Position numbers and translations under genes: made by a program
The notes under the pieces: generated by a model
The model's input: the letters and a program-made list of their open reading frames with translations, nothing else
What the model was told of the DNA's origin: nothing
Databases searched by the model: none
Shown here: in pieces, positions 1 to 21,484 of the stretch
Layout: each line of letters begins with the position of its first letter
Position numbering within the stretch: the stretch's first letter is position 1
Assembly (NCBI GenBank): GCA_009602735.1
Contig: WELA01003621.1
Coordinates: 124,001-145,484 of the forward strand
Source: Mesotaenium endlicherianum
Lineage: Eukaryota
Direction of reading: 5' to 3'
Length of the DNA: 21,484 nt

Positions 1-451
1 GCACTTTATACACATCGGGATTATGCCGTTGCATAAAACGCTGGTAGAGTTCTTCCGGTAACGGCTCCCATCCAAACTGTTGATAAAGGCCATGCGCATC
101 TTTAGTGCCCAGCATCCAGCGTCTCAAACCCTGCAGTTCCGGGTTCGCATGGATGGTAGCAACGAGCCATTTGGATAACCCCTTGCCCCTGTGTTTCGGT
201 AAAATAAAAACATCGGCCAGGTAAGCAAAAGTGGCTTTGTCGGTAACCAGTCTGGCGAACCCAATTTGTTGGTTATGGTGGTAGACGCCAAAACAAAAAG
301 AATGTTCAATGGATCTTTTCACCACCTCGTAAGGAATACCGGCAGCCCAATAAGATTCTTCCGAGAGGTAACGGTGGATCACATCGATATTCAATTTAGC
401 AGGGTCTGTACTGATGGAATATCCTTCATGGTGATGATCAATGGGCGTCAT
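1..451 (-). CDS. GNAT family N-acetyltransferase (3' end runs off the window)
   Basis: Translated by hand because it is absent from the ORF track (no stop in the window). ATG at 451 gives MTPIDHHHEGYSISTDPAKLNIDVIHRYLSEESYWAAGIP...QIGFARLVTDKATFAYLADVFILPKHRGKGLSKWLV...GLRRWMLGTKDAHGLYQQFGW. It has the acetyl-CoA motif A (HRGKGL) and the GLY..FG motif. Its start overlaps the stop of the upstream pseudouridine synthase. Confidence 0.9.
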   Translation of the reverse strand, partial: MTPIDHHHEGYSISTDPAKLNIDVIHRYLSEESYWAAGIPYEVVKRSIEHSFCFGVYHHNQQIGFARLVTDKATFAYLADVFILPKHRGKGLSKWLVATIHANPELQGLRRWMLGTKDAHGLYQQFGWEPLPEELYQRFMQRHNPDVYKV

Positions 452-1028
452 AAAAAAGTTTTTTACGGATGGTGTTTTCAGATAATTCGATGATCTCTCC
501 TGGTTGCATCTTACCCAGTTCGAGTTGCTCGATCCTGTAACGGATCAAACGCAAAGTAGGAAATCCTGCTTTGGCAGTCATCCTTCTCACCTGCCTGTTT
601 TTACCTTCCGTGAGGATCATGCGAATCCAGGGTGAAGGTATTTCTTTCCGGAACCGGATGGGCGGGTCGCGGTCGGGAACAGGCGGCGCTGTTTCAAATA
701 CCATTGCCCTGCATGGCAGGGTATGATGCGCTTTGCCATCGATGTTGATGATCACACCAGATTGCAATTGTGCAATGGCTTCTCCGGTAATGGCGCCATC
801 TACCTGTACCCAATATTCTCTTTCGTGTGCAAAGCCCGGATCCAATAAACGATGATTGAGTGTTTTATCATTCGTTAGCAATAACAATCCTTCACTGTCA
901 TGATCCAATCTTCCTACAGGATATACATCACGGGGCACTTTGAAATAATCGGCCAGTGTTTTCTTTCCTTCCACTGCAGAAAACTGGGAAAGACATCCAT
1001 AAGGTTTGTTGATGAGGAAGTAGCGCAT
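438..1028 (-). CDS. rluE: rRNA pseudouridine synthase, RsuA/RluE family (no S4 domain)
   Basis: Motifs NKPYG, YPVGRLDHDSEGLLLLTND (catalytic Asp), EREYWVQV, LTEGKNRQVRRM and GFPTLRLIR. Start moved to ATG 1028 (MRYFLINKP); the track's 37-aa extension does not look family-like. Confidence 0.88.
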   Translation of the reverse strand: MRYFLINKPYGCLSQFSAVEGKKTLADYFKVPRDVYPVGRLDHDSEGLLLLTNDKTLNHRLLDPGFAHEREYWVQVDGAITGEAIAQLQSGVIINIDGKAHHTLPCRAMVFETAPPVPDRDPPIRFRKEIPSPWIRMILTEGKNRQVRRMTAKAGFPTLRLIRYRIEQLELGKMQPGEIIELSENTIRKKLFYDAH

Positions 1029-1423
1029 CTTACAAAAACAAAAGTCCCGCAGAAGCGAGACTTTGTATATGGATGGGTTAGTAAGTACCGGGAAATAAAT
1101 TTCCCAACACAATATTAAAAATAGTTTTATCGAAAGCAAAAAAAATTTTGAACAATTTTATTCACATTTTCGGCGGGAATGTGAATTGCGCGTATATGTT
1201 TGGCACGATCTTTCGCTGCAATATCCGTTGTTGTGTTTTGAATTTTACATTTTCAGTTCATTGTTGTATCTGCTGAAAAACTGATGAATAAAGGGTTACA
1301 GCAGTTATCATTTTTATCATGCAAACAAAATACACTTCATTTTTTACGTCTTATAAGCCGTTAAAAACAGGTAAAAAGGCGGGAACCGGGGCCTAAAAAA
1401 ATTTTCTCTTCGCCAGGTGTTGT

Positions 1424-1431
1424 TACCTTTG
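1424..1431 (+). promoter_or_regulatory. Bacteroidota sigma-A -7 element (TACCTTTG) upstream of lpxD
   Basis: Exact TAnnTTTG match 22 nt before the lpxD ATG. Confidence 0.6.
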
Positions 1432-1453
1432 ATTTTTACCCAAAACCATCATT

Positions 1454-2398
1454 ATGAAGTTCCCAGCGCCCGTTTCCATACAATGGATTGCCGACCTGAT
1501 CCAGGCAACCCTTTCAGGAAATCCAGATGCACAAGTAACAGGCATCAATGAAATTCACCGCGTGGAAGCAGGCGATCTTGCATTTGTTGATCATCCAAAA
1601 TATTACGATACCTGTCTCAACAGCGCCGCTACTTTCATCATCATCAATACCAACGAAGTAAATATTCCCGACGGTAAAACCATTCTCGTTGTTGCCGATC
1701 CTTTCGAATCGTATTTAAAAATCGTCAATCATTTCAGGCCCTTTGTTCCTGCCAATAAAACCATCAGCGATACAGCGGTGATTGGAGAAGGAACTGTGAT
1801 CATGCCCAATGTATTCATTGGTCAGCATGTACGCATAGGCAAGAACTGCACCATCCATCCCAATGTTTCCCTGCTCGATTACAGCATCATTGGCAACAAT
1901 GTAGTAATACAAGCAGGCTCTGTTATTGGCAGCGATGCATTTTATTACAACACCAAAAAGAACCGCGAAGTATGGTATAAAAGAATGCAAAGCTGCGGTT
2001 GGGTACATATAGAAGATGATGTAGAAATTGGCGCCGGGTGTACCATCGACAGGGGCGTAACGGCCGACACAAGAATAGGTAAAGGCACACGGATAGACAA
2101 TATGGTGCATATCGGTCACGATACCCTGGTAGGAAAAAATTGCCTGTTCGCCGCGCAGGTGGGTATTGCAGGTGGAACCATTATTGAAGATGGTGTAACG
2201 CTATGGGGACAGGTAGGCGTTAGCAAAACCCTTACCATTGGCGCCAACGCCATTGTGCTGGCACAAAGTGGTGTGCCTTCTTCACTGGCCGGTGGCAAAA
2301 CCTATTTCGGTTATCCTGCAGAAGAAGCTTCAATCAAGAGAAGAGAGCTGGTGTGGATCAAACGCATTCCCGAGCTCTGGAAAAAAGTGATGGATTAA
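1454..2398 (+). CDS. lpxD: UDP-3-O-acylglucosamine N-acyltransferase (LpxD family)
   Basis: LpxD N-terminal domain (GDLAFVDHPKY, DPFESY), hexapeptide left-handed beta-helix repeats, IGAGCTIDRG, DNMVHIGHD and AQVGIAG. Confidence 0.92.
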   Translation: MKFPAPVSIQWIADLIQATLSGNPDAQVTGINEIHRVEAGDLAFVDHPKYYDTCLNSAATFIIINTNEVNIPDGKTILVVADPFESYLKIVNHFRPFVPANKTISDTAVIGEGTVIMPNVFIGQHVRIGKNCTIHPNVSLLDYSIIGNNVVIQAGSVIGSDAFYYNTKKNREVWYKRMQSCGWVHIEDDVEIGAGCTIDRGVTADTRIGKGTRIDNMVHIGHDTLVGKNCLFAAQVGIAGGTIIEDGVTLWGQVGVSKTLTIGANAIVLAQSGVPSSLAGGKTYFGYPAEEASIKRRELVWIKRIPELWKKVMD

Positions 2399-2399
2399 T

Positions 2400-3374
2400 T
2401 CACAGTTTGTATTGCTGTTTCAATTCACTGCATACCCTTTGGATGGTATCGGTTAGTGGCGTGTATTGAAAACCGGGCAGGTATTGCAACAATTTTTCGT
2501 TATTGAAGTAAACTTTCGCCTGCGCCGTGCGTGCAGTTTCCCTGGTGAGCAAAGGATCTTTCCCCGTTATTTTTCCTTTGATCGCTTCAAGTCGCCATAC
2601 GATCTCTGCCAGCAAGGGCGTTACTTTTTTATGCGGCGGTCGTTTGCCAAATTGTTGTGCTGCTACCGTGAAAATAGTCCTGTAAGGCACATTGTATCCG
2701 CTGAGGATGAAGCGCTGTGCGCTGATGTCTTTTTCCATCAATAATACCATGGCCCGCACTACATCCTGTACGTCTACAAAACCGCTGACCCCATCGGTAT
2801 ACCAGGGGAACGCTTCATAAGCCGATTTGAAAATACCCGATGAGCCGGATTCCCAATCACCTGCTCCTAAAATGATCACGGGGTTCACCATCACCGCATT
2901 CAACCCTTCTCCTATTCCCCGCCATACTTCCATCTCGGCCAGGTATTTGCTTTTGCCATATTCGCTGTTACTGGTTTCGGCGGTCCAGTTCATGGTTTCG
3001 TTGATGGCTTCATTTTCCCGGATACGACCAAGAGCCGCCACCGAACTCACGAACAACAATTTCTGTACCCCTGCATCCAGGCAGGCATTCACCACATTGG
3101 CGGTTCCTTCAATATTGGTTTGATGTAACGCTTGTTTTCTTTTGGGATGAAACGATACCACCGCAGCGCAATGATACACCTGCGTAACGCCTTTCATGGC
3201 TTCCTCCAGCGATACAACATCCAGTATATCGCCGCGCACCCATTGCACTTTGCCATTGAAGTCGGAAGACGGGATAGCAGAACGGTACAGGGCCCGTACT
3301 GTACAACCGCGGCCCGTTAATTCTTTCAGGAGGTGTGCACCCACCAATCCCGTTGCTCCCGTTACTAGGATCAT
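2400..3374 (-). CDS. NAD-dependent epimerase/dehydratase (extended SDR, dihydroflavonol-reductase-like)
   Basis: MILVTGATGLVG Rossmann motif, VYHCAA, FVSSVAALG and YGKSK (YxxxK). ATG 3374 preferred over GTG 3389. Confidence 0.88.
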   Translation of the reverse strand: MILVTGATGLVGAHLLKELTGRGCTVRALYRSAIPSSDFNGKVQWVRGDILDVVSLEEAMKGVTQVYHCAAVVSFHPKRKQALHQTNIEGTANVVNACLDAGVQKLLFVSSVAALGRIRENEAINETMNWTAETSNSEYGKSKYLAEMEVWRGIGEGLNAVMVNPVIILGAGDWESGSSGIFKSAYEAFPWYTDGVSGFVDVQDVVRAMVLLMEKDISAQRFILSGYNVPYRTIFTVAAQQFGKRPPHKKVTPLLAEIVWRLEAIKGKITGKDPLLTRETARTAQAKVYFNNEKLLQYLPGFQYTPLTDTIQRVCSELKQQYKL

Positions 3375-3409
3375 GCTATCTGTTTGCACGAAGATAAGGC
3401 CGGGAACCT

Positions 3410-3832
3410 TTAGACAGGATTACATTTTGAACATATACCGCTAACCACCACATCGGTTTGGGTGGCACGGAATCCTTTGGGTAATTGTACTGCAGGCACC
3501 GTTATGTGGTCGAGACAATAAGTAGTGCCACAGGCATCGCAAAGGAAATGGATATGGTCGTCGTGGTGATGACCGGCAGAACATTCATCCTTGCACAAAG
3601 CGTAGCGCACTGAGTTGTCGGTGGTGGGTATGGTATGAATGATGCCCTTTTCCACAAAGGTTTGCAAGGTGCGGTAAACGGTTACCCTATCGAATCCTGT
3701 ACCACTGCGCTGTTCAATATCGGCATGCGCCAAAGCGCCGTCGGTACGTAAAAACATATCCAGTATTTTCTTGCGGCTTTCGGTAACACTTAACTGGTTG
3801 CGCTTCAATATTTCACTGGTACTGCTAAACAT
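3410..3832 (-). CDS. Fur-family metalloregulator (Zur-like)
   Basis: VTESRKKIL, DRVTVYRTLQTFVEKGII winged helix, His-rich HHHDDHIHFLCDACG and C-terminal CSKC (two CxxC structural Zn motifs). Confidence 0.9.
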   Translation of the reverse strand: MFSSTSEILKRNQLSVTESRKKILDMFLRTDGALAHADIEQRSGTGFDRVTVYRTLQTFVEKGIIHTIPTTDNSVRYALCKDECSAGHHHDDHIHFLCDACGTTYCLDHITVPAVQLPKGFRATQTDVVVSGICSKCNPV

Positions 3833-3838
3833 GACACA

Positions 3839-4495
3839 CTATTGAGGGTTGTTACTAAAAATGTTGCTGGCAAAACGCGCCGATCCCTTTTCTGCCAGAA
3901 GCGTCCGGATATCTTTCTTCATTTTATCCAGTTCGTCTGCTTTCAAACCATCGTATATCTGTCCGCGCACTTTGCCATTCTTATCCACCAATGCAAAAAA
4001 CTGGGTATGGATGAACTGGTCTTCGATCTTCTGGAAACTGTTCTTCGGATCATCTAACAGGTACGAATTCCGTGCCAGTTGGTACAGGCTGTCTTTCCTT
4101 CCGGTGAGGAATACCCATTTGGCGGGATCTGCTTTCATGGAGTCGGCATAGGCTTTCAAACGGGGCACAGAATCGGTTCCGGGGTCACAGGTATTGGAAA
4201 CGATCATGAAATCGGGCTCCTGTTTGAAAGTCTCATAAATGGCTTTCATGTTGGTATTCATCTTCGGACAAATGCCCTTGCAACTGGTGAAAAAATATTC
4301 CACCACACTTACTTTTCCCAGCATGTCCTGGTCGGTATAAGGCCGCCCGTCCTGCGCAGTGAGACGATAAGGTTTCACATAACTCAATACCGGCAGTTTG
4401 GGTTTCCACAAATCTGTTCCCCTGAAAAGGAAGAAGTAAAACCCCGCTAACAATACCACAAAAAACAAGAGGTAAACCAGCCATTTTCTTTTCAT
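3839..4495 (-). CDS. SCO1/SenC family copper chaperone
   Basis: N-terminal TM anchor, FFTSCKGICP (CxxxC), DPGTDS..LKAYA, WVFLTG and FIHTQFFALVD (conserved His). Confidence 0.92.
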   Translation of the reverse strand: MKRKWLVYLLFFVVLLAGFYFFLFRGTDLWKPKLPVLSYVKPYRLTAQDGRPYTDQDMLGKVSVVEYFFTSCKGICPKMNTNMKAIYETFKQEPDFMIVSNTCDPGTDSVPRLKAYADSMKADPAKWVFLTGRKDSLYQLARNSYLLDDPKNSFQKIEDQFIHTQFFALVDKNGKVRGQIYDGLKADELDKMKKDIRTLLAEKGSARFASNIFSNNPQ

Positions 4496-4511
4496 ATCCG
4501 TGTTTGAACTA

Positions 4512-4519
4512 CAAAGTTA
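4512..4519 (-). promoter_or_regulatory. -7 promoter element (TAACTTTG) for the sco-fur unit
   Basis: The reverse complement of caaagtta is an exact TAnnTTTG, 16 nt before the SCO ATG. Confidence 0.6.
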
Positions 4520-4556
4520 CACCCAAGTGCCTGATAAACCGGGTTTAAGGAAATAT

Positions 4557-4587
4557 TTTGCAACATTGTTGCATTGTAGTAATTTTG
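4557..4587 (+). promoter_or_regulatory. Complete Bacteroidota promoter TTTG-N19-TAATTTTG overlapped by a perfect palindromic operator TGCAACA-T-TGTTGCA (4559-4573)
   Basis: -33 TTTG at 4557-4560 and -7 TAATTTTG at 4580-4587, with a canonical 19-nt spacer. The 7-1-7 inverted repeat overlaps the -33 box and the spacer. Confidence 0.75.
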
Positions 4588-4594
4588 TCTTCTT

Positions 4595-4999
4595 ATGAGC
4601 ATCAAAGTCAACTGGGACGCATTCGGCATTGCCACTTCGCTGGCCTGCGCTATCCACTGTGCCATCCTGCCGCTGGTATTGACAAGCCTGCCCTTATTCG
4701 GGGTGGAGATCATTGAGAACCGCTGGTTCGAATACCTGATGATCGGGATCGCTTTTTGTGTGGGTAGCTACGCTTTATATCATGGGCGGAAAAAACACCA
4801 CCATAGCTGGCTGCCCCTGGTTCTTTTCAGTATTGGTATGGTATTCCTGGTTACCAAGATGATCTTTCATGCGCTCCAGCTTTGGTTGCTGGTGCCTGCC
4901 GTGATCCTGATCGTTACCGCTCATTTTTTGAATTATAAACTTTGCCGGGTACACAACCACGCGCATGCAGATGATTGCAGCCACGAATCTGTGATCTGA
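4595..4999 (+). CDS. MerC-domain membrane protein (putative metal uptake), His-rich C-terminus
   Basis: WDAFGIATSLACAIHCAILP (CxxHC typical of the MerC domain), four hydrophobic segments, GRKKHHHS loop and C-terminal HNHAHADDCSH. Confidence 0.82.
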   Translation: MSIKVNWDAFGIATSLACAIHCAILPLVLTSLPLFGVEIIENRWFEYLMIGIAFCVGSYALYHGRKKHHHSWLPLVLFSIGMVFLVTKMIFHALQLWLLVPAVILIVTAHFLNYKLCRVHNHAHADDCSHESVI

Positions 5000-5001
5000 T
5001 C

Positions 5002-6507
5002 TTAACTGAAGGTATAACTCATACCACCACCTTTTTCATCTTTCAGTTGTACGCCCAGCGCCGCCAACTCATTCCGGATCTTATCGCTGGTAACAAAATC
5101 TTTTCGGGTCTTGGCTTCCTTACGTATGTCTATCAGTAATTGCAGCACACCTTCGAGTTTGCCATCGTCGGCAGACCGCTCGCTCTGCAATCCGAAGATG
5201 TCTTCTACATAGGCTTTCAGTTGGGTTTGCAACAATGCCACTGTAGTGGTTGATAAAGATTCGGCCGATATATGTTTGTCTTTGATGGAATTGATCACGG
5301 ATACCAGTTCGAACATATTGGCCAGCACTTTTGCTGTGTTGAAGTCATCGTTCATGAATTCATCGAACTCATCTACCAGCTTCTTCACTTTTTCATCCAG
5401 TGCCACATCACCGGCCGTATCGGCTCCACAGATGCCCGACTGTTGCAACCAGTTATACGCTTCCCACAAACGCTTCATGGCTTTTTCTGCCGCCTGCAAG
5501 GCTTCATTGCTGAAATCGAGTGTGCCCCGGTAATGGCTTTGCAAAATGAAGAAACGGATGGTCATGGGATGATAAGCCTGTGTGAGTGCAGGATGCGAGC
5601 CGCTGAACAGTTCGGTAAGCCTGATCACATTGTTATAACTCTTACCCATTTTTTTCCCGTTGATGGTGATCATGTTATTATGTAACCAATAACGGGCCGG
5701 GGTTTTGTGATTGCATACGGTACTTTGCGCAATCTCACATTCGTGGTGCGGGAAAACGAGGTCCATCCCGCCGCCGTGTATGTCGAACTCTTCTCCGAGG
5801 TATTTGGTACTCATGGCCGAGCACTCGATGTGCCAGCCGGGAAACCCTTCTCCCCAGGGACTTTGCCAGCGCATGATGTGTTCGGCAGGCGCATGTTTCC
5901 ACAACGCGAAATCGCTTTTATTCCGCTTCTCATCCTGGTTATCCAGTTCGCGGGTGGTATCGAGTTGGTCTTCCAAAATACGGCCACTCAATATGCCATA
6001 AGGCTGTCCCTTTTTAGAAAAATCGGTGTTGTATTTCTCTACGTCGAAGTACACAGAGCCATTCGCTTCATAAGCATATCCATCGGCAATGATCTTTTTG
6101 ATCATTTCAATCTGCTCAATAATGTGACCTGTAGCAGTGGGTTCTATGCTGGGGTTCAGGTTGTTGAAACGCCGCATGGCCCAATGATAAAGATTGGTGT
6201 ATTTCTGCACCAGCTCCATGGGCTCCAGTTTCTCGAGCACGGCCTTCTTGCTGATCTTGTCTTCCGCTTCGCGTCCTTCTTCTTCAAAATGCCCTGCATC
6301 GGTGATATTTCGCACATACCGTACTTTATAACCCAGGTAAAGAAGATACCGGTAGATAACATCGAAAGTAATGAAAGGCCTGGCGTGACCCAGGTGGCTT
6401 TCTCCGCTTACGGTGGGTCCGCATACATACATGCCAACATACGGTGCATTGATGGGTGTAAACGTTTCTTTTTCGCGGGTCAGGGAATTATATACTTTGA
6501 GTGGCAT
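5002..6507 (-). CDS. cysS: Cysteine--tRNA ligase
   Basis: [12 protein letters not shown] (HIGH motif), [53 protein letters not shown] (KMSKS motif) and C-terminal DKIRNEL. Confidence 0.98.
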
Positions 6508-6587
6508 GAGAGGTTATGGTTATTAGCATGGATACAATAAGACAGGAACAAGGCAGATACTGCCGCAACAACAGGAGATCGGCGGCT

Positions 6588-6626
6588 TCAGCAACAACAG
6601 CAACAGTATGGATAGATTCTAATCAT
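6588..6626 (-). CDS. Putative polycysteine leader peptide (uORF) MIRIYPYCCCCC upstream of cysS
   Basis: The minus strand reads ATG ATT AGA ATC TAT CCA TAC TGT TGC TGT TGT TGC TGA. Five consecutive Cys codons end at the stop, 80 nt upstream of the cysS ATG on the same strand. A TATCTTCG -7-like box lies at 6634-6641. Confidence 0.78.
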   Translation of the reverse strand: MIRIYPYCCCCC

Positions 6627-6643
6627 TTCGCTGCGAAGATATT

Positions 6644-7759
6644 TTATTTTCTTAAACGAAGATCGGATACCAGCATAATATGATCGCTCAGGTCTTCATC
6701 CACCATATCGAACTGCCTTACCTCGAAATGTTTGTCGGCCAGGATATAATCGATCCGCAATGTGGGCGCCAGGGAAATGAAGCTGCGGCCAATACCAAAG
6801 CCTTTTTTAAGGAAGGCGTCCTGCCAGCTGTCCTTGATATGGAAATAAGTGAAGGAGTTGGGCACATCATTGAAATCGCCGCAGAGAATGGTGGGGTACG
6901 GACTGGCATCCAGCGCTTCCCGCACCAGGGAAGCCTGTACGCCCCTCCGGCGGAAGGCCAATCGCATCTTCACAAAAATATTCTTAGACGCCATCAGGGC
7001 TTCTTCGTCCTGCGTGCGGATCTTCTCCAGGTCGTTGTAGTCGCCTTTTTTGAATTTGAAAGATTGCAGGTGCGTGGTAAACAATCGTATGGTATCGGCG
7101 CCTTTTACGATATCCGCGTAAATAAGACTTTCGGCCACCGGGTATCGTACCCTGCCCGTGTCTACGATGGGATATTTAGAGAAGATGATGCAGCCCGACT
7201 GGTACTCCCCGTTGTTACGCTGGTAATCTTTCGAAAAAAAATAATAAGGAAAACGGCCGGTAAACAACGAGAGATTATCGGCATCATTGCCTGAACGGCT
7301 GGCATGGTTGAACTCCTGCATGCAAATCACATCGGGCTCCAGCTTCAGCACAGTTTGCGCTACTTCTTCGCGGATGTGTTTTTTTGTTTCCTTGTTTTTA
7401 GACAGCCCGTTAAAACTCTGCACGTTCCAATCCACCACGCGCAGGTCGTTACTTTTCTTAGGTTTGTTGATACCCGATCCGGGATGCCAGGCAAACAATA
7501 CATTGAGTTGCCGGTAACCTACACACAGTGCAACAAGTGGCAGCAACGCCAATACCGGCTTCGCAATAAGCCAGCCAATCAGAAAAAATATCAGCAATAA
7601 AACCAGGTAAGGAACAATAAGCCCGGTAAAACCTATCAACCACCAATGTGTGGGGTTGAGGTATGGCGAAAGACAAGCCAGTAAAAACAAAGCAACGAGT
7701 AAAAGATTGATTCCGATAAGCGTTGTTTTTACTGCGCGACGAAAAAGGGTCTTGGCCAT
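6644..7759 (-). CDS. Endonuclease/exonuclease/phosphatase (EEP) family membrane protein
   Basis: Three N-terminal TM helices, then VDWNVQ, PDVICMQEF, IFSKYPI, TTHLQS, ILCGDFND, RIDYIL and SDH. Confidence 0.92.
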   Translation of the reverse strand: MAKTLFRRAVKTTLIGINLLLVALFLLACLSPYLNPTHWWLIGFTGLIVPYLVLLLIFFLIGWLIAKPVLALLPLVALCVGYRQLNVLFAWHPGSGINKPKKSNDLRVVDWNVQSFNGLSKNKETKKHIREEVAQTVLKLEPDVICMQEFNHASRSGNDADNLSLFTGRFPYYFFSKDYQRNNGEYQSGCIIFSKYPIVDTGRVRYPVAESLIYADIVKGADTIRLFTTHLQSFKFKKGDYNDLEKIRTQDEEALMASKNIFVKMRLAFRRRGVQASLVREALDASPYPTILCGDFNDVPNSFTYFHIKDSWQDAFLKKGFGIGRSFISLAPTLRIDYILADKHFEVRQFDMVDEDLSDHIMLVSDLRLRK

Positions 7760-7789
7760 GCGTAAATTTACGAAATCTTATCTCAAGCC

Positions 7790-8707
7790 TTACAACTCTT
7801 CTTTGCTGGCCTGTTCCAGGAACGCTTTCTCTTCATCTGTGAGTTGATCGTATCCGTGCTGGTTGATCTTATCCAGTATGGCATCGAGTTTTTGCTGGGA
7901 TACATGAGACGTTTTGGTGTATGGCTTCCTGTCTGATTTGTAAAACAGTCTTCCCTTACCTTCTTTCTTCGTATGTTTTTTTTCCGGGTTGAAGAGATCA
8001 TCTACCCAACTCACCAGGCGCATCATCCACAAAGACCAGTCCTGCCCCCTGCGCAACTGCCTGATAAAAAAGAAACCTGTGATGCCTGCTCCCAAATGTG
8101 CAATAACAATACCTGCGTTCGAACTGGCCAGGGTGGCAAAATCTATCGCCACATAAACAAGTGTCAGTACCCAAAGCGGAATACCTCCGTTGATCAGGGG
8201 GAAGATACGGTAATCGGGTGCCAGCGTGGTGGTGGCTACTGCAATGGCCATCACAGCTGCTCCGGCGCCCAGCATGGGTGCTATATTGTTCAGGTCCCGC
8301 GCCAGCACAGGCACCAGGTTATTGCTCAACAAAAAAAGTACACCGCCTATGAATCCTCCATAGAGGTAAAGAGGGAACAGTTTATTGTTGCCCGCGAGGT
8401 CTTGTAAAATGTATCCGAAGCACCACAACCACAGCATGCTGCTTACCAGTTGCCAAATGCCATGGTGCGCAAACATATATATCAGCAGGGTCCAGGGCCT
8501 GCCTGCCAGTTGTCCGAATGAAGCTGGTAGACTGAGCCAGTTGAGTACCTGCTGGTAAAACAATTCATTGGCGCTGCCCGATAAATAATAAATGATCTTG
8601 AGTGATATGATGCCGGCAAATAGTAGCATGTTGATGGCAAACAGCAACACCAGGGCATTGTTGTCTTGTCCGAGTAATATTTTGCGATTGCTTTTCATTG
8701 ATTGCAT
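7790..8707 (-). CDS. Rhomboid-family membrane protein with C-terminal helical domain; catalytic Ser absent (GAG in place of GAS)
   Basis: RPWTLLIYMFAH, LGAGAAVMA, AHLGAG and a soluble tail LDAILDKINQHGYDQLTDEEKAFL typical of the second Bacteroidota rhomboid. The start could alternatively be the ATG at 8698. Confidence 0.85.
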   Translation of the reverse strand: MQSMKSNRKILLGQDNNALVLLFAINMLLFAGIISLKIIYYLSGSANELFYQQVLNWLSLPASFGQLAGRPWTLLIYMFAHHGIWQLVSSMLWLWCFGYILQDLAGNNKLFPLYLYGGFIGGVLFLLSNNLVPVLARDLNNIAPMLGAGAAVMAIAVATTTLAPDYRIFPLINGGIPLWVLTLVYVAIDFATLASSNAGIVIAHLGAGITGFFFIRQLRRGQDWSLWMMRLVSWVDDLFNPEKKHTKKEGKGRLFYKSDRKPYTKTSHVSQQKLDAILDKINQHGYDQLTDEEKAFLEQASKEEL

Positions 8708-8725
8708 AGCCAGCTCCTTACTTCT

Positions 8726-9574
8726 TTAATAAAACGTCTTTTTATTCGTTTTGTTCCAGGTCATCACCATCAGCAATCCAACGATGGCGCCTCCAATATG
8801 CGCCCATCGCGCCACATTATCGCCTGCTGAATTCTCGAAGGCATAAAACACTTCGTATCCAAAGTAGATCAGTCCCAACCACTTGGCTTTGATAGGCACC
8901 AGGAAATAGAGATAGATATAGGTGTTGGGGAACAGGTACACAAAAGCAGCGAGCACTCCGAACACCGCGCCGCTGGCACCGATCGTGGCCATGTCGATGT
9001 TTTTTTCATAGTAATCCGTGACCACCTTGAACAATTGATTGGCAATTCCGGTGTCACCGGGATTGGCATCTATAAATGATACGAGACTGGGGTCCGCTGC
9101 ATATTGCAATTGGTATTTACGTCCAAATTGCATGATGGCATCTGTTAATGCCGCAGCGCTTCCATTCGAATGGCGGCTCACGATCGATGCATAGTCGTGC
9201 ATCATGGGCGTCAATTCATAACTCAGGAACAGCAGGTGTATGAAAGCAGCGCCAAGTCCGCATATAAAATAAAAGATCAGGAACCGCTTCGATCCCCAAA
9301 GATTCTCCAGTATCGATCCAAACATCCACAGCGCAAACATATTTCCAACAATATGCCAGAACCCGCCGTGCATGAACATGTGCGTAACAAGCTGCCAGGG
9401 CCTGAAGAGACTGCTTTGCCATGCATGCAGTGCAAAAAGGTCGTCCAGCTGTGCAGCAATAGCCGGGCTCTTTCCTATCGTATTCTGCGCCAGGAAAACC
9501 AATCCGTTGATGATGAGCAGGTTTTTGATGATGGTAGGTAATATCTCAAACCGGCTGGGCCTGAATTCTGTCAT
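8726..9574 (-). CDS. Rhomboid-family intramembrane serine protease (intact active site)
   Basis: RPWQLVTHMFMHGGFWHIVGNM (HxxxN), IGASGAVFG (catalytic Ser) and AHIGGA (catalytic His). Overlaps the rlmD stop by 4 nt (ATGA). Confidence 0.93.
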   Translation of the reverse strand: MTEFRPSRFEILPTIIKNLLIINGLVFLAQNTIGKSPAIAAQLDDLFALHAWQSSLFRPWQLVTHMFMHGGFWHIVGNMFALWMFGSILENLWGSKRFLIFYFICGLGAAFIHLLFLSYELTPMMHDYASIVSRHSNGSAAALTDAIMQFGRKYQLQYAADPSLVSFIDANPGDTGIANQLFKVVTDYYEKNIDMATIGASGAVFGVLAAFVYLFPNTYIYLYFLVPIKAKWLGLIYFGYEVFYAFENSAGDNVARWAHIGGAIVGLLMVMTWNKTNKKTFY

Positions 9575-10998
9575 TGATCCTTCAATTTTAACTGTACAAC
9601 GTTTTCTATGTGCAAGGTATGCGGGAACATGTCAACCGGCTGTATTTTTTCTACCCGGTACTTTTCATCCAGCAATCCCAGGTCGCGCGCCTGTGTTGCC
9701 GGATTGCAACTTACATAAACCACGGTGGGGGCTGCAATATCCAGTAGTTTTTTAACGAGCTTTTCATGCATGCCCGCCCTTGGCGGATCGGTGATCACCA
9801 CATCGGGCTGGCCATGGGTGGTAAAGAAAGCATCGTCGCATATATCGATCACATCACCCGTGAAAAAAGCGGTATGGGCCAGGCCGTTCAGTTGTGCATT
9901 TTCTTTAGCGTCGGCAATGGCATCGGCCACGGCTTCCACACCCACTACTTTCTGCGCTCCTTTGCTTACAAAAATACCAATACTGCCGGTGCCGCAATAC
10001 AGGTCGTAGACCACCTGGCTGCCGTCGAGCTCCGCGAAATCGCGCGTTACCTTGTATAATTTTTCGGCCTGGCGGGTATTGGTCTGGAAAAACGACTTGG
10101 GACTGATCTTAAACCTGAAATCTTCCAGTGTTTCTATAATATACCCTTTGCCATGATACACTTTGGGATCGAGGTCGTAGAGACTATCATTCTTTTTGGT
10201 ATTGATGGTATATAATAAGGTAGTGATCTGCGGAAAATCATGCAAGAGTTGATCGAGTAATTTTTTTCTCGCGCCTGCATCTTCATATCCGAATACCAGG
10301 TTCACCATCAGTTCACCGGTAGTGGTATTGCGCACCAGCATATTGCGCAGCCAGCCCTGGTGTTGTTTGATATCGTAAAACGGAAGTCCCTCTTCTATGG
10401 CAAACCGGGCGGCTGCCTTGCGCAGTTGATTGGTGGGTTCTTCCTGCAGGTAACAGGTATCGATCTCTACTACCCTGTCGAAAAATCCGCGTACATGAAA
10501 ACCTGCGGCGCCGGGTTGCGATTCCCAGGAAAGGCCGGCCGCTTTCATTTGCTGGAACTCATCGGCGGGGATGAATTTCCGCGTGGCGAAAGTATATTCC
10601 ATCTTGTTGCGGTAGCCGGTAGTAGCATCGGCGCCGATGATGGGTGAAATGGATGGCAAACTGATCCTGCCAATGCGCTGCAGGTTATCTGTTACCTGTT
10701 TTTGTTTGTACACGAGTTGTTGTTCGTAAGGCAGCATCTGCCATTGGCAACCTCCGCAAACACCGAAATGCGAACAAAAAGGTGTTACACGGGTGGGCGA
10801 TGGTGTTTTGATCTGGATGGCCTGGCCTTCGGCCCAGTCAGATTTGTTCTTTGATAACCTGATGTCTACTATATCTCCGGGCACAGCGCCTTCAATAAAT
10901 ATTACTTTTCCATCCACGCGCGACAAAGATTTTCCTTCAGCGGCATAGTCCTGTACCAAAACATTTTCTAAAATTGTATTTTTTCTTTGTTTTCCCAC
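9571..10998 (-). CDS. rlmD: 23S rRNA (uracil-C5)-methyltransferase RlmD/RumA
   Basis: TRAM domain, CSHFGVCGGC 4Fe-4S motif, YRNKMEY, SFFQTN, DLYCGTGSIG, DPPRAG, YVSCNPATQARD and DMFPHTLHIE. GTG start. Confidence 0.93.
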   Translation of the reverse strand: MGKQRKNTILENVLVQDYAAEGKSLSRVDGKVIFIEGAVPGDIVDIRLSKNKSDWAEGQAIQIKTPSPTRVTPFCSHFGVCGGCQWQMLPYEQQLVYKQKQVTDNLQRIGRISLPSISPIIGADATTGYRNKMEYTFATRKFIPADEFQQMKAAGLSWESQPGAAGFHVRGFFDRVVEIDTCYLQEEPTNQLRKAAARFAIEEGLPFYDIKQHQGWLRNMLVRNTTTGELMVNLVFGYEDAGARKKLLDQLLHDFPQITTLLYTINTKKNDSLYDLDPKVYHGKGYIIETLEDFRFKISPKSFFQTNTRQAEKLYKVTRDFAELDGSQVVYDLYCGTGSIGIFVSKGAQKVVGVEAVADAIADAKENAQLNGLAHTAFFTGDVIDICDDAFFTTHGQPDVVITDPPRAGMHEKLVKKLLDIAAPTVVYVSCNPATQARDLGLLDEKYRVEKIQPVDMFPHTLHIENVVQLKLKDQ

Positions 10999-11003
10999 GG
11001 TTG

Positions 11004-11011
11004 CAAATGTA
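11004..11011 (-). promoter_or_regulatory. -7 promoter element (TACATTTG) for the rlmD-rhomboid operon
   Basis: Exact TAnnTTTG on the minus strand, 5 nt before the GTG start. Confidence 0.6.
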
Positions 11012-11056
11012 ATCAGGATAGCCTATTTAACTACATTTACCATCCAATACCTTATT

Positions 11057-12517
11057 ATGAATCGTATCAGCATCTTTTTGGTCTTCCTTTGTTCGGGTCT
11101 TTCGCTTGCGGCACAGAAAAAAACAGCGCCTGTTAAACCCCAGGTTACTACCAACGGACGCAATATCAACATCACCCTTACCCCGCTTAAGAACTGCAAA
11201 GTGTACCTGGGCAGCTATATGGGCAAAGGCAAGGCGCTGGTTGATTCCGCCATGCTGAACGATAAAAGCCAGGGGGTGTTTCGCGGCGCCAACAAACTCA
11301 CAGGTGGTATTTATTTCGTGGTATCGCCGCAACTCACCATTCAGTTTGAATTATTGATGGATGACAAGCAGCATTTTTCCATTGCAGCCGATACCGCACT
11401 CAAAGAACAGGCAGTGATCACCGGTTCTTTCGATAACGACCTTTTCAAAACCTATTCTGAAATATCTACTGCACAGGGTAAAAAGATCCAGCAATACGAA
11501 GCTGCTTATCATGCAGCAAGGACCAGCGCCGATTCAGCCGCTGCAAAGGCCGAGTTGGTCAAAGCCGATAAAGCGATCCGTCAATACCAGTCAGATATCA
11601 TTGCAAAATATCCGCAATCGCTGCTGGCCATGTTGTTCAATACCATGAAGCGGCCTACGGCGCCGGCTATCCCCGTTGTAAATGGCAAGGCCGATTCGTT
11701 GTATCCTTATCGCTTTGTAAAAGAACATTTTTGGGATGATGTGAATTTTAACGACGACCGCCTGCTGCGCACGCCATTCTTTGAACTCAAGCTTGATGAA
11801 TATTTTAAATACTATGTATCACCCGAACCCGACTCTATTATTGCAGAAGTGAAATACATATTACTGTATGCCAGAACGGGTAAAGAGATCTATCCTTACC
11901 TGCTCACCAAGTTCACCAACAAATACATGAATCCCGAATTCATGGGGCAGGACAAAGTATTTGTGTATCTCTTTGAGAATTTTTATGCTAAGGGCGATAC
12001 CGTGTTGCTGAACCAGGCTTCGCGCAAAACGGTTACGGAGCGGGCTTATTTCCTGATGGCCAACCAGATCGGTCAGCCCGCGCCCACACTCAACCTCAGC
12101 GATACCTCGGGCAAAGCCGTGTCTTTATATGCTATCCAGGCGCCTTTTACCATGATCGCTTTCTGGGATCCCAACTGCGGGCATTGCAAGGAAGAAATTC
12201 CACGACTCGATTCATTGTATAAAGCCAAGTGGAGAAACATGGGCGTGAAAGTGTTATCGGTGAATATTTATGAAAATGAAATTCCTTCCTGGAAAAAATT
12301 CATAGCGGCCAAGAGCTTATCATCCGACTGGCTGCAGGCTTACGAAACAAAAGAAGCTAAAGAAGCCACTGAAAAATCAGGACAGGCTAATTACCGTCAG
12401 TTATTCGACATCATCAAGACCCCTACTTTCTACCTGCTCGACAAAGACAAACACATCATTGCAAAGCAACTCAGCCTGGAGCAGTTCGATGATATTTTGA
12501 AAATAAAAACGAAGTAA
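11057..12517 (+). CDS. Exported TlpA/thioredoxin-like disulfide oxidoreductase with a large N-terminal region (DUF5106-type)
   Basis: Signal peptide, HFWDDVNFNDDRLLRTP segment, and a C-terminal thioredoxin fold with IGQPAP, FWDPNCGHCKEEIP (CxxC) and TPTFYLLDKD. Confidence 0.82.
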   Translation: MNRISIFLVFLCSGLSLAAQKKTAPVKPQVTTNGRNINITLTPLKNCKVYLGSYMGKGKALVDSAMLNDKSQGVFRGANKLTGGIYFVVSPQLTIQFELLMDDKQHFSIAADTALKEQAVITGSFDNDLFKTYSEISTAQGKKIQQYEAAYHAARTSADSAAAKAELVKADKAIRQYQSDIIAKYPQSLLAMLFNTMKRPTAPAIPVVNGKADSLYPYRFVKEHFWDDVNFNDDRLLRTPFFELKLDEYFKYYVSPEPDSIIAEVKYILLYARTGKEIYPYLLTKFTNKYMNPEFMGQDKVFVYLFENFYAKGDTVLLNQASRKTVTERAYFLMANQIGQPAPTLNLSDTSGKAVSLYAIQAPFTMIAFWDPNCGHCKEEIPRLDSLYKAKWRNMGVKVLSVNIYENEIPSWKKFIAAKSLSSDWLQAYETKEAKEATEKSGQANYRQLFDIIKTPTFYLLDKDKHIIAKQLSLEQFDDILKIKTK

Positions 12518-12522
12518 CCATT

Positions 12523-12558
12523 ATAGATTTTATCTATCAATCTATAGATATTATATAT
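12523..12558. promoter_or_regulatory. OxyR-like (LysR-type) operator upstream of ahpC
   Basis: ATAG-N7-CTAT-N6-ATAG-N7-ATAT, close to the OxyR consensus ATAG-N7-CTAT-N7-ATAG-N7-CTAT, directly upstream of a peroxiredoxin gene. Confidence 0.62.
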
Positions 12559-12672
12559 AGAAAGCTATCATCGAATAGCTGACATTTGCATTATAATCAA
12601 ACCGGCTACCGGTCATTTACATCTTTATTATTGCTTGTCCATTTTCAGTATTGTAAAAAACAACTACACAAT

Positions 12673-13242
12673 ATGAGTAACAGGGTATTATCTATTGGAA
12701 GCCGGTTTCCTGCATTCAAGAAAAAAGCAGTGGTTTCTATCGAGAAAGGAAAAGAGTTCATTGAATTAACAAACGAGTATGCAACTGAAAAAGGCAAATG
12801 GACTGTGCTATTCTGGTGGCCCAAGGATTTTACATTTGTTTGTCCTACTGAGATTGCCGAATTCAACAAAAAAAACAGCGAATTCACCGACCGCGATGCG
12901 GTACTGATCGGCGCTTCTACCGATTCTGAATTTGTACACGCCGCCTGGAGAAAGGACCACAACGACCTGCGCGACCTGAAATTCCCCATGCTGGCCGATA
13001 CTTCCAAATCGCTGGCCGAAGAGCTGGGTATCCTGGATGCAGAAGAAAAGATCGCATACCGCGCTACTTTCATCATCGATCCGCAGGGTATCGTTCGCTG
13101 GGTAAGTGTGTATGACCTGAATGTAGGCCGTAGCGTGCAGGAAGTGATCCGTGTACTGGATGCTTTGCAAACCGACGAGCTCTGCCCCTGTAACTGGAGC
13201 AAAGGCGAAGAAACCCTCACCACACAGTTGAACCTGAATTAA
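12673..13242 (+). CDS. ahpC: Peroxiredoxin, alkyl hydroperoxide reductase C
   Basis: WPKDFTFVCPTEI (peroxidatic Cys), RATFIIDP, GRSVQE and DELCPCNW. Start set at ATG 12673 (MSNRVLSIG) rather than the track's TTG 12586. Confidence 0.95.
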   Translation: MSNRVLSIGSRFPAFKKKAVVSIEKGKEFIELTNEYATEKGKWTVLFWWPKDFTFVCPTEIAEFNKKNSEFTDRDAVLIGASTDSEFVHAAWRKDHNDLRDLKFPMLADTSKSLAEELGILDAEEKIAYRATFIIDPQGIVRWVSVYDLNVGRSVQEVIRVLDALQTDELCPCNWSKGEETLTTQLNLN

Positions 13243-13252
13243 TACCTGTATC

Positions 13253-13849
13253 ATGAGTGAATCCATCATACAAAATGAAACTTTCAGCAACCTGCTCAAC
13301 GACCTGCAGTTGTCTGACTACGCCGTTTCTGCCAATGCACAGGCGCTGCTCGACGTGGATGCCAAATACATCCGCGACCTGAAGATCAATGTGGGCAATG
13401 TGCTCAACAACACGCAATACCTGAACAAAAAGGAAGCGTTGTTGCTGGCGCTGGCGGTAGCCGTGAATGAAAAGCATACAGCGCTCAGCGAAAGTTTCTC
13501 GCGCCAGGCGCTCGAAGCCGGCGCCAATGAAGGCGAACTGGCAGAGATCGTTGCCTGTACATCGCTGATGAATACCAATAATATATTTTACCGTTTTCGC
13601 CATTTCACCAATAAAGAATTCTACCAGAACCATCCGGCCGGTATCAAAATGAGCATCATGATGAACCCGGTATTGGGAAAAGAGTTCTTTGAACTGGTGA
13701 GCCTGGTGATCTCGGCAGTAAATGGTTGTGAGCTGTGCGTGCGATCGCATGAGCAATCTGTTTTACAGCATGGGAGCAGTGAAGCAAGGGTATTGGAAGC
13801 TGTTAAACTGGGTGCAGTGCTGAAGGGACTGATCACCGTACTGGCTTAG
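13253..13849 (+). CDS. ahpD: Alkylhydroperoxidase AhpD (carboxymuconolactone decarboxylase family)
   Basis: MNTNNIFYRF and FELVSLVISAVNGCELCVRSHE (ExxxxxxSxxNGCxxCxxxH); lies 10 nt downstream of ahpC. Confidence 0.9.
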   Translation: MSESIIQNETFSNLLNDLQLSDYAVSANAQALLDVDAKYIRDLKINVGNVLNNTQYLNKKEALLLALAVAVNEKHTALSESFSRQALEAGANEGELAEIVACTSLMNTNNIFYRFRHFTNKEFYQNHPAGIKMSIMMNPVLGKEFFELVSLVISAVNGCELCVRSHEQSVLQHGSSEARVLEAVKLGAVLKGLITVLA

Positions 13850-13871
13850 TGTGAGTGATAGAATGGGGTTG

Positions 13872-13901
13872 AAAAAGAGCGGGCAAGCCCGCTCTTTTTT
13901 T
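13872..13901 (+). terminator. Intrinsic terminator after ahpD (A/T-flanked, likely bidirectional)
   Basis: AAAAAGAGCGGG-CAAG-CCCGCTCTTTTTTT: a perfect stem followed by a U-tract. Confidence 0.88.
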
Positions 13902-13990
13902 ATTTATAAAGCCCCTTTCCGGCGATTTGACTTATTTTTAACGGCTGGGGTGCAGTCAATTCTATTATTTTTGCCCCTCATAGCTATCAA

Positions 13991-14725
13991 ATGAAAAAAA
14001 CACTACTATTACTGCTGGGCGTTTCTCTGAGCATTTTATCTATTGCACAAACGGAAACAAACACTAAGAAAGACTGGAGTAAAATAGATATCAGCAGCAG
14101 GTCGGCCGACCATTTCATGATCCAATATGGTATCGACAGCTGGCAGGGCGCTCCCGACAGCGTAAAAACCAGCGGTTTCAGCCGGCATTTCAACTTTTAT
14201 TTCATGTTGGATAAGCCCTTCAAGACCAACCCTCATTTCAGTGTGGGACTGGGCGCGGGCATCGGTACCAGTAATATGTTCTTTCATAACACCAAGGTGG
14301 ACATCAAATCCATGTCTTCCAAACTGCCCTTCATCAACCAGGACAGTACCGATCATTTCAAAAAGAACAAGCTTACTACCATATTCCTGGAAGTGCCTGT
14401 TGAATTGCGCTATTATGCCAATCCCGCCAATCCCAACAAATCCTGGAAAGCGGCCCTGGGCGTGAAAGTGGGTACTTTGCTGAAGGCTTACACCAAGGGT
14501 AAGAACCTGGTGAACAAGAACGGCGCTTCTATTTATGGACCTTCTTATATTGTAAAAGAGTACGACAAACGTTTCATCGACGGCACCATGCTGGCGGTAA
14601 CCGGCCGTATTGGTTATGGTATCATTTCGCTGGATGCGGGGTACCAGATCACCAGCGTATTGAAAGACGGCGTAGGGCCGAATATGCACAAATTCTCTAT
14701 CGGGCTTACAATCAGCGGGCTTTAA
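13991..14725 (+). CDS. Outer-membrane beta-barrel protein (porin/PorT-like)
   Basis: Signal peptide, alternating beta-strand pattern (FSVGLGAGIG, FLEVPVELRY, VTGRIGYG) and C-terminal FSIGLTISGL. A TATTTTTG -7 box lies at 13966-13973. Confidence 0.72.
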   Translation: MKKTLLLLLGVSLSILSIAQTETNTKKDWSKIDISSRSADHFMIQYGIDSWQGAPDSVKTSGFSRHFNFYFMLDKPFKTNPHFSVGLGAGIGTSNMFFHNTKVDIKSMSSKLPFINQDSTDHFKKNKLTTIFLEVPVELRYYANPANPNKSWKAALGVKVGTLLKAYTKGKNLVNKNGASIYGPSYIVKEYDKRFIDGTMLAVTGRIGYGIISLDAGYQITSVLKDGVGPNMHKFSIGLTISGL

Positions 14726-14757
14726 ATTGTTCGTGTGAATATATCATTATCATTGAG

Positions 14758-14788
14758 AGGGCGATGCTGAATGGCATTGCCCTTTTTT
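14758..14788 (+). terminator. Intrinsic terminator after the beta-barrel gene
   Basis: AGGGCGATGC-TGAATG-GCATTGCCCT stem (one G-U pair) followed by a T-run. Confidence 0.78.
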
Positions 14789-14803
14789 ATTAACGATCCA
14801 CCC

Positions 14804-14811
14804 TACCTTTG
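14804..14811 (+). promoter_or_regulatory. -7 promoter element (TACCTTTG) for hflX
   Basis: Exact TAnnTTTG right after the upstream terminator, 6 nt before the hflX ATG. Confidence 0.65.
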
Positions 14812-14817
14812 CACCCT

Positions 14818-16005
14818 ATGATCGAAAAAAAGCAGGTTATACAGCGTGAAGAAAAGGCTGTGCTGGTGGGATTGATACAGAAAGATCAGACCAATGAACA
14901 GGTTGCCGAATACCTCGATGAACTGGCGTTCCTCTCTGAGACCGCCGGGGCTATTGCTATTAAGCGGTTTACACAAAAGATGGCGCATCCCGACAGCCGC
15001 ACTTTTGTAGGAAAGGGCAAGCTGGAAGAGATACGCGAATATGCAACGGACAGGGAGATAGACCTCGTTATTTTCGACGACGAGCTCACCGGCTCACAAA
15101 TCACCAATATTGAAAAAGAGCTCGGCATCAAAGTGATCGACCGCAGCGACCTCATCCTCGATATTTTCGCACGGCGCGCCCGTACAGCGCAGGCCAAAGT
15201 GCAGGTAGAGCTGGCGCAATACCAATACCTGCTGCCCCGCCTCAAGGGTATGTGGAAGCACCTTGAAAGACAGGGAGGTGGTATCGGTACACGCGGACCA
15301 GGTGAAACGGAGATCGAAACCGACCGTCGTATTGTGAAGGATAAGATATCGCTCTTACGTAAGCGTTTGACGGAAATAGACAAGCAGTCCTTCACCCAAC
15401 GCAAAGACCGCGGCGAGCTGATACGTGTTTCACTGGTGGGTTATACCAATGTGGGCAAAAGCACGCTGATGAATTTACTGAGCAAGAGCGAAGTGTTTGC
15501 CGAAAACAAATTGTTCGCTACGCTCGATACCACTACCCGCAAAGTGGTATTTGAAAACACACCTTTTTTATTGAGTGATACCGTAGGATTTATTCGCAAA
15601 CTGCCGCACCACCTGGTAGAAAGTTTCAAGAGTACACTGGATGAAGTGAGAGAGGCAGATATTTTATTGCACGTAGTAGATATTTCCCATCCGCAATATG
15701 AAGAGCAGATAGGTGTGGTGAACAAGACCTTGCAAGACCTGAAAGCTTTTGAAAAGCCCATACTCACCATTTTCAATAAAATGGACCTGTATGAAGAGCG
15801 CACGTTCGACGAATGGCTGGAAGACAGTGTGAAAACAGAGATCTTGCAGGACCTGAAAGACCGTTGGGATGAAATTACCCATAACAATTGCGTATTCGTT
15901 TCGGCCCTGGAGCGAAGAAATGTAGATGCCCTGCGCGAGTTGATTTTGAATAAAGTGCGCGATATGTACCAGGTGCGTTATCCTTACCGCACCGTTCATT
16001 TTTAG
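14818..16005 (+). CDS. hflX: Ribosome-splitting GTPase HflX
   Basis: LILDIFARRART, GGGIGTRGPGETEIETDRR, G1 GYTNVGKS, LFATLDTT, G3 DTVG and G4 NKMD. Start set at ATG 14818. Confidence 0.97.
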   Translation: MIEKKQVIQREEKAVLVGLIQKDQTNEQVAEYLDELAFLSETAGAIAIKRFTQKMAHPDSRTFVGKGKLEEIREYATDREIDLVIFDDELTGSQITNIEKELGIKVIDRSDLILDIFARRARTAQAKVQVELAQYQYLLPRLKGMWKHLERQGGGIGTRGPGETEIETDRRIVKDKISLLRKRLTEIDKQSFTQRKDRGELIRVSLVGYTNVGKSTLMNLLSKSEVFAENKLFATLDTTTRKVVFENTPFLLSDTVGFIRKLPHHLVESFKSTLDEVREADILLHVVDISHPQYEEQIGVVNKTLQDLKAFEKPILTIFNKMDLYEERTFDEWLEDSVKTEILQDLKDRWDEITHNNCVFVSALERRNVDALRELILNKVRDMYQVRYPYRTVHF

Positions 16006-16010
16006 TTTCC

Positions 16011-16361
16011 ATGACAGAAAAAAAGATCAGCTGGTTCAAGATTGCCGATGATGCTGCCTTACTTCCATGGCAAGACAATAATATGTGCCAGATAGAAGCA
16101 GATGGTAAAAAAATAACCATGGCGCGTTTTGGAAGCCAGTTCTATGCTTTTGCGCAAAAATGCCCGCATGCCAGCGGCATCATGTCCGATGGATATATTG
16201 ATGCACAGGGCCATGTAGTATGCCCGGTACACCGTTATCGCTTTAATATGCAAAATGGTCGTAATACGAGTGGCGAGGGTTATTACCTCAAAACCTATTT
16301 AGCCGAACAGCGCCCGGATGGCATATATATTGGGATAGAACAGAAGGGTTGGTGGTTATGA
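16011..16361 (+). CDS. Rieske (2Fe-2S) ferredoxin domain protein
   Basis: CPH...CPVH Rieske ligands (QKCPHASG, VVCPVHRYRF). Confidence 0.9.
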   Translation: MTEKKISWFKIADDAALLPWQDNNMCQIEADGKKITMARFGSQFYAFAQKCPHASGIMSDGYIDAQGHVVCPVHRYRFNMQNGRNTSGEGYYLKTYLAEQRPDGIYIGIEQKGWWL

Positions 16362-16433
16362 GATATTTTTTCTGAACTGGTTTTTCCGGAATACATTTTT
16401 CCCTATTTTTGCAACCCCGAATAGGGCAGGTAT

Positions 16434-16507
16434 TCCCAAATAGCTCAGTTGGTTAGAGCATCTGACTGTTAATCAGAGGGTCGCTGGTTCAAGTCCAGCT
16501 TTGGGAG
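16434..16507 (+). tRNA. tRNA-Asn (GTT)
   Basis: Acceptor stem TCCCAAA/TTTGGGA, D-arm GCTC-AGTTGGTTA-GAGC, anticodon arm TCTGA-CTGTTAA-TCAGA, T-arm GCTGG-TTCAAGT-CCAGC and discriminator G; CCA is not encoded. A TATTTTTG -7 box lies at 16404-16411. Confidence 0.97.
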
Positions 16508-16511
16508 CAGC

Positions 16512-16544
16512 AAACCCGTAGAACGTATGTTTTATGGGTTTTTT
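16512..16544 (+). terminator. Hairpin/terminator after tRNA-Asn
   Basis: AAACCCGTAGAAC-GTAT-GTTTTATGGGTTT stem with G-U pairs, followed by a T-run. Confidence 0.65.
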
Positions 16545-16628
16545 ATTGCCTATAACCCATCTTTTTGCCCCATTTCCGATTGATTTTGGTACCGGATTGG
16601 TACCCAACTTCCCGTTTTCTGGTACCCA

Positions 16629-16706
16629 TGTAATCGGCAATCACAACTACAGAGTTTTCGGCAATCAGGAGTACATAGAAATCGGCAACAATTGATACAG
16701 AGTTTT
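16629..16706 (+). mobile_element. IS21 left-end stub (copy 1), ends at an assembly gap (N at 16707)
   Basis: Identical to the first 78 nt of the full IS at 18894 (TGTAATCGGCAATCACAACTACAGAG...GATACAGAGTTTT). Confidence 0.92.
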
Positions 16707-16707
16707 N

Positions 16708-17084
16708 TTTGAATCTCCACAACTAATAATTTTCAAATGATTATTATCAAAAAACTGAAGCCCAATGAATGTCGCCGTGGCTCCTTTCTTTTGTTTACTT
16801 TTTTCAAGAGACGCTTTTGCAGGATTGGTATTAGTTATAATATTTGATTGTTTAAAAATTTGAGCACAATCAATGAAGTTTGTAACCAATTTTTCATGTT
16901 CGAACGTTGGATTGGACACAAATTTTTTTGTAATTAATTCAGCCCATTCCTCTGAATTGTAGCTTTGAGTTGTGCCATCAGCTAAAGCGAATGTTTTTGT
17001 TGACTTATTGAAAGCAAACTTGTCCTGAATGTTTTGATATAAATAAGATGACCGTTTTTGAATCTGTAAAATTGTAATATTCAT
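16708..17084 (-). CDS. PP2C-like (PPM) phosphatase, partial (3' part lost at the assembly gap)
   Basis: IQDKF, FALADGTTQS, GATATFIG and ISCGDS match the PP2C motifs (QD, DG, G.T, GDS). Translationally coupled to the vWA gene by a TAATG overlap at 17082-17086. The ORF track's tail beyond the N is spurious. Confidence 0.72.
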
Positions 17085-17811
17085 TATTGTGGGGTCCCAA
17101 TATTTAAAAAATTAATTAAGTCTGTGGCGTTTCCATTAAGTACATACCCTTTTGCATTATCATGAATATTGTATCCCTTTTGTTTGGCTATACGAATCAT
17201 ATTTTCATTTAATGGCGTTGACATTTCATAAAGTAATCTTGCAAATTTGTCGCTACTATTTGTTAATTCATTGGGAAACAACACTCTTTCCCCGCTTCTT
17301 GATGAAATTTGGATATTGAAAATGTTGGTAGCGCCATAATTAGTTCCAATTTGGTTTATCTGAACAGCCTCTTTTTTAAGTGCATAAAAGTTGCTACCAG
17401 AGTCAGTTGCTTCTCCATCAGTAATGTTTATGATGATTGGAGGATGGCAATCTTTGTGATTACCCCAATTGATCCAATCATTACATATCCTTTTTGCATT
17501 TTCAAAGGCTTTGGTCATTGGAGTTGATCCTGATGCATATGGTTTTATCCACAACGGCTTTTCGTTTTCTAATAATAATGGATAATCAAATATGTTTTTT
17601 ATTGAAACGATCCATTTGCCAGACAGTTGACCTTCCCAAGCAGATTGAACTTTTTCGTTCTCTTTTCCATAACCAATGATTGCTAACTCGAATCTATTTT
17701 TTAATTCCCCGCCTGATCCCATGCAACGTAAACCAATCTCATAAAGAGTATCGTTAATTGCGTCTGCCAGTTCGAAAGCTTTGCTGTGTAAGGCGTTTCC
17801 GAATTTATCGG
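17084..17811 (-). pseudogene. vWA-domain (TerY-like) protein, 5' end removed by an IS21 insertion
   Basis: LADAIN, ELAIIGYG, GSTPMTKAF (MIDAS Thr) and PPIIINITDGEATD (MIDAS Asp). The N-terminal DxSxS strand is missing, and the frame runs into the IS end at 17812. Confidence 0.75.
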
Positions 17812-17890
17812 TGTAATCGGCAATCACAACTACAGAGTTTTCGGCAATCAGGAGTACATAGAAATCGGCAACAATTGATACAGAGTTTTC
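17812..17890 (+). mobile_element. IS21 left-end stub (copy 2), ends at an assembly gap (N at 17891)
   Basis: Identical to the first 79 nt of the full IS at 18894. Confidence 0.92.
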
Positions 17891-17903
17891 NAAATAGATA
17901 AAT

Positions 17904-18110
17904 ATGAAAGTTAAAATGAAATGGCTGGACTGGTTTTTTATACTCGCTCTGATTGATGTGATATGGCAGTTGTATTCTCAGATTTTTGAGGATGCATATT
18001 ATCATTCCATAATTGATCAAGGAAAGCTGTTACTGCGATTAATTCTAATGGTAATATTAGCTATCACGATTTACCGAAGGGTGGTGCATAAGTCAAATAA
18101 TAATAAATAA
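17904..18110 (+). CDS. Small hypothetical membrane protein (2 TM)
   Basis: 68 aa with two hydrophobic helices (WLDWFFILALIDVIW; LLLRLILMVILAITIY), a basic C-terminus and an AT-rich upstream context. Confidence 0.5.
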   Translation: MKVKMKWLDWFFILALIDVIWQLYSQIFEDAYYHSIIDQGKLLLRLILMVILAITIYRRVVHKSNNNK

Positions 18111-18240
18111 GCTTCTTACGTAAAGAATAAACAATTGCTTTATCTGGCACTAGCATTTGCAATATCTGCCTCCTTTGTAATAATAAATATAGGTTAACAT
18201 ATTTTGATTACACTGATTACATATTTATATTCCGGTTTCC

Positions 18241-18893
18241 ATGTTTTATCCGCTTTCCAATATTTCAGAAACGACTCTTGCTTATTTGCCTCCATTCCGT
18301 AAAAGCAACTATCTGGTTTATTGGATAATGATCTTGATGGTCGTTACTGCTATAATGATCTTGCCTTTTGTAAATACTAATATTGCCGTGAGGTCAATGG
18401 GCATTACACGGCCTTTAAATGAGCGAACAGAAATAAAGCCAGTTATAGGGGGGATTATTGATACATTGTATTATCACGAAGGTAGTCATATTGCTAAAGG
18501 TGCAGTCCTACTGCGGCTGAAAGATCAGGTGACTGGTAGCAAACGTCGGAGAAATGACTACGAAATATCCCAACGCCAACAGTTCGTCCACGATTTAGAG
18601 CTACTCACTTCTTCTACAGACTTAGATGAGTCACTGACTATTCAGTTGCAGTCTCCATTGTACCGTGAACAGCTTAGCCGCTTTATTCAACAGCTAGCTG
18701 ATCAAGAAGCCGGATTAAAGAAATCTGTCCGTGAGTTAAGCATAAATCGACAGCTCTTGGCGGATAAAGTAATAGCACCTAAAGAATATTTTGACGTGGA
18801 AGTACAAAATAACAGAGTTTCTGCGGGATATAAAGCTTTTATGCGTGAACAGCAAGCTACTTGGCAGCAAGATTTGAGCCGCTACCGATTAGA
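18241..18893 (+). pseudogene. HlyD-family type I secretion membrane-fusion protein, interrupted by IS21
   Basis: N-terminal TM helix (VYWIMILMVVTAIMILPFV), lipoyl-like half motif (EIKPVIGGIIDTLYYHEGSHIAKGAVLLRL) and coiled coil. The frame enters the IS end at 18894 and stops at 18960, before the C-terminal beta domain. Confidence 0.82.
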
Positions 18894-19014
18894 TGTAATC
18901 GGCAATCACAACTACAGAGTTTTCGGCAATCAGGAGTACATAGAAATCGGCAACAATTGATACAGAGTTTTCGGCAACAACGGTGCAGAGAAATCGGCAA
19001 CAAAGAGTGCAGAG
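18894..19014 (+). repeat. IS21 left-end multiple terminal repeats (5 units of about 24 bp)
   Basis: TCGGCAA core at 18899, 18923, 18947, 18971 and 18994, each followed by a TACA/TGCA-(G/T)AG motif. Confidence 0.9.
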
Positions 19015-19038
19015 CTTTGGGGTTTAAACTACCTCTTC

Positions 19039-20592
19039 ATGAAGCTGACACCGTATTTATCGAAACTTATGACGTATCACGAAGTACACAAACTATCAAG
19101 AGAAGGCTTTTCGATCAGTTATATCAGTAACTACCTGGGCTTAAACTGGCGTACCGTTAAGCGCCTGTTGGTGATAGAAGATGATCGCCATTACGAAGAA
19201 GTCCTCCAGCACAGCAATGAAAAGGATTGTATCCTGGACCGGTATGAAGTGTTTATTAAGCTGAAACTGGAGCAATATCCCGATACCTCCTCCGCACAGA
19301 TGCATGACTGGCTGAAAGAACACTACTCCGATATGCCTGCAGTATCCGTTAGAACCGTGTTCAATTACGTATCCCGGGTACGTCAGAAGTACCAGTTAGT
19401 AAAATCGGAAGGGGCACGGGTATACGAGATGGTACCGGAAACACCCTACGGAGCGCAGGCACAGGTAGACTTTGGTCAGTACAATATGCGCAACACCCAG
19501 GGCGGCAGGGTTAAAGTGTATTTTTTCACCCTGGTGCTATCCCGCTCCCGCTATAAATATGTCTTTTTCTCACAGGAGCCTTTTACTACAGCCACCTCTA
19601 TAGAAGCCCACGAGCATGCTTTTGCGTTTATAGAAGGGTTACCTGATACACTGGTATACGATCAGGACAGGCTGTTTATAGTAGATGAAAATAAAGGCGA
19701 CCTGATATTGACCGAACAGTTCAGGGCCTATAGCAACCAGCGTAAGTTCAAACTGTATTTCTGCCGTAAATCAGACCCAGAGAGCAAGGGTAAGGTGGAG
19801 AACGTGGTAAAATACGTAAAACAGAACTTCCTGTATAACCGTTCGTTTACCGATATAGATGTTCTGAATGCGGAAGCACTGGCATGGTTAGTCAGAACTG
19901 CCAATGAGTTACCGCATAGTACCACACAAAGACGTCCCTGCCAGGAATGGACGGTAGAAAAGCCTTTCCTGCATCCATACACCCCACTAAGGCTACAATC
20001 ACCTACAGGAACGCATTACGCAGTTCGTAAGGACAACAGCTTCTCCTATAAAGGCAACTTTTATTCTCTTCCTTCGGGCACCTATAAAGGCCGTGGCAGC
20101 CAGGTGCTGCTGGAAAAGCAGGGAACCTGTATCGTCCTTTACAATCTGGAGCACGAGGAGATCTGCCGCCACCTGGTAAGCACTGGTAGTGGAGAAAAAA
20201 TCATCAACAATGATCATCGCCGTGAAAAGAGCCCTGCTATTCAGGAACTGGAAGATCAGTTTTGCTCCCTGGTTAATAACGCAGAATCAGCTCGTCAGTT
20301 GATAGCTGCTATCAGGCAGGATAAACCCCGCTACATTCGCGATCAGTTGCTGCTGTTGATACAAACCGTTCAGCACTGCCAGCCTGCTATTGCAGAGCAG
20401 GCATTAGCTTACTGCTTAAATATTGGTACCAAAGGGGCTGCCGATTTTAAATCAGTGGTGCTGCATCTTAGCAATCAGGCGGAAGAAAAACATGCGCCTG
20501 TAGTTTACCTCAATCCACTGAACCACAAAACACCCACAGAGGCGCTGATACAGCCTGCAACCAGCTCTATTAACGATTACGATATGTTTTAA
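19039..20592 (+). CDS. istA: IS21-family DDE transposase IstA
   Basis: N-terminal HTH (SISYISNYLGLNWRTVKR), ETPYGAQAQVDFG (D), LSRSR, VYDQD (D), PESKGKVE (E) and HSTTQRRP. Confidence 0.96.
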   Translation: MKLTPYLSKLMTYHEVHKLSREGFSISYISNYLGLNWRTVKRLLVIEDDRHYEEVLQHSNEKDCILDRYEVFIKLKLEQYPDTSSAQMHDWLKEHYSDMPAVSVRTVFNYVSRVRQKYQLVKSEGARVYEMVPETPYGAQAQVDFGQYNMRNTQGGRVKVYFFTLVLSRSRYKYVFFSQEPFTTATSIEAHEHAFAFIEGLPDTLVYDQDRLFIVDENKGDLILTEQFRAYSNQRKFKLYFCRKSDPESKGKVENVVKYVKQNFLYNRSFTDIDVLNAEALAWLVRTANELPHSTTQRRPCQEWTVEKPFLHPYTPLRLQSPTGTHYAVRKDNSFSYKGNFYSLPSGTYKGRGSQVLLEKQGTCIVLYNLEHEEICRHLVSTGSGEKIINNDHRREKSPAIQELEDQFCSLVNNAESARQLIAAIRQDKPRYIRDQLLLLIQTVQHCQPAIAEQALAYCLNIGTKGAADFKSVVLHLSNQAEEKHAPVVYLNPLNHKTPTEALIQPATSSINDYDMF

Positions 20593-20614
20593 ATCACACA
20601 CTAAACAGTAATAC

Positions 20615-21373
20615 ATGGAACAAAAACAAATGATCAGGCAGTATTGCCAGCAGTTCAACATGACCGGCGTAAACAAGGTCATAGATGAGCTTATTACCGA
20701 TGCTGAAACCAGAGCACTGGGGTATATAGACTATACCCTTGGCTTCCTGACCACTGAGGCCGAATACCGCAGGCAACGGGACATCAAAAAGCGGATGAAG
20801 ATGGCCACCCTGCCCAGGTACTGCGATCTGGCAGCGTATGACCCCAGCTTCAACAATGGCCTTACCATTACCCGGCTACATCAGTTACAGGAACTACACT
20901 GGATGGATCAGATTTTTAATATTATACTGATGGGCCCTTCTGGAACGGGAAAAACGTTCCTCTCTGCCGGGCTTTGTAATGAAGCTGTTAAGAAGGGCTA
21001 TAAGGCTTACTTCCGCACGATGGACACGCTTATCAGCATCCTTAAGATGAAAGAGATTACAGCCTCCGCTAAAGCTGAATACAAGCGGATTTTACATGCA
21101 CACCTGATTGTGATAGATGACATCATGTTGTTCCCGGTGGAAAAGAAAGAGGCGGTATTGTTATTCAATTTTATTAACCAGGTGTACGAAAAAACATCTT
21201 TCATTATTACCACCAACAAAAAGCCAACGGAATGGGCGCAGATGCTGGATGATGAGGTGCTGGCAACGGCATTACTGGACAGATTACTATACCAATGCGA
21301 AGTAATCAACCTCACCGGTAAGAGCTACAGGCTCAAAAATCGTAAAACTATTTTTGAGGAACAGGACAACTAA
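20615..21373 (+). CDS. istB: IS21-family AAA+ helper ATPase IstB
   Basis: Walker A GPSGTGKT, Walker B LIVIDD, IITTNK, ATALLDRLL and GKSYR. Confidence 0.96.
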   Translation: MEQKQMIRQYCQQFNMTGVNKVIDELITDAETRALGYIDYTLGFLTTEAEYRRQRDIKKRMKMATLPRYCDLAAYDPSFNNGLTITRLHQLQELHWMDQIFNIILMGPSGTGKTFLSAGLCNEAVKKGYKAYFRTMDTLISILKMKEITASAKAEYKRILHAHLIVIDDIMLFPVEKKEAVLLFNFINQVYEKTSFIITTNKKPTEWAQMLDDEVLATALLDRLLYQCEVINLTGKSYRLKNRKTIFEEQDN

Positions 21374-21388
21374 ATCTATTTTTGAACG

Positions 21389-21483
21389 CTGCACTCTTGT
21401 TGCTATTTTTTGTGTACTCATTGTTGCCGAAAACTCTGCACTCCTGATTGCCAAAAACTCTGCACTTTTGGTTGCCGACTACA
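21389..21483 (-). repeat. IS21 right-end multiple terminal repeats (4 units of 24 bp, inverted relative to the left end)
   Basis: TTGC(C/T) cores at 21400, 21424, 21448 and 21472, an exact 24-bp period. Confidence 0.88.
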
Positions 21484-21484
21484 T

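Follow-up and report, generated by a model that had tools for sequence, protein, structure and literature searches.

Why should a reading frame of only twelve codons, five of which (5/12) specify cysteine, stand directly before the gene for cysteine--tRNA ligase (cysS)? The question is raised by a locus on the minus strand of the window (the whole stretch of 21,484 nucleotides that was analysed), and it concerns both what such a frame may sense and by which output it may act on cysS.

Layout of the cysS leader locus

The upstream reading frame (uORF; 6588..6626, minus strand) consists of 12 codons and a TGA stop, encodes the putative leader peptide MIRIYPYCCCCC and reads ATG ATT AGA ATC TAT CCA TAC TGT TGC TGT TGT TGC TGA; its assignment as a leader draws on the sequence together with its conservation in the family. 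The five cysteine codons (codons 8-12, TGT TGC TGT TGT TGC; 6591..6605, minus strand) would act as the sensor and are directly adjoined by the stop codon. By re-reading the sequence, we confirmed the 12-codon minus-strand uORF at 6626-6588 with five tandem cysteine codons that a preliminary description had reported, and its further positional claims held as well: the -7-like box TATCTTCG at 6641-6634 ends 7 nt 5' of the uORF ATG, the uORF stop lies 80 nt 5' of the cysS ATG (6507), and the same octamer is found at 3396-3389, at the start of an epimerase-family ORF. The downstream gene (5002..6507, minus strand, 501 aa), which would be the regulated one, was identified as cysteine--tRNA ligase by TIGR00435 (451 bits, cut-off 340).

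The octamer TATCTTCG (6634..6641, minus strand) is predicted to be a Bacteroidota sigma-A promoter box of the -7 type; this call rests on the -7-type box, and a -33 element is not claimed. In Flavobacterium psychrophilum the TAnnTTTG box is placed at -12 to -5 (PMC9723704), which predicts for the present locus a start site at about 6629 and thus a 5' leader of 3 nt before the uORF AUG. The gene upstream encodes a member of the endonuclease/exonuclease/phosphatase family (PF03372; 6644..7759, minus strand); 2 nt separate its stop from the promoter box and no strong terminator intervenes, so that read-through from upstream is also possible. The leader was identical in the contigs of 4/4 public runs, some of which are possibly the source DNA, and two of them carry one spacer substitution (6537); an assembly error is thereby excluded.

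Between the uORF and cysS lies a pyrimidine-rich spacer of 80 nt (6508..6587, minus strand; 24 C, 14 G, 28 T and 14 A), a candidate Rho-loading region, within which two mutually exclusive, overlapping hairpins are predicted. Hairpin A (6562..6586, minus strand; GCCGC/GCGGC, -8.1 kcal/mol) is antiterminator-like, and it was found in the window's own locus only, being absent from any family consensus. Hairpin B (6552..6564, minus strand; GGCAG-TAT-CTGCC, -5.5 kcal/mol), which is followed by TTGTTCC, resembles a weak terminator or pause hairpin, and small hairpins resembling it were recognized by eye at two other loci (L032 and L067). Neither a T-box nor any other Rfam family was detected at 6400-6800, where no match was better than E 3.7.

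Conservation of the leader in relatives

We collected cysS loci from the genomes of relatives, from GTDB contigs (mostly Sediminibacterium or Chitinophagaceae) and from a phylum draw. We excluded four loci whose upstream sequence fell short of 250 nt (L019, L026, L054 and L100); L236-L245, which have no upstream DNA, were left uncounted. By our definition, a Cys-rich uORF begins with ATG, has no more than 35 aa, ends within 200 nt upstream of cysS and contains either three or more consecutive cysteines or a run of two and at least three cysteines in total. Such uORFs were found at 45 of 109 family loci, the window's own locus included, compared to 0/109 in antisense and 127/10,900 among shuffled upstream sequences, although these counts overstate the significance, as the family set leans to close relatives and kin are not independent. 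In the even phylum draw, the leader was present in 4/10 family genomes. Outside the family, Cys-rich uORFs occurred at 3/77 loci versus 2/77 in antisense, i.e. not above background in the Bacteroidota sampled, and the weak Cys-Cys ORFs encountered there (L138, L139, L141 and L151) are at this background level. A promoter-like box accompanies 38 of the 45 family leaders, and in 38/45 its start lies 12-15 nt before the uORF ATG, a spacing from which the AUG is predicted to fall at +1 to +4.

The reading frame of the repeat is likewise conserved. Runs of at least three identical residues in upstream short ORFs were of cysteine at 41/109 loci, of leucine at 11 and of any other residue at no more than two. 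At 41/109 loci at least three TGY codons stand in a row; a promoter-proximal ATG is present at 35 of these, and 35/35 are in the cysteine frame, which rules out a poly-Leu or Val/Ala reading of the repeat. The codons are mixed, with 141 TGT and 90 TGC over the 48 loci scored positive. The two comparative checks which the preliminary description had set, namely conserved Cys-rich uORFs in relatives (45/109 family loci, 35/35 in the cysteine frame) and synonymous TGT/TGC variation (141/90), thus both came out in favour of its proposal.

For a finer comparison, 40 dereplicated leaders were taken from the 45 family leaders. The first cysteine pair falls at codons 8-12 in 35/40, the stop adjoins the last cysteine in 26/40, and the spacer measures 46-137 nt (median about 70; 51-96 nt in 36/40), with no frame preference (length modulo 3, 15/13/12; n=40); from the first cysteine pair to the cysS start, the distance is 66-158 nt. 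The peptides contain 2-7 cysteines in 9-27 aa and their N-terminal residues vary freely, while aromatic residues, His, Ser and Thr are common just before the cysteine run, the residue at -1 being S or T in 21/40. Across these leaders, it is the start, the position of the cysteine run and the spacer length that are conserved, and the peptide itself drifts. Taken together, the comparative data argue that the cysS leader is not a product of chance but a real, conserved and very probably regulatory uORF.

Gain and loss of the leader

The leader is absent from 64/109 family loci, and in 62 of these 64 a similar box is found within 70 nt of cysS, mostly at 10-33 nt. On a FastTree phylogeny of 104 CysS proteins (41 with leader; partial sequences omitted), the leader state changes 12 times compared to a shuffled mean of 32.4, and eight of the 12 changes are forced by strongly supported branches. 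Since leaders occur throughout the clade, this distribution suggests repeated loss, the change count alone giving no direction.

The near-sister genome G017 provides an example. Its CysS is 99% identical and the flanks are 97.0% and 95.8% identical, and yet the cysS leader is absent (locus L002): the same box stands 23 nt before cysS, without uORF or spacer, which makes this locus a natural leaderless allele. A search for a displaced copy of the cysS leader elsewhere in G017 returned none (best E 0.12). Given the 64/109 loci and the sister genome without it, the leader is dispensable. If the proposed reading of the locus is true, a cassette of about 100 nt would be gained or lost as a whole between promoter and gene, and the sister genomes would constitute a natural with/without pair. 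The small size of the cassette, its range of 2-7 cysteines and its natural deletion in the sister render it well suited to reporter constructs and to the study of attenuator gain and loss.

Cysteine-codon runs and other leaders in the same genome

Both strands of the own genome (G000, 4.04 Mb) were scanned for TGY runs. Runs of at least five TGY codons occur nine times on the two strands, and two of the nine directly precede cysteine genes, namely the cysS leader and one before cysH; consecutive cysteine codons are thus found in leaders at both genes. Short ATG ORFs with at least four tandem cysteines number eight, of which the cysS leader alone is preceded, at no more than 30 nt, by a TAnnTTYG box; the octamer TATCTTCG itself occurs 93 times in the genome. 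Applied to 2,672 upstream regions of this genome, the definition of a Cys-rich uORF given above selected 68, one of them with a promoter box. Among 123 promoter-proximal short ORFs, the cysS leader contains the longest single-residue run, followed by Phe-rich and His-rich leaders and one Ala run. A further ORF, MILSLCCCIDETR (contig C15, plus strand, near 18599), lies behind a promoter-like box 68 nt 5' of a 119-aa gene with no evident link to cysteine, and is probably a chance occurrence.

The second poly-Cys uORF (locus L205; contig C10 of G000, 40899-41015, plus strand) encodes 38 aa with CCCCC and then CC and ends 56 nt before a cysH-cysD-cysN-cysE-cysK operon, in which the names beyond cysD and cysK were read from translations. 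Its spacer is C-rich (18 C, 5 G) and without terminator, and G017 keeps this leader with two synonymous changes (locus L204). In a survey of cysD loci, which reached 1.5 kb upstream so that operons starting further upstream lie beyond it, runs of at least three cysteines in short ORFs were found at 9/32 loci versus two in antisense. The spacers at cysD loci have more C than G, and no terminator-like hairpin at or below -8 kcal/mol was detected in them. At L194 (G041), before a cysK-containing operon, a Cys leader, MRFFVTYCCCSSG, is followed by a terminator-like hairpin with a U tract (-10.5 kcal/mol); given this locus, the Cys leaders of one family may differ in their output. The single SAM-I match of the genome precedes a different, methionine-type operon (names from translations) without Cys uORF, and a tandem SAM-I riboswitch was accordingly discarded as a candidate.

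A separate family of cysS leaders was encountered in family f21 of the same class, where the peptides measure 19-25 aa, end in a conserved IICC and lie 50-66 nt before cysS. With the criterion relaxed to two consecutive cysteines, this leader is present in 6/30 genomes with none in antisense (L256, L266, L267, L271, L278 and L283), and in 2/30 under the strict criterion. The conserved f21 peptide could mean a role as an arrest peptide.

Apart from cysteine, G000 contains promoter-proximal Phe-rich, His-rich and aspartate-family leaders (on C2, minus strand; C17, plus strand; and C4, minus strand) with strong intrinsic terminators. They precede a pheA-like gene, a hisG-like gene and, for the leader MMNMKHTKRIKKPL with its Met/Lys/Thr/Ile codons (aspartate family), an asd-like gene, all gene names being read from translations. 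The terminators of these pheL, hisL and asd leaders range from -16.7 to -20.4 kcal/mol.

A probable sensor of charged tRNA-Cys and its proposed Rho-dependent output

Because of the established logic of leader peptides and the conservation described above, it is highly likely that the uORF senses cysteinyl-tRNA by ribosome stalling. It would thereby act as a cis-acting sensor of charged tRNA-Cys, such that a shortage of cysteinyl-tRNA raises cysS expression.

As to the output, we propose with even confidence that the stalled ribosome blocks Rho-dependent termination in the spacer. Transcription would start about 3 nt before the AUG, as deduced from the box position, rendering the uORF nearly leaderless, so that a ribosome could load at once. 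With enough Cys-tRNA, the ribosome would read codons 8-12, terminate and leave, and Rho could then load on the bare spacer, whose 70-80 nt or so are C-rich and have little structure, and end transcription ahead of cysS or soon after its start, with hairpin B possibly serving as a pause. When Cys-tRNA is short, the ribosome would wait on the cysteine codons beside the stop, where it would cover the beginning of the Rho-loading stretch; RNA polymerase would then continue into cysS.

This proposal was reached because the spacer is pyrimidine-rich, has more C than G and measures about 70 nt, and because no conserved terminator, no conserved fold and no change in start accessibility was found; resting on elimination and base composition, the Rho step is a proposition for which we see equal chances of being right or wrong. 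In 36/40 leaders, C exceeds G in the spacer, compared to 33/58 long 5' UTRs used as controls; the mean skew is +0.26 versus +0.06 and the pyrimidine fraction 0.63 versus 0.52. All controls derive from a single genome, G000, and the leaders are related to one another by descent. The window's own locus shows a mild skew (+0.125 once the last 15 nt are set aside), and a C/G ratio equally high is present in 18% of 1,426 control upstream regions, so that composition is not specific. A rho gene was found in 4/5 genomes checked and is absent only from one that is 89% complete. Rut sites are described as having C in excess of G, being weakly structured and optimally spanning 60-90 nt, and tnaC sets the precedent for such control by a uORF (PMC12360218). 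The tnaC ribosome, however, sits on the stop, while a ribosome at the first cysteine codon here would cover just the first few spacer bases (assuming a footprint of about 15 nt), so that a stall at this codon would shield less of the spacer than at tnaC. A role for Rho had been conjectured for mycobacterial Cys leaders (PMC1262725), and the mycobacterial locus tested later turned out to have a translational output (bioRxiv 10.1101/834739).

Weighed against the other outputs, Rho-dependent attenuation ranks first, at evenly balanced odds, above a weak-hairpin terminator and translational control. Extended to both loci, it suggests a cysteine 'ribulon' in Chitinophagaceae that would comprise cysS and the sulfate-assimilation operon. 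Their near-leaderless poly-Cys uORFs would couple tRNA-Cys charging to Rho termination without an RNA switch; this extension is tentative, and we hold it to be somewhat less probable than the converse.

Alternative outputs and alternative readings

The same sensor may instead act through a classical hairpin output, in which hairpin B would be a weak intrinsic terminator, possibly assisted by NusA/NusG. A ribosome at the stop would mask GCCGC (6586-6582), allowing the GGCAG/CTGCC hairpin and its U-rich tail to form, and a stall at the first cysteine codon would free GCCGC to pair with GCGGC as antiterminator. Ribosome-masked folding indeed gives this switch between hairpins A and B for a stall at the first cysteine codon versus a ribosome at the stop, a classical attenuator geometry; the predicted energies (-8.1 versus -5.5 kcal/mol), the flagging of hairpin B by the terminator scan, the resemblance, noted by eye, to small hairpins of L032 and L067 and the terminator-like hairpin of L194 (-10.5 kcal/mol) point in the same direction, and a stem straddling the uORF stop at or below -3 kcal/mol is present in 19/40 leaders. 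Against it, hairpin B is small, with 5 bp in the stem, 3 nt in the loop and a U tract that is interrupted, compared to -16.7 to -20.4 kcal/mol for the other leader terminators of the genome, the terminator scan yields seven such sites versus a mean of 4.5 in shuffles, and the fold with a stall at the third cysteine codon differs from the A/B switch. Neither was a conserved intrinsic terminator found in the family (terminator-like hairpins in 5/40 leaders versus 2/60 controls with a loose routine), nor a consensus fold by RNAalifold on 21 aligned leaders, nor spacer structure in excess of shuffles (mean z -0.11, 40 leaders). We therefore regard a hairpin output as unlikely.

A hairpin pairing the cysteine codons with the sequence after the stop, as noted by eye, was rejected in its general form, ensemble pairing giving a mean z of -0.01 with 18/40 leaders above 0. 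Perfect stems of this kind were found in 19/40 (mean -3.2 versus -2.0 kcal/mol when shuffled; own locus -1.2), and the stem is kept as a modestly supported, predicted feature of a subset.

A translational output of the same sensor, as for mycobacterial Ms5788A, would have the stalled ribosome free the cysS initiation region or feed ribosomes to it, any mRNA change being secondary polarity or decay. Ms5788A is the only poly-Cys leader whose mechanism has been resolved experimentally (bioRxiv 10.1101/834739), and initiation in Bacteroidota is reported to be tuned by mRNA structure (PMC6847099). The predicted accessibility of the cysS start region, however, is 0.587 when free, 0.598 when stalled and 0.597 with the ribosome at the stop (n=40), and the predicted unpaired probability is higher by more than 0.1 in the stalled than in the at-stop state in 2/40 leaders, with the reverse in 2/40. 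Moreover, the cysS start lies 66-158 nt from the first cysteine pair and the spacer length gives no frame coupling, Bacteroidota are described as having no Shine-Dalgarno sequence to unmask (PMC6847099), and predicted folding of the 40 leaders lends no support to a duplex that would sequester the downstream ribosome-binding site and be broken by a stalled ribosome. Translational control appears accordingly rather doubtful.

That the peptide itself matters, either as a metal- or thiol-binding product or as a nascent arrest peptide sensing free cysteine, thiol or redox state, is very improbable: the residues common just before the cysteine run (S or T at -1 in 21/40) and the whole-peptide conservation in f21 would suit it, but the N-terminal residues are otherwise unconstrained, the cysteine number (2-7) and length (9-27 aa) vary, the conserved features are positional, Cys ORFs are found in cis at two separate loci, each time ahead of cysteine genes, and 7/7 longer homologous peptides have no match in NCBIfam. 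A chance ORF or low-complexity TGY repeat without regulatory role, to which the patchy distribution, the loss in the near-sister genome and the other TGY runs might point, was already disfavoured and is scarcely credible in view of 45/109 versus 0/109 in antisense, 35/35 in frame and the recurrence before a cysteine-synthesis operon.

Relation to known cysteine leaders

A Cys leader before cysS is already known as a concept from Rhodobacterales (PMC8632094) and Deinococcus (PMC4007540). In Rhodobacterales, the uORFC-8-2 motif upstream of cysS is a tandem-Cys uORF proposed to sense aminoacylated tRNA-Cys (PMC8632094). Both have tandem cysteine codons directly upstream of cysS; uORFC-8-2, a computational prediction only, is described as having its two cysteines at codons 14-15 and as forming two conserved stems together with an intrinsic terminator, and belongs to a different phylum, while the family described here, compared by description, has 2-7 cysteines from codons 8-12 without conserved stems or terminator. 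In Deinococcus deserti, the start site of cysS was mapped to a leaderless 10-aa Cys-Cys leader peptide (PMC4007540). A Cys leader at the start of the cysS message is common to both, leaderless there and predicted to be near-leaderless here, whereas the D. deserti peptide has two cysteines, its cysS has a Shine-Dalgarno sequence, and the regulation there was proposed (PMC4007540).

In mycobacteria, polycysteine leaderless sORFs, among them Ms5788A and the 'Cys ribulon', are proven attenuators (bioRxiv 10.1101/834739), which had been predicted earlier as lacking terminators and being possibly Rho-dependent (PMC1262725). Poly-Cys ORFs with cysteines near the stop, several cysteine loci per genome and no intrinsic terminator are common to both systems. 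The mycobacterial targets, however, are cysteine-metabolism operons, 'cysS' occurring 0 times in the accessible text of bioRxiv 10.1101/834739, and the output tested there, Shine-Dalgarno unmasking, has no counterpart in Bacteroidota and is not supported by folding here. With tnaC/speFL-type leaders (PMC12360218) the locus shares the proposed output, in which a stalled ribosome shields a rut site in the spacer between uORF and gene, but those peptides arrest the ribosome at or near the stop in response to a ligand, and the signal here would be the lack of charged tRNA.

Within the same phylum, leader-peptide attenuators with cognate codons are described before hisG, pheA and ilvE of F. psychrophilum (PMC9723704), and G000 has matching pheL and hisL leaders; unlike the cysS leader, the F. 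psychrophilum leaders carry strong intrinsic terminators. The leader-peptide rows of supplementary file 8 of PMC9723704 hold no cysteine or cysS leader, the main text of PMC11109978 contains neither 'cysS' nor 'cysteine', and a full-text literature search, with subscription journals outside its scope, yielded no cysS or cysteine leader from Bacteroidota. Overall, the cysS leader would work like known Cys attenuators, yet by the features compared it falls outside both uORFC-8-2 and the mycobacterial type with Shine-Dalgarno unmasking.

Control by cysteine-codon leaders would thus extend to Bacteroidota, where neither published output fits: a conserved terminator is missing, and so is a Shine-Dalgarno sequence that could be unmasked. 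The question raised in 2005 whether Rho is the output of terminator-less Cys leaders (PMC1262725) becomes directly testable at this locus. If true, a Rho 'ribulon' would represent an attenuator that senses starvation without any RNA structure, in a phylum whose initiation does not use Shine-Dalgarno sequences. The leader also points to unannotated small ORFs that are missed by current gene families.

Genomic neighbourhood

At 3410-4999 of the window, Fur-family and SCO1/SenC genes on the minus strand are accompanied by a MerC-family gene on the plus strand that is convergent with cysS, a group which may form a possible metal-homeostasis cluster. An IS21-type pair, of which one ORF matches an integrase core (PF00665, below cut-off) and the other is of the IstB-like ATP-binding type (PF01695), occupies 19039-21373 and lies outside contig C7 of G000. 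The segment 5900-7400 was recovered near-complete in runs labelled as several different organisms and in a wastewater metagenome, a distribution that would fit a widespread water or reagent bacterium.
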